Source: a bacterium (GTDB lineage: Bacteria > UBA8248). From it: 64,000 nt of DNA. Positions 1 through 64,000 of the stretch are shown here, in pieces. Made by a program: the position numbers and the translations under genes. The notes under the pieces are model-generated. The model saw nothing but the letters and a program-made list of their open reading frames with translations. It had not been told where the DNA came from and made no database searches. Where the stretch lies: positions 3,904,001 through 3,968,000 of the forward strand of contig OZ242260.1 in assembly GCA_965207065.1 (NCBI GenBank). Direction: 5' to 3'. Numbering within the stretch: position 1 is the stretch's first letter; each line of letters begins with the position of its first letter.

Positions 1-318
1 TGTCGCATCAAGCATCACTTCAACGATGCCCTCGACGCCACGGCTTGCCAGCGCGAGCCCGGCAGCATCGATGCCCAGGCGCCGGGCGATGGATGAGCGC
101 ACCTCCTGGGGATTCAGGTTTTCTCCCTCGATGGCCGATGATTTGACCACATCACTCGTCAGCATACCGAGGCTCGCCTCAAGCCTGAGTTCAAAACCCA
201 ACCCTTCCATCCTGCCGAGAAGTCGACCCTGCCGATGACGAACCTCCGCAAGCTTCGAGGCGAGCTTGCCCTCGTCCCAAGTGAAGTCCGGCCAGCTTTG
301 ATGTTCGTGTATCCACAT
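1..318 (-). CDS. Fic-family protein with N-terminal DUF4172-type domain (5' part; runs off the window)
   Basis: Own translation from ATG 318: MWIHEHQSWPDFTWDEGKLASKLAEVRHRQGRLLGRMEGLGF...DVVKSSAIEGENLNPQEVRSSIARRLG. Typical DUF4172-Fic N-terminus; absent from the ORF track. Confidence 0.85.
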   Translation of the reverse strand, partial: MWIHEHQSWPDFTWDEGKLASKLAEVRHRQGRLLGRMEGLGFELRLEASLGMLTSDVVKSSAIEGENLNPQEVRSSIARRLGIDAAGLALASRGVEGIVEVMLDAT

Positions 319-321
319 ATC

Positions 322-420
322 AATCACCGCATTATTTGCAGTGATTATGCACTTTATTCACTGCATAAGCAAGTATAATTACAGCACTAATTGCGGTGAA
401 TAGCACTCCTGTTCACCGCA
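322..420. promoter_or_regulatory. Cluster of (T)TCACYGCA half-sites in alternating orientation upstream of the Fic gene; putative operator
   Basis: aatcaccgca 322, tgcagtgatt 337, ttcactgca 357, tgcggtgaat 392, gttcaccgca 411, all in an AT-rich spacer. Confidence 0.45.
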
Positions 421-487
421 TGGCATACGTACCTGGATATAAGCAAAGAAGGGTTGACGACGCCTGGTAAATTCAGCGTCTTTTCAT

Positions 488-1810
488 CTACCAAAACCGC
501 CCGGCGGGCCGGTCGAGCCCATAGTGTTCCCGCAACGTCTTGCCTTCATATTCCGTCCGGAACAGCCCGCGGCGCTGAAGAACCGGAATCACCTCTTCAA
601 CAAAAGCATCCAGCATCGTGGGAAAAATGGGCGGCATGATATTGAAACCATCGGCGGCGCCATCGCGGAACCAGTCCTCAATCAAATCAGCGACCTGCCC
701 GGGCGTGCCGGCAAAAGTAAAGTGGCCGCGAGCACCGGCGAAACGGGCCAGAAGCTGGCGCAAAGTAAGACCTTCGTTACGCACGAGATTGACGACCAAC
801 TCGGACCGGCTACGCATGGTTTCGACACCGGAGGGTGGAGGGAAATCGTCCGGCGTCAGCGGCCGGTCCAGCGGCAAATGCGAGAAATCATGTCCGTCGA
901 ACCGTGAAGAGAGCGTACGGCGACCGATCTCCGGATCATTGTTCTCATTGAGATCCTGTTCCATTCGTTTTGCTTCGGCCTCGGTCGACGCAATCATCGG
1001 GCTCAGGCCAGGCAGAATCAGGACCTGGCTTGCATCACGGCCCGCCGCTGCCGCTCGCTTCTTGATATCCGTGTAAAACTGCTGCGCCGTCGCCTTTTCG
1101 AGGTGGGCCGTAAATACCGCCTCGGCGTGACGCGAAGCAAAATCACGTCCGGCATCCGACGATCCCGCCTGCACCAGCACCGGCCGCCCCTGCGGACTGC
1201 GCGGCAGGGTCAGCGGTCCCGCGACGCTATAATACTTGCCGCTAAAGTCGATTGGACGAATTCGATCACTTTTGGCGTAGGCGCCGCCTTTGCGATCGTC
1301 AACCACGGCGTCATCGGCCCAGCTGTCCCACAAATCTTTGACGACCTGGACAAATTCCTCGGCCATCAGGTAGCGGTCCGCATGACTATCCTGACCCGCA
1401 TCACCGAAATTGCGCGAGACCTTCGCCATCCAGGTGGTGACAATATTCCAGCCGGCGCGGCCATTGCTGATGTGATCGATCGAGCTGAACTGCCGCGCCA
1501 GGTTGAAGGCCTCGAAATATGTGCTCGACCCCGTCGCGATCAGCCCGATCCGCTCGGTTGCGACGGCGATCGCCGCCAATAAAGTGATTGGTTCCAGCCA
1601 GAGTCGCCCGGCGCGCGGCGCATCCGGCGTCAACATCAGGGAATCGGCGAAAAAGATCGAATCAAAATGCGCCCTCTCCGCGCGTTGGGCCAAATCCACA
1701 TAGTAGTTTACGTCGGTAAGCGAGGCCGTCGAAGAATCGGGATGGTTCCAGGCTGCCTCGTGGTGGCCCCGGGCTTGGATGAACAGATTGAGGTGAAGTT
1801 GCCTGGTCAT
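488..1810 (-). CDS. LLM-class flavin-dependent monooxygenase (NtaA/SnaA/DszA family)
   Basis: Motifs AERAHFDSIFFAD, LEPITLLAAIA, DHISNGRAGWNIVT, PVLVQAGSS, LQRRGLFRTEY. Confidence 0.9.
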   Translation of the reverse strand: MTRQLHLNLFIQARGHHEAAWNHPDSSTASLTDVNYYVDLAQRAERAHFDSIFFADSLMLTPDAPRAGRLWLEPITLLAAIAVATERIGLIATGSSTYFEAFNLARQFSSIDHISNGRAGWNIVTTWMAKVSRNFGDAGQDSHADRYLMAEEFVQVVKDLWDSWADDAVVDDRKGGAYAKSDRIRPIDFSGKYYSVAGPLTLPRSPQGRPVLVQAGSSDAGRDFASRHAEAVFTAHLEKATAQQFYTDIKKRAAAAGRDASQVLILPGLSPMIASTEAEAKRMEQDLNENNDPEIGRRTLSSRFDGHDFSHLPLDRPLTPDDFPPPSGVETMRSRSELVVNLVRNEGLTLRQLLARFAGARGHFTFAGTPGQVADLIEDWFRDGAADGFNIMPPIFPTMLDAFVEEVIPVLQRRGLFRTEYEGKTLREHYGLDRPAGRFW

Positions 1811-1917
1811 TGGAAATATCGGCTCTCATTGGGGGAAAGCAGGCTCGTTAAACATGATACTCAATTTACGAACAGGAGCACAAACTCGGCAAAAACCCCA
1901 TCAAGCCGGCTCTGAAA

Positions 1918-2090
1918 GGGGTTGTTGAAAAGCCTTTGTCCAGAGAGCACCCCCCCCTTGTCGGGGATGTTGAAAAACCCCGTTTCGAGACCGGGCGTAT
2001 ATTACTTACCGGGGAGAGAGAAGAATCACTCCCCCCTTGAGGGGGAGTGAAATTCAGCGCGCTCCTTCTGTGGACTTTTTCAACAGCCCC
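1918..2090. mobile_element. MITE-like element with TIRs GGGGYTGTTGAAAA...TTTTTCAACAGCCCC and an internal C/G-run hairpin
   Basis: Left TIRs at 1918 and 1963, right TIR ending 2090; internal cactccccccttgagggggagtg; the same ends recur at 5082, 33956, 42643. Confidence 0.6.
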
Positions 2091-2343
2091 TGAAAAGGCC
2101 GATTGAAATTTCATGGTGTCGAACGGCGGGGCGACCCCGCAATCCACAACGGGACACCACAGATGTCAGAATGGGGAATTCTCCACCAATGAATTTCCTG
2201 ACAGCCTCCGTGAGACATCCCCTGAAGTGGCGCAGGAACTTATGACATCGCTCAGATGAGAGCCGTCGATTTCAGTCCGGCTTGATTTCTCGGCTAGAAT
2301 CAGACATATTGTTATTATATATAATTATACAAGGACAAATAGA

Positions 2344-2949
2344 ATGGCGCTGAAACTGAAAGAACAACCTGAAGAAATCTTCCGCAGACACGGCGGTCAG
2401 CTTCGAATGAGCAAGGCGCTCGCCAACGGGATTACGCGCTACACCCTGTACGCGCTCAGGGACAGAGGCGTCGTCGAACAGATCACCAGAGGCATCTACC
2501 GGCTTCGGGAACTGCCCCCGCTCGGCAACCCTGATCTGGTGACGGTGAGCCTCCGCTTTCCCAGGGCCGTCGTATGCCTCGTCTCGGCGCTTGCCCGACA
2601 CGGCATCACGACCCAGATACCACATGCAGTTTCCGTGGCTGTGCCGAAGGACTCCCGGGCGCCGTCTCTTGACTATCCTCCCATCAAGGCGCACAAATTC
2701 TCGCATGAAGCATATGAAGCCGGCATCGAAGAGCACCTGCTCGATGGAGCGCCCGTCAAAATATACAACCCTGAAAAAACCCTGGTCGACTGCTTCAAGT
2801 TCCGCAACAAGATTGGAATGGACGTCGTTCTCGAGGCGCTGAAACTCCACAAGGCGCGAAACGGATTGAACCTCGGCAAACTCCTCGAATACGCCAGGAT
2901 TTGCCGGGTCGAAAAGGTGATGCGGCCCTATCTCGAGGCGATCCTGTGA
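2344..2949 (+). CDS. Type IV toxin-antitoxin antitoxin, AbiEi family
   Basis: N-terminal wHTH (ITRYTLYALRDRGVVEQITRGIYRL), VVCLVSALARHGITTQIP, KIYNPEKTLVDCFKFRNKIGMD. Confidence 0.88.
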   Translation: MALKLKEQPEEIFRRHGGQLRMSKALANGITRYTLYALRDRGVVEQITRGIYRLRELPPLGNPDLVTVSLRFPRAVVCLVSALARHGITTQIPHAVSVAVPKDSRAPSLDYPPIKAHKFSHEAYEAGIEEHLLDGAPVKIYNPEKTLVDCFKFRNKIGMDVVLEALKLHKARNGLNLGKLLEYARICRVEKVMRPYLEAIL

Positions 2950-2996
2950 CGTCCCCGAGGAACGTGCCCGTTTTTTGTTTTCCTCAGCCTGAGTAG
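2946..2996 (+). pseudogene. Stub of the cognate AbiEii toxin gene (about 8 codons retained)
   Basis: GTGA start/stop overlap with abiEi gives (M)TSPRNVP, like the N-terminus of AbiEii toxins, then unrelated sequence and stop at 2996. Confidence 0.45.
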
Positions 2997-3027
2997 TCCC
3001 GAGAGAGTCGTATGTCACGAGCCGGAC

Positions 3028-3051
3028 GGGCCGCATATATGCGGCCCCTAC
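3028..3051. repeat. GTAG-type REP palindrome (family also at 35484-35509, 38043-38068, 62532-62557)
   Basis: gggccgcatatatgcggcccctac; other copies gtaggggcaggcccccgtgcctgccc, gggcggacacggtggtccgcccctac, gtagggacaggcccccgtgcctgtcc. Confidence 0.65.
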
Positions 3052-3118
3052 ACCAGGCTCACGACCAAAACAACATGCGGGGTGAGGACATAAAAGAGAC
3101 GAAAAGGCAAAGTCAAAA

Positions 3119-3144
3119 TGGATTCCGGCTTTCGCAGGAATGAC
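3119..3144. repeat. GTCATTCCGGCNNNNGCCGGAATCCA palindromic REP (dRS3-like) family
   Basis: Copies at 3119-3144, 34092-34118, 34210-34236, 35301-35327, 35417-35443, 36658-36683, 37946-37972, degenerate 37996-38026; often in inverted pairs. Confidence 0.75.
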
Positions 3145-3211
3145 GGCGTTGTCCAATTCCGACCGTGGAGGGGATTTTCCAGCAACCCCATTCAGACTGC
3201 CGACACAAGCG

Positions 3212-4102
3212 TCATAAATACTTCTTGAACCAGTCGACCGCCTCGACCATGCCGATCTCGTGGTGCTCTGGGCTGCAGAAATAATAGGACTCGTAATGCT
3301 GCGCGCCGGGCAGCTTGACGATCTTCTTGGGCTCCCCGCATACCTCGTAGCAGCTGATTTGCTCCTGCACGGGCACGAGGAAATCGTTTTCCGAATAGAT
3401 GAACATGACGGGGCGCGGGGCGATTCTGTCCGCCACCCACTCGGGCTTGTAGCGCCAGCAGGCCTCTGCGCTTTGCAGGTCGTAGTCCTTCACGTAGTCG
3501 CTGTGTTTCTGGTGGTTCTCCTGGATGACTTTCAGCGTATGGGGGTCGCAGAGCATGATCTCGGGCAGCGGCATGGTGGTCGGCTCGCCGGTGGTGACGC
3601 GCTTTCGGGCGGCCTCCATGACCGTCTTCTGGAACGAATCCCACTCGTGCGGCCTCCTCACCGAGCGCATCCAGCGCTCGCCCTCGTGCACGCCCACTGA
3701 GGAGACCACCACCTTCACGCGCTCATCGAAGGCCGCCACCCAGATGGCGTTCGCCCCGCCGAAGCTCGTGCCGAAAATGCCGATGCGCTCCGGGTCCACG
3801 CCCTCGACCGTCTCCATGTAGGAGATGGCGTCGTAGGTATCCTGCGCCTGCTCCAGGGGCCGCTGGCGGCCGCGCTCGCCATCGCTCTTGCCGAAGCCGC
3901 GGTGATCGGGCGCCAGGATGAAATAGCCCTCCTCCCAGAGGCGCCTGGGAACGTCCATCCCGTAGACCTCCTTCATCCCGCTGTAGCCGTGCAGGCAGAT
4001 GATAGCGGGTCCTGGCGGGTCGCCCTTTTTCCAACCTTTCGGCGCATAGAGATGGGATGCGATTTTGAGGCCGTCGCTGTAGTAGACAATCTCTTCATAC
4101 AT
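3212..4102 (-). CDS. Alpha/beta-fold hydrolase
   Basis: CLHGYSG, DHRGFGKSDG, nucleophile elbow GTSFGG, ENDFLVP, AQHY. Confidence 0.85.
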   Translation of the reverse strand: MYEEIVYYSDGLKIASHLYAPKGWKKGDPPGPAIICLHGYSGMKEVYGMDVPRRLWEEGYFILAPDHRGFGKSDGERGRQRPLEQAQDTYDAISYMETVEGVDPERIGIFGTSFGGANAIWVAAFDERVKVVVSSVGVHEGERWMRSVRRPHEWDSFQKTVMEAARKRVTTGEPTTMPLPEIMLCDPHTLKVIQENHQKHSDYVKDYDLQSAEACWRYKPEWVADRIAPRPVMFIYSENDFLVPVQEQISCYEVCGEPKKIVKLPGAQHYESYYFCSPEHHEIGMVEAVDWFKKYL

Positions 4103-4193
4103 GCAGGTTTCCCCTCCAGGCTATGCCGCGAAACTCAGATTTATCTAAAATATTCAATACCTTACGGCGCATGAGCCGCCGGTAATGTGACCT

Positions 4194-5033
4194 TTATTCG
4201 CGGTGCAAACCCTTGAGTTCGCGAAGCAGTTCTCCTGTATCGGGCGCGCGCATGAGGGCCTCGCCGACGAGGATGGCGTCCACCCCCTCATCCACCAGGG
4301 GAGACACCTCCTCCCATCCGAAAATCCCGCTCTCGGACACCAGGACGAGCGATTTTCGCTGCTCGGGCGTGAGCCGCGAGAACACGCGGGAAGTGTGCCC
4401 CGTATCGACCTCGAAGGTCTTCAAGTTCCGGTTGTTCACGCCGAGTACGCGGGTTCCGGCCGCGAGGGCGCGCCCGAGTTCTTCTTCGGCATACACCTCC
4501 ACGAGCGCGTCCATATCCAGTTCTTCTGCGAGCGCGCGCAAATCCTCCAACTGCGCCGTCTCCAGGATAGCCGCAATCAGCAGTATGGCGTCCGCCCCGC
4601 CCGCACGGGCTTCCAGTATCTGGTATTCGGTGAAGATAAACTCTTTTCTGAGAACGGGCAGACCCACCGCTGCGCGCACCTGTTCCAGATGCGCCATCTC
4701 ACCGAGAAATCTTCTCCGCTCGGTCAGCACCGAAACGGCGGCGGCACCACCTTCCTCATAGGCTTTGGCGATTTCGCCCGGCTCGAAACTCTCGGCTATC
4801 TGCCCCTGGGAGGGTGAGGCCTGTTTCACCTCGGCGATGACGCGCATCAGTCCGCCGTCGGCATCTTCGCCCGCATCGGGCCGCCTGAGGGCGCCCGTGA
4901 AACTCACCGTGGGCGGCGCATCCTTCGCCATGGATTTGAGGTCGATTTCGGAACGCCGTCTCTTGTCCGAGGCGATGTCCTCGCGGACGCCTTCCACGAG
5001 CTTGTCCAGAACCGTATGCGTCGCAATCGTCAA
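4194..5033 (-). CDS. trpC: Indole-3-glycerol phosphate synthase
   Basis: IAEVKQASPSQG, SVLTE, LRKEFI, GVNNRNL, SESGI, LVGEALM. Confidence 0.95.
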   Translation of the reverse strand: MTIATHTVLDKLVEGVREDIASDKRRRSEIDLKSMAKDAPPTVSFTGALRRPDAGEDADGGLMRVIAEVKQASPSQGQIAESFEPGEIAKAYEEGGAAAVSVLTERRRFLGEMAHLEQVRAAVGLPVLRKEFIFTEYQILEARAGGADAILLIAAILETAQLEDLRALAEELDMDALVEVYAEEELGRALAAGTRVLGVNNRNLKTFEVDTGHTSRVFSRLTPEQRKSLVLVSESGIFGWEEVSPLVDEGVDAILVGEALMRAPDTGELLRELKGLHRE

Positions 5034-5081
5034 GACATCATGCTCCCAGCAGGAATCGACAATCTATGGGCCAGCGAAGCC

Positions 5082-5429
5082 GGGTTGTTGAAACAGTCAC
5101 AAATTGCCCGAAATTCACCCCCCACCGGCACGATTTCGAGCTTCGCCCTTGAACGGCATTGCCAACCGACGAGAGAGAAGAGATCCACTCCCCCCTTGGG
5201 GGGGAGTAGCAGAAGCCGAGCGACTTGTGCGAAGGCTGATGCGTGGGGGGTAAAACGTGTTTGATCGCCATTCCGAATTCTACCCCCCACCGGTTCGCTT
5301 GCGGGCATGCGCCCTTACCTCACCGACATTCCCTCCCTTTTCGGTCGGCAATGACCCTCAAGGGGGGAGTGAACTTCAAAAGCGTGCGAGAAACTCAAAA
5401 TTGCTTTCCAGAACTTTTCCAACAACCCC
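5082..5429. mobile_element. MITE-like element inserted between trpD and trpC
   Basis: gggttgttgaaa ... ttttccaacaacccc ends; internal cactcccccttgggggggagt...tgtgcgaaggc module shared with 36300-36365. Confidence 0.6.
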
Positions 5430-5447
5430 AAGCCACACCCGCCTCGC

Positions 5448-6458
5448 TCAGGAGTTGGACACTTCCACGAGGCGCGCGAGGACGCTCGCCGCTTCGCCCG
5501 AATCTATCGCCGCGGCCGCCTGCGCGACGCCCTCTCTCAAATCCCCCGCCCTGTCCGCGGCGATGAGCGCGGCGGCGGCGTTCAGGAGCACGATGTCGCG
5601 CCTGGGGCCTTTCTCACCGCCAAGGATGGCGCGCGTGATCTCCGCGTTCTCCGCAGGCTCGCCACCCTTCACGGCGTCCGCTTCGGCGCGCTCGAGGCCC
5701 GCGTCCTCGGGCGTTACGTCATACGTCCTGATACCGCTCCCGTCCCACTCCGAGACGCGCGAGGAGCCGGTGAGCGTCATCTCGTCCATCCCGTCGGACC
5801 CGTGCACCACGAGCGCCTTCTGACAGCCCACCTGGCGCAGCACGTCCGCCACGAGCTCGGTGAGTTCTGCCGCGTATACGCCCACCAACTGGCTCTGGGC
5901 GCGCGCGGGATTCGTGAGCGGCCCCATGACGTTGAAGATGCTGCGCATGGCGATCTCGCGCCTGGGGCCGATGGCGTGCTTCATCGCGCCGTGAAGCATG
6001 GGCGCGAACAGGAAGCCCACGCCCGCCTCGTCGATGCACTCGCCCACCTTCTCGGGTGTGGCCTCGATGTTCACCCCCAGCGCCTTCAATACGTCGGCGG
6101 CGCCCGATTTGCTCGACACCGCACGGTTGCCGTGTTTCGCCACGGGCTGGCCCGCCGCCGCCACGACGAGAGCCGCGCTCGTGCTGATGTTGAAGGTGTG
6201 GGCGCCGTCGCCGCCCGTGCCCACCACGTCGACCACGAAGGGGTGTTTCGTCTTCACCCAGGTCGCCCTGGCGCGCATGGAGCGGACGCTGCCCGCGATC
6301 TCCTCGGGCGTCTCTCCCGCCATGCGGAGCGCCACCAGGTAGGCGCCGATCTGGGCCTGGGTGGCCTCGCCCGTCATGATGAGGTCCATCACCTTCTCCG
6401 CCTCATCCGCACTCAGGTGACGGCCTTCCACGAGCTTTCCGATGGCTTCCTGAATCAT
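5448..6458 (-). CDS. trpD: Anthranilate phosphoribosyltransferase
   Basis: DVVGTGGDG, FNIST, KHGNRAVSSKSGAAD, GPLTNPA, DGMDE. Confidence 0.97.
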   Translation of the reverse strand: MIQEAIGKLVEGRHLSADEAEKVMDLIMTGEATQAQIGAYLVALRMAGETPEEIAGSVRSMRARATWVKTKHPFVVDVVGTGGDGAHTFNISTSAALVVAAAGQPVAKHGNRAVSSKSGAADVLKALGVNIEATPEKVGECIDEAGVGFLFAPMLHGAMKHAIGPRREIAMRSIFNVMGPLTNPARAQSQLVGVYAAELTELVADVLRQVGCQKALVVHGSDGMDEMTLTGSSRVSEWDGSGIRTYDVTPEDAGLERAEADAVKGGEPAENAEITRAILGGEKGPRRDIVLLNAAAALIAADRAGDLREGVAQAAAAIDSGEAASVLARLVEVSNS

Positions 6459-6609
6459 GAACGCATATCCTCATTGAGTGGTGGAGGTTTGATTCGTCCC
6501 CGCTCCGTTGCGGCCCGCGCCACCGCACGCACACCTTTTGTGATTTGCGTCAGAGAGCGCGTGAGTTTCGCTTGTTCCGGGCTACCATACCGCGTCCGCG
6601 TTCAATCCC

Positions 6610-7194
6610 TCAAGGCCGCTCAATGGCCCCATCCAGCGCATTTTGGAGCAGCGCCTTGCCTTCGGGCGAGAGAATCGACTCGGGATGAAACTGAACGCCC
6701 GCGACCGCCACGCCCCGGACCCGGAGCCCCATGATCTCGCCCTCATCCGTCTCCGCGCACACCTCGATCTCGGGAGGAACGCTTTCGCGTGCGAGCAGGA
6801 GGCTGTGATAGCGCGTGGCCGTCATCGGGTTCGGGAGCTCGCGAAAGACGCCCCGCCCGTCGTGGCGAATTTCCGAGGTTTTTCCGTGCATGATCCGCTC
6901 GGCGCGGACGATGCCGCCGCCGTAGACCTGCGCAATGGCCTGATGGCCCAGGCACACGCCCAGAATCGGGTATTCTCCCGCAAAGCGCTCGACGAGCGGC
7001 ATGGAGAGACCGGCGGATTCGGGCCGCCCCGGACCGGGAGAGATGACGATCATCCCGGGCGCGAGCTCGGCCACGTCATCGAGTACGAACTGATCGTTAC
7101 GCCACACCGTGACCTCCGCACCCAGTTCGGCCAGGTACTGGACGAGGTTGTAGGTGAACGAATCGTAATTATCGATCATCAATACGCGCTTCAT
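6610..7194 (-). CDS. trpG: Anthranilate synthase component II (glutamine amidotransferase)
   Basis: IDNYDSFTYNL, SPGPG, GVCLGHQ, RYHSL, QFHPES; directly downstream of trpE. Confidence 0.93.
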   Translation of the reverse strand: MKRVLMIDNYDSFTYNLVQYLAELGAEVTVWRNDQFVLDDVAELAPGMIVISPGPGRPESAGLSMPLVERFAGEYPILGVCLGHQAIAQVYGGGIVRAERIMHGKTSEIRHDGRGVFRELPNPMTATRYHSLLLARESVPPEIEVCAETDEGEIMGLRVRGVAVAGVQFHPESILSPEGKALLQNALDGAIERP

Positions 7195-7209
7195 CTCAAA
7201 TTCTCCGCC

Positions 7210-8745
7210 CTAGGGGAGGCCGCCCCGCGCCACGTCGAGCGCGCGGAGGGAGCCCCGGGCCTTGTTGATGGTTTCCTCGTATTCGAAACCGGGCTTCGAG
7301 TCCGCCACGACGCCCGCGCCCACCTGGAGGTAGAGCTTGCCGCCGCGCGCGTAGAGCGTGCGGATGGCGATGCAGGTGTCCATGCTGCCGCCGAAGCCGA
7401 AATACCCCACCGCGCCCGAATAGGGGCCCCGCCGCACCGGCTCCATCTCGTCAATGATCTCCATGGCCCGCACCTTGGGCGCGCCCGAGACGGTGCCCGC
7501 CGGGAAGGAGGCCCGCAGCACGTCGAAGGCGTCCCTGCCCTCGGCCAGCTCGCCCACCACGTTGCTCACGATGTGCATGACGTGGGAGTAGCGCTCGATG
7601 ACCATCTGCTCGGTGACCCGCACCGTGCCGCGCTCGCAGACGCGGCCGATGTCGTTGCGGCCCAGATCGACGAGCATGATGTGCTCGGCGCGTTCCTTCT
7701 CATCGGCGAGCAGTTCATCCGCCAGCGCGCGATCCTCCGCCTCGTCGCGCCCGCGCCTTCGCGTACCCGCGATGGGGCGCACCTCGACCCTCTCGCCTTC
7801 GAGCCGTACGAGCACCTCGGGAGACGCGCCGACGAGCGTGACGTCGCCGAGTTCGAGATAAAACATGTAGGGAGAGGGGTTGACCGTACGCAGCGCCCGG
7901 TAGATGGCGAAAGGATGCACGTCCAGGGCGCTTTCGAGGCGCTGTGAGAGCACGACCTGAATCGCCTCGCCCGAGTGGATGAGCTCCACCGTATCGGCGA
8001 CGACCTTCTCGAACCCCTCGCGCGTGAAAGACGAGTAGAGGCCCGGCATGTTCTCGACGGGGTGCCCGCTCCCGCCGTCCCGGGGTGGTTCCACCGGCTC
8101 ATACGGCGGGGCGACGGATGGGCCCCGCAGCTTTTCGATGAGCGCATCGACGCGCGCGCACGCATCTTCATAAGCGGCCTCGGGGCCGTCATCCGTAATG
8201 TGCGCATGGGCCAAGACGAACATCTTCTGCGCCACGTTGTCGAAGATGATCAGCGACTTCGTGATCATGAACAGCAGTTCGGGCAGTTCGAGGTCGTCAT
8301 GCGCGTTCTCGGGCAGGCGCTCGATGAAGCGTACCGCGTCATAGCCCATGCAGCCGATGGCCCCTCCCCAGAACCTCGGCAGGCCGGGAAGGTCGACGGG
8401 TATGTAGGGCTGCATCAACTGCCTGAGCGCATCGATGGGATCATCGACGGTGAACTCCTCGCTCTCCCCCTCCTGCGTGACCCGCACCCGCCTGCCCTTG
8501 CTCTCGAAGATGAGATAAGGCTCGCTGCCCAGAAAGGAGTACCTCGCCCACTTCTCCCCGCCCTCGACGCTTTCGAGCAAGAAGGAATGTGAGCCGTCGG
8601 CGATTTTCAGATAGGCGGACACCGGCGTATCGAGGTCGGCGAGTATTTCGCGATACACCGGAATGATGTTGCCCCGCTCGCAGAGAGCGAGGAAAGTCTT
8701 TTTGTCCGGCGAATGATTTTCAGGGTTCATCTTTTTTCGAGACAC
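7210..8745 (-). CDS. trpE: Anthranilate synthase component I
   Basis: LLES (Trp feedback motif), NPSPYM, PIAGTRRRG, EHIMLVDLGRND, GTVSGAPK. Confidence 0.96.
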   Translation of the reverse strand: MSRKKMNPENHSPDKKTFLALCERGNIIPVYREILADLDTPVSAYLKIADGSHSFLLESVEGGEKWARYSFLGSEPYLIFESKGRRVRVTQEGESEEFTVDDPIDALRQLMQPYIPVDLPGLPRFWGGAIGCMGYDAVRFIERLPENAHDDLELPELLFMITKSLIIFDNVAQKMFVLAHAHITDDGPEAAYEDACARVDALIEKLRGPSVAPPYEPVEPPRDGGSGHPVENMPGLYSSFTREGFEKVVADTVELIHSGEAIQVVLSQRLESALDVHPFAIYRALRTVNPSPYMFYLELGDVTLVGASPEVLVRLEGERVEVRPIAGTRRRGRDEAEDRALADELLADEKERAEHIMLVDLGRNDIGRVCERGTVRVTEQMVIERYSHVMHIVSNVVGELAEGRDAFDVLRASFPAGTVSGAPKVRAMEIIDEMEPVRRGPYSGAVGYFGFGGSMDTCIAIRTLYARGGKLYLQVGAGVVADSKPGFEYEETINKARGSLRALDVARGGLP

Positions 8746-8774
8746 CGTCTAGCGGAAGAGTCTCGCCTCCATAC

Positions 8775-8811
8775 AAAAAAAGCCACGGGACCGAACGGGC
8801 CGCCATGGCTT
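8775..8811 (-). terminator. Intrinsic terminator of the trp attenuator
   Basis: mRNA AAGCCAUGG...CCGUGGCUU followed by a U-run, about 30 nt upstream of trpE. Confidence 0.75.
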
Positions 8812-8846
8812 GGGGATTCGCTTCAGAAAAACTCAGACAATAACCC

Positions 8847-8918
8847 TTATGGCGCACCTCCAGATTTGGCGGAGCATCGCCAGGGCCAAGCCTCCATGAA
8901 TTTTTCTCGCGTCTTCAT
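8847..8918 (-). CDS. trpL: trp leader peptide MKTREKFMEAWPWRCSAKSGGAP
   Basis: 23-aa ORF with W-P-W, preceded by GGAG, upstream of the terminator and trpE. Confidence 0.6.
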   Translation of the reverse strand: MKTREKFMEAWPWRCSAKSGGAP

Positions 8919-8985
8919 CAGCCGCCATCTCCATACAAGAAAATTCCGCTGCTCCGAGGAAGATACCCAAATATGGGAGAAATGG

Positions 8986-9786
8986 TCAAGCGTCCGTTTC
9001 TTCGGGCCCCGGAGCAGCCTCGGGCGGCAGCTTGTCGCCATAGTCCACCTGCACAAGCGCCAAGCCCTGGGGCGGCGCGTTGACGCCCGCCAGAGACCTG
9101 TCCTTCCCCGCGAGCACCTCTTGTACGGATTCGGCCTCGCGCTCCCCGCGGCCCACCTCCACCAGGACGCCGACCAGATTCCTCACCATGTGGCGCAGAA
9201 ATCCCCCCGCCGTCGCTTCGATGACCACCTCATCGCCCACGCGCTCCACGCTCAGGCGCTCCAGGCGGCGCACGGTGTCCTCGGGCCTGCCCTTCTCCCG
9301 GCAGAAGCTCGCGAAATCATGCTCGCCCTCCAGTATTTCCGCCGCCCGGCCCATCGCTTCCAAATCGAGGCGTTTTCGCACGTGCCAGGCGTATGGATGG
9401 CGGATGGCGCTCGGCGAGCGGCGATTGAGAATGCGGTAGCGATAGGTCTTGCGAACGGCGTCGAACTGGGCGTGAAAACCGCCCGGCGCCTCCCGGCAGT
9501 CGAAAATCGAGACGTCGCGGCACATCATGGTGTTCAGGCCGATACGCACCTTGTAGGGCTCGATACGAGAGCACGTATGAAAGTGCGCCACCTGCCCCCA
9601 TGCGTGGACGCCGGCGTCGGTGCGGCCCGAGCCGATGATGCGTACCGGCTCCCCGCACATCTTCGCGAGCGCGCCCTCTATTTCGCTCTGGACGGTTCGC
9701 TGGCCGGGCTGGGTCTGCCAGCCGTGAAAATTCGTGCCCTTGTACTCTATCCACAGAACGAGGCAGCGGGTGTTTTCGGCGTTCAT
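8986..9786 (-). CDS. truA: tRNA pseudouridine(38-40) synthase
   Basis: FHGWQTQ, GSGRTDAGVHAWGQ, GEHDFASF, FLRHMVRNLVG. Confidence 0.96.
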   Translation of the reverse strand: MNAENTRCLVLWIEYKGTNFHGWQTQPGQRTVQSEIEGALAKMCGEPVRIIGSGRTDAGVHAWGQVAHFHTCSRIEPYKVRIGLNTMMCRDVSIFDCREAPGGFHAQFDAVRKTYRYRILNRRSPSAIRHPYAWHVRKRLDLEAMGRAAEILEGEHDFASFCREKGRPEDTVRRLERLSVERVGDEVVIEATAGGFLRHMVRNLVGVLVEVGRGEREAESVQEVLAGKDRSLAGVNAPPQGLALVQVDYGDKLPPEAAPGPEETDA

Positions 9787-9798
9787 CGGGGAAAACGG

Positions 9799-12663
9799 TC
9801 AGGCGGGCTGTGAGTTCGAAAGCGTACCGTTCAACGCATCGCGAAGGGAATTGCCCGTTGCGGAAGTCTCGATTCCGGCGATTCGCTCGGGCGGGCCCTC
9901 GGCGAGCAGGTAACCGCCCTCCTCCCCTCCCTCGGGACCCAGGTCGATGATGTGGTCGACCGCCTTGATGACGTCGACGTTGTGCTCGATGACGACCACG
10001 GTATTGCCCTGGTCGACCAGGCGGTGCAGCACGTCCAGCAGCTTTTCGATGTCCGCGAAGTGAAGCCCCGTTGTCGGCTCGTCGAGAATGTACACCGTCC
10101 TGCCGGTGGCCCGCTTGGCGAGTTCTCTCGAAAGCTTGATGCGCTGGGCCTCGCCGCCGCTCAGCGTCGTAGCCGGCTGGCCCAGACGCAGGTAGCCCAG
10201 ACCCACGTCCTGCATCGTCTTCAACTTCCAGCGCACCGCGTTGATGTTCTCGAAAAACACCAGGGCATCATCCACCGTCATCTCCAGCACCTCGGCGATG
10301 TTGCGGCCCTTGTAGCGGACGTCGAGCGTGTCTCGGTTGAAGCGCCTGCCCTGGCACTCCGAGCAGCGCACGAACAAATCGGGCAAGAAGTGCATTTCGA
10401 GCCGGATGTAGCCGTCCCCCTGACAGGTCTCGCAGCGTCCCCCCTTGACGTTGAAGCTGAAGCGTCCCGCGAGATAGCCGCGCTTTCTCGCCTCGGGCAC
10501 CTGGGAGAAAAGGTTGCGAATCGGTGAGAAAACGCCCGTGTAGGTGGCCGGGTTGCTCCTCGGCGTCCGCCCGATGGGCGATTGATCGATGGCGATGACC
10601 TTGTCGATGAGTTCGGCGCCTTCGATGGAATCGTGCGCGCCGGGCGTGGCGAGCGATCGGTAAATCTGCCGTGAAAGCGCGCGATAGAGAATCTCGTCCA
10701 CCAGGGTGCTCTTGCCGCTGCCGCTCACGCCGGTGACGCAGATGAGCAAGCCGAGCGGAAAATCGACATCCACGTTCTTGAGATTGTGCTGCCGCGCCCC
10801 CCGGATGGAGATGCAGTCCCCGCTCGGCGCGCGGCGCTGCTCCGGGCGGGGGATATCGACTTCGCCGGACAGGTATCGCCCCGTCAGTGAGGCGGCGTTC
10901 GAGCGGATATCGTCCGGCGCGCCGCAGGCCACGAGGTACCCGCCGTGCTCGCCCGCGCCGGGGCCCAAATCCACCACGTAGTCGGCCGATTCGATGGTCT
11001 CGCGATCGTGTTCGACGACGATGATCGTGTTGCCCATGTCGCGGAGGCGGCACAGCGTATCGAGAAGGCGGCGGTTGTCGCGCTGGTGCAAGCCGATGCT
11101 CGGCTCATCGAGCACGTACAAGACGCCCACCAGGCTCGAGCCGATCTGGCTCGCCAGCCGGATGCGCTGCCCTTCGCCTCCCGCAAGCGTGCCCGAGGGC
11201 CGCTCCAGCGTGAGGTAGTTAAGCCCCACCTTTTCGAGAAATTCGAGCCGCTCGATGATTTCCTTCAAAATGCGCTCCGCCACGAGGTCGGCGCCATCCG
11301 CGCGGTTTTGCTCTTCGAAAAAGGCGCGCAGATTCTTGATGCTCATGGCGGAGACCTCGGCGATACTTTTTCCGCCATAGGTCACGGCGAGGCTCTCGGG
11401 CTTCAGGCGTCCACCCGAGCAGGCCTCGCACGGCATGACGCTCATGTATTTTTCCAAATCCGCCCGCATTCCCTCGCTCGACGTATTCTCTATACGATCA
11501 GCAAGAGCGGGTATGACGCCCGGGAAAACGCGCTCACGCCTAAGCGTGCGCCTCCCCGTCTTGTGGCGGATTTTCAGCTTCCCGCCCTTGCTCCCGTAGA
11601 ACAGGATGTTCCTGTGTCTCTTGGAGAGTTTCGCAAAGGGCCTGTCCACCGGAATCTTTTCGGCCTCGATGACCGCGCGCAGGGTGGAAGCCAGAAAGCT
11701 CTTGCTCCCCGAGAGGGGGGCGATGGCCCCCTCATCGAGCGTGAGCCCGGGGTCGGGGACGATTTTCTCCTCATCCATGCGGTGCACCACGCCCAGTCCG
11801 CCGCATTCCGTACACGCGCCGTAGGGGCTGTTGAAGGAGAACATGCGCGGGGCCATTTCGGGGATGTTCACGCCGCACTCCGCGCAGGTGCACTCCTCGC
11901 TGAAGAGATACTCGGTGCCATTGTCTTCGAGGAAAATCACCAGCCCCTTCGCGAGGCCCAGGGCCGTCTCGATGGATTCGCCGAGGCGATTTTCCACGCC
12001 TGCGCGCAGGACAACGTGATCCACCACCACCTCGATGTTGTGCGTCATGTGGCGGTTGAGCGATATCTCCTCGCCCAGGCGGAAAAAGCGCCCGTCCACG
12101 CGCACTCTCAAGTATCCCTTACGCTCCAGGTCCTCGAATTCCTTGCGGTATATCCCCTTGCGGCCCCGCACGATGGGGGCGAGGATTTCGAGTTCTTTTC
12201 CTTTGCCCAAGCCCATTGCGCGGCTCACCATCTGCTCCACGTTGAGCGCGTTCATGGATTGTCCGCACGAGGGGCAGTGCGGCAGACCCAGGCGGGCGTA
12301 GAGCAGCCTCAGGTGATCGTATATCTCCGTCACGGTGCCGACGGTGGAGCGCGGGTTCTTGCTCACCGTCTTCTGTTCGATAGCGATGGTGGGCGAGAGG
12401 CCCTCGATGGAATCGACATCCGGCTTGCCTATCTGGTCGATGAACTGGCGCGCATAGGCGGAGAGGGATTCGATGTAGCGGCGCTGCCCCTCGCCGTAGA
12501 GGGTGTCGAAGGCGAGCGAACTCTTGCCCGAGCCGCTCAGACCCGTGATGACGATGAGCTTATCCCGCGGCATGTCGAGGCTCAGGTCCTTGAGGTTGTG
12601 CTCGCGCGCACCCCGGACCCGGATTTGCCTCTCCCGCCGCTTTCTTCCGTTCAGGGACGACAT
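9799..12663 (-). CDS. uvrA: Excinuclease ABC subunit A
   Basis: [18 protein letters not shown], zinc-finger CxxC pairs, second Walker [18 protein letters not shown]. Confidence 0.98.
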
Positions 12664-12724
12664 GTGCTCTCCCGGCGCGCGCCGCCGCGCGGGGCCTCGC
12701 GCAGGGGCGAGGCGATGAGCGGGC

Positions 12725-13498
12725 CTAGTAAAAGATGAGCCCGCCCGTCACGTTGATGTCCTGGGCGGTCATGTGAACGGCCTCCTCGGAAGCCAGGAAA
12801 ACGCACAGGGCGGCGTGATCCTCCGCGTCGACGAGCGTCTTGAGCGCCGCCGGTGCGGTGAAGGTCTGCTTCGCCTCCTCGAAGGATGTGCCGAAACTCT
12901 CCGCCATGTTCTCGATGACGCTGTCGATGCGCGGGCCCGAGGTGGCCCCGGGGCAGATCGCGTTCACCGTGACGCCGTATTCGCCGAGTTCGAACGCGAG
13001 GGTGCGCGTCAAGCCGATGACCGCCATCTTGGACGACGTGTAGGGCGTGCGGTTCGGCAGGGGGCGCTTGCCGCTCATCGAACTGATGTTGATGATGCGC
13101 CCGTACCTGTTTTTCTTCAACGTGGGGATGACGTGCTTGGTCATCAGGAACGCGCCCGTGACGTTGACCTCGAAGCACTCCTCCCACTCCCCGCGCGTCA
13201 CGTCCTCACACGCCTTTGTTGGGCCGGCGACGCCGGAGTTGTTTACGAGAATGTCAATGGTCCCGAACCCGGCGAGCGTCTTCTCGACGAGTTTCTCAAT
13301 CGCGGCCTCGTCCGTGAGGTCGGTGGGGACGACGAGGGAGGCGCCGTCCGGCATCTCGGCGGCGGTTTCCTCCAGATTCCCGACCGAGCGCGCGGCGAGC
13401 ACGACCTTCGCCCCCTCGCGCGCAAACGTAAGCGCGATGACCTTGCCGATTCCCTGCCCCGCCCCGGTGACGATGGCGACTTTATCCTTCAAACGCAT
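12725..13498 (-). CDS. SDR-family NAD(P)-dependent oxidoreductase
   Basis: Start reassigned to MRLKDKVAIVTGAGQGIG (13498); NNSG, catalytic YTSSK. Confidence 0.9.
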   Translation of the reverse strand: MRLKDKVAIVTGAGQGIGKVIALTFAREGAKVVLAARSVGNLEETAAEMPDGASLVVPTDLTDEAAIEKLVEKTLAGFGTIDILVNNSGVAGPTKACEDVTRGEWEECFEVNVTGAFLMTKHVIPTLKKNRYGRIINISSMSGKRPLPNRTPYTSSKMAVIGLTRTLAFELGEYGVTVNAICPGATSGPRIDSVIENMAESFGTSFEEAKQTFTAPAALKTLVDAEDHAALCVFLASEEAVHMTAQDINVTGGLIFY

Positions 13499-13544
13499 TG
13501 TATGACTTCTCCCGTTATTCCATGCACGAAAGTGTGAATTTTCT

Positions 13545-13967
13545 TTATTCGTCCGCGGGCAGCTCCACTCCCGGGAACCAGTAACCCAGCTCGAAAGCGG
13601 CGGTATCCGGCGCGTCGGAGCCGTGCGTGGAGTTTCGCTCGATGCTCTCGCCCAATTCCGCGCGAATCGTTCCCGGATCGGCGTCTGCAGGGTTCGTGGC
13701 ACCCATCACGTCGCGCCAGCGCCTGATGGCGTCCTCGCGCTCGAGCGCCAGGACCACCGTTCGGCCTGAAGACATGAACGTCGTGAGATCGCCGAAGAAG
13801 GGGCGCTCCCTGTGAACGGCGTAAAAACCCTCCGCCTGGACTTTCGACATGTGGACGAGCTTCATCCCCAGAACCTCGAAACCCTCCTCCTCGATGCGCG
13901 AGAGAATCCTGCCGCTCAGGCCGCGCGCGGTGGCGTCGGGCTTTATCATTGCGAACGTGCGTTCCAT
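13545..13967 (-). CDS. ndk: Nucleoside diphosphate kinase
   Basis: [29 protein letters not shown]. Confidence 0.97.
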
Positions 13968-13994
13968 GTGCTGTTTCCCTTTCCGTGTATGTCG

Positions 13995-14891
13995 TTATGC
14001 CTTGCCCAGCGCCCTGGCCATGGTGAGGCCCATTTCGGCCGGACTTTCGGTGACGTGAATGCCGCATTCGTCCATGACCCGCATCTTCTCGGCCGCGGTT
14101 CCCTCCCCGCCCGAGATGATCGCGCCCGCGTGGCCCATTCGCCGGCCCGGAGGAGCCGTCTGGCCCGCGATGAAGCCCACGAGCGGCTTCGTGACGTTCT
14201 CTTTGGCCCAACGCGCCGCGTCCTGCTCGGCGGAGCCGCCGATCTCGCCGATCACGATGATGGCCTCTGTCGCAGGATCCTCCTCGAACATGCGCAAGAG
14301 ATCGATATACATCGTGCCGATGACAGGGTCGCCGCCGATTCCCACGCAGGTGGTCTGGCCCAGACCCTGTTCCGTAAGCTGGGCGACGACTTCATACGTG
14401 AGCGTGCCGCTCTTCGAGATGACGCCGATGGTGCCTTCCTTGTGAATATGGCCCGGCATGATGCCCATCTTGCAGCCGCCGGGGGTGATGACGCCCGGGC
14501 AGTTGGGGCCGATGAGGACGGCGCCGCTATCTTCCATGTGGCGTTTCACATACACCATGTCGCGCACCGGAATACCCTCCGTGATGCATACCACGAGCGG
14601 CAAATCCGCATCCACGGCCTCCACGATGGCGTCCGCCGCGAAGGGGGGCGGCACGAATATGAGAGAGGCGTTCGCGCCCGTCTCGCGAACCGCATCGGCC
14701 ACCGTGTTGAACACGGGCACGCCGTCCGCCTCCTGCCCGCCCTTGCCGGGCGTAACGCCGGCCACCACTGCGCCGCCGCCGCCAGCGAACTCGCGGCTGT
14801 ACTTTTGACACTGTCCGGCGTGAAAGCCTCCTTCGCGCCCGGTGATGCCCTGCACGAGGATGCGCGTCTCTTTGTCGATCAGAATACTCAA
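13995..14891 (-). CDS. sucD: Succinyl-CoA synthetase alpha subunit
   Basis: [28 protein letters not shown]. Confidence 0.97.
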
Positions 14892-14902
14892 AACCAGACC
14901 CC

Positions 14903-16063
14903 CTAGCGGTTAAGGGCCGCAACCACCTTATCGGCGGAATCGGCCATGCCTTTGCCCACGGTGAAATCGAGACCCGAGCCTTCGAGTATCTCGCGACCCT
15001 TCTCCACGTTCGTCCCCTCCATGCGGATGATGATGGGCACGCCTACGTTTACGGTCTTGACGGCCTCCACGACGCCCTCCGCCAGAATGTCGCAGCGCAG
15101 GATGCCGCCGAAGATGTTGATGAAGACGGCCTTCACGTCCGGATCGTCCATGAGGATGCGGAAGGCGTTCTCGACCATCTCCTTGCTCGCGCCGCCGCCG
15201 ACGTCCAGGAAGTTCGCGGGCGCAGCGCCTGCGAGCTTGATGATGTCCATCGTCGCCATGGCGAGGCCGGCGCCGTTCACCATGCAGGCGACCGAGCCGT
15301 CGAGCTTGATGTAGTTGAGATTGAACTTCGAGGCCTCGACCTCGAGCGGGTCTTCTTCGTCCTCATCGCGCATCGCGGCCACCTCCTCGTGGCGGTAGAG
15401 CGCGTTGTCGTCGAAGTTCACCTTGGCGTCGAGCGCCAGAATGCGGCCGTCCTTCGTCTGCACCAGGGGGTTGATCTCGAGGAGCGAAGCGTCCATTTCG
15501 TCATAGAACCGGTAAAGATTCGTGACGAATTTGACCCCCTCGCGAACGAGTTCGGCGGGTAAATCCAGACCATAAACGACGCGCCGCGCGGTCGAGGGCC
15601 AGACGGAAAGCGCCGGATCGACGGGAACCTTGAGGAGCTTTTCGGGCGTTTTCGCGGCCACCTCTTCAATGTCCATACCGCCCTCGGTGCTCGCCATGAC
15701 GGTGGGGCGGCCCGTGGCGCGGTCGAGCACGACCCCGAGATAAAGCTCGCGCTCGATGTCGCTCGCCTCCTCCACCCATACCTTCTTGACCAGACGGCCC
15801 TCCGGCCCCGTCTGGTGCGTCACCAGCGTCATGCCGAGAATCTGCGAGGCAACTTCTTTCGCCTCGGCAGGCGTCGCCGCCAGCTTGACGCCGCCGCCCT
15901 TGCCGCGCCCGCCGGCGTGAATCTGCGCCTTGACGACCACCGTGCCGCCCAGATCCGTAGCGATGCGCTCGGCCTCGTCCGCCGTCTCGGCGACCCCGCC
16001 CTTCGGGACGGCCACGCCGTATTTCGCGAGCAATTCCTTGCCTTGGTACTCGTGGATGTTCAT
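14903..16063 (-). CDS. sucC: Succinyl-CoA synthetase beta subunit
   Basis: [40 protein letters not shown]. Confidence 0.97.
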
Positions 16064-16164
16064 CCAACCCCTCCAGAATCAATGCGACAATTGAATGTCA
16101 ATAATGAGACATCGTGTGTAAGTTTCGCGTCTCGAAAGTCAAGCCTGAAACGCACGAGCGAACA

Positions 16165-16710
16165 TTACCTGGCAAATTCCTTGAAACCTTCCGCGAAAAT
16201 ATCTTTCCCCCGGCAGTCCACGGCGACCACGACCGGAAATCTCTCCACTACCAGCCTGCGAATCGCCTCGGTCCCCAAATCCTCATAAGCGATCAGTTCG
16301 ACCTCCTTGATCCGCTTCGCCAGCAGGGCGGCCGTTCCACCGATGGCCGCGAAGTAGACGGCCCGGTGTCTGGCGATGGACTCCACCACCGCCGGGCTCC
16401 TGCCCCCCTTGCCTATCATTCCGGTGAGGCCGAGTTCCAGCATCCTGGGCGTATAGGCGTCCATGCGGCCGCTCGTCGTGGGTCCCGCCGAGCCGATGAC
16501 GGCGCCCGGCTTGGGCGGCGTCGGCCCCACGTAGTAGAGCACCTGCCCCGCCACGTCGATAGGCAGGGCTTCACCGCGCGCCGCGTCCTCGAGCATCCGC
16601 ATGTGGGCCGCGTCCCGCGCCGTGTAGAGAACGCCGCTCAACTCGCACATATCCCCCATCGAGAGGGATGCCACAACATCGGGGTCGAGCGGCAGGTCGA
16701 TCGATTGCAT
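16165..16710 (-). CDS. Fe-S hydro-lyase (class I fumarate hydratase / tartrate dehydratase) beta subunit
   Basis: TARDAAH, GPTTSGRMD, MIGKG, EDLGTEAI; TCA operon context favours fumarase. Confidence 0.9.
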   Translation of the reverse strand: MQSIDLPLDPDVVASLSMGDMCELSGVLYTARDAAHMRMLEDAARGEALPIDVAGQVLYYVGPTPPKPGAVIGSAGPTTSGRMDAYTPRMLELGLTGMIGKGGRSPAVVESIARHRAVYFAAIGGTAALLAKRIKEVELIAYEDLGTEAIRRLVVERFPVVVAVDCRGKDIFAEGFKEFAR

Positions 16711-16711
16711 A

Positions 16712-17572
16712 TCAGAGGACCACCTCGGCGTGGCGATGCGCGTGGCACTCCACGTTCACGCAGATCGGCAACGCTCCGATGTGGCAGGCGTAGGTTTCGA
16801 CGTGCACTGCGATGCAGGTGGTATCCCCGCCCATGCCCATCGGTCCGACGCCGGTCCTGTTCACCGCCTCCAGAATATCTTTTTCGAGTTCAGCCACGAG
16901 GGGGTCGGGGTTGGGCTCGCCCAGTTCCCGAAACAATGCCCATTTCGCCTGAAGCGCCGCCTTTTCAATCGAACCGCCAAGGCCGATACCCAACAGAACC
17001 GGCGGACACGGGTTTCCCCCCGAGTTGAAAACGTGGTCGACAATCGTCCGGATTACTCCCTCGCGGCCATCCGAGGGCTTGAGCATGCGCGCCATGCTCA
17101 TGTTTTCGGCCCCCGTTCCCTTCGCGGCGAAATAGAGCTTCAGGCGATCGCCATCGACGACGCGGTAGTGGATGACGGCGGGCGTGTTGTCCCTGGTGTT
17201 CACACGGCGAAGCGGATCGTTCACCACCGAGCCGCGCAGATAGCCGTCCCGGTAGCCCCGGCGAATCCCTTCGTTGATGGCGTCCTCCAGAAGCCCGCCC
17301 TCGATGCGGACGTCCTGCCCCACTTCGGCGAAGACGATGGAAACGCCCGTGTCCTGGCAATAGGGCACGCGCTCCGCGGACGCCAGGGCCGCGTTCTCGG
17401 TGATCTGGTCGAGCACCATGAGGCCCAAGGATGAGGTTTCACCCGCTTTCGCCTCTTCGACCTTGCGCACGTACGCGGGGTCGACATGGTAGTTCGACTC
17501 GATGGACATCTCGCGAATACTGGCCGTCACATCGCCTGCGTCTATCGTTCGCATCGCACGTCCATCTCCCAC
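16712..17572 (-). CDS. Fe-S hydro-lyase (class I fumarate hydratase / tartrate dehydratase) alpha subunit
   Basis: PYCQDTG, NTRDNTPA, GGNPCPP, ECHAHRH; start may be 17554. Confidence 0.9.
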   Translation of the reverse strand: MGDGRAMRTIDAGDVTASIREMSIESNYHVDPAYVRKVEEAKAGETSSLGLMVLDQITENAALASAERVPYCQDTGVSIVFAEVGQDVRIEGGLLEDAINEGIRRGYRDGYLRGSVVNDPLRRVNTRDNTPAVIHYRVVDGDRLKLYFAAKGTGAENMSMARMLKPSDGREGVIRTIVDHVFNSGGNPCPPVLLGIGLGGSIEKAALQAKWALFRELGEPNPDPLVAELEKDILEAVNRTGVGPMGMGGDTTCIAVHVETYACHIGALPICVNVECHAHRHAEVVL

Positions 17573-17595
17573 GACTGTCCGGCGCCGCAGCGCGC

Positions 17596-19796
<2,201 letters not shown>

Positions 19797-20111
19797 TCAA
19801 TGTTCCCCTTAAGTTTCGTCATGCGAAAAAATTCGTCGCCGAAATTACGAGTAAAACGAAAAAAACGGTTGCTCCCAAAGATAAAATCCGCCGACCAGGC
19901 CCCGAAAGAATATTCAGGGGCAAAACGCTCGTCACTCCATAAAACGAACTTTACCGCCCTCTCCTTATCACGTCCCCCGCTCCGATGCCAGCCCAGGGGG
20001 AGAAGATTTTTTCATCGCCCGGAGGCCTCGAAATCCGGTTGGAACTCGAGGATCGATTCTGATAGGGTGGAGGTGATTTTCAGGTGGCTCAATACCGGTC
20101 GGTAAAGGTGA

Positions 20112-20157
20112 ACAATTCGATAAATATAGATAAATTCACGGTGTTTTTCGATAAATT
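20112..20157. repeat. Left copy of a 46-bp inverted repeat (partner 32679-32724)
   Basis: ACAATTCGATAAATATAGATAAATTCACGGTGTTTTTCGATAAATT; its reverse complement matches 32679-32724 at 43/46. Confidence 0.9.
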
Positions 20158-20251
20158 ACCGAAGCACTACTGAGGCTCGCTTCAGCAAGGATACTCTCAT
20201 ATAACTCGTTCAAAGTCAACCAGTTACCCTCCCCCCGAGGCGCGGTTCGCC

Positions 20252-21085
20252 ATGGCGCAACGCAAAAGACAAAAACTCGGCCAACACTTCCTGCACGAGA
20301 AGAGATATCTCACGCAAATCGTTGAATTGGCGGACATTACGCCGGGTGAGGACGTGCTGGAAATCGGCGTGGGCGCAGGCGCCCTCACGCGGTACCTCCT
20401 AGATGCCGGCGCCATTATTTATGGAATCGAGATTGACGAGGCCCTCATTCCCGCCCTCAGGAAGATGGAGGATGAGCACGAGAGATTTCATCTGATTCAC
20501 GGCGACGCGCTCGATATCGACTACGCAGGCCTTCCCGATAAGATAAAACTTGTGGCGAATCTGCCCTACCAGGTCGCTTCGGCCATCATCTCGCAACTCA
20601 CTGAAAAAGTTGAGATATTTCCTCTCATGGTATTGATGGTGCAGCGTGAAGTGGGCGAGAGGCTTTGCGCTGCGCCGGGCGGCAAGGACTATGGTTCGCT
20701 CACTCTCTGGGTAGGGTATCGCTATAAAACGAGGCTATGTCAGGTGGTGCCCCCGGGCGCCTTTCGGCCTCCGCCAAAGGTCGACTCCGCGATTATCCGC
20801 CTAGAAGCAAGGGAGAAGCCCCTAGTAGATGTAGGAAATGAGAACCTCTATTTCCGTATCATCCAGGCGGGATTCGCACACCGCAGAAAAACGCTACTCA
20901 ACAATCTCAAATCATTGAAACTATGCCAGTTAAAAGATATGAACAGTTTTTACTCAAACCCAGAGGTTTTGCGAAACCTCCTTGAAAGAACAGGCATCGA
21001 CCCCAGCAGACGAGCCGAAACTCTCGAAGCTCAAGAATTCGCAATAATTGCCCGAGCGATGGAACCACTCATGGAGAACAAGTAG
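20252..21085 (+). CDS. rsmA: 16S rRNA m6,6A dimethyltransferase (KsgA)
   Basis: LGQHFL, VLEIGVGAGALT, VANLPY, MVQREV, FRPPPKVDS, HRRKTL. Confidence 0.96.
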   Translation: MAQRKRQKLGQHFLHEKRYLTQIVELADITPGEDVLEIGVGAGALTRYLLDAGAIIYGIEIDEALIPALRKMEDEHERFHLIHGDALDIDYAGLPDKIKLVANLPYQVASAIISQLTEKVEIFPLMVLMVQREVGERLCAAPGGKDYGSLTLWVGYRYKTRLCQVVPPGAFRPPPKVDSAIIRLEAREKPLVDVGNENLYFRIIQAGFAHRRKTLLNNLKSLKLCQLKDMNSFYSNPEVLRNLLERTGIDPSRRAETLEAQEFAIIARAMEPLMENK

Positions 21086-21088
21086 GCA

Positions 21089-21973
21089 TTGGCAACCAGA
21101 ATCTTGATTTACCGAATGGGAGCATTCGGGGACACACTGCTAATGACTTTATTATTCAAACAGTTACGCAGTCACTACGAGAAAGCTCACATCGCCCTGG
21201 CTGCAAACCCCAGAAATGCAGCACCGCTACTAGATTCGGGGTTGCTTCACGAAATTCTCGACGGGAACTCATCTCCTTTCCATCTCATGTATAACGACCA
21301 TCCACAAAAAAACGATGCTCTGTCTCGTCTAATCGAACGCTATGATAAGTGCATGTTCTACACTTCGGATATTTCAGGAGAACTCGTTAAAAGGTTGAAT
21401 GTAAATAAGTTGGAGAATTACTGTATTCACCCGCCTTTTCCACCTGCCTCGGAGGAAGTTCACATCTGCGAGTGGATGATGCGGCCATGGCCATTTGGGG
21501 ACGCTACCGAGAACGAGAAAATCACACTCATTCCTTCACACGATAATTTAATTATAGCTGATAACATATTGAATAAATATGCTATTGAGGGCGATTTTTT
21601 TATCATCCATCCGGGCGGCGGCGGAAAGAGCAAATGGGTTCCCCCTCGTATTCTCGCCAATAAGGTACGAAGGCATGCAGATGAAACAGCCCAGCGGTCT
21701 TTCGTGATAGAAGGACCAGCGGATTCAGTCGCTTGCGAGGAATTTCAGAGGCTGTCAGGAGATTCCATTCCCGTTATCAAGGGTATAACACCCAAAGTAT
21801 TAAGTGCTCTTCTTTCAAAATCTTCCGCATATTTTGGAGGGGATTCCGGCGTTTCACACCTCGCTTCTCTTTTCGCACCTTGCTCAACGATATTATATGG
21901 CCCAGATTCCGACATGCGGGTTTGGCACCCAATAGGCTCAGGCACGCTCTGCATTCCATGGGAAACTATATGA
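21089..21973 (+). CDS. Glycosyltransferase family 9 (LPS heptosyltransferase-like)
   Basis: RMGAFGDTLL, IIHPGGGGKSKW, GGDSGVSHLA, LYGP...WHP. Confidence 0.85.
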   Translation: MATRILIYRMGAFGDTLLMTLLFKQLRSHYEKAHIALAANPRNAAPLLDSGLLHEILDGNSSPFHLMYNDHPQKNDALSRLIERYDKCMFYTSDISGELVKRLNVNKLENYCIHPPFPPASEEVHICEWMMRPWPFGDATENEKITLIPSHDNLIIADNILNKYAIEGDFFIIHPGGGGKSKWVPPRILANKVRRHADETAQRSFVIEGPADSVACEEFQRLSGDSIPVIKGITPKVLSALLSKSSAYFGGDSGVSHLASLFAPCSTILYGPDSDMRVWHPIGSGTLCIPWETI

Positions 21974-22033
21974 GGTCAGATAGTTTTTTGAACTAGTTGT
22001 GGCAGAATTGATGTAACCCCAACAAAAATAAAA

Positions 22034-22762
22034 TCAACTGATAATACTCGCCAGCCTGCCCCAGCGCGGTGAACCCGAATCTCCGTTCCAAGACCAGTAA
22101 ATCATGAAAGCTGAACCACGAATCTTATCGTCCCAACACGGCGCAGACCATAACGAACATGGAAAAGGCAACCCAAAAACATAACCCGCAAAACGGATAG
22201 GTATATGATTCACGTGCTCACCCATTTTCAAAAAACCCCAAAAACGGCTGTCTTGGCTATTGTTTCGATTGTCCCCCAGCATAAACAGGTGCCCTGGCGG
22301 AACTTTTTGTGGCCCCCATTTGCTCTCAAATCCTACAGAGGGACCATTTGGCTTGAAACGCACATATTTTTCATCCAGCGGCACACATTTTTCCGGCGTA
22401 TTCGGCGAGGCACAGTTGATAAACACTTTTCCCCCTCGAACCATCACCTCCTCACCCGGCAAAGCAATAACACGCTTGATAAAATCCCGTCGTTCATCTT
22501 TAGGAAACCTGAAAACGATAATATCTCCGCGTTTGGGCTCACGGAACCAATATATGAATTTATTGACGAGTATATGGTCGCCGACTAGGAGAGTATTTTC
22601 CATCGAGCCCGAGGGTATCTTGAATGCTTGCACTACAAATGTGCGCACAAACATAGCCAACAACAAAGCAATAATTATTGCTTCAGCATATTCACGAAAA
22701 GTTGATTTGGATTTACGCTTACGCTTCTCGCTCTTGCGTGTTGCTAAACTGGCATCCGACAC
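22034..22762 (-). CDS. lepB: Signal peptidase I
   Basis: IPSGSMENTL, FIKRVIALPG, LGDNRNNSQDSRFWG; follows lepA. Confidence 0.96.
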   Translation of the reverse strand: MSDASLATRKSEKRKRKSKSTFREYAEAIIIALLLAMFVRTFVVQAFKIPSGSMENTLLVGDHILVNKFIYWFREPKRGDIIVFRFPKDERRDFIKRVIALPGEEVMVRGGKVFINCASPNTPEKCVPLDEKYVRFKPNGPSVGFESKWGPQKVPPGHLFMLGDNRNNSQDSRFWGFLKMGEHVNHIPIRFAGYVFGLPFPCSLWSAPCWDDKIRGSAFMIYWSWNGDSGSPRWGRLASIIS

Positions 22763-22764
22763 AT

Positions 22765-24567
22765 TTACTCCTTGCCCACATCCAAGACAGCCATAAATGC
22801 TTCTTGAGGCACTTCTACGGTCCCTATATTCTTCATGCGCTTTTTACCTTCTCGCTGCTTTTCCAATAATTTTCGTTTTCGCGTGATATCACCACCATAG
22901 CATTTCGCAGTCACATCTTTTCTCAGTGCTCTAATTGTCTCCCGCGCAATCACCCGGTTCCCAACAGCGGCTTGGATGATAACTTCAAACATTTGTCTCG
23001 GGATGATTTCTTTCATTTTTTGCACCAGCGCCCTGCCATGATAGTAGGCTTTCTCCTTATGAATGATCGTTGAAAATGGGTCTATCGGCTGTCCGTTGAG
23101 CAGGACATCCAGCTTTACCACTTCCGCCGAACGGTAATCCAGGTGCTCATAATCAAAACTCGCGTATCCGCGAGAAACTGATTTTAATTTGTCGTAAAAA
23201 TCAAAGAGAATTTCACTGAATGGTAGTTCGTAGACGATTTGCACTGTCGTCGTATCGATATATTCCATAGAGCGCTGTATGCCACGTTTCTCCTGGGCCA
23301 ATTTAAGAACGGCGCCCACATATTCCGAGGGTGCAAGAATAGTGCCCAAGATGAAAGGTTCCTCGATCGACTCAATCCTCGATAGTTCGGGCAACTTCGC
23401 CGGGCTATCGATTTCTTCCACTGTAGCGTCACTGAGCAGAACGCGAAAAATCACTGTCGGGGCTGTGATGATGAGCGTCAGATCATATTCACGCTCCAGC
23501 CTCTCACGAATAATTTCCATATGAAGAAGACCTAAAAACCCACACCTGAAACCAAACCCCAGAGCAACCGAAGTCTCAGGCTCATAGGTAAAGGCCGAAT
23601 CGTTCAGCCTGAGTTTCTCGAGCGCTGTCCTTAAGTCTTCATACTCGGCACTGTCCGCCGCATATAAGCCGCTATATACCATCGCTTTCGGTTCCTGGAA
23701 GCCTTGAATGGCCTCACTCGCAGGCTTTTTTGCAAGCGTAATGGTGTCACCTACACGGGTATCACTCACTTCGCGTATTGAAGCAGACAAAATACCAACA
23801 TCGCCTGGCCCAAGTTCTTTCATTTTCACTTCATGAGGCGTATATGTACTTAAACTTAGAACTTGATATTCCTTGCCAGTCGACATGAACCGGACGATAT
23901 CGCCCTTGCGAATAGTTCCCTCAAACATCCGGAAGAGTGGAATGGCTCCCTGGTAGGAATCATACCAAGAATCGATCACAAGTCCTTGAGTGGAACCTTG
24001 AGGCTCTCCACTAGGAGGAGGAATTCGCTCAACAATAGCTTCAAGTAGCAAATCCACACCTTCTCCTTGTTTCGCGCTCACCAGTAAGCATTCATCCCCA
24101 TCAATTCCGATGATATCCTCCACTTGCTTCATCACACGTTCAGGGTCCGCCGCTGGCAAATCGATTTTGTTGATCACTGGGATAATGGCTAAATCCTGCT
24201 CTAAAGCAAGGTATGCATTCGCCATCGTTTGCGCCTGGATACCTTGCGTAGCATCGACAAGCAGCAAAGCGCCCTCACAAGCCTGAAGGCTTCTGGAAAC
24301 TTCATAGCTGAAATCCACATGACCGGGCGTATCAATGAGGTTAAAGACATATTCTTGGCCACGAGCCGATTTATAGAGTATCCGAACTGTCGCCGCTTTG
24401 ATTGTAATGCCTCGCTCCTGCTCCAAGTCCATGGAATCCAAGACCTGTGAAGACATCTCACGCTTCGAAAGCGCCCCGGTCATTTCCAAAATGCGATCCG
24501 CCAGGGTTGATTTCCCATGGTCTATATGAGCGATAATTGAAAAGTTTCTGATTCGATCGATTTTCAC
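22765..24567 (-). CDS. lepA: Translation elongation factor 4
   Basis: Probable GTG start 24567 ([23 protein letters not shown]), [18 protein letters not shown]. Confidence 0.97.
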
Positions 24568-24783
24568 AGCCTGAAGAAATCTCTCTGGGAAGGCGAATGG
24601 CGCGAATGCCGGAACCGCGTGAGTCTGCTTGAAAATCTTATAGCTATTCTTCGAATCCCGAGCATCTAACAAAACTGCACTAGATAAACCTGCTAATTTC
24701 AAAGGTGATCAAGCGAACATGCTATATCAAACTTGTCCAACCTAGGTCAATTGATTGCTCCTGGAAATACACGATGCTAACAT

Positions 24784-26259
24784 ATGAAAAGTGCGGTGTT
24801 TCAGCCGTTTATGCGTATTTCGGACCCATACATTAGGGTATATTTAGCTATGCGCTGCCGGAGACTACATGTTTCTAGCCACATCTCTATTCTGTTGTTC
24901 TGCTTGTTTTGCACCTCACCAGTGTCGGCGGCAACGTCTCATCCATTTGGCAGTCGCCTCATAATCAATGCGGCTAAAAAGTTACAACCTTCTGTCGTAC
25001 ATATTCGTGTAAAACCCAAAGGCATCGAAGGAAATCCGTTACTCAACCTCTTCGGTAGGGGTCGTCAAAAAGACAACCCTCCAAAATTTGATCAGGGGAA
25101 TGTGCCCTTTAGCGGCCACTACAATGTGGGCTCGGGAATCATTGTCTCAAAAGAAGGTCATATCTTAACGAACAACCACGTTATCAAGAACGCGCAAGAA
25201 ATTATGGTCAAACTCCATAAGGGGGAGGAATTCTCGGCCCGTTTGCTTGGCGTGGACGATAAAACAGATCTTGCCTTACTGAAAATTAAACCGACTCAAA
25301 AACTCCAAAAAGCATCTCTCGGAGATTCAGATAAATTAGATGTCGGGCAGTGGGTTATAGCGATTGGCAGCCCTTTCGGCTTGGCGAATTCCTTATCTGT
25401 GGGAATAATCAGCGCCAAGAGCCGGGACTTGAAAGAAGGGCCTTTTGATGAATATCTTCAAACCGACGCATCGATCAACCCCGGTAACTCCGGTGGCCCG
25501 CTCGCAAATACAGAGGGCGTCGTAATCGGCGTCAACACAGTGATATTTTCTAGTGGGTCACGCGCATGGAGTTTGGGAATCGGTTTCGCTATACCGATCA
25601 ACCAGGCCAAAGCAGTTATCGATTCTCTTCGCCATAAAGGGTATCCAGTACGGGGTCGCTTGGGTGCAGCCATATCTGCAGTCCCCAGAAAAGAAGGAAA
25701 GAGCTTGGGCTTATCACGTTTCGAGGGCGCCAAACTCACACAAGTTACTCGTGGCGGCCCTGCTGAGCGTGCCGGCTTGCGTCGAGGAGATGTTGTCGTT
25801 GAATTCAACGGCAAATCTATCAGCACATGGCAGAGCCTTCCCCGCATAGTGGCTCGCACGAAACCAAAGTCCCTTGTTTTGGTAAAATATTATCGGGAAA
25901 AGAATCTCAAGAGTGTCTATATACGTATAGGAAGCCGGCCTGAAGCGCCCCACTCGAGAGAGACGACAAACCATACGGACATGGGAATGAAGGTGGAAGT
26001 GCTAAGCCCGCATCTCGCCCAGCGTTTCGGGTTGACCTATGAGGAGAATAAATTGGTGGTCTCCTCGATTCTCAGAGGCGGCAAAGCTGAGCTTAGTGGA
26101 ATCAGGCCCGGTGATGAAATCGTGGAGGCTGATCACAAACCTGTAAAAACAATTGAGGAATTGCAGTCGATCCTTGACAAATCACGCCTCGAAGGCTCTG
26201 TACTCTTCCTTCTGAAGAGAAAAGAAACTAACCTGTTTGCTGCTCTTCAAATTAAGTAA
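24784..26259 (+). CDS. DegP/HtrA (Do) serine protease with two PDZ domains
   Basis: GSGII, TNNHVI, DLALLKI, QTDASINPGNSGGPL; hydrophobic signal segment; exact start uncertain. Confidence 0.93.
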   Translation: MKSAVFQPFMRISDPYIRVYLAMRCRRLHVSSHISILLFCLFCTSPVSAATSHPFGSRLIINAAKKLQPSVVHIRVKPKGIEGNPLLNLFGRGRQKDNPPKFDQGNVPFSGHYNVGSGIIVSKEGHILTNNHVIKNAQEIMVKLHKGEEFSARLLGVDDKTDLALLKIKPTQKLQKASLGDSDKLDVGQWVIAIGSPFGLANSLSVGIISAKSRDLKEGPFDEYLQTDASINPGNSGGPLANTEGVVIGVNTVIFSSGSRAWSLGIGFAIPINQAKAVIDSLRHKGYPVRGRLGAAISAVPRKEGKSLGLSRFEGAKLTQVTRGGPAERAGLRRGDVVVEFNGKSISTWQSLPRIVARTKPKSLVLVKYYREKNLKSVYIRIGSRPEAPHSRETTNHTDMGMKVEVLSPHLAQRFGLTYEENKLVVSSILRGGKAELSGIRPGDEIVEADHKPVKTIEELQSILDKSRLEGSVLFLLKRKETNLFAALQIK

Positions 26260-26345
26260 CACCCGCACGAAAACCAAAATGATGCAATACTCTTCATCCC
26301 GAATATTCTTCGCCTGGCTCTCGAAATTCGATAGTAACGAGAATT

Positions 26346-27488
26346 TCATGAGCCCAACCATCGATCATATTGTTGGAGCGCGTAACGGTCAGTCATCCCA
26401 GCGACATAATCACAAACCATTCGATGCCGCCCGTCCACTTTCTCGAGTTTTCGTACATGTTCCGGAATTTTATTAGGATCAACGATGTATAACTGGAACA
26501 ATCCACTCAATGTTTTTCGAGCGCTTTTTTCTAATTTCATGACGCGCTCGTTTTTATACATCCTTGTCATCAAGAAACGTTTGAGCTCAATGTTCTTCTC
26601 GTTCATATCTTCACTGAAAACAACCAAATCATGCCCATTTACTCTGACATCCGTAATATCCCGTATCTTCCGAGTCTTAATGCGCTCGCAGGTGGACGTG
26701 ATGATATCTTGAACTTGTGAGTTGATAATTCGGCGAATGGTGTCGTGCTTACTCTCTCGCCAGGAAGAGCCGGGAAAAGATTTTTTCGAGCTTTTATAGT
26801 GTTCACGCCAAAGGAGCGTATCCTGCACTTCTTCCAAATCAAATAACCGGGATGACAGTCCATCGTCTAAATCATGATTGTTATACGCAATCTCATCCGC
26901 GACATCGACCACCTGAGCTTCGAAGCTGGGAGAGACAGTATTCGTCAGACCGGGAGGCATCGGGCCTTGGTATCGATGAAGATACTTTATGATCCCCTCG
27001 CGCGTTTCCCATGTCAGGTTCAAACCCGGAAACGATGGATAGCGCTTTTCCAAAACTTCTACGATCCGCAGGGCTTGTATATTATGTTCAAACCCACCGT
27101 GATCTTTCATCAGTTCATCTAAAACCTTTTCTCCGGCATGACCAAATGGCGGGTGGCCTAAATCGTGTGCAAGGGCAACAGCCTCGGCGAGCTCTTCATT
27201 CAAGCCCAGCGCACGTGCGATGGAGCGGGCGATCTGGCTCACCTCTATGGTGTGCGTCAAACGCGTCCGATAATGATCCCCCTCATGATTCACAAAAACC
27301 TGGGTTTTGTATTCAAGTCTCCTGAACGCCTGCGTATGGATGATTCGGTCCCGATCACGCTGAAATGCTGTCCTCATGTCGTGCTCAGGTTCTTGGTACT
27401 CGCGTCCGAGACTATCGGCGCTATGTGCGGCGTAGGGGGCCAGCAGGTGTTTTTCCCGCTCCTCGATGGAAACTCGAGTGATGTTCAT
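26346..27488 (-). CDS. dgt: dGTP triphosphohydrolase-like HD protein
   Basis: FQRDRDRI, RTRLTH, HDLGHPPFGHAGE, DEIAY, DYVAGMTD. Confidence 0.93.
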   Translation of the reverse strand: MNITRVSIEEREKHLLAPYAAHSADSLGREYQEPEHDMRTAFQRDRDRIIHTQAFRRLEYKTQVFVNHEGDHYRTRLTHTIEVSQIARSIARALGLNEELAEAVALAHDLGHPPFGHAGEKVLDELMKDHGGFEHNIQALRIVEVLEKRYPSFPGLNLTWETREGIIKYLHRYQGPMPPGLTNTVSPSFEAQVVDVADEIAYNNHDLDDGLSSRLFDLEEVQDTLLWREHYKSSKKSFPGSSWRESKHDTIRRIINSQVQDIITSTCERIKTRKIRDITDVRVNGHDLVVFSEDMNEKNIELKRFLMTRMYKNERVMKLEKSARKTLSGLFQLYIVDPNKIPEHVRKLEKVDGRHRMVCDYVAGMTDRYALQQYDRWLGS

Positions 27489-27511
27489 AACCGTACCTAG
27501 CTCTTAAATAA

Positions 27512-28447
27512 TCAGCTTGCTTCAACAGCGGGAGGGACACCCGCGCGCCATGCAGCGAATAAATAAGTCGTTGCCAGAGAAGCCCATGGATGCCACTTAT
27601 CAGCTTGCATGCGTGCCTTATTCTCGTCCACACGCTCTTCTCCGAAACAAAAATGCGCAACGACTTTCTGCACTCCCAAATCACCTCCAGGAAATACTTC
27701 TACGCGGCCAAGCGCCCGGAACAACATTTGCTCGGCTGTCCAGCGACCCACGCCCCGTATCTCGGTCAAGCGAGCTACTGCTTCGTCTATCGGGAGAATA
27801 CGCAGTTCCCTCTCATTCAAGCGACCCTCCAGGGCTGCGCGCGCCACGTCAATCACATATTCGGCTTTTCGTTCCGAGAATTGCATCGAGCGAAAAGTGG
27901 AAACACGAGCTCTGACCAAACGCTCCGGACGCGGGAATGCATAATGCGTCTTCCCATCGACTCGCAACTTTCTCCCCCATCGCTTCACCATACGTCCACG
28001 AATGGCGCCGGCGAACGTTAAATTCACCTGCTGCGCCGTAATCGCTGTTACAAGAGCCTCGAACACGCTCAGGTATCGTATTGGTTTGAGCCCCCTGAAT
28101 TTTTTCGCAATCGGAGCCAAGTACGCATCGTCTTTCGCCATTCTGTAAAACGGCCTCAAATCAAGATCAAAAGCCAAAATATGCTTGATTGCATCCATAC
28201 CTGCACTTTGGGCCGATTTCGTCATCCGCCCTTCTGTGGTCATTCGAAGTCGAATCGAGTCCGGGCCTTCGCCTTCCTTTTCGGCATCTAACAGAACCAA
28301 ATCACCATTCGCATCCTCCACAACCCTACGGTACACCCCGTCTGCGTAGGAGTTGACGAACTCCTCTTTGGAAACACGGAACCGCAACAAGCTCTCATGA
28401 TACAAAAATGGTTCCGGGGGATGTAGAATTTTGGTAACGGACCCCAT
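27512..28447 (-). CDS. alkA: DNA-3-methyladenine glycosylase II (AlkA family, HhH-GPD)
   Basis: FEALVTAITAQQV, IRGVGRWTAE, FPGGDLG, WHPWAS. Confidence 0.88.
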   Translation of the reverse strand: MGSVTKILHPPEPFLYHESLLRFRVSKEEFVNSYADGVYRRVVEDANGDLVLLDAEKEGEGPDSIRLRMTTEGRMTKSAQSAGMDAIKHILAFDLDLRPFYRMAKDDAYLAPIAKKFRGLKPIRYLSVFEALVTAITAQQVNLTFAGAIRGRMVKRWGRKLRVDGKTHYAFPRPERLVRARVSTFRSMQFSERKAEYVIDVARAALEGRLNERELRILPIDEAVARLTEIRGVGRWTAEQMLFRALGRVEVFPGGDLGVQKVVAHFCFGEERVDENKARMQADKWHPWASLATTYLFAAWRAGVPPAVEAS

Positions 28448-28448
28448 G

Positions 28449-29222
28449 CTATTCCACCATCCGTCTACTCACCAAAACACAGGCGACAATCAAGAACAAT
28501 AATGTAAAACCAAGCAGGAACGAAAAATGCCAGATAAAATTCTCAACGTACCCGTAAATAAACAAACCGCGTGAGATTCTTACCGCATGCGTGAGAGGGA
28601 GGGCCTCGGATAACCGTTCCACCCAAAGGGGAAGACCCTTGATGGGGAATAAGGTGCCCGCGAAGAAAAACATGGGCATGACGATAGCGGAAAAATAAAA
28701 ATTGAAAAACGAAAAACTATGAGCCAATGACGTCGCAATGAGTCCCAAGGCTGCAAACATCACCGCCTCGATAAACAGAATCGGGAGAATCGCAATTGCC
28801 CACAATGAGCCTACGAGACCAAACAAACTCAATATTACCAGCATCAATGACGAACCAATCAAGGCGCGACTCGCGCACCAGAGAAGATCGCCCAGCACGA
28901 TATCACCCACCGTGAGAGGAGCCATCAGCATGGATTCATATATATTTTGAATTCTCATTCTCGAATAAGCCCCGTATGTGGATTCATACGTGGCGTTCCA
29001 CATCGCGACGGAAACCATCAAGCCAGGGCCAATGAATTGCGCATAGGAAATACCGTCCAAATTCGGCACCAACCGACCGAGACCATATCCAAACGCCACC
29101 AGCCACAAAATGTGTTCACCCAGATTACCCGCCCATTCCGCCAAGTAAAAAGAGCGATAATACACCAAATGGCGAACCCAGACGCGAAAGGCGCGATGGC
29201 TGGGAGCCTGGGGAAAAAGCAT
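28449..29222 (-). CDS. ABC-2 transporter permease (NodJ-like)
   Basis: Six hydrophobic segments, YESTY, PMFFFAGTLFP, LPLTHAV; ATG 29222 overlaps the stop of the ATPase gene (TAATG). Confidence 0.85.
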   Translation of the reverse strand: MLFPQAPSHRAFRVWVRHLVYYRSFYLAEWAGNLGEHILWLVAFGYGLGRLVPNLDGISYAQFIGPGLMVSVAMWNATYESTYGAYSRMRIQNIYESMLMAPLTVGDIVLGDLLWCASRALIGSSLMLVILSLFGLVGSLWAIAILPILFIEAVMFAALGLIATSLAHSFSFFNFYFSAIVMPMFFFAGTLFPIKGLPLWVERLSEALPLTHAVRISRGLFIYGYVENFIWHFSFLLGFTLLFLIVACVLVSRRMVE

Positions 29223-30148
29223 TAATCCCGAAGTTCCCGGCCAGTCAGTCTTAGAAATAAATCCTCCAGGGTGGCGGGTCTTCTTAAAAAATCTTTCCGG
29301 CCGCAAGAAATCAGATGTTCCATCACGCCCATCCCATTGTGGCTATACAGGTACAATATATCGGCAACGACTTCGGTAGTTACGGATAAGCCTTGGAACG
29401 AGTCGAGCAATTCTGCAGAAGCACCACCCTTCAGTTCGTATACTTCATCGCCCACTTTTTCCTGCACCAGAGTTTGCGGTTCGCCTTCGAGAAGAAATCT
29501 TCCACCGTCCATGATGCCGATGCGATCACACATCTGGGCCGCCTCTTCCATGTAATGCGTAGTGAGGAGTATTGTCAGGCCCTGCGCCTTGAGTTCTCGG
29601 AGCCTCTGCCAGACTAGGTGCCTCGCCTGCGGGTCCAGACCAGTAGTGGGTTCATCCAGAATCAGGAATTTCGGTTCATGGATGAGCGCGCGCGCGATGT
29701 GAAGGCGCCGCTTCATCCCGCCGGACAGTGTCTTGATTTGTGAATCCCATTTTTCGCGAAGCTGCATGAAATCGAGCAGATGCTCGATGCGGGATAATGA
29801 CGCCTTTTTGGCGATGCCGAAAAATCCGGCATACACCCAAAGGTTTTCATAAACCGTTAGGTCGCGATCCAGGGTATCCTCTTGCGGCACGATGCCCATC
29901 TGCTCGCGAATGAGCCGACTCTGGGTTGCCACATCTCTACTTAAAACCCTCAAAGTACCTGCATCTGGTTCTACTGCCCCATGAAGCATTTTGATTGTCG
30001 TGGTCTTGCCGGCTCCGTTCGGGCCAAGAATTCCGAAACATTCCCCGGGTTTCACCTGAAGCGAGACACCATCGACGGCTTTGAGAGTCCCGAAGGATTT
30101 CTTGATGCCTTGGGCGTCTATTACAAGTCCATACAACGAACACTCCAC
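29222..30148 (-). CDS. ABC transporter ATP-binding protein (NodI-like)
   Basis: [50 protein letters not shown]. Confidence 0.9.
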   Translation of the reverse strand: MECSLYGLVIDAQGIKKSFGTLKAVDGVSLQVKPGECFGILGPNGAGKTTTIKMLHGAVEPDAGTLRVLSRDVATQSRLIREQMGIVPQEDTLDRDLTVYENLWVYAGFFGIAKKASLSRIEHLLDFMQLREKWDSQIKTLSGGMKRRLHIARALIHEPKFLILDEPTTGLDPQARHLVWQRLRELKAQGLTILLTTHYMEEAAQMCDRIGIMDGGRFLLEGEPQTLVQEKVGDEVYELKGGASAELLDSFQGLSVTTEVVADILYLYSHNGMGVMEHLISCGRKDFLRRPATLEDLFLRLTGRELRD

Positions 30149-30162
30149 CGATATGGCCGACT

Positions 30163-31413
30163 TTACAAACCGCGAAGGCGCTCGGCCTCCGCGATTCTTT
30201 CAATTGCAACTATGAAGGCAGCCGTGCGCAAAGACACTTGTTTTTCCTTTGCCAGTTCGTAGACTTCCGAGGTGGCGCGCGTCATGATTTTGCTCAACTC
30301 GCCGTTCACTCTTTCTTCATCCCAACCGAATTGCTGGATGTTCTGAACCCATTCAAAATATGAGACCGTCACGCCGCCGGAACTCGCTAAAACGTCTGGG
30401 ATCAGCAGCACGTTCCCACCGCCGACCAGAATGTTTTCACCCTCTTCGGTTACGGGCGCATTGGCCGCTTCGAGAATTACGCGGGCTTTTACATTCGCCG
30501 CATTGCGGGCATGGATGGCCCCGCCGAGAGCCGCTGGAATCAAAACGTCCACATCGAGCGCTAAAAGCTCTTCATTGGTGATTTCTTCGACTCCCCCAAG
30601 ACCCTCGAGCGTACCAGTTTCCTTTCGGTGCGCCCCGGCCGCTTCGATGTCGATTCCGTCGCCATTGAAATAGGCGCCCCTGCTGCCCGATATCGCCACT
30701 ACCTTCACTCCCAGATCCTTCATGAATCTGGCTGCGAAAGAGCCGACATTCCCGAATCCTTGTATCGCCGCCGTCATTGTTGCGGGGTCCCAGCCTTCTC
30801 TTTTCGCGATCTCCTCATACACCATCACGGCGCCCCGTCCCGTTGCCGCCTCCCTTCCCGGAGAACCGCCCATGGCCAAGGGCTTCCCGGTGACGCAAGC
30901 CGGCGCATACCCGTGCCGGCTGCTGTATTCATCGAAAATCCACGCCATCACCTGCGCATTCGTATTTACGTCCGGGGCGGGAACGTCGCGGTACGGCCCC
31001 AGAATATGGCCGATGCGCGCGATGAATTTTCTGGTCAGCCGCTCCAGCTCATACACGCTGAGTTCTTTCACGTTGACGGTGATGCCGCCTTTCCCACCGC
31101 CGAAGGGAATGTTGACCAAAGCCGTCTTCCAGGCCATCAGGGCGGAGAGTCCGCGCACCTCGTCCATGTCCACTTCATGGTGGTAGCGGATTCCGCCCTT
31201 GAAAGGGCCTCGAGCGCCACTGAACTGAACGCGGTAGCCCTGCCAAACGCCGAGTGTGCCGTCGTCCCTGCGGATGGGGAGTTCGACCTTCATTTCACGG
31301 AATGGAGTCTTGAGCAAAAACCGCATTTCATCGTCCAGGCCGATGATGTCCGCCGCTCGGTCGAATTGCGCGGCTGCGGTTTCGAATACGCTGACCCGCT
31401 GATCTTGGGACAT
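30163..31413 (-). CDS. gdhA: Glu/Leu/Phe/Val dehydrogenase (glutamate dehydrogenase)
   Basis: KGGIRY, GGGKGG, DVPAPDVNT, TGKP, QGFGNVG, SYFEWVQN. Confidence 0.92.
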   Translation of the reverse strand: MSQDQRVSVFETAAAQFDRAADIIGLDDEMRFLLKTPFREMKVELPIRRDDGTLGVWQGYRVQFSGARGPFKGGIRYHHEVDMDEVRGLSALMAWKTALVNIPFGGGKGGITVNVKELSVYELERLTRKFIARIGHILGPYRDVPAPDVNTNAQVMAWIFDEYSSRHGYAPACVTGKPLAMGGSPGREAATGRGAVMVYEEIAKREGWDPATMTAAIQGFGNVGSFAARFMKDLGVKVVAISGSRGAYFNGDGIDIEAAGAHRKETGTLEGLGGVEEITNEELLALDVDVLIPAALGGAIHARNAANVKARVILEAANAPVTEEGENILVGGGNVLLIPDVLASSGGVTVSYFEWVQNIQQFGWDEERVNGELSKIMTRATSEVYELAKEKQVSLRTAAFIVAIERIAEAERLRGL

Positions 31414-31494
31414 GATGTTCCCTCCCCTGGATATTATACTGAAAGGATAGAGCGCGAATCAGGCGGCGAGAGTGTAAAACTCAAACTGGAGGGA

Positions 31495-31731
31495 TCAGTG
31501 GCAGGAACACATGCCTCCGCAACCGCCCCCGCCTGCCGAGTATCCACTAAATGTCGAGGCCGACGCCGATGCAGCAGCGCCGGAAGTGGATTTGGCGAAC
31601 AAGGAAAGTTTCTTGTGAACCTTCTTCGAGCCGCATTCCGGGCATTCGACCCGGTCGGCGGCATCTGAGGAGGAAACGATGGTCTCGAAATCTTTTTCAC
31701 AGCTTCCGCAAAGGAATTCATACATTGGCAT
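31495..31731 (-). CDS. FmdB-family zinc-ribbon protein
   Basis: MPMYEFLCGSC...CPECGS, C-terminal CGGMCSCH. Confidence 0.88.
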   Translation of the reverse strand: MPMYEFLCGSCEKDFETIVSSSDAADRVECPECGSKKVHKKLSLFAKSTSGAAASASASTFSGYSAGGGGCGGMCSCH

Positions 31732-31754
31732 GTCTGTTCTGGCCTCCCGGAGTG

Positions 31755-32405
31755 TCAGCGCATTTCATTGGCGCGGCGCCAATCCGCCAAAAATTTCTCC
31801 AATCCGATATCCGTCAATGGATGCTTGAGCAACTGCGCGATCACCCCGAATGGGACCGTCGCGACGTCCGCCCCCATTTTCGCGGCCTCGAGCAGGTGGA
31901 TCGGCGTGCGTACGCTGGCCACCAGCACCTCGGTGGCGTAGTCGTAGTTCTCGAAAATCTGTACGATGTCGCTCACGACCTGCATGCCCGGGTTGGAGAT
32001 GTCGTCCAGCCGGCCCACGAAGGGACTCACGAACGATGCGCCCGCCTTGGCGGCCAGCATGGCCTGGGCGGGGCTGAAGATGAGCGTGACGTTCGTGTTG
32101 ATGTTCTCCTCGCGCATGGCCTTGACGGCGCGCAGACCCTCGACGCCCACCGGAACCTTCACCACCACGTTCTCATGAATCGCGGCCAGTTCGCGGCCTT
32201 CCTCGACCATTTCCTTCCATTCGGTGGCGATGACCTCCGCGCTCACCGGTCCGTCGACCACCTCGCATATCTCCTTGATTCTCATATGGTGGTCGGCGCC
32301 CTCTTTCGCGATGAGCGAGGGGTTCGTCGTCACGCCGTCCAGAATGCCCGTGGACGCCGCTTCGGTGATTTCCTCGAGGTTCGCCGTATCGATGAATATC
32401 TTCAT
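31755..32405 (-). CDS. tal: Transaldolase / fructose-6-phosphate aldolase (short type)
   Basis: [43 protein letters not shown]. Confidence 0.93.
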
Positions 32406-32678
32406 TCATATCTCCTGCCGGACGTGTTCAATCCACCCTGCGGAGCCGCGCCCCGCTACTTCGAACATGACGCCACAGCGCCCAAATGTCAACATGTCGG
32501 GGGATGAGGACTTGCGGGAAAATGCGCCGAGGCGCGCTCAACTCACCGGATTTGCGGGCAAATGCGTCGGCTAAAAAAATTTCCTGGGCCTTTATCTGAG
32601 TGACCCGGACTCATATATTTCATAAAATCCTTGTTTTTCAACATCTTACAAGAGTTCTTCACGAGATGTATTTTCAGC

Positions 32679-32724
32679 AATTTATCGAATAACCCCGTGA
32701 ATTTATCGATATTTATCGAATTGT
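32679..32724. repeat. Right copy of the 46-bp inverted repeat (partner 20112-20157)
   Basis: AATTTATCGAATAACCCCGTGAATTTATCGATATTTATCGAATTGT; three ATTTATCGA units. Confidence 0.9.
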
Positions 32725-33099
32725 CCGGAATTTCCGGGCAGGGCCTGTGGAATGGCCGAACCATGAGATCAATCGCGCCTGATGAGCGGGCGTTTGCTTC
32801 CCGCGCCTTCCCGAAGAAGAACCGCGCGCCCCTGATGCTGACTTCACGTTTCATGCTCTCCCCTCCTCGAATCGACGGGAACGCTCTCTTCTCCCGTGCA
32901 AGCTTCTTCCGGTCCTCCCGCGTTCAGGAGCCGGCTCGCACCGCGAGCATACCGAAACCCGAAAAGTGCGCGACAGCCGCAAATGCGGGGAAATGCCGGT
33001 TCAGGGAGGAGCCTGGCCGGCCAGGAACGGACGAACCGGGCGCCCGCAACGAGGGGCGTTCCCATCCGGAAAGGAGGAGCTTCGCAAAGAACGGCGAAG

Positions 33100-33376
33100 C
33101 GACAGCTGCCGCTCTACGCCCATGCTTTTATGCCGGATGCGGATGATCTCCACGGCATTCGGTTGCATACGAAAACATCACGCGCGAGCCGGCCGCGACC
33201 TCGCGCCGCCCCGCCCGGACTCCCCGGCCGGCCATCGCCCCTTCGCACAGGGCCTCGCACGCAGCCCGGATATTCCGCGAATAAACCTCGGCTTGCGGCT
33301 CGAACCGATGCGTGACGGCATGCTCCCGGATGCTTTCCAGATCGGCCCGGGCCTGCCGGTTACAGCCTGTAGCCAC
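33100..33376 (-). pseudogene. Degenerate, frameshifted ParE/RelE-family toxin
   Basis: QARADLESI...QAEVYSRNIRAACEAL...GSRVMF, with the C-terminal VEIIRIRHKSM in another frame; directly downstream of parD. Left boundary approximate. Confidence 0.7.
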
Positions 33377-33385
33377 CCATCCCGT

Positions 33386-33622
33386 TCAGGAGGATTTCTT
33401 GTGTGCGATGAGCGCGTCGGAATCAGACGGCTTCGCCCGGCCGGAACCCTCTCCTTCGATGAACCCCTCGCGCAGGGCTTCTACCCTGACTTCGTGCTCT
33501 TCGAGCAGGCGCAGTCCGGCCCGCACCACGTCGCTGGCCGAATTGTATCGTCCCGATGCAACCTGCTCCTCGATGAAACCCGTAAAATGCTCTCCAAGCG
33601 AAACCGACGTATTGCGTGGCAT
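33386..33622 (-). CDS. parD: Type II TA antitoxin, ParD family (RHH)
   Basis: MPRNTSVSLGEHFTGFIEEQVASGRYNSASDVVRAGLRLLEE; AAGGAGG SD; upstream palindrome catata-tcggta-tatatg. Confidence 0.9.
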   Translation of the reverse strand: MPRNTSVSLGEHFTGFIEEQVASGRYNSASDVVRAGLRLLEEHEVRVEALREGFIEGEGSGRAKPSDSDALIAHKKSS

Positions 33623-33715
33623 GTGCATTCCTCCTTAATACTTATATTACCATATATCGGTATATATGCAACTGGCGCGATCACGATATCGCTCGCTTGT
33701 ATACGCCGGATAGGC

Positions 33716-33956
33716 GGCTGTTGAGATCACTGTCAAGTGGGTTGACAGGGTTTCGCAGCCGGAAAGGCGCAGGGGCCTGTCCCTACGGTAAGCGGCGGTT
33801 CTCCCGCAACCTCCCAGGCCCGAAAACCACCCCCCCCTACCCCCCCTGACAGGGGGGTAAAGGCGTTCGCTGCCCCGGCGAGGGGTGAAAGAAAAGCCCC
33901 CCTGACAAGGGGGGTTGGGGGGTTGCTCCTTTGGCAAAGGCTTTTTCAACAGCCCC
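33716..33956. mobile_element. MITE-like element with CCCCCTGACAAGGGGG hairpins
   Basis: 33897-33956 is a near-exact reverse complement of 42643-42704; left end approximate. Confidence 0.6.
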
Positions 33957-33957
33957 A

Positions 33958-34399
33958 AGGAGGGAACGATTGCGGAAGGCAGATCAAATGATATGGACGC
34001 CGCCCCGGTTTGAGATCACAATTTGTGATCTCAAGTCGTCGAATTCGGGTTTCGTGAGCTGAAACATGAAATGCGCCAGATGATATTGCTCGTCATTCCG
34101 GAGAAAGCCGGAATCCAGAACCAAGGAGAATGACTATCTTTGGGTATTTCATTCCCCCATTGATTAGGGGCGCAGGCAGGAAAAAGCAAAAGACGAAAAT
34201 ACAAATTCCCTGGATTCCGGCATTCGCCGGAATAACGGCTGTCAGCGTTCTATATTGAAAGAGCAAGTAAGATTTTGTAGCCCTGTGCCTGCCCGAACGC
34301 CCCTTTGCCTTGGTGGCTGGGTCTGTGATGGCGTCCTCGGCCAGTTGTGAGAGATGACGGCGAAGCGATTCCGGCGCATCGAAGGTTTGGAACCGCCCT
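33958..34399. repeat. About 450-bp imperfect direct repeat, copy 1 (ORF6N fragment, REP pair, ParD-like C-terminal fragment)
   Basis: Collinear with 35159-35621: aaggag.aacgattgcggaa, palindrome, gaaacatgaaatgcgccagatgatattgctcgtcattccgg, acaaattccctggattccgg, ctcggccagttg...tttggaaccgccc. Confidence 0.8.
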
Positions 34400-34488
34400 G
34401 CAAGAGAAACGCGCCGCAGGGGCCGGGGACGGGGAGTTCGAGTGCGCCTGCCAGTCGTTCGTGAAGGGCCCTTTGCCCCAACGCTATC

Positions 34489-34794
34489 CTACGCCGCCGT
34501 TTGCCGGGGCTTCACCCGTTTGGATATCTCGCGGCCTTGGGCGATCTCGGCCCGGCGAAGCTCCCAGGTCTTCTGCAGGTTCATCCAGAGCTCTGGCGTG
34601 GTTCCGAAATAACGCGCCAGGCGCAGCGCCGAGTCCGCGCTCACGCCCCGCTGGCCGTTCAGTATCGTCGTGATCCGGTTCACCGGCACGCCGAGCGCCT
34701 TCGAGAGCGCATTGGCCGAGAGACCCAGCGCGTCCAGTTCCTCGCGCAGTATCTCGCCCGGATGCACCGGTCTCATGGCGTTTTTCACGTTCAT
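34489..34794 (-). CDS. higA: HigA-family antitoxin
   Basis: MRPVHPGEILREEL, NRITTILNGQRGVSADSALRLARYFGTTPELWMNLQ. Confidence 0.93.
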   Translation of the reverse strand: MNVKNAMRPVHPGEILREELDALGLSANALSKALGVPVNRITTILNGQRGVSADSALRLARYFGTTPELWMNLQKTWELRRAEIAQGREISKRVKPRQTAA

Positions 34795-34806
34795 ACGACC
34801 ATCCTT

Positions 34807-35085
34807 TCAATGGTAGTCCACAATTTCCACGTCATAGGGGCCGTCGTCTTCCCAGTAAAAACAGATGCGCCATTGCGCGTTGATCCGAATGCTGTACTGA
34901 CCGGCCCGATCGCCCCGTAACGCTTCGAGTCGGTTGCTTCGCAGAGCCGCCAAGTCCTGGAGCATCTCCGCGTTGTCCAACAAAGTCAGACGACGCACCG
35001 CCTGTTCAGCGAACCCTTGAAACGCCGCAACGCGATGCCCTTCGAAGAATCGTCTCATATCCCGGTTCCTGAAACTTCGGATCAT
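34807..35085 (-). CDS. higB: HigB-family (RelE-like) toxin
   Basis: MIRSFRN, NRLEALRGDRAGQYSIRINAQWRICF, VEIVDYH; toxin-first gene order. Confidence 0.93.
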   Translation of the reverse strand: MIRSFRNRDMRRFFEGHRVAAFQGFAEQAVRRLTLLDNAEMLQDLAALRSNRLEALRGDRAGQYSIRINAQWRICFYWEDDGPYDVEIVDYH

Positions 35086-35105
35086 GCGATGAAACTATAT
35101 CGGGT

Positions 35106-35122
35106 TTTACGCGATGCGTAAA
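35106..35122. promoter_or_regulatory. Putative HigA operator palindrome TTTACGC-GAT-GCGTAAA
   Basis: Perfect 7-3-7 inverted repeat about 20 nt upstream of higB. Confidence 0.6.
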
Positions 35123-35158
35123 TAGGCATTCTTGCAATCGATCTTGTCAATTGCGAAC

Positions 35159-35621
35159 AAGGAGGAAACGATTGCGGAATCCGGAGCAGAAGAAGTTGAT
35201 ACCGCCTGCCGCCCCAACTTGAGGTCACAAATTGTGACCTCAAGTCGTCGAATTCGGGTTTCGTAAGCCGAAACATGAAATGCGCCAGATGATATTGCTC
35301 GTCATTCCGGCGAAAGCCGGAATCCAGAACCGATTGGAGTAAATATCCCGGAAATTACATTCTCACATTAACAAGGGGTCGGCGGGAAAAAGCAAAAAGA
35401 CGAATATACAAATTCCCTGGATTCCGGCTTTATCCGGAATGACGTTCGTCTGCTACCGATTCTGATCAGGTAGGCGGAATTTCGTAGGGGCAGGCCCCCG
35501 TGCCTGCCCACATTTCGTGATCGTCCTTACATCTCGGCGGCGGGGTCAGATACGGCATTCTCGGCCAGTTGCGATAGATGCCCACGAAGCGATTCCGGCG
35601 CATCAATGGTTTGGAACCGCC
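35159..35621. repeat. About 450-bp imperfect direct repeat, copy 2
   Basis: See 33958-34399. Confidence 0.8.
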
Positions 35622-35805
35622 CCGCCTCGATGTCGGCGATCCCGACGTCGGCTGCCTCGCGCAGGGCTTGCAGCCGAGCCTCGTCCTCCGCCGTCAGGTC
35701 GACTTTGAGCTTTAGCATGAGAGGCTCCTTTTGCGGATTGGGCGCAATCAGGTAATGCGAATCGCCTCCGGGGAACAAGCACGATTTTCCCGCAAGCCGT
35801 TTCAT
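35527..35805 (-). pseudogene. Chimeric ORF ending in a ParD-like antitoxin C-terminus
   Basis: EDEARLQALREAADVGIADIEAGRF is typical of ParD C-termini; the RHH N-terminus is missing. Confidence 0.5.
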
Positions 35806-36215
35806 TTTCGTTCGCCGCCCTCGGGCGAAAACCCGATTCTACGCTTTTCCCCAGGATCCGGCGGGGCCATCAGTTCCCGGATGGCGTCGAAGACCACCTT
35901 GAACTGCTCGTCGTATTTCTTCTCCAGTTCGGAGAGCTTGCGCGCGAGATCGGCATGGCTTGCAGGCATCCGGCGCAACTCCACGAAGGCGCGCATGATC
36001 TCGATATTGACCCGAATCGCCCGTTCGCTGCGCAGTACGCTTGAGAGCATGGCGACGCCCTGCTCGGTGAACGCATAAGGGGGATACCGCCTGCCACCCC
36101 AACTTGAGGTCACAAATTGTGACCTCAAGTCGTCGAATTCCCGTTTCGTAAGCTGAAACATGAAGTCCGCCGGGAAGCGTTCGATGTTCCTCCTGACGGC
36201 CTGTACGAGGACTGT
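35802..36215 (-). pseudogene. 5'-truncated ORF6N-domain DNA-binding protein
   Basis: [21 protein letters not shown]...[34 protein letters not shown]; upstream codons of the track ORF are repeat-derived. Confidence 0.75.
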
Positions 36216-36917
36216 ATCGGAGTCACAATCCTTCCCGCACTGGTCGGGATAGGCCCCTTGAGGTCGGGCTTCCCCGAAGAGAAGAAGGAGGCTCCAAACC
36301 ACTCCCCCCTTGAGGGGGAGTCGAAGAGGCCGAGCGATTTGTGCGAAGGCCGATTCGGTGGGGGGACATGCCACGGATAAAAGCTCCCCCCACCAACGCG
36401 GCTGCGGACATTGTCCTTGCCGCGTTGACTCCCCCTCAAGGGGAGAGTGTTTAGGTGGCACTCTGCAAGGGTGGAATGAAGTCATCACTCTTCTAGGCCA
36501 GCTACATACGACGGAGCACGAAAGCAGGGCTTTTTCAACAACACCGAATAGGAGCAGTTCGAATGTGGCCCCGCCTTGGCATGGCCGACCCTGTTGTCAT
36601 TCCTAATACTGCGTACTTTTGAATTAGAATTCCTATGCAGGAAGGTGGTTTTTGCTCGTCATTCCGGCTTTCGCCGGAATGACGGCTCTAAGCAATCAGT
36701 TCTGAATGAAAATGAGGAATTGTGTAGCGGACAGGCCTCAGCGTCTGTCCGAGGCCTCCGTGCCTGCCCGCCATCGGAAAACGGCCCTGATTATGTTTTC
36801 AGCGGGCGATTCTCGAATAGTGGGGCAGTCCTGAGGAAGGGCGGCCCCTTTGGACTATCGCCTTCGTTGAGAGCCTCGCACAGTACTTCTGCGCTGGCTT
36901 TGTGTTCTCCACTTAAA

Positions 36918-37880
36918 CTAAAGCCTGAGTGGTATTCCTGTGACCCAAACACGGTCTGCAGGATCTTCCACTCCAGCATCGGCAAGCAAGGTTACGAACG
37001 CCTCCCGAATTGCAGCAGGATATTCTGTTGGTCCAATTATAATTCGATCCAAAATCTCTGGAATCTCCATCCCAATTAGACCCTCTTCAGGAATGTTTTG
37101 AAGAGGAATTTTATATACGGGTTGTGGTGTCCCTCGGAGCACCTCAATTTCTTTTTTCATTCGAACCGGCTCTTCTATTGTGGGAGTGTATATGAGTCGC
37201 CATTCATTTTCTTCAAGAAATCCTGGATGTTTAGTGCACAATACGGCAAACTTAAAAGTATTGAACAAATGAAAAATCACCATTTCCCGACCAAGTGAGC
37301 GGAGAAAATCTATGTTTTCTTCAATCTTGTTGACCACTCTCTCGAACTCCATTCGGAAATTTACATCGTTCAAATATGCTACGGGACTGGAATAAACTTG
37401 CATTGGTGCAAAACCGTCTAAAAATGGCCCATTGTTAAAGACGAGTGCAACACCCGTCGATTCACTATATGCCCTCCACATAGATAAGCGTCCATTCATG
37501 TCCTCTGTATTGGGATGTTCGGAAAAGCACGTGATATATGCATTAGTCTGGAGAACAGGATCCCAGGTACGGAACAGATTTTCGATTTGATCGGTAATCC
37601 CCACGAAAATACTGTTCAGAGTCGCTTGTAGTTTCTGGCCGATATCTCCACGATATGCCTCATAAAAACAATCCAGCCCTTGCTTTATTTCCATGAAGTC
37701 GTTCATGCAGGAAGTTTTTCGCATCCAGAATGTCTTGGTATTTATTATTTCCATCGCAACGCTTGCACTAGTATAGTGAACTAAGCGCGTTTTGTTTTCT
37801 TGCAGTTCATTCATCTTGTCCATCGCGTATGGATGAAAGATATTCAGTAGTTTGTCGTGCTCAAAATCAATATCGGTCAT
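36918..37880 (-). CDS. DUF2971-like domain protein, low GC
   Basis: HYTS, MNDFME, ITCFSE, LSMWRAYS, KHPGFLEENEWRL, RIIIGP; probable start 37880. Confidence 0.8.
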   Translation of the reverse strand: MTDIDFEHDKLLNIFHPYAMDKMNELQENKTRLVHYTSASVAMEIINTKTFWMRKTSCMNDFMEIKQGLDCFYEAYRGDIGQKLQATLNSIFVGITDQIENLFRTWDPVLQTNAYITCFSEHPNTEDMNGRLSMWRAYSESTGVALVFNNGPFLDGFAPMQVYSSPVAYLNDVNFRMEFERVVNKIEENIDFLRSLGREMVIFHLFNTFKFAVLCTKHPGFLEENEWRLIYTPTIEEPVRMKKEIEVLRGTPQPVYKIPLQNIPEEGLIGMEIPEILDRIIIGPTEYPAAIREAFVTLLADAGVEDPADRVWVTGIPLRL

Positions 37881-38127
37881 ATATGCGCCTTTTTTATTTC
37901 TATATATGAATTGGAAGGCGTTTTTGATTTTCATTTCAGAAGAACGTCACTCCGGCGCATGCCGGAATCCAGGCAGATAAGAATCGTATCTGCTTTGGAT
38001 CCCAGATCAAACCATTCCGGAATGACGAACAAAAACAATATCGGGCGGACACGGTGGTCCGCCCCTACAAAACCTTCTCGCCTGCCAAATGGGTTAGTCT
38101 CGCAAACCCTCCTTCACCAGTCGGAAT

Positions 38128-38862
38128 TCACCCCCCCAACCGCTTGAACGCCTCCGTCCCTCTGAACGAGGAATCGGGCTTGACGCCCTCTACGGGGGTT
38201 TTGCCTTGGGAATCTTTTGCGGCGGGGTCGGCGCCGGCGTCGAGGAGGGCTTCGATCACCGCGAGGATGACGCCGTCTTTCGCCGCCGCGTAGTGGAGCG
38301 GCGTCCGCACACGGTTGTCCCGCACGTCGGGGTTGGCGCCCGCCGCGAGCAGGGCCTTCACGATGGCGGGGGCCGAAGTGCGCATCCCCGCCCAGTGCAG
38401 GGGCGCCAGGCCCTTCCTGTCCGGCGTGTTCACCCGGGCGCCCGCACGCACGAGGATCTCCACGATGTCCGAGGCTTCGCCGAACGCAGCCGCCGCGTGC
38501 AGGGGCGTCCACCCGTATATGCCCTCCGCGTTCAGGTCGGCCCCGACGTCCAGCAGAGTCGTCACGACCTCGGGAGCCGCGTTGAACGCCACCGCCGCGT
38601 GCAGGGGCGTCGCGCCTCTTTCATCCGGCGCGTCCGCGTCGGCCCCCGCCCGTAACAGGACGGTCAACACCGCCGGGTTCTCGGCGTAGCACGCCGCCCA
38701 GTGCAGGGGCGTCCATCCCTTATTGTCCTGCACGTCCACATCGGCCCCGGCCTCGAGCAGGCTTCTCACGGCTTCCAGGGCGTCGTTGCCCATCACCGCA
38801 TGGTGTAAGGCCGTGGCTCCGTCTTTATCGCGAGCGTTCGGGTCGGTAGGTCCCGCAGACAT
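38128..38862 (-). CDS. Ankyrin-repeat protein (6 full repeats plus a partial)
   Basis: Repeated GxTPLHxAA...LLxAGADxx units. Confidence 0.93.
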   Translation of the reverse strand: MSAGPTDPNARDKDGATALHHAVMGNDALEAVRSLLEAGADVDVQDNKGWTPLHWAACYAENPAVLTVLLRAGADADAPDERGATPLHAAVAFNAAPEVVTTLLDVGADLNAEGIYGWTPLHAAAAFGEASDIVEILVRAGARVNTPDRKGLAPLHWAGMRTSAPAIVKALLAAGANPDVRDNRVRTPLHYAAAKDGVILAVIEALLDAGADPAAKDSQGKTPVEGVKPDSSFRGTEAFKRLGG

Positions 38863-38891
38863 CGCGTTTCTCCTGTCCTTGCCTCATCCGT

Positions 38892-39173
38892 TCAGGCTTG
38901 CTCATCGCCCGTTTCGGGCGGACCGCCTCTCTCGGCGAATTTCTCCGCGCACGAGACGCTGCAGAAAGAATGCCTGCCGCCGCCCGCGCGCTTCGTAATC
39001 CCGATGCGAGACGGGAAGAACGTCTCGCATTCCGGGCAGTTGAGCATCTCATCGTCGAGGCCGTCTTCGGCCTCGCGATTCTTCTGGGCTGCACGCCCAA
39101 ACCCGCTAAAAAGACTACGGATAAGATAATATATCAGCCAGGACAAAACCAGATAAAAAATGAATCGAAACAT
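38892..39173 (-). CDS. Small membrane-anchored zinc-binding protein (PP0621/YHS-TRASH-like)
   Basis: N-terminal TM (MFRFIFYLVLSWLIYYLI), CPECETFFP, FCSVSC. Confidence 0.7.
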   Translation of the reverse strand: MFRFIFYLVLSWLIYYLIRSLFSGFGRAAQKNREAEDGLDDEMLNCPECETFFPSRIGITKRAGGGRHSFCSVSCAEKFAERGGPPETGDEQA

Positions 39174-39246
39174 GAGCCGGGGCCTCACGAAAATCGAGTA
39201 GATCCAGAAACGCTACTCTACACCCTGAACCGCCGGATGGGAACGG

Positions 39247-42498
<3,252 letters not shown>

Positions 42499-42642
42499 GT
42501 ATCAGGCCACTCGCTCTAAAAAGGTGAATACAGGGAATTACATATTCGAGTTGACGACTTTTTCTTGGTGTTCAATTCATCATTCCCTCTCCAAAACCAC
42601 TCTCTGATGCTTGCGTTTTTCTCACTCCCCCCTTGAGGGGTC

Positions 42643-42896
42643 GGGGCTGTTGAAAAAGCCCTTACCAAAGGAGCAACCCCCCCTACCCCCCCTTGTCAGG
42701 GGGGCAAGAAAAAACAAAAGCCCCTCTACCGGTGGCGGACGTCGCCTTTTCATACCCCCCCTCGTCAGGGGGGCTTTTCTTCCAGCCCATCGTCGGGGGC
42801 GTCGCCTTTTCATACCCCCCTGACAAGGGGGGGTAGGGGGGGTTGCTTTTCAAGGCGAGAGGGTGCTGCCCTCTACCCCCTGTTTTCAACAACCCC
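42643..42896. mobile_element. MITE-like element between carA and carB
   Basis: ggggctgttgaaaaa ... ttttcaacaacccc ends; three CCCCC(T)TGTCAGGGGG-type hairpins; internal duplication cgtcgccttttcatacccccc. Confidence 0.65.
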
Positions 42897-42916
42897 TCCT
42901 CGCTCGCGTTTGCCAC

Positions 42917-44008
42917 CTACTCCCCCACGCAGAAGCTGAAGAACTCATCGAACAGCGCGCCCGCATCGTGCGGGCCGGGGCAGGCCTCGGGGTGGTACTG
43001 CACGCTGAATACTTTGGGCGATTCGGACTTGAGTCCCTCACAGGTCCGGTCGTTCAGGGATGAATGCGTGACAGCCACGCCAGCGGGCAGGCTCTCCGGA
43101 TCCACGGCGAACGAGTGGTTCTGCGAGGTGATGTCCACCTTTTTGGTGCTCAAATCCTGCACCGGGTGGTTCGCCCCGTGGTGGCCGAACTTGAGCTTGT
43201 ACGTCCGCCCGCCCAGGGCCTGCGCGAGTATCTGGTGGCCCAGGCAGATGCCAACGACGGGAACCCGGCCCATGATGTTTTTCACATTCTCGACGACGTA
43301 GCCGAGCGCCGCCGGGTCGCCCGGGCCGTTCGAGAGGAACACGGCGGCGGGCTTTCTCGCCAGCACGCTCTCGGCGGATTCGGATGCCGGCACGATTTCC
43401 AGATCGAACCTTTGGCCCAGCTCGCGGAATATGTTGTCCTTGGCCCCCAGGTCGTAGGCCACGCAGAGCGGACGGCCCGCGCGCTCGCCCCAGGTGTGCG
43501 CGGCCTCGCAGGTGACGCCTTGCACCATGTCGCGGCCGTCCAGCCCCGGACTCGCCTTCGCGCGCGCGATAAGATTTTCTTCATCCAGATCGGTGGAGGA
43601 GAGTATCGCCCGCAGCGCGCCCGCCTCCCGGATGTGGCGCGTGAGCGCGCGCGTGTCGACGCCCTCTATGCCGGGTATGCCCTGTTTCTTGAGATAGGTG
43701 CCCAGGTCCTCGTTCGCGCGGAAGTTGCTGTGGCGCCTGCAGACTTCCTTCACGATAAACGCCTCGACCCAGACGCGCCGGGATTCCTCATCGCCCGGGA
43801 TGACGCCGTAGTTCCCGATGTGGGGATAGGTCATCACCACCATCTGGCCGCGGTAGGAGGGGTCGGTGAGCACCTCCTGGTAGCCCGTCATCGCCGTGTT
43901 GAAGACGAGTTCGCCCTCCGCGTCCGCGTCCGCCCCGAAACTCGCGCCCCGGAAGACTCTGCCGTCCTCCAGGGCCAGGAGCGCCGGTTTGATTTTTCGT
44001 CCCTTCAT
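42917..44008 (-). CDS. carA: Carbamoyl-phosphate synthase small subunit
   Basis: FNTAMTGYQEVLTDPSY, LSNGPGDP, GICLGHQ, QYHPEA. Confidence 0.98.
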   Translation of the reverse strand: MKGRKIKPALLALEDGRVFRGASFGADADAEGELVFNTAMTGYQEVLTDPSYRGQMVVMTYPHIGNYGVIPGDEESRRVWVEAFIVKEVCRRHSNFRANEDLGTYLKKQGIPGIEGVDTRALTRHIREAGALRAILSSTDLDEENLIARAKASPGLDGRDMVQGVTCEAAHTWGERAGRPLCVAYDLGAKDNIFRELGQRFDLEIVPASESAESVLARKPAAVFLSNGPGDPAALGYVVENVKNIMGRVPVVGICLGHQILAQALGGRTYKLKFGHHGANHPVQDLSTKKVDITSQNHSFAVDPESLPAGVAVTHSSLNDRTCEGLKSESPKVFSVQYHPEACPGPHDAGALFDEFFSFCVGE

Positions 44009-45310
44009 GGGGTGAGCGCCTCCTGTGCCGAGATTTTCATTTCACCCTCTAACCTGCTCATCCGCACGTCCCCTCCGACGACGGTGGCGACGGCGCAGCC
44101 CTTGAGCTTCCAGCCCGCGAAGGGCGTGTTCCTGCCGTTGCTCTCGAAGGCGTCGGGGTCGACGGTGATCTCGCGCTCCGGGTCGAGAATCGTCACGTCC
44201 CCGGGAGCGCCCTCTTTCAGCGTGCCGTAAGGCAGGCCCAGCACCTCGCACGGCCCCGCCGTGAACTTCGCGATCATCTCGGGCAACGTGAGCACGCCCC
44301 CGCCCACGAGCCTGTCCAGCGCGAGGGATACGGCCGTCTCGAGCCCCACGATCCCGAACGGCACGGCGTCGAACTCCCTCTGGGTCTCGGCCTCGTAGTG
44401 CGGCGCGTGGTCAGAGGCGATGGCCGAAATCGTGCCGTCTCTTAAGCCTTCGAGCAGCGCCAGCCTGTTCGCCTCGTCGCGCAGCGGCGGCGCCATCTTG
44501 GCGGAGGAGTCGAAGCCGTGAATCACCTCGTCCGTAAGCGCGAAATGGTGCGGCGTCACCTCCGCCGTCACGCGGACCCCGCGCGCCCGCGCCTCCCGGA
44601 CCAGGTCCACCGCGCCCGCGGAGGAGACGTGCAGGATGTGGAGCCTGGCCCCCGTCAGTTCCGCCAGGCGGATGTCGCGGTAGACGCAGATGTCCTCGCT
44701 CGCCGCCGGGTTCCCCGACAGGCCGAGCAGGGTGGATACCGCGCCCTCGTTCATCACCTTGGCGCCCGAGAGCGTCATATCCTCCGCGTGGTCGAGAACG
44801 CTCACCCCCAGCATGCCGGCGTATTCGAGGGCTGCGCGCATCAGGGCGGCCGTCTTCACGGGCACGCCATCGTCGCTGAAGGCCACGGCGCCCGCCTCTA
44901 TCTGCTCGGCCATCTCGCTCAACTCCTCGCCCTTGAGACCCACCGAAACCGAACCGATGGGGAACACGCGGCAGGCGCCCACCTCCCGCGCGCGCTTGAG
45001 TATCCGCTCGGTGATGGAACTCGTATCGTTCACCGGGTCGGTGTTCGCCATGCAGGCCACGCCGGTGAAGCCGCCTGCGGCGGCGGCGCGGGTTCCGCTT
45101 TCGATGTCTTCCTTGTATTCCTGCCCCGGCTCGCGGAAGTGGACGTGCATGTCGATGAACCCGGGCGCGACGACGAGCCCCGCCGCGTCGATGATCTCAT
45201 CCCCGCCGCGCGGCAGGATGTTCTTCTTTCTGTGCGCGACCTTCCCCTCCTCAATCAGGATGTCGCATTTCTCATCGACGCCGTCTGCGGGGTCGATGAG
45301 GCGGCCTCCC

Positions 45311-45327
<17 letters not shown>
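44005..45327 (-). CDS. pyrC: Dihydroorotase (type I)
   Basis: DMHVHFREPG, HAED, HVSS, EVTPHH, SDHAPH. Confidence 0.95.
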
Positions 45328-46327
<1,000 letters not shown>

Positions 46328-46366
46328 AATCTTTCCCCCCTGTAACGCCCCGGCCTGCGGGCTCGT

Positions 46367-46891
46367 TTATCGTTTGAAAACGGCGTCCTGGCCGTCGGTT
46401 TCCTCCAGATGCACCCGCACCTCCTCGGGATGGACCGCCTCGATATTCTTCCCCACGAAATCGGCGCGGATCGGCAGCTCCCGCCCCCCCCTGTCCACCA
46501 GGATGGCGAGCCGCACCCTGCGGGGCCGGCCGAAGCCCACGAGCGCGGCCAGGGCGGCGCGCGCCGTGCGGCCCGTGTAGAGCACGTCGTCGACCAGAAC
46601 CACGTCCTTGCCCTCGCACGAGAAGGGGAGATCCGTTTTCTTGAGGCCGGTCCTCACCCCGCCGGCCTGATTCAGGTCGTCGCGGTAGAGCGTCACGTCG
46701 AGCGCGCCCACGAGCGGATGCACGCCCACCAGAGACTGAAGCTCCCGGGCCAGCCTTTCCGCGAGAGGCGCTCCCCTCGTGCGGACCCCGATGAACACAA
46801 GGTCCGACAGATCGGCCGTTCTCTCGATAATTTCATGCGAGAGGCGCCTCAGGGTGCGCCTTAGCTGCTCGGCGTCGAGTTGTTTCATCAT
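46367..46891 (-). CDS. pyrR: Pyrimidine operon attenuation protein / uracil phosphoribosyltransferase
   Basis: LDVTLYRDDL, VLVDDVLYTGRTARAA, DRGGRELPIRADFVGK. Confidence 0.96.
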   Translation of the reverse strand: MMKQLDAEQLRRTLRRLSHEIIERTADLSDLVFIGVRTRGAPLAERLARELQSLVGVHPLVGALDVTLYRDDLNQAGGVRTGLKKTDLPFSCEGKDVVLVDDVLYTGRTARAALAALVGFGRPRRVRLAILVDRGGRELPIRADFVGKNIEAVHPEEVRVHLEETDGQDAVFKR

Positions 46892-46938
46892 CAGGACGAA
46901 ATCCGGCCTTCGGGCGGTTTCAGGTCAAAAAAGGGCGC

Positions 46939-46971
46939 AAAAAAAACTCCATGCCCAAAGGGCATGGAGTT
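46939..46971 (-). terminator. Intrinsic terminator of the pyr attenuator
   Basis: mRNA AACUCCAUGCCC-UUU-GGGCAUGGAGUU plus U-run, upstream of pyrR. Confidence 0.85.
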
Positions 46972-47008
46972 CGAAGAAAAGACGAGGTAATGACAAGCAT
47001 CCGCGCTT

Positions 47009-47044
47009 CCTCCTTCGCCGCCTCACGGGACGACATTAAAGGGG
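47009..47044 (-). promoter_or_regulatory. PyrR-binding RNA element
   Basis: mRNA CCUUUAA-UGUC-GUCCCGUGAGGC-GGCGAAGG matches the CUUUAA...RUCCNGNGAGGY PyrR loop consensus. Confidence 0.8.
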
Positions 47045-47140
47045 AATTTCTCTATCACCAGTTTGTTTCCACCCGGTAAAGATCCGACCGGGCCATTTCG
47101 TGAAAACTAGCAGTCTTTGCAGGAAAGGGCAAGAGGAAAT

Positions 47141-47455
47141 TCAGGAACGCTTCAAAAAGTCCAGCGGCGCGCCCGAAAGGCTTTCATTCTCATCGGGGAC
47201 GTGAGCGGACTCCCCCAGAATCTCGAAAAGGGCGGATGCGTCTTTTTTCGACAGATTGCGCTTCGCCTCCCCGATGATGCGGATACGCAGGGTCTTGTTT
47301 TCAAGCCTGAGGCTCAGCACGTCCCCGATTTTCACCTGGGAGGAGGCTTTGGCCGTTTTCCCCCCGATATCCACCGCACCCCCGTCCGCCATGCTCTTGG
47401 CGAGGGGACGGCGCTTGACCAGGCGGCTAAGGCGCAAAAACTGGTCGAGGCGCAT
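47141..47455 (-). CDS. S4-domain RNA-binding protein (Hsp15/RqcP-YabO-like)
   Basis: MRLDQFLRLSRLVKRRPLAK...AKASSQVKIGD. Confidence 0.9.
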   Translation of the reverse strand: MRLDQFLRLSRLVKRRPLAKSMADGGAVDIGGKTAKASSQVKIGDVLSLRLENKTLRIRIIGEAKRNLSKKDASALFEILGESAHVPDENESLSGAPLDFLKRS

Positions 47456-47464
47456 TTCAGGTCA

Positions 47465-48970
47465 TCATTGGGTGATTTCTTTGGGATCCGCCACGATGCT
47501 GCGCGTCTTCTGGACTTCCACCTCGAACTCGATCTGTGCGGCCTTGTTCTCCGTTTCGAAGGACATTTTTTTCGCTTCGGGAGTTTTCCCCTTGTCCTCA
47601 CCCTTCGACTGGGCCGAGTACGCCTTGAGCATATCCGCAAATCTGATTTCGCCGATATACGAGTCGGGCAGCAGGTACACGTAGCGGAACAGATAGATGT
47701 TCGCCGAAGGGTCGGGGTTCACGAACAACCGGTGACCCGCCTCCAGGGCGTCGATGGCGTCTTTCCCCACACTCGCGCCCTCGCCCAACTTCACTTTGTC
47801 CGATTTCCAGCGGGGCTTGTCCCTGTTCGCGCCGTAGGCCCACAAAATTCTGCTCTGCCCGAACAGCCCGCCGCCTTGTTTGAGCTTGATGCCGACCAGC
47901 TTGAAGCTGATCTGCTCGCGAACATCACTGAACACGGAAGACAAGCCGGCGCGCGAAGCGACGGGGTCATAGCTGATTTCCAGAAAAGCGGCTCTTTTCA
48001 GCTCCGTTACCCATTCGCGGCGCCTTTTGGTGAATTTTTCCTGGAAGAGTTTGTTGCGGATTTTGCCGGACACCCTGTCGAGGGTAATCACTTTCCCCGG
48101 CGTCACGTCATCGACATGGATGACATGGAAGCCCAGCCTGGTTCTCGTCGGCTTGCTCGTCTCGCCCTTCGCCGTCGAGAAAATGAGTTCTTCGAGTTCG
48201 GGAAAGACCTCTCCTTTCTTCACGGAGCCCAACGAGCCGCCCCGGCTTTGGGCGGGGCCTTCGGAATGCTTCTCGGCCACTTTGGCGAAATCAGCGCCGG
48301 GCTTCGTGGCTTCCTCATAAGCGAGGCCCGCTTTCTTGCGCTTCGCTTCGACTTCCGAAGCGGATGCGCCCTTGTCTACGGGCAGGAAAATCTGTCGCAC
48401 CGTCCGCTTCTCGGCTTCGCGGTAGTCATCCAGATGCGCGTCGTAATAATCCGCAATTTCCTGCTCAATCACCGAGACGCGCCCGCCGACTTCCATGTTC
48501 TCCACTTTTCGCGACAGCAACCGCTTGCGAAGCTCGTCGCGATATTTTTCCATCGTCATTCCCTGCGACGATAAAAATTCGCGCAACCCGGCCGTCGTCG
48601 TCTTGTTCTCGCGCAGTATGCCCGCGATCGCATTTTCAATTTCTTTTTCGCTGACTTTCAACTCGAGGGCGGAGGCGCGCTTCACGATGAGTTTGCTCTG
48701 GATCATGGCGTCGAGCGCCTGGAGTTCGAGTTCGCGAATCCGCTGATTCAATTGTTCGCCCTTGTAACGACTCCTCATTTTCTCGACGTTCGGCTTCACG
48801 AAATCCTGGAGTTCGGAAAGCATGATGATGTCATCGTCAATCTTCGCGATGATCCTCTCGATCGTCACCGCGGAGGCGGCGGCCGGGACGGTGGTAGCCG
48901 GGGTGGACACGCCGGCGAGGGCGCAAATCACAATCGCCAGAATGAAACGGCACCTAGCCCGATACGACAT
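47465..48970 (-). CDS. SurA-like parvulin PPIase/chaperone with an extra C-terminal domain
   Basis: Signal peptide, IERIIAKIDDDII, FAKVAEKHSEG, GGSLG, TRLGFHVI; start uncertain. Confidence 0.85.
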   Translation of the reverse strand: MSYRARCRFILAIVICALAGVSTPATTVPAAASAVTIERIIAKIDDDIIMLSELQDFVKPNVEKMRSRYKGEQLNQRIRELELQALDAMIQSKLIVKRASALELKVSEKEIENAIAGILRENKTTTAGLREFLSSQGMTMEKYRDELRKRLLSRKVENMEVGGRVSVIEQEIADYYDAHLDDYREAEKRTVRQIFLPVDKGASASEVEAKRKKAGLAYEEATKPGADFAKVAEKHSEGPAQSRGGSLGSVKKGEVFPELEELIFSTAKGETSKPTRTRLGFHVIHVDDVTPGKVITLDRVSGKIRNKLFQEKFTKRRREWVTELKRAAFLEISYDPVASRAGLSSVFSDVREQISFKLVGIKLKQGGGLFGQSRILWAYGANRDKPRWKSDKVKLGEGASVGKDAIDALEAGHRLFVNPDPSANIYLFRYVYLLPDSYIGEIRFADMLKAYSAQSKGEDKGKTPEAKKMSFETENKAAQIEFEVEVQKTRSIVADPKEITQ

Positions 48971-49928
48971 TTTCAAGATTTTCCAAATAGTATGTGATCT
49001 TCGCATTTCGCTTGAGTTCTCCGAGCCAGCGCTCGAGTCTCGCTCTCCCCTTGTCGGCCAACAGGCGCTTTTTGATGTCATCCCTCACGGAGGCCAGAGT
49101 TTTCTGGAAAGGCAGCCTCCTCTCCGGGACCTCCAGGAGGTGGAAGCCCGCCGGACTCTTGACGACCCGGCTCACCTCTCCCAACTTCAGGGATTCCACC
49201 ACATTCTCGATGTTTTCGGGCAATTCACCCTGCTGAAAGTAACCCAAATCGCCGCCTTCGCCGCTCTCGGGACCGATGGAATGTTCCTGCGCAAGCGCCG
49301 CGAACGATTTCCCCTCGAGAACGAACTTCCTCAACTGCTCGGCCATTTTAGCCGAAGAGACAACGATTTGGCGAACCCGCCAGCGTCTGCCAACCCGGAA
49401 ATTCTCCTTATTGCGGTGATAATAATCTTCAATCTCAGAATCCGAAACCTTCAGCTTCGCATACACCTCCTTTTCCAGCAGGTGTTCAATCTCGAGCGTC
49501 TCGCGCATCGTTTTTCGCCACAACTCCTCGTCGATCCCCTGATCTTCCATGATGACCTTCAAATCCTGATCGCCGTACTGGCGGCGGATGAATTCAATGA
49601 AACGCCTCACCCTGCTCTCGCTTACATATCCGCCCGTCTCCCGGAAACGCTGAAGCAAGAGGCGTCTTTCCACGAGTTGATCCAGCAGGACCCTGGGTAT
49701 GGATTTTTCGGCCTTGCGGGGCGACTCCTGATTCCCGCTCGCCATGAAATGCGCGCGCACGTCCTCACGGGTAATCGGTTCGCCGTTGACCTGCGCCAGC
49801 AAGCGGTTCTTTTCCCCGCTTTTCGTCTGAAGCGAAGAATCACAACCCGCCGCGACGAGCAGCACCAGCCAACAAACCCACGCCCACCGGGTCAGTCCGC
49901 TCCGAATCAGACGCCGCGCACTCCTCAT
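48954..49928 (-). CDS. PpiC-type (parvulin) PPIase, probable lipoprotein
   Basis: Lipobox-like VAAGC, LAQVNGEPI, FAALAQEHS, GGDLGYF, SPAGFHLL; start uncertain. Confidence 0.87.
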   Translation of the reverse strand: MRSARRLIRSGLTRWAWVCWLVLLVAAGCDSSLQTKSGEKNRLLAQVNGEPITREDVRAHFMASGNQESPRKAEKSIPRVLLDQLVERRLLLQRFRETGGYVSESRVRRFIEFIRRQYGDQDLKVIMEDQGIDEELWRKTMRETLEIEHLLEKEVYAKLKVSDSEIEDYYHRNKENFRVGRRWRVRQIVVSSAKMAEQLRKFVLEGKSFAALAQEHSIGPESGEGGDLGYFQQGELPENIENVVESLKLGEVSRVVKSPAGFHLLEVPERRLPFQKTLASVRDDIKKRLLADKGRARLERWLGELKRNAKITYYLENLENVVSG

Positions 49929-49947
49929 ATTCCCCACGATGAGAACC

Positions 49948-52900
49948 TCATGCTTCTCTCGACGCCAACTCGCCTTCCGTGACCTTGCACACTTCCAAAG
50001 CATCCAGCAGTTGCACGAGAAAGTCAAAATCCTCCGGCCAACGCCCGCTGACGCCTGCGCGAAATTCATGGGCGTCTGTGAACACCATGCCCGGCATGTC
50101 GAGAAAGGCGGCCGTCAGCTCATAGTCGCCCGGGAAAACTTCCAGCCGCGCCTCCTTGCCGCGCACGTGGAGAGACTTGATTCCGCAAAGGCGGGCGCGC
50201 AGGCGGATTTCTCCGAGTTGCAGAAGGTGGAGAGCCCGCGCCGGAATCGTTCCGTATTTATCCTGCAGTTCCACGCCCAGTTCGCGCAATTCGGCCGGCT
50301 CCTGCGCCGATGCGATTCGGCGATATACGTCCAGGCGCTCGGCCTGGGCCGGAATCCACGAAGGGGGCAGCGTACCCGCCACCGGCGCGAGGATCTCGGG
50401 TTCGCTGCGATCGACCGTCTCGCCCTTGACCTCCTGCACGACTTCTTCCAGCAGGCGGCAGTACATGTCGAACCCAACGGACGAGATCTGTCCCGATTGG
50501 CGATGCCCGAGCAAATGCCCTGCGCCGCGGATTTCCAGATCGCGCATGGCCAGCTTGAAGCCGGCCCCCAGCTCGCTCAACTCCTCGAGCGCCTGGAGCC
50601 GCTCTCTGGCCTGCTTCGTCATGGAGCCTGCGCCCGAGACCAGAAGGTAGGCGTGCGCCTGGAACCTGTCGCGCCCTACCCGGCCGCGCAACTGGTATAG
50701 CTGCGCCATGCCGAACATGTCCGCGCGGTTGATGACAATCGTGTTGACCGAGGGAATGTCGAGACCGCTTTCGATGATCGTGGTGCACAGCAGCACGTCG
50801 GCCCTCCGGGTCACGAACTGCTCCATCACGTCTTCGAGTTCTCTCTCTTTCATCTGACCGTGACCCACAAGGATGCGCGCGTCGGGCGCGAGTTTCTGCA
50901 AAAGCCGCTTCATGGCGGGGAGGCTCTGCACCCGGTTGTGCACGAAAAACACCTGGCCGCCCCGGTCGATTTCCTTGGTGATGGCGTCTTTGATGAGTTT
51001 TTCGCTGAAGCGCGAGATATACGTGCGCGGCGCGACCCGGTGGCGCGGAGGCGTTTCGATGACGCTCAAATCGCGCGTGCCCGAGAGCGCCATCTCCAGG
51101 GTACGGGGAATGGGCGTGGCGGTGAGCGTCAGTACGTCCACGTCAATACGGATTTTCTTGAGCTTCTCCTTGTGGGATACGCCGAAACGATGCTCTTCGT
51201 CGATGACCAATAGCCCCAAATCACGGAACAACACGTCTTTTTGAAGCAGTCGATGGGTGCCGATGACGATGTCCACGCTTCCGTCTGAGAGTCCTTCCAC
51301 CACCTTGCCCTGCTCTTTTCTGCTCTTGAAGCGCGAGAGCATCTCTACGTGAGCCGCCAGCGATTCGAAGCGATTGCGGAAGGTATCCCAGTGCTGGTGC
51401 GCGAGCAGCGTCGTCGGCACGATGACGGCCACCTGCTTGCCCGCCGAAATGGCCCGGGCGGCGGCCCTGAGCGCCACTTCCGTCTTTCCGTAGCCGACGT
51501 CCCCGCAGATGAGGCGATCCATCGGCCGGGTGCGCTCCATATCCTCCAGCACGGTGCGAATCGCCTGTTCCTGATCGGGCGTCTCTTCGAAACCGAAGCC
51601 GGCCGATATTTCATGATCGAATGCGCCTTCCGCCGAAAAGGCATGCCCCTGGGCAGCGCTCCGCTCCGAATACAGGCGCACCAGATCTCGGGCAATCCCC
51701 TGGAGCGATTTCTTGACGTTGTTCTTCGTCTTGCTCCACCGGTTCCCCCCCAACCTGTCGAGCGGCGGCGCGACTCCCCCTCCACGATATTTGTGGATGC
51801 GCTCGACGTCGTCCATCGGAACGTAGAGCTTGTCGCCTCCCGAATACAGGAGGGTGAGAAATTCGCTCTCCCCGTCGCGGTGTTCGATAACGCGCGTGCC
51901 CATGTAACGGCCGACGCCGTGCTCCACATGCACCACGAGGTCGTTTTCGCTCAAATCCTTGAAGCCCTCTCCGGGCTTCGACTGGGGGAGACGTCGCGAA
52001 TCCCGACCCAAAGCGCCGACGAGCAGGTCCTGCGCGCGGAAGAACACCCTGCGCTCATCGGGCAGCCGGAAACAGGCGCTGAGTTTCCCTTCCACCAGAA
52101 CGACGTCGTAACGCCCATCCATGAGCGAGGCGCCCTTGGGCAATATTTCCACACCCACCTCATGCTCGCGCAAAAGCGCCTGTATCCTGAGCGCGAGGGT
52201 CTTCTCCTCCGCCACGATGACGACGCTCTCATCTTCCCGGCGCCATGCGCGCAATTGGCCCATGAACGCCTCCACCCGCCCCCGGAAAGGGTTGATGCTT
52301 TCCGCGCGCAAGTCCTCGAAGCCCTCTTCGGAATCCTCGGCGCCGAGCCCCAGCGAATGGAACGCCAGGCGCGGCCAGATAGAGAGTTCCTCGCAAACCT
52401 CCTTGGGCGCGAGCCACAAACGCTCGGGCGCGAAGGATACGAGGCCCCTCTCGGGCGCGAGACGAGCCTCCTCGTTCACATCGTCCCACAGCTTCTCAAG
52501 CGCCTCGTCGAAGTTTTCCGCTTCGTTCACAATCCAGAGCGCGCTCCCGGGCGCCACGTCGAACAAAGTTGGCATATCGGACAGGAACATGGGCGCGAGA
52601 CACTCCATGCCCGAAAAATGCCCGTCCGCGTCGAGGTACTCGAGAAGTCGCTCGACTCTTTCGCTCGTATCCGGCGTGGCGGCTTCCATCAGCGCGCGGC
52701 GGCCCCTCTCCACTTCCTCGGGCGAGAAAACGAACTCTTTCGATGGAAAAACGTCTACGCTTTGCAGTGTGTCCTGATTGCGCTGCGTCTGGGGATGGAA
52801 GTTTCGCAAGGAATCTATCTCATCTCCGCGAAGCTCCAGGCGCGTCGGATATGCGTGCTGGGGGGAGAAGAAGTCCAGAATGCCGCCCCTTACGGCGTAT

Positions 52901-53400
52901 TCGCCCGGGGATTCGACCACAGACCTCCTGTGGTACATCAGTGATTCGAGCGAACCGATGAACAGATCGCGCTCAATCTCCATCCCTTCGCGCAAGTGAA
53001 TCATGGCGGCGTTCAAACGCTCGGGCGGAGACATCCGCGTCGCCATGGCCGATGCGCTCACCAGAACGACGCCCCCCTCCCCGCTGCGCAAAAGGCGCAG
53101 CGCGGACATCCGCTCACCGACGATTTCACTGGATGGAGAAAGCCGGGAGAAGGGGTACACGTCCCACGCCGGAAAAGACAGCACCGGAAAATTCCGCGCT
53201 CCTGAAGCGCCCATGAACAGCTTGACGTTTGTTTTGAGCACTTCGAGTCGACGCTGGTCGGCTTCGACGAAAATAACGGGTCCGCCGTGTTCGCGCGCTA
53301 TTCTGGCCAGCCACCAGGCGGTCGAAGCATCGTTCGCGCCGCGCAAGTGAACCCGCTTGACCCCATCGAGGTCCCGAAGCGATGAAAAGAATTCATTCAT
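49948..53400 (-). CDS. mfd: Transcription-repair coupling factor
   Basis: VHVEHGVGRY (CarD-like), CGDVGYGKTEVA, IDEEHRFG, QLRGRVGR, DLEIRGAG. Confidence 0.98.
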   Translation of the reverse strand: MNEFFSSLRDLDGVKRVHLRGANDASTAWWLARIAREHGGPVIFVEADQRRLEVLKTNVKLFMGASGARNFPVLSFPAWDVYPFSRLSPSSEIVGERMSALRLLRSGEGGVVLVSASAMATRMSPPERLNAAMIHLREGMEIERDLFIGSLESLMYHRRSVVESPGEYAVRGGILDFFSPQHAYPTRLELRGDEIDSLRNFHPQTQRNQDTLQSVDVFPSKEFVFSPEEVERGRRALMEAATPDTSERVERLLEYLDADGHFSGMECLAPMFLSDMPTLFDVAPGSALWIVNEAENFDEALEKLWDDVNEEARLAPERGLVSFAPERLWLAPKEVCEELSIWPRLAFHSLGLGAEDSEEGFEDLRAESINPFRGRVEAFMGQLRAWRREDESVVIVAEEKTLALRIQALLREHEVGVEILPKGASLMDGRYDVVLVEGKLSACFRLPDERRVFFRAQDLLVGALGRDSRRLPQSKPGEGFKDLSENDLVVHVEHGVGRYMGTRVIEHRDGESEFLTLLYSGGDKLYVPMDDVERIHKYRGGGVAPPLDRLGGNRWSKTKNNVKKSLQGIARDLVRLYSERSAAQGHAFSAEGAFDHEISAGFGFEETPDQEQAIRTVLEDMERTRPMDRLICGDVGYGKTEVALRAAARAISAGKQVAVIVPTTLLAHQHWDTFRNRFESLAAHVEMLSRFKSRKEQGKVVEGLSDGSVDIVIGTHRLLQKDVLFRDLGLLVIDEEHRFGVSHKEKLKKIRIDVDVLTLTATPIPRTLEMALSGTRDLSVIETPPRHRVAPRTYISRFSEKLIKDAITKEIDRGGQVFFVHNRVQSLPAMKRLLQKLAPDARILVGHGQMKERELEDVMEQFVTRRADVLLCTTIIESGLDIPSVNTIVINRADMFGMAQLYQLRGRVGRDRFQAHAYLLVSGAGSMTKQARERLQALEELSELGAGFKLAMRDLEIRGAGHLLGHRQSGQISSVGFDMYCRLLEEVVQEVKGETVDRSEPEILAPVAGTLPPSWIPAQAERLDVYRRIASAQEPAELRELGVELQDKYGTIPARALHLLQLGEIRLRARLCGIKSLHVRGKEARLEVFPGDYELTAAFLDMPGMVFTDAHEFRAGVSGRWPEDFDFLVQLLDALEVCKVTEGELASREA

Positions 53401-53489
53401 GACGTGAATTTTCTGGTTTCAACTCGAAGCGCATCAGGCGACAAAGTGTGTCGGAGCATACCGCACAGCATGAATAATTTCTGAAATCC

Positions 53490-54746
53490 TTAGTTCAAAG
53501 ACTTCTTGGGGATGACGAAATCCCGGAGCACGTTGGAGGAATTCTTGGGCAACGCGACCTCCGAGCCGTTCAGGGATATCTGCGTTCCCGCCACGTTTCC
53601 TACCGTCAGGACGAACTGATCCGACGCCTTCCAGTTTTTCTCATTGCCGGCCAGCAGGAGAAGTTCTTCCGTGATATTAGAATCGACCACGATCCGAAGC
53701 CACGTGTCTTCGGTCGCAAAAATCTTCAAATCCAGCGGCAACTCTTCGGAGTCGGCCGGGGTCTGCGGCTTTTGTGGCGGGGATTGTTGATTATTCGGCG
53801 CCGTGTTGAGGGCGGTCTGGGTGCTTGCCGGAGCCGATGGATTTTGCAGAGGCGAAGGATTCTCCTCAGGCTGGGCGCTCACTTGAGCCGGCGGGTTTTC
53901 TTGCGTCAGACCCGGTGGACTCTCTTGGGCCTGAACCGGTGGGCTTTCCTGGGCCTGAGCCGGTGGGCTTTCCTGGGCGGGGACAGGCTGCTCGGCCACA
54001 GAATTCTGCCGGGCAGGGACACTTGCTTGAAGCGGAGGCTTCTCCTCTGCCGGAGAGGGTTTTTCTGCCTTTTGAGGGGCCACGGGCTCCTTTAGATTCT
54101 CGTCCGGGACGACAGGACGCTCCTGCTCAGGAACCTTCTTCTCGACTACGTCGGTTCCTCTCTCCGCTTCATCCACATTTTTCGCTTTTTCATTAACGTT
54201 ATTCAGCTGCGGGAGCTTCTCCACAACGGGGTCAACCACGGTTTTGATCCTGTCGACTATCGACCCGATTGGGACGAACTGATCCGTTCGCCCTTTCATG
54301 AACCACAGAATTCCACCGCCGGCGAGAAGAAAAATCAACACAAATGCAAAAGTCGCAACGGAGGAGAATCGATTCACCCGGGAAACGGGGCTGTACAAGG
54401 TGCGGCTCTCGGGCTCCAAGCCAAACGGCTCTAACGGAACCTCGCCTGACGTTTCGCGTTTATAGTTCGCGGCGACGACATTGCTGTCCACGTCGACCGC
54501 ATCCGCAAAAGCGCGAATGAATCCCAGGCCGACAGGACCGGCCGGCAATCTATCGAAATCACCGCGTTCGATACTTTCCAGGTAGTATGTTCGGATTCGT
54601 GTGTGGTCGGAGATCGAGCGCAGGGATACGTCTTTTTCCTCGCGCATACGACGCAGGAAAGGTCCCACACCCTCTTTCTCTATTCGCGCCATCAGAGTCG
54701 GGTCGAAATTTTCCATCCTGCGCCTCATTTCGCCAATATTCAACAA
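53490..54746 (-). CDS. RodZ-like membrane protein (HTH, single TM, Pro/Gln-rich linker, DUF4115-type C-terminus)
   Basis: GPFLRRMRE...TRIRTYYLESIERGDF, TM FAFVLIFLLAGGGILW, WLRIVVD...VGNVAG. Confidence 0.82.
   Translation of the reverse strand: MLNIGEMRRRMENFDPTLMARIEKEGVGPFLRRMREEKDVSLRSISDHTRIRTYYLESIERGDFDRLPAGPVGLGFIRAFADAVDVDSNVVAANYKRETSGEVPLEPFGLEPESRTLYSPVSRVNRFSSVATFAFVLIFLLAGGGILWFMKGRTDQFVPIGSIVDRIKTVVDPVVEKLPQLNNVNEKAKNVDEAERGTDVVEKKVPEQERPVVPDENLKEPVAPQKAEKPSPAEEKPPLQASVPARQNSVAEQPVPAQESPPAQAQESPPVQAQESPPGLTQENPPAQVSAQPEENPSPLQNPSAPASTQTALNTAPNNQQSPPQKPQTPADSEELPLDLKIFATEDTWLRIVVDSNITEELLLLAGNEKNWKASDQFVLTVGNVAGTQISLNGSEVALPKNSSNVLRDFVIPKKSLN
53883..53978. repeat. 24-bp coding tandem repeat (QESPPxQA, about 4 copies)
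   Basis: Unit ctgagccggtgggctttcctgggc with degenerate copies. Confidence 0.8.
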
Positions 54747-54845
54747 AAACGACCCGAAATATGTCGATCCAGTCTATTTCATTACCAGGTCGAAAGTCAA
54801 TGTTGGAGCAATCAGAACCGTCTTAATCCGTCCAAATGAAGTACG

Positions 54846-55748
54846 TCAACAACGCATCAGGTAATCTTTAAGTAATCTTGATGAGGTGATGGACAGAATC
54901 AGGGGTGTTACGTGGCAAATGTTCGGGCGTGAAACGTCCGCGAGCAAAGTGTCCGCGCCTTTGCCGTAGAGCAGGATAGGAACGGGGTTCGTTGTGTGCG
55001 CAGACGTTTCCATGTCCTCCACGTTGCCGTGGTCACTGCTCAGAATGAACGTATCCACATCGGGGTCGATATGCCGGAGCGCGGCCTGCAGGAACCGGTT
55101 CAAATCCGCCAGGACCTCAAGGGCATCCTCGGTGGTTCCGCGGTGTCCGGTGTGATCGGTCTGAAAAAACTCATAGATAAGCAGATCCTTTGTACGCGCC
55201 AGCTTTCCGAGGCGCCCGCCCGCCTCCTCGGCGTCGAGCCTCGCCACGTCATGGCCCTGCTCGAGGATGAGCCCGTTCGTGTAGTCGCGATAAACGGCCC
55301 TGCCCGCGATGAGGTCTTCCAGGCGGTTCAGACGAAGGCCCGCGCTCTCGGCCATCACCGTGGTCACCGAGCGGATGCGGTTTCTGCCGCGCTTGAAAAA
55401 AGGAGGCGTATACGTGTTGGCGAATCCGACGGCTGCGCCCTTCTCACGAGCGCGCCTCAAGAGTCCGTTGCGAGAGATGATGCGGCGCAACTGCGTATTC
55501 GGCAGAGCCTGGACATGCCTGCCCACCGCTTTGGGCGCGTTCACGCCCGTGAACAAAGCGGTTCCGCCCGTCGCGCTCTGGGGGACGCCCTCGACACCGA
55601 GGCAGGCGTCCGCCTCGATGAGGCGGAAACCGGGCGCCTCGTTCCCGCACAAAAGCCCCAGCGGAGGCTCCTTCACGCGGGAGAGCGGGTTGCCCGGCCC
55701 CTGCGGGGCGATTCCCAGGCCGTCCACGAACACGAAAAGGACGGACAT
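54846..55748 (-). CDS. Alkaline-phosphatase superfamily metalloenzyme (phosphoglycerate mutase/phosphopentomutase-like)
   Basis: FVDGLG, PQSATG, TDHTGH, SDHGNVED, HTTNPVP. Confidence 0.8.
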   Translation of the reverse strand: MSVLFVFVDGLGIAPQGPGNPLSRVKEPPLGLLCGNEAPGFRLIEADACLGVEGVPQSATGGTALFTGVNAPKAVGRHVQALPNTQLRRIISRNGLLRRAREKGAAVGFANTYTPPFFKRGRNRIRSVTTVMAESAGLRLNRLEDLIAGRAVYRDYTNGLILEQGHDVARLDAEEAGGRLGKLARTKDLLIYEFFQTDHTGHRGTTEDALEVLADLNRFLQAALRHIDPDVDTFILSSDHGNVEDMETSAHTTNPVPILLYGKGADTLLADVSRPNICHVTPLILSITSSRLLKDYLMRC

Positions 55749-55749
55749 G

Positions 55750-56769
55750 CTATAGCGTTCTTCCGACGGCCTCTGCGAAAACCTTGAGTTCCTCGACCAG
55801 GGTGACGAATTTACCGGGTTTGAGCGACTGTGGTCCGTCGCTCATCGCCCTTTCGGGTTCGGGGTGCATCTCGAGCATCAGGCCGTCCGCCCCGACGGCC
55901 ACCGCCGCTTTCGCCAGGGGCGCGACGTATCGCCAGGCGCCCGCCGCATGGCTCGGGTCCACCACGACCGGCAAGTGCGTCTGGTCCTTGAGCACGGGCA
56001 CGGCGGTGATGTCCAGCGTGTTGCGCGTGGCCGTCTCGAAGGTGCGTATCCCCCGCTCGCACAGCACGACGTTCGGGTTCCCCTGGCTCATGATGTATTC
56101 GGCCGACATCAGTAACTCATCAATCGTCGTGGACATGCCGCGCTTCAGGAATATCGTCTTGTTCGTCATGCCGACTTTCTTGAGCAGCGAGAAATTCTGA
56201 ACGTTGCGCGCGCCGATCTGCAGCACGTCCGCATACTCGCAGCACACATCGATGTCTTCAGAATCCATCACTTCCGTCTGAATGGGAAGCCCCGTCCTGT
56301 CGCGCGCCTCGGCGAGGAGTTTCAGGCCTTCCTCCGCCATGCCCTGGAAGCTGTACGGCGAAGTGCGCGGCTTATAAGCGCCGCCCCTCAGGACGTGGCC
56401 GCCGCCTGCTTTGACCACATCGGCGGATTCCATGATCTGCTCCCTGCTCTCGACCGAGCACGGCCCGCCGACGATGATGATTTGCTCACCGCCGATCTCC
56501 ACTCCCTCGCCCATCGGCAGCTTGCTGCGCTCGGGCCTTCCTTCCGAACTCGCCAGTTTGAAGGGCTTGAGTATGGGCATCGCTTTTTCCACTCCATTCA
56601 ACGAAACGAGTGATTCCAACATGTATTTCCCCCGTTCATCCCCGATGGCTCCGATTACCGTACGCTCCACACCTCTGATGACGTGCTCCTGGTAACCGAG
56701 TTCGTTGATCCTGTTGATGGCGTTTTGAATTTCTTCATCCGTCGCGCCCAGTTTCATCACGATAATCAA
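55750..56769 (-). CDS. aroF: DAHP synthase, class I-beta with N-terminal regulatory domain
   Basis: TTG start after AAGGAG gives [42 protein letters not shown]. Confidence 0.95.
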
Positions 56770-56812
56770 AACAAATCTCCTTTTCCCGCTCGGAATTTTC
56801 AGCGTAATTATC

Positions 56813-56844
56813 AAAAAAATCGCCGTGAGGCTGTCCCACGGCGA
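56813..56844 (-). terminator. Intrinsic terminator of the aroF attenuator
   Basis: mRNA UCGCCGUGG-GACAGCC-UCACGGCGA-UUUUUUU. Confidence 0.85.
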
Positions 56845-56898
56845 ATGTTTCTCTATTGTCCGTGGCGACCGGGCTGTCCACCCGCCCGCCGTTCGTTC

Positions 56899-56976
56899 TT
56901 ACATATCGGCGCGCGGACGGACGGTGATAAAGCCGAAAAAAGTATATCCGCCATAAGATCTCTTCATCGTCCGCAT
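56899..56976 (-). CDS. Tyr/Phe-rich leader peptide MRTMKRSYGGYTFFGFITVRPRADM
   Basis: 25-aa ORF with 2 Tyr and 3 Phe within 9 codons, immediately upstream of alternative hairpins and aroF. Confidence 0.75.
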   Translation of the reverse strand: MRTMKRSYGGYTFFGFITVRPRADM

Positions 56977-57082
56977 GGTGACCGCCCTTGAAATTTCAAA
57001 CATTTTAATTCTCTGAAAAACAAGGCCGTAAAATAGTCCTGCTAAAGCAGGTAGTCAACCCCCTGCTTCGGAAATTTACAGA

Positions 57083-58255
57083 TTATTCCGGTTTTCCCGC
57101 CACCTCGGTGAGCTTGCGCCGCCCCGCCCCCGATGGCCTGAGAAGCCTGCCTCCCAGGACCACGTGCGTCGCCTCGAGCATCCGGCTCCCCTTGCGCCGC
57201 GCGCCCATGGAATCCTCGAAAACGAACCGGCCTTCCTTCATCCGGAACACGGCGACGTCGCCTCTCGCGCCTTTTTTGAGCGTCCCCACCTTGCCTTTGA
57301 GGCCAATCCACTCGGCGGCCGTCTGCGTGCTGAGGCGGACCACTTCCGCGAGAGGAAAGCCCAGGGCCAGAAACTTGCTCATGAGGCTGGGAAAATCATA
57401 CACCGGCCCGTGGATGCAGTGCGTATGGAGGTCGGTGCTCAGGTTGCCCGGCATCAGGCCCTGCGCCATGGCGCGCTCCATAATCTCGAAGCTGAAGCTC
57501 GAGCGCCCATGAGCGACGTCGAGCAGCACGCCCGAATCCCTCGCCTCCCACACCGCGCGGCGCACCCTGCCTCTCCCGTCGAGAATGTTCTCCCGCCTGC
57601 CGTGGAACGCGTGCGTGAGCACGTCGCCCGGGCGGAGGCGCTTCAGGATGCTCGGCAAAGAAGAAGGCGTATCGCCCACGTGCACCATCAGGGGAACCTT
57701 CAGGAATTCCGAGGCCTCGAGCGCCGCATCCAGGGGCTTCGAGCCGCTGCGCTCCACCACATTGTCACTCAGACGCACCTTCATGCCGATCAAGTATTTC
57801 CGGTGCGTCTCGTAGCACGCCACCGCCCTGTCCACGCGCAGCGCACGCATGTCGATGTTCTCGCCGAGGCCGTCTATCAGTAGCCCGCCTTCGGAGATGT
57901 TGAGATACGCGCGCACCGTCGGGCGGGCCTTCTCCAGGAACCATTCCTGAAAACTCGGGTACGTTTGCGCGCCTGCGCTGCCCGTATCGACTGCCGTCGT
58001 CACGCCGCGCGATAGCATCGTCGCATCCAGATTCACGCCGTAGTGCGTGAAACCCTCATAGAAATGGCAGTGGAGGTCGACCAGGCCGGGGGTGACGATT
58101 TTCCCCCGCGCGTTCAATGTCTGCCTGCCCTCCGGCTCGATGTGGGGCGCCACCCGCCTCACGCGGCCGCGCGCGATCTCGACGTCCATCGTCCCTTCGA
58201 GTTCCTGGGAAGGGTCGATCACGTATCCGCCGCGTATGACGATGTCCATGCGCAT
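57083..58255 (-). CDS. Amidohydrolase/deacetylase-family metallohydrolase (dihydroorotase-like)
   Basis: PGLVDLHCH, VDTGSAG, GMKVRLS, LMVHVG, THAFHG, DVAHGRSSF, STDLH. Confidence 0.85.
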   Translation of the reverse strand: MRMDIVIRGGYVIDPSQELEGTMDVEIARGRVRRVAPHIEPEGRQTLNARGKIVTPGLVDLHCHFYEGFTHYGVNLDATMLSRGVTTAVDTGSAGAQTYPSFQEWFLEKARPTVRAYLNISEGGLLIDGLGENIDMRALRVDRAVACYETHRKYLIGMKVRLSDNVVERSGSKPLDAALEASEFLKVPLMVHVGDTPSSLPSILKRLRPGDVLTHAFHGRRENILDGRGRVRRAVWEARDSGVLLDVAHGRSSFSFEIMERAMAQGLMPGNLSTDLHTHCIHGPVYDFPSLMSKFLALGFPLAEVVRLSTQTAAEWIGLKGKVGTLKKGARGDVAVFRMKEGRFVFEDSMGARRKGSRMLEATHVVLGGRLLRPSGAGRRKLTEVAGKPE

Positions 58256-58348
58256 GACTCCTTGGTTGAAACGAGGCGCAAGCCGCGAGAAACTGCGAGC
58301 GCCTAGACGGATAAATAGCGGATTCGGATCATTATTCCCCCCGAAGCG

Positions 58349-58378
58349 TTGACATGCAATCGCCGCGAGGTGGATTAT
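58349..58378 (+). promoter_or_regulatory. Putative sigma70 promoter of the ACAD-selenoprotein operon
   Basis: TTGACA-N18-GATTAT, 55 nt upstream of the ATG at 58433. Confidence 0.45.
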
Positions 58379-58432
58379 GAAAGCATAAACCCTAGCGCTT
58401 TCTCAAAATAATCAAACCGCTGGAGCCATGAA

Positions 58433-59605
58433 ATGAGCCTGCAAACGGAATCCACGCTGCAATTCGATTTAGACGAAACGCAAAAGATGCTCCGCCAGAC
58501 GGTGCGCGAACTCTCGGAGCGCTACATCGCCCCGCGCGCCGCCGACATCGACGAGAACGAGGAGTACCCCGAAGACATCTTCCAGCTCCAGAAAGAACAC
58601 GGCCTGCTCGGCATTTTCTTCCCCGAGGAATACGGGGGCGGCGGCATGGGCTTTCTGGGCGGGTGCGTCGCCATCGAGGAGATAGCGCGCGTCTGCTCGA
58701 ACTCCCCGCTCTTCATCGTGCTCAACATGCTCTCGAGCCGCGTCATCGACCTGAGCGGCACGCAGGAGCAGAAAGACCACTACATGACGGGCCTCGCGAA
58801 AGGCGAACTCAGAGGCTCCTACGCCCTCACCGAACCCCACGCGGGTTCTGACGCGGGCAACATCCGCACGCGCGCCGTCAAGGAGGGTGACGAGTGGGTC
58901 ATCAACGGCACCAAGTGCTTCTGCACCGGGCCCGACAAGGCGGACTTCATCACCGTCGCCGCCAAGACCGACCCCCACGCCGGCACGCGCGGCATCACCT
59001 ACTACATCGTGCCCACCGACGCGCCGGGCTTCAGCATCGCCAAGCACGAGCGCAAGATGGGCATGCGCGGCATCTCGACCTGCATGCTCAACCTCGACAA
59101 CGTGGCCGTTCCGCTCGAGAACCAGGTGGGCGAGCTGAACCAGGGCTTCAAGACCGCGATGGTCGGCTTCAACCAGATGCGGCCCGCCATCGGCTCGCGC
59201 GCCGTGGGCCTGGCCCAGGGCTGTCTCGACTACGCGGCCAACTACGCCAAGGAGCGTGAGGCGTTCGGAAAGCCCATCGCCCAGCACCAGGCCGTGCAGT
59301 TCATGCTCGCCGACATGTTCATGGACATCGAGGCGGCGCGATTGCTCGTCTACCGCGCGGCCGCCATGGTGGATGCGGGCCAGATCGGCAAGGAGAACGC
59401 CAGGTACTTCTCGACGGCCAAGACATACGCGGCCGACATGGCCATGAAGTGCGCGATAGACGGCATCCAGGTCTTGGGTGGAGCGGGCTACATGAAGGAC
59501 CACCCGCTCGAACGCTTCATGCGCGACGCCAAGCAGATCCAGATCGTCGAGGGAACGAGCCAGATACAGCGGATGATCATCGCCCGGAACCTGCTCGGCC
59601 TCTAG
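58433..59605 (+). CDS. Acyl-CoA dehydrogenase family protein
   Basis: ALTEPHAGSDA, INGTKCF, KMGMRG, REAFGKPI, IVEGTSQIQR. Confidence 0.94.
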   Translation: MSLQTESTLQFDLDETQKMLRQTVRELSERYIAPRAADIDENEEYPEDIFQLQKEHGLLGIFFPEEYGGGGMGFLGGCVAIEEIARVCSNSPLFIVLNMLSSRVIDLSGTQEQKDHYMTGLAKGELRGSYALTEPHAGSDAGNIRTRAVKEGDEWVINGTKCFCTGPDKADFITVAAKTDPHAGTRGITYYIVPTDAPGFSIAKHERKMGMRGISTCMLNLDNVAVPLENQVGELNQGFKTAMVGFNQMRPAIGSRAVGLAQGCLDYAANYAKEREAFGKPIAQHQAVQFMLADMFMDIEAARLLVYRAAAMVDAGQIGKENARYFSTAKTYAADMAMKCAIDGIQVLGGAGYMKDHPLERFMRDAKQIQIVEGTSQIQRMIIARNLLGL

Positions 59606-59617
59606 GAGCATGCCGAG

Positions 59618-60784
59618 GTGACGGGAAGTCCGGGTTCCGGGGGCGCGTTCGAACTCAATCCGGCCCAGCGGATGCTGGCCGAGACGGTGTATGAACTGAG
59701 CCGCCGCCACGTCGCGCCGCGCGCCGCCGAGATCGACGAGAACGACGAATACCCCGAAGACGTATTTCAGCTCTTGAAATCCCACGATCTGCTCGGTCTC
59801 TACGTGCCGGAAGCCTACGGCGGGTCGGGTCTCGGTATTCTCGAAACCTGCATCGCCATCGAGCAGATGGCGCGCTTCTGCTCGAACTCCCCCCTCTTCT
59901 TCTCCGTCCACCTCCTCGCCACGCGGCCCGTCGCCATCGGGGGAAGCGAGGCGCAAAAGCGAACCTATCTCGCCGGCGTCGCGCGGGGTGAGTTGCGGCC
60001 CGCCTTCGCGCTCACTGAGCCGCACGCGGGTACTGACGCCGCGAACATTTCTACGCGCGCCGTACGCGACGGGGATTCATGGGTGATCAACGGCCAGAAG
60101 TGCTTCTGCACGGGTTCGAGCGTGGCCGATTTCATCACCGTGGCGGCCAAGACCGAACCCGGCAAGGGGGCGAAGGGCATCTCTTTCTTCATCGTACCCA
60201 GGGGCGAATTCCGCGTGGGGCGCCATGAGCGGAAGATGGGGATGCGGGGAATCCCGACCTGCGAGGTGTTTCTGGAAAACACGCGCGTGCCCCTGGAGAA
60301 CATGATTGGCGAGCCAGGCCTTGGCTTCAAGACCGCCATGCTCGGCTTCAACCAGGCGCGGCCCGGCATCGGCGCGCGGGGCGTGGGTCTGGCGCAGGGG
60401 TGCCTCGACTATGCGGCCAATTACGCCAGGGAGCGCGAGGCATTCGGCAAGCCCATCGCGCAGCACCAAGCGGTGCAGTTCATGCTCGCCGACATGTTCA
60501 TGGAAACCGAAGCGGCACGCATGCTCGTTTACCGCGCCGCCTCGATGGTGGATAATGGGCGCTACCAAAAAGAAGACGTGCATTTCATCTGCGCCGCGAA
60601 GTGCTACGCCACCGACGCCGCCATGAAGGCCGCCGTGGACGGCGTTCAGGTGCTCGGCGGCGCGGGCTACATGAAGGACCATCCGCTCGAGCGGTTCATG
60701 AGAGACGCGAAGCAACTGCAGATCATCGAGGGGACCAACCAGATTCAGCGCATGGTCATCGCCCAGAATTTATTGAGTTTATAG
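59618..60784 (+). CDS. Acyl-CoA dehydrogenase family protein (close paralog of 58433-59605)
   Basis: ALTEPHAGTDA, INGQKCF, REAFGKPIAQHQAVQFMLADM, IIEGTNQIQR. Confidence 0.94.
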   Translation: MTGSPGSGGAFELNPAQRMLAETVYELSRRHVAPRAAEIDENDEYPEDVFQLLKSHDLLGLYVPEAYGGSGLGILETCIAIEQMARFCSNSPLFFSVHLLATRPVAIGGSEAQKRTYLAGVARGELRPAFALTEPHAGTDAANISTRAVRDGDSWVINGQKCFCTGSSVADFITVAAKTEPGKGAKGISFFIVPRGEFRVGRHERKMGMRGIPTCEVFLENTRVPLENMIGEPGLGFKTAMLGFNQARPGIGARGVGLAQGCLDYAANYAREREAFGKPIAQHQAVQFMLADMFMETEAARMLVYRAASMVDNGRYQKEDVHFICAAKCYATDAAMKAAVDGVQVLGGAGYMKDHPLERFMRDAKQLQIIEGTNQIQRMVIAQNLLSL

Positions 60785-60806
60785 TTCCCCATTACGGAGA
60801 TTCGAG

Positions 60807-61415
60807 ATGAGCCAGATGATTGAAATCTTGAAACCCACCTCTTTCGTCCGTGCGGGCGACCACCCGCTGGCGGAACGGCCCGAAGATATCGGGGGTCTCA
60901 GAATCGGCTTCTTCCACAACAACAAGCCGAACGCCGACGTCCTCTTGGAGCGGATCGAAGAACTTCTCGCGCAGGAGGACGAGACCCTGCGCATCGTCCG
61001 CTGGGGAAAGCCGAACCCCACCCTGCCGGAGGACCGCCTGGAGGAATTCCTCGAACAGGTCGACCTGGCCGTCTGCGCCGTGGGCGACTGAGGGAGTTGC
61101 ACGTCATGGAGTATCCATGACTCGGTGGAGATGGAAAAAGCGGGCGTTCCGACGGCCACGTTCTGCTCGAGTGAATTCTCGGCCCTGGGCGCGAACGAGA
61201 GAACGGCGCTGGGGATGCCCGGCCTGCCGATAGTCGTCGTTGCGCATCCGGTGGGGGGAATCGCACCGGAACAGGCGCGCGCGCTGGGAGACGGTGCGGT
61301 GGAGGAGGTGCGGCGCATCCTCACGAGCGATGCCGAATCGCTCAGGCGAGAGTACCGGGAGCGCGAATACGTGCCGCCCCGCAAAACCGTGCGCCACAAG
61401 GCGCTCTTCGCATAG
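60807..61415 (+). CDS. UGSC-family selenoprotein (in-frame UGA 61089-61091 read as Sec), 202 aa
   Basis: Track ORFs 60807-61091 and 61125-61415 are in the same frame; readthrough gives AVGD-U-GSCTSWSIHDSVEMEKAGVP; SECIS-like hairpin follows. Confidence 0.88.
61103..61121 (+). promoter_or_regulatory. Bacterial SECIS-like hairpin
   Basis: GUCAUGGA-GUA-UCCAUGAC, perfect 8-bp stem with a G-containing loop, starting after an 11-nt spacer from the UGA. Confidence 0.75.
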
Positions 61416-61428
61416 GCGGGCGCACGAA

Positions 61429-62508
61429 ATGAACGACCACTCTCAGGAAGATATTGCGTTCGAGAGCGAGCGCGTGAAGGTTCGCGACACGCCCGAGGCG
61501 ATGGCGCGCCTGCTCGAAGCCCGGGGCTGGGGCGACGGCCTCCCCGTCGTTCCCCCGACGCCCGAGCGGGTCGCCAGAATGGTCGAAGGCTCAGGCCTCG
61601 CTCCCGATGTGGAAATCGGCCTCCTGGCGCCCCGCCAGGGAGTCATCACGGTCGAGGCCCTCGCCGTGAACGCCGTGATGGCCGGCTGTCATCCTGCGTA
61701 CATGCCCGTTCTGGTCGCTGCAGTCCGGGCGGTGCTGACGCCCGAGTTCTCGCTCCACGCCATTCAGGCGACGACCCACCCGGTGGCGCCCCTCATCATC
61801 GTGAACGGCCCTATCGTCGAGGAAATCGGCCTGAATGCCGAGTATGGATGCTTCGCCCCCGGCAACCGGGCGAACGCGACGATTGGCCGCGCGATGCGCC
61901 TGACGCTCCTGAACGTGGGCGGCGCGAGCCCCGGCGTTCTGGACCGCGCCACGCAGGGATCGCCCGCGAAATACGCGTTCTGTATCGCCGAGAACGAGGC
62001 GGCCTCCCCCTGGGAGCCATTGCACGTGGAGCGCGGCTTTGCGCCCGAGGAGAGCGCGGTGACGCTCGTGGGCTGCGAGGGACCCCACAATATCAACGAT
62101 CACGTGAGCCACACGGCGGAGGGAATTCTCGCCACCGCCGCCGACACGATGTCCATCATGGGGAGCAACAACTTCTATCTGCGCGGAGAACCCGTTCTCG
62201 CCCTCGGCCCCGAGCACGCGGCCACCATCGCGGGGGACGGCCTGACGAAAGCGGATGTGAAGGGGAGAATTTTCGAGCTCGCCCGCAAGCCCGTGCGCCA
62301 GCTGAAGCGCGGCGCCATGTGGGGGATGCAGACCTGGGGCGAGGAAATAGCCGAACACGAAGACGACGATGATTTCGAGATTCCCCTGCTCGACGGTCCG
62401 GAGGATTTACTCCTCATCGTCACGGGCGGCGCCGGCAAGCACTCGTGCTACATGCCCACCTTCGGCCCCACGCGCTCGGTGACGCGGAAGATCGACACCG
62501 GCAAATAA
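61429..62508 (+). CDS. Conserved uncharacterised protein of the type found next to or fused with UGSC proteins
   Basis: GWGDGLPVVPPTPERV, AVNAVMAGC, PLIIVNGP, RANATIGRA, AENE..SPWEPLHVERGF; start reassigned to ATG 61429. Confidence 0.8.
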   Translation: MNDHSQEDIAFESERVKVRDTPEAMARLLEARGWGDGLPVVPPTPERVARMVEGSGLAPDVEIGLLAPRQGVITVEALAVNAVMAGCHPAYMPVLVAAVRAVLTPEFSLHAIQATTHPVAPLIIVNGPIVEEIGLNAEYGCFAPGNRANATIGRAMRLTLLNVGGASPGVLDRATQGSPAKYAFCIAENEAASPWEPLHVERGFAPEESAVTLVGCEGPHNINDHVSHTAEGILATAADTMSIMGSNNFYLRGEPVLALGPEHAATIAGDGLTKADVKGRIFELARKPVRQLKRGAMWGMQTWGEEIAEHEDDDDFEIPLLDGPEDLLLIVTGGAGKHSCYMPTFGPTRSVTRKIDTGK

Positions 62509-62531
62509 GGTTGTAATCACCGACCAGAGTT

Positions 62532-62774
62532 GTAGGGACAGGCCCCCGTGCCTGTCCGAGGTCGCGACCTGTCCCCACGAAACTCTCGCAGAACGTCAGG
62601 CAAACACTCCCCACTTGAGGGGTCGGGCATCCCGAGGGGAATGCCCGATGAAAAAGGCCCCCTGACAAGGGGGGTAGGGGGGGGTTGCTTCTGACGAGGA
62701 GAGTCAGCGGTTCGTGCGGAAGCGGCCTTCCCGCTAGAGGCGATGTCCCCCGATAAGGACTTTTCACCAACCCC
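62532..62774. repeat. Mosaic of REP hairpins and a MITE-type end
   Basis: GTAG-REP at 62532, cactccccacttgagggg near 62605, ccccctgacaagggggg near 62659, ttttcaccaacccc ending 62774. Confidence 0.6.
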
Positions 62775-62886
62775 GGTGAGGGAGGTTTTGAAGCGAAAGG
62801 TGAGGTCAGTTCCGACTGATGAAGGAGGAACTGAATTTGCGCTCGATTTCAGGGCCGGGATATTCAACAACGCCTTTTCGCGAAAC

Positions 62887-63477
62887 TTAGGCAGGCGACG
62901 GCAAGAGCGCCTCGGCCTGCCCCAAGACGGATTCCAGAAAACTCTCATCAGGGGAGACGCGCGACAGCACCCTGAGGCCCAGGAAGAGACCAAGCAAAGA
63001 TTTTGCAGTCAGCTCCGGATCGACTTCCGTGGAAATCTCACCATTGGCCTGGCCTCGCCTGATGGAAGCGTGAAGAAACTCCGTCATTCCAGTGAACGCG
63101 CCGGTCAATATCGAAGCCACCTCCAGATCGTGCGCGCCAAGCTCCAATGCGATGTTTACCTCGAGGCAGCCGTCGCTCGAACCGTTTTCCATCACTTCCG
63201 AAGCGGCGGCCTCGAACACGGCCAGCACCGCCTGTCGTGGCGATGAATGTTTTTCGAGTTCCTTAATCGGAGCCTCGCGGTAGAGTTGATCGTAACGGTG
63301 AAGCGCCCGCATGAACATCTCGCGCTTGTCGCCGAAGGCGTGGTACAAGCTTCCTCTGAAAAGGCCTGTTGCGTTCTCGATATCGCGAATCGACGTTGCC
63401 GAATAGCCGTGACGCCAGAACTGCCTCATGATTTTCGTTAAAACTTCGTCCATCTCGTACTTTGGCATTTTTCCCAC
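62887..63477 (-). CDS. TetR/AcrR-family transcriptional regulator
   Basis: FWRHGYSATSIRDIENATGLFRGSLYHAFGDK, GCLEVN. Confidence 0.92.
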   Translation of the reverse strand: MGKMPKYEMDEVLTKIMRQFWRHGYSATSIRDIENATGLFRGSLYHAFGDKREMFMRALHRYDQLYREAPIKELEKHSSPRQAVLAVFEAAASEVMENGSSDGCLEVNIALELGAHDLEVASILTGAFTGMTEFLHASIRRGQANGEISTEVDPELTAKSLLGLFLGLRVLSRVSPDESFLESVLGQAEALLPSPA

Positions 63478-63611
63478 GGGTCCTCTCCTCGTCCGCTCTG
63501 TAAAGCATGGAATTCATTCGCATGCCAGCGGTTTGGCGGTTCCAATCATCATTACGAGTCAAAAACTTATCACACGAAAAATTCGATTTCACGAAAATTC
63601 GCACCCTGTCG

Positions 63612-63795
63612 GCGCAGTTGAAAACCCCCTGCCCCCTTTTTCGAGGGGGTAAAGGCAAAGTTTCCCGCCGTCGAGGGGTGTGGGAAGAAAAAACCTTCCT
63701 GAGGAGGGGGTGGGAGTCGAACCCGACTGAGGAATGAGGTCGAACCCGATTGAGAAATGAGGGTTCGACGGGACCGGCGAGGGGGTTTTCGACAG
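63612..63795. mobile_element. Degenerate MITE-like element with an internal 23-bp tandem duplication
   Basis: cagttgaaaacccc ... ggggttttcgacag; gtcgaacccgaYtgagRaatgag twice at 63716-63761. Confidence 0.5.
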
Positions 63796-63971
63796 TACCT
63801 TCACCGGATGGCCACCAAGGGTGCCATCAGCCTCCATGCAAGGTATTTCTTGCCCGGCGCCGCGCGACAAATCCACTCGTTTGCGTTGCCTCGGGTTCGG
63901 CCCCCGTGCTAGATTCTCGTTTCCGGGGAAGATGACCTTTCTTTTCTGATGAGATGGGGGAGAAACAATCC

Positions 63972-64000
63972 ATGGCGAAACAACAAATCAACTCCGATAA
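63972..64000 (+). CDS. Possible start of a gene running off the window (MAKQQINSD...)
   Basis: ATG preceded by a GGGGAG SD-like sequence; too short to assign. Confidence 0.3.

Follow-up and report, generated by a model that had tools for sequence, protein, structure and literature searches.

A UGSC-family selenoprotein and its partner as a candidate two-subunit selenoenzyme, linked to acyl-CoA dehydrogenases in one bacterial clade

What does a selenoprotein of the UGSC family do beside two genes for acyl-CoA dehydrogenases (ACADs)? This question is raised by the stretch of bacterial DNA analysed here, whose entire 64,000 nucleotides we call the window. Since 2005-2008, UGSC proteins have ranked with the most numerous of the selenoproteins predicted from aquatic metagenomes, and the available part of a 2026 review still describes their function as uncharacterised. 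A sequence-only reading of the window had proposed that the selenoprotein and its neighbour form a two-subunit redox or sulfur-transfer enzyme acting with the ACADs. The reading that we favour, with about an even chance of being right, is that UGSC (through Sec95) and this partner would constitute a two-subunit selenoenzyme, most probably a thioredoxin-fed reductase, which in this lineage is joined to an ACAD and a divergent amidohydrolase.

The locus comprises four co-oriented genes on the + strand. They encode ACAD1 (58433..59605; 390 aa, of the generic short/medium-chain type by Pfam and NCBIfam), ACAD2 (59618..60784; 388 aa with a GTG start, assigned by Pfam and 67% identical to ACAD1), the UGSC-family selenoprotein (60807..61415; 202 aa with Sec95 and a resolving-type Cys98, assigned by Pfam, NCBIfam and alignment) and the partner protein (61429..62508; 359 aa, of the 'Unknown_1' family, bearing GWGDGLPVVPPT and lacking a Pfam or NCBIfam model). 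The ORF coordinates confirm the intergenic gaps of 12, 22 and 13 nt reported earlier, and by its gene arrangement this unit is an operon-like cluster. The single promoter-like site that had been placed ahead of it does exist (TTGACA-18-GATTAT, 58349..58378, + strand, 10/12 positions matching), but such sites are no more frequent than chance (2 in the region vs 1.0 +/- 1.0 in shuffles). The two flanking genes described previously, both on the - strand, are likewise confirmed by Pfam and NCBIfam: a divergent metallohydrolase of the amidohydrolase/deacetylase family (57083..58255; PF01979/PF07969; NF006689 at 395 bits, cut-off 371), whose position beside the unit is conserved within the genus and in one further genus, and a convergent TetR-family regulator (62887..63477; domain search and synteny), which is retained at most same-genus loci. 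RNA-labelled contigs from a sponge metatranscriptome (88-97% alike, with identical records from two runs) cover parts of ACAD1, UGSC and the partner, with DNA carry-over possible, and none of them bridges a gene junction with 31 letters on each side.

The last two genes of the module are paired well beyond this locus. In counts anchored on the partner alignment, UGSC adjoins the partner at 69 of 78 genome loci and 68 of 80 metagenome loci. The window's own genome holds 8 UGSC and 15 partner paralogs, with a partner present at all eight UGSC loci; one of these copies is a 536-aa UGSC/partner fusion, and further fusions occur in both domain orders. Because the two proteins are neighbours at most loci and are fused in both orders, we consider them very probably to be one enzyme, and the earlier description of the GWxDGLP protein as the usual neighbour or fusion partner of UGSC is borne out. 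A UGSC/Unknown_1 fusion was already printed in 2008 (Zhang and Gladyshev, PMC2398784), and the window's partner belongs to the family shown in the Unknown_1 alignment of that paper (Fig. S1A; AVNAVMAGCxPEYMPV...ATTH...VNGP).

Searches of Pfam and NCBIfam found no family for the partner at E <= 0.01. Its homologs share the invariant residues DGLPxxxPT, G86-C87-x-P89, R147, N149, R154, R157 and W195, and its predicted model places Cys87 at the start of a helix. Neither UGSC nor the partner nor a PrdB-like protein had a match when solved structures were searched by sequence. Foldseek found no match to the partner fold at E <= 1e-3, the best VIA match (Z 5.5) covered the C-terminal third only, and a protein atlas search added nothing beyond clusters of the same family.

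An indication of chemistry comes from what the partner is fused to. A PF07992 flavoprotein domain is found in 35 of the 67 partner homologs of at least 630 aa, and in the two thioredoxin-reductase (TrxR)-type fusions that we inspected the partner is N-terminal and the TrxR portion C-terminal with a CAVC motif. These fusions point to a reductase, and the redox role suggested from the sequence alone fits them. TrxR-like genes also adjoin the module directly at 4/78 loci (L041, L048, L060, L077), and in one case the partner is fused to AhpC/TSA. Genes for Trx or TrxR are absent from the window operon and its flanks, and also from the seven further UGSC loci of the genome.

How the ACADs relate to this pair is a separate matter. 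Both contain the three domains PF02771/PF02770/PF00441 in order (E 1e-26 to 1e-49) and resemble ordinary dehydrogenases, being closest to generic short/medium-chain enzymes. Their best NCBIfam match is the acryloyl-CoA reductase AcrC, at 397 and 374 bits against a cut-off of 640, and all 24 NCBIfam matches fall under their cut-offs, such that no named substrate class is assigned. We dropped an acrylate lead, given that this AcrC-like match and an AcuR-like match of the TetR protein (42 vs 247 bits) are far below cut-off. ACAD1 is the copy retained at all orthologous loci, whereas ACAD2 is a genus-level tandem duplicate. The sequence-only reading had anticipated a conserved ACAD linkage, and within the window's lineage this stands: on the partner tree all seven rows of the window's clade are ACAD-linked (100% support), an ACAD is kept at 17 of 18 same-genus loci, and orthologs at 70-74% partner identity retain a single ACAD. 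The ACAD recurs beside the pair in at least two genera and on two contigs from metagenomes. Family-wide it does not stand, with an ACAD within 3 kb at only 6/78 genome loci (72/78 without) and at 7/80 metagenome loci, four of these being orthologous to the window's locus. The ACADs beside other partner clades are 26-39% identical to those of the window, and the ACAD label requires at least four independent gains on the partner tree. The ACAD link is thus confined to the clade of the window and does not extend to the UGSC family as a whole. The sister clade of eight rows has no CoA enzyme, and the link may therefore reflect a chance arrangement of genes that descent has preserved in this lineage.

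If the view is widened from ACADs to CoA enzymes in general, a recurrent association is seen. Such enzymes lie within 3 kb at 19/78 genome loci, in several clades, and in the window's own genome an ACAD, enoyl-CoA hydratase (ECH) or family III CoA-transferase lies within 3 kb at 4/8 UGSC loci vs 7.2% of random points. One partner homolog, moreover, carries a fused AMP-binding domain. The sequence-only reading is on the whole supported in part. We set aside a molybdopterin-hydroxylase cluster at 8 loci, since its count was inflated by antisense ORFs over UGSC and the partner.

These contexts bear on the most serious competing explanation, in which UGSC and the partner would serve as a module for thiol/selenol redox chemistry or repair in general, metabolically unrelated to the ACADs, their adjacency being inherited gene order. 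The neighbours of the module are very diverse (among the 78 loci, SDR 16, CoA-transferase 14, ABC 12, luciferase-like 11, TctC 9 and amidase 8), the immediate ones vary from a GMC oxidoreductase to SelB, and most clades are without CoA enzymes, including a partner clade of 55 rows with none. Partner fusions to peroxiredoxin-type (AhpC/TSA, one found) and AhpD-like (CMD) domains also count in favour of such a module. However, the presence of 8-15 paralogs per genome in separate catabolic clusters better fits substrate-specific enzymes. Furthermore, the retention of an ACAD down to 70% partner identity, across the genera and metagenome contigs noted above and with gaps of 12-22 nt, argues against simple inheritance of gene order, as do the enrichment of CoA enzymes in the window's own genome and the repeated gains of an ACAD on the partner tree. 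We therefore rate a general redox or repair function as rather unlikely, although it is the strongest competitor to a substrate-specific reductase.

The predicted structure of UGSC opens another possibility. Its model is a beta-alpha-beta, flavodoxin/Rossmann-like fold (pLDDT 92.9), and azoreductases, flavodoxins and periplasmic-binding or SDR-type domains, but no thioredoxin, are among the Foldseek and VIA matches listed. In contrast, the 2008 paper, in its available portion, called the UGSC fold 'likely Trx-like' and gave no function (PMC2398784). In the model a helix has Sec at its N-terminus, as in a catalytic nucleophile, and the pair could accordingly be a redox-neutral Sec/Cys enzyme, for instance a hydro-lyase, an isomerase or a racemase, whose substrate would be an enoyl or 2-substituted acid, either free or as the CoA ester. 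LarA-type racemase genes adjoin the module at three loci, one UGSC paralog of the genome has a UGSS motif without the resolving Cys, and the partner has weak structural matches to hydro-lyases, namely class I fumarate hydratase and its relatives (Foldseek E 4.8e-3, VIA Z 4.8). Yet those matches lie under the level that separates relatives from chance, and in half of its long homologs the partner is joined to a TrxR-type flavoprotein with its CxxC intact, which would be unneeded without redox chemistry. A redox-neutral role seems to us distinctly improbable.

That UGSC is a genuine selenoprotein, with real decoding of its lone in-frame TGA (61089-61091, + strand; motif VGD-U-GSC-TSW), is evident from several lines of sequence evidence. 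The protein matches PF24696 at 163.6 bits (cut-off 25; E 6e-48) over model positions 1-171, spanning the TGA, and NF041046 at 140.4 bits, above the cut-off of 125; the U95 column of the U-G-S-C motif is at least 90% conserved among 52 sequences. All eight UGSC copies of the genome contain exactly one TGA, at the same codon, as do 78/78 single-stop UGSC matches in other genomes. A SECIS-like hairpin (GTCATGGA-GTA-TCCATGAC; 61103..61121, + strand) begins 11 nt past the TGA, and its 8 bp form pairs in 87.3% of cells vs 78.3% in shuffles (0/500 shuffles as high), with two-sided changes in 7/8 pairs and slid controls pairing at 19-51%, statistics that are to be read with the caveat that coding constraint acts on the same bases. 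The Sec machinery of the genome is complete (tRNA-Sec, SelA, SelB, SelD). Cys replaces Sec at the same position at loci L027, L037 and L089, and Ser does so in one fused homolog. Translation table 11 splits the frame into ORFs of 94 and 96 aa, but it is scarcely credible that the TGA is a true stop, with 60807-61091 and 61125-61415 as a pair of small genes or as one disrupted gene, given a family model running across the TGA, its recurrence at one codon, the conserved hairpin with compensatory changes, the complete machinery and the Cys forms. The earlier assignment of UGSC to a Sec family is upheld.

A reductase made of UGSC and the partner might operate as follows. The partner would bind an organic-acid substrate through an Arg/Asn pocket suggested by its conserved residues alone. 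Sec95 would attack this substrate, by analogy with the Sec of GrdB/PrdB, and Cys98 of the UxxC motif, partner Cys87 or both would resolve the intermediate to give a selenenylsulfide, which the thioredoxin system would re-reduce. The UGSS paralog, which lacks the resolving Cys, and the fused homolog with Ser for Sec count against this scheme. In the window's clade, the substrate or product may be an acid that is processed in the form of its CoA thioester and would then be desaturated by the ACAD, and the 8 UGSC and 15 partner paralogs could be versions for different substrates. More tentatively, and with a probability that we place well short of even, UGSC and the partner might represent a new class of thioredoxin-driven selenoenzymes. 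This class would parallel glycine and proline reductase but do without a pyruvoyl group, would reductively break a carbon-heteroatom bond in organic acids and would have diversified into many substrate-specific paralogs, and in the window's branch the linked ACAD would go on to oxidise the acid in the form of its CoA ester.

The hope that the ACAD context would provide a handle on the entire UGSC family is not sustained by the 6/78 loci or by the large clade devoid of CoA enzymes, and the ACAD link should not be generalised to that family. What the window adds is a clade in which the UGSC-partner pair is locked to an ACAD, and the search for a substrate is thereby narrowed, in that clade, to acids that are metabolised as CoA esters. 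More broadly, the partner and the TrxR fusions make UGSC testable as a two-subunit reductase.

Three known systems are useful for comparison. Sets of an ACAD, a family III CoA-transferase and an enoyl-CoA hydratase exist, for example CaiA/CaiB/CaiD of carnitine metabolism, and the same three families are the CoA enzymes that recur near UGSC-partner modules. In contrast, the window carries ACADs only, which score 184 and 156 bits as crotonobetainyl-CoA dehydrogenase (cut-off 540), and no selenoprotein is known in carnitine-type CoA pathways. The second system is the TrxR-coupled thiol/selenol reductases (low-Mr TrxR, TIGR01292), which act on a disulfide or selenenylsulfide of a client enzyme. 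The CxxC-containing TrxR-type fusions of partner homologs and the direct TrxR-like neighbours at the four loci named above resemble these, although the window operon lacks Trx and TrxR and the client would be a two-protein Sec/Cys system.

The third is the selenoproteins GrdB (selenoprotein B of glycine/sarcosine/betaine reductase) and PrdB (of D-proline reductase) with their pyruvoyl subunits GrdE/PrdA, in which, according to the part of the source available, a small UxxC selenoprotein brings its nucleophilic Sec to a substrate held by another subunit (PMC11229817). The Sec region of UGSC weakly resembles theirs. TIGR01917 matches across it with E 0.004, at 16 bits against a cut-off of 602; PF07355 gives no match to UGSC at E <= 0.01; and hhalign of the UGSC profile with seven PrdB-like selenoproteins sets Sec on Sec over 80 columns (E 6.9e-4, probability only 27%) but finds no match to the genome's Cys-type full-length GRDB protein (probability 0.8%). 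The same genome has three PrdB-like selenoproteins with UPLC/UGLC motifs. Relative to the available part of the 2008 UGSC description (PMC2398784), this likeness, the ACAD context and the TrxR fusions are additions. UGSC and its partner would share with GrdB/PrdB and GrdE/PrdA a two-subunit design built on a UxxC selenoprotein. They differ in that UGSC scores under the family cut-offs, that the partner is unlike GrdE/PrdA (Pfam and NCBIfam, E <= 0.01) and has no evident pyruvoyl-forming site, Cys87 lying at a helix start in its model, and that the UGSC hosts are not Stickland fermenters but carry the module in clusters of catabolic genes, among them genes for CoA enzymes, transporters and monooxygenases.

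The four-gene unit spans positions 58433-62508 on the + strand, and its open reading frames bear out the co-oriented arrangement described in the sequence-only reading, with intergenic gaps of 12, 22 and 13 nt. The first two frames (58433-59605 and 59618-60784, both +) encode the acyl-CoA dehydrogenases ACAD1 and ACAD2, which carry three ACAD domains each and are 67% identical. The third (60807-61415, +) gives a product of 202 residues if the TGA codon at 61089-61091 is read as selenocysteine (VGD-U-GSC-TSW), and it matches the UGSC family (PF24696, NF041046) along the entire model with scores exceeding both the Pfam and NCBIfam curated cut-offs. The fourth (61429-62508, +) encodes the partner (359 aa, GWGDGLPVVPPT), which matched no Pfam or NCBIfam family. 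As had been described, the unit lies between an amidohydrolase gene divergent from it and a TetR gene convergent with it. The promoter-like site is also present, but such sites are no commoner here than in shuffled sequence, and no terminator-like site was found on the + strand within the unit. RNA runs X17 and X18 are deposited under different studies but have identical contig records over this stretch, so they may be duplicate entries of a single data set.

The selenocysteine in this UGSC protein is real, an earlier proposal now upheld by a conserved TGA codon, a hairpin and selenocysteine machinery in the genome. The window's own genome (4.48 Mb, single contig) carries eight UGSC genes, each with one TGA at the identical codon position, and encodes tRNA-Sec, SelA, SelB and SelD. 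Among UGSC hits from other species, collected at 78 partner-anchored loci, 80 of 84 have an in-frame stop, and TGA is the codon in all 78 single-stop hits; the four hits without a stop are three Cys forms and one Ser form. A hairpin of 8 bp starts 11 nt 3' of the TGA. Across 77 sequences, pairing in this hairpin reaches 87.3% of cells versus 78.3% in shuffles (0/500 as high), a signal that may be partly protein constraint because the same bases encode conserved residues. In a control with the hairpin slid out of register, pairing was 19-51% of cells, and two-sided changes occur in seven of the eight pairs (for example, one pair is G-C in 41 sequences vs C-G in 32).

Other observations also touch on selenium use. 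The SelD gene of the same genome (543537-544499, -) has an in-frame TGA and therefore specifies a selenoprotein form of SelD. Elsewhere, the gene immediately downstream of one UGSC-partner pair codes for SelB, the selenocysteine-specific elongation factor (L045:1948-3867). One UGSC-partner fusion (L041:10127-11845) has Ser at the Sec position and Ser also in place of the resolving Cys (GMSGGSTT); this protein may lack activity or act in some other way. Just beyond the window end, ~5.7 kb downstream of the partner, is a gene for YqeB (L019:2238-3221, genome 3968238-3969221), a protein of selenium-dependent molybdenum cofactor biosynthesis (TIGR03309, 367 bits vs a cut-off of 220), followed by MoxR-type AAA and CobT/VWA genes (L019:3221-4102 and 4120-5889). 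This gene would be a second selenium-use trait near the unit.

The GWxDGLP protein was described as the usual neighbour or fusion partner of UGSC, and our survey across species agrees. UGSC was found at 69/78 genome loci and 68/80 metagenome loci anchored on the partner, several of the partner loci without UGSC being contigs that end at the partner, and fusions exist in both orders (UGSC-partner in L038, L039, L040, L041 and L055; partner-UGSC in L040). The loci include one from a strain recorded as Vineibacter terrae. The partner family is very large (at least 8000 matches at E <= 1e-5), and every named protein among the matches listed is called 'hypothetical'. The window's own genome has 15 partner copies, with a copy within ~1.5 kb of each of its UGSC genes, and a true UGSC-partner fusion at one locus (536 residues). 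The pairing is already in print, but, in the accessible parts of the 2008 GOS paper (PMC2398784), only as a 'UGSC/Unknown_1' domain fusion without function; its supplement 1 shows an alignment that is clearly of the partner family, in which the sole conserved Cys is Cys87 here. No functional study of UGSC was found in the literature covered, which excludes subscription journals.

Some loci have more elaborate layouts. At L010 (genome 1403847-1418468), a fused UGSC-partner gene (motif UGGC) precedes another partner gene, a PF12831 FAD oxidoreductase and a sugar-type ABC transporter, and a 772-aa YcaO protein is encoded upstream. At L011 (genome 1424095-1443479) there are four tandem partner genes and, on the opposite strand, a xanthine-dehydrogenase-type molybdopterin subunit, after which come UGSC, two genes for enoyl-CoA hydratases and one for an ACAD; on the upstream side are a tryptophan-halogenase-like gene and genes for a cupin and a C39-peptidase ABC exporter. 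L073 repeats this type of layout with three partners, a Mo-enzyme and UGSC.

The proposed ACAD link holds in the window's own lineage, but not family-wide. An ACAD adjoins the pair in 17 of the 18 same-genus loci fetched, the 18th being a 3.3-kb contig that ends short of the ACAD place, and both ACADs are present in 15 of the 17. Only one ACAD, 77-81% identical to ACAD1, is retained in another genus of the family (74% partner identity) and on two metagenome contigs (70-72%), so the ancestral state is one ACAD plus the pair. In a FastTree phylogeny of 199 partner copies, restricted to HSPs of at least 270 aa and omitting the same-genus loci L102-L119, the window's clade of seven rows has full support and an ACAD within 3 kb in 7/7; its sister clade has a CoA enzyme within 3 kb in 0/8 rows.

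Family-wide, an ACAD lies near the module in 6/78 genome loci within 3 kb and 7/78 within 10 kb, and in 7/80 metagenome loci, four of these being orthologs of the window. Outside the window's lineage, such ACADs are 26-39% identical to those of the window, and the ACAD label requires seven changes on the partner tree, at least four of them forced by supported branches. Taken together, CoA-thioester enzymes recur beside the module, though in a minority of loci: an ACAD, hydratase, family III CoA-transferase or MaoC-type gene occurs within 300 bp at 9/78 loci and within 3 kb at 19/78, and these or AMP-binding genes occur within 10 kb at 28/78. Such enzymes are found in nine of the 18 rows of another supported clade, which includes an own-genome paralog followed by a CoA-transferase; a 55-row clade, mostly of metagenome rows, has none. 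In the window's own genome, which alone supplies the random-point background, a CoA-thioester gene lies within 3 kb of 4/8 UGSC loci versus 7.2% of random points (binomial tail ~0.0015 by our own arithmetic), although the loci are few and paralogous. Neighbour counts use crude calls of frames of at least 90 aa by length and GC3 and blastp clusters each named from one representative, and take in related, non-independent genomes. Other common neighbours are short-chain dehydrogenases, ABC and TctC transport proteins, luciferase-like monooxygenases and amidases. The picture is of a versatile enzyme module placed in a wide range of catabolic clusters and, in the window's branch, tied to an ACAD.

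Fusions of the partner provide the strongest functional clue. Among 67 partner homologs of at least 630 residues, 35 contain thioredoxin reductase (TrxR)-type flavoprotein domains and 16 contain UGSC, and single proteins carry AMP-binding (adenylating; P0164), Amidohydro_2 (P0156), Cys/Met-PLP (P0167) or AhpD-like CMD (P0171) domains; four have FN3 only, eight have no further domain, and none has an ACAD, hydratase or CoA-transferase domain. The FN3 fusions include several clostridial-type homologs. In the two TrxR fusions examined, the partner is N-terminal and is followed by TrxR with CAVC. TrxR-like genes also adjoin the module in 4/78 loci, and an AhpC/TSA domain is fused to one partner.

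The UGSC protein is modelled (pLDDT 92.9) as a beta-alpha-beta sandwich, with Sec95 where helix 96-111 starts, following strand 87-93. Structure searches match it to flavodoxin-like and Rossmann-like proteins from many families, with no thioredoxin among the matches listed. The partner model (pLDDT 92.7) has no clear relative among its structure-search matches, and the invariant residues of the family (DGLPxxxPT, Gly86-Cys87-x-Pro89, Arg147, Asn149, Arg154, Arg157 and Trp195) look like a putative active site for an anionic substrate.

The GRDB family is represented in the window's own genome by three PrdB-like selenoproteins of 281-312 aa (L099:1351-2286, +; L100:1405-2307, +; L101:1150-1992, -), with one in-frame TGA each and V-U-PLC and A-U-GLC motifs, and a full-length GRDB-family protein without a stop (L098:1492-2541); all four are conserved throughout the genus.

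The Sec region of UGSC resembles that of GrdB and PrdB, the selenoprotein subunits of glycine and D-proline reductase. UGSC matches NCBIfam TIGR01917 at E 0.004, and its profile aligns Sec-on-Sec over 80 columns with seven PrdB-like selenoproteins of the genus (E 6.9e-4, probability only 27%), a sequence likeness that may be taken as a lead, not as membership. Together, the TrxR fusions and neighbours and the AhpC/TSA fusion point to UGSC-partner as a reductase recharged by a dithiol flavoprotein. The catalytic cycle proposed for it is patterned on that of proline reductase, as described in PMC11229817.
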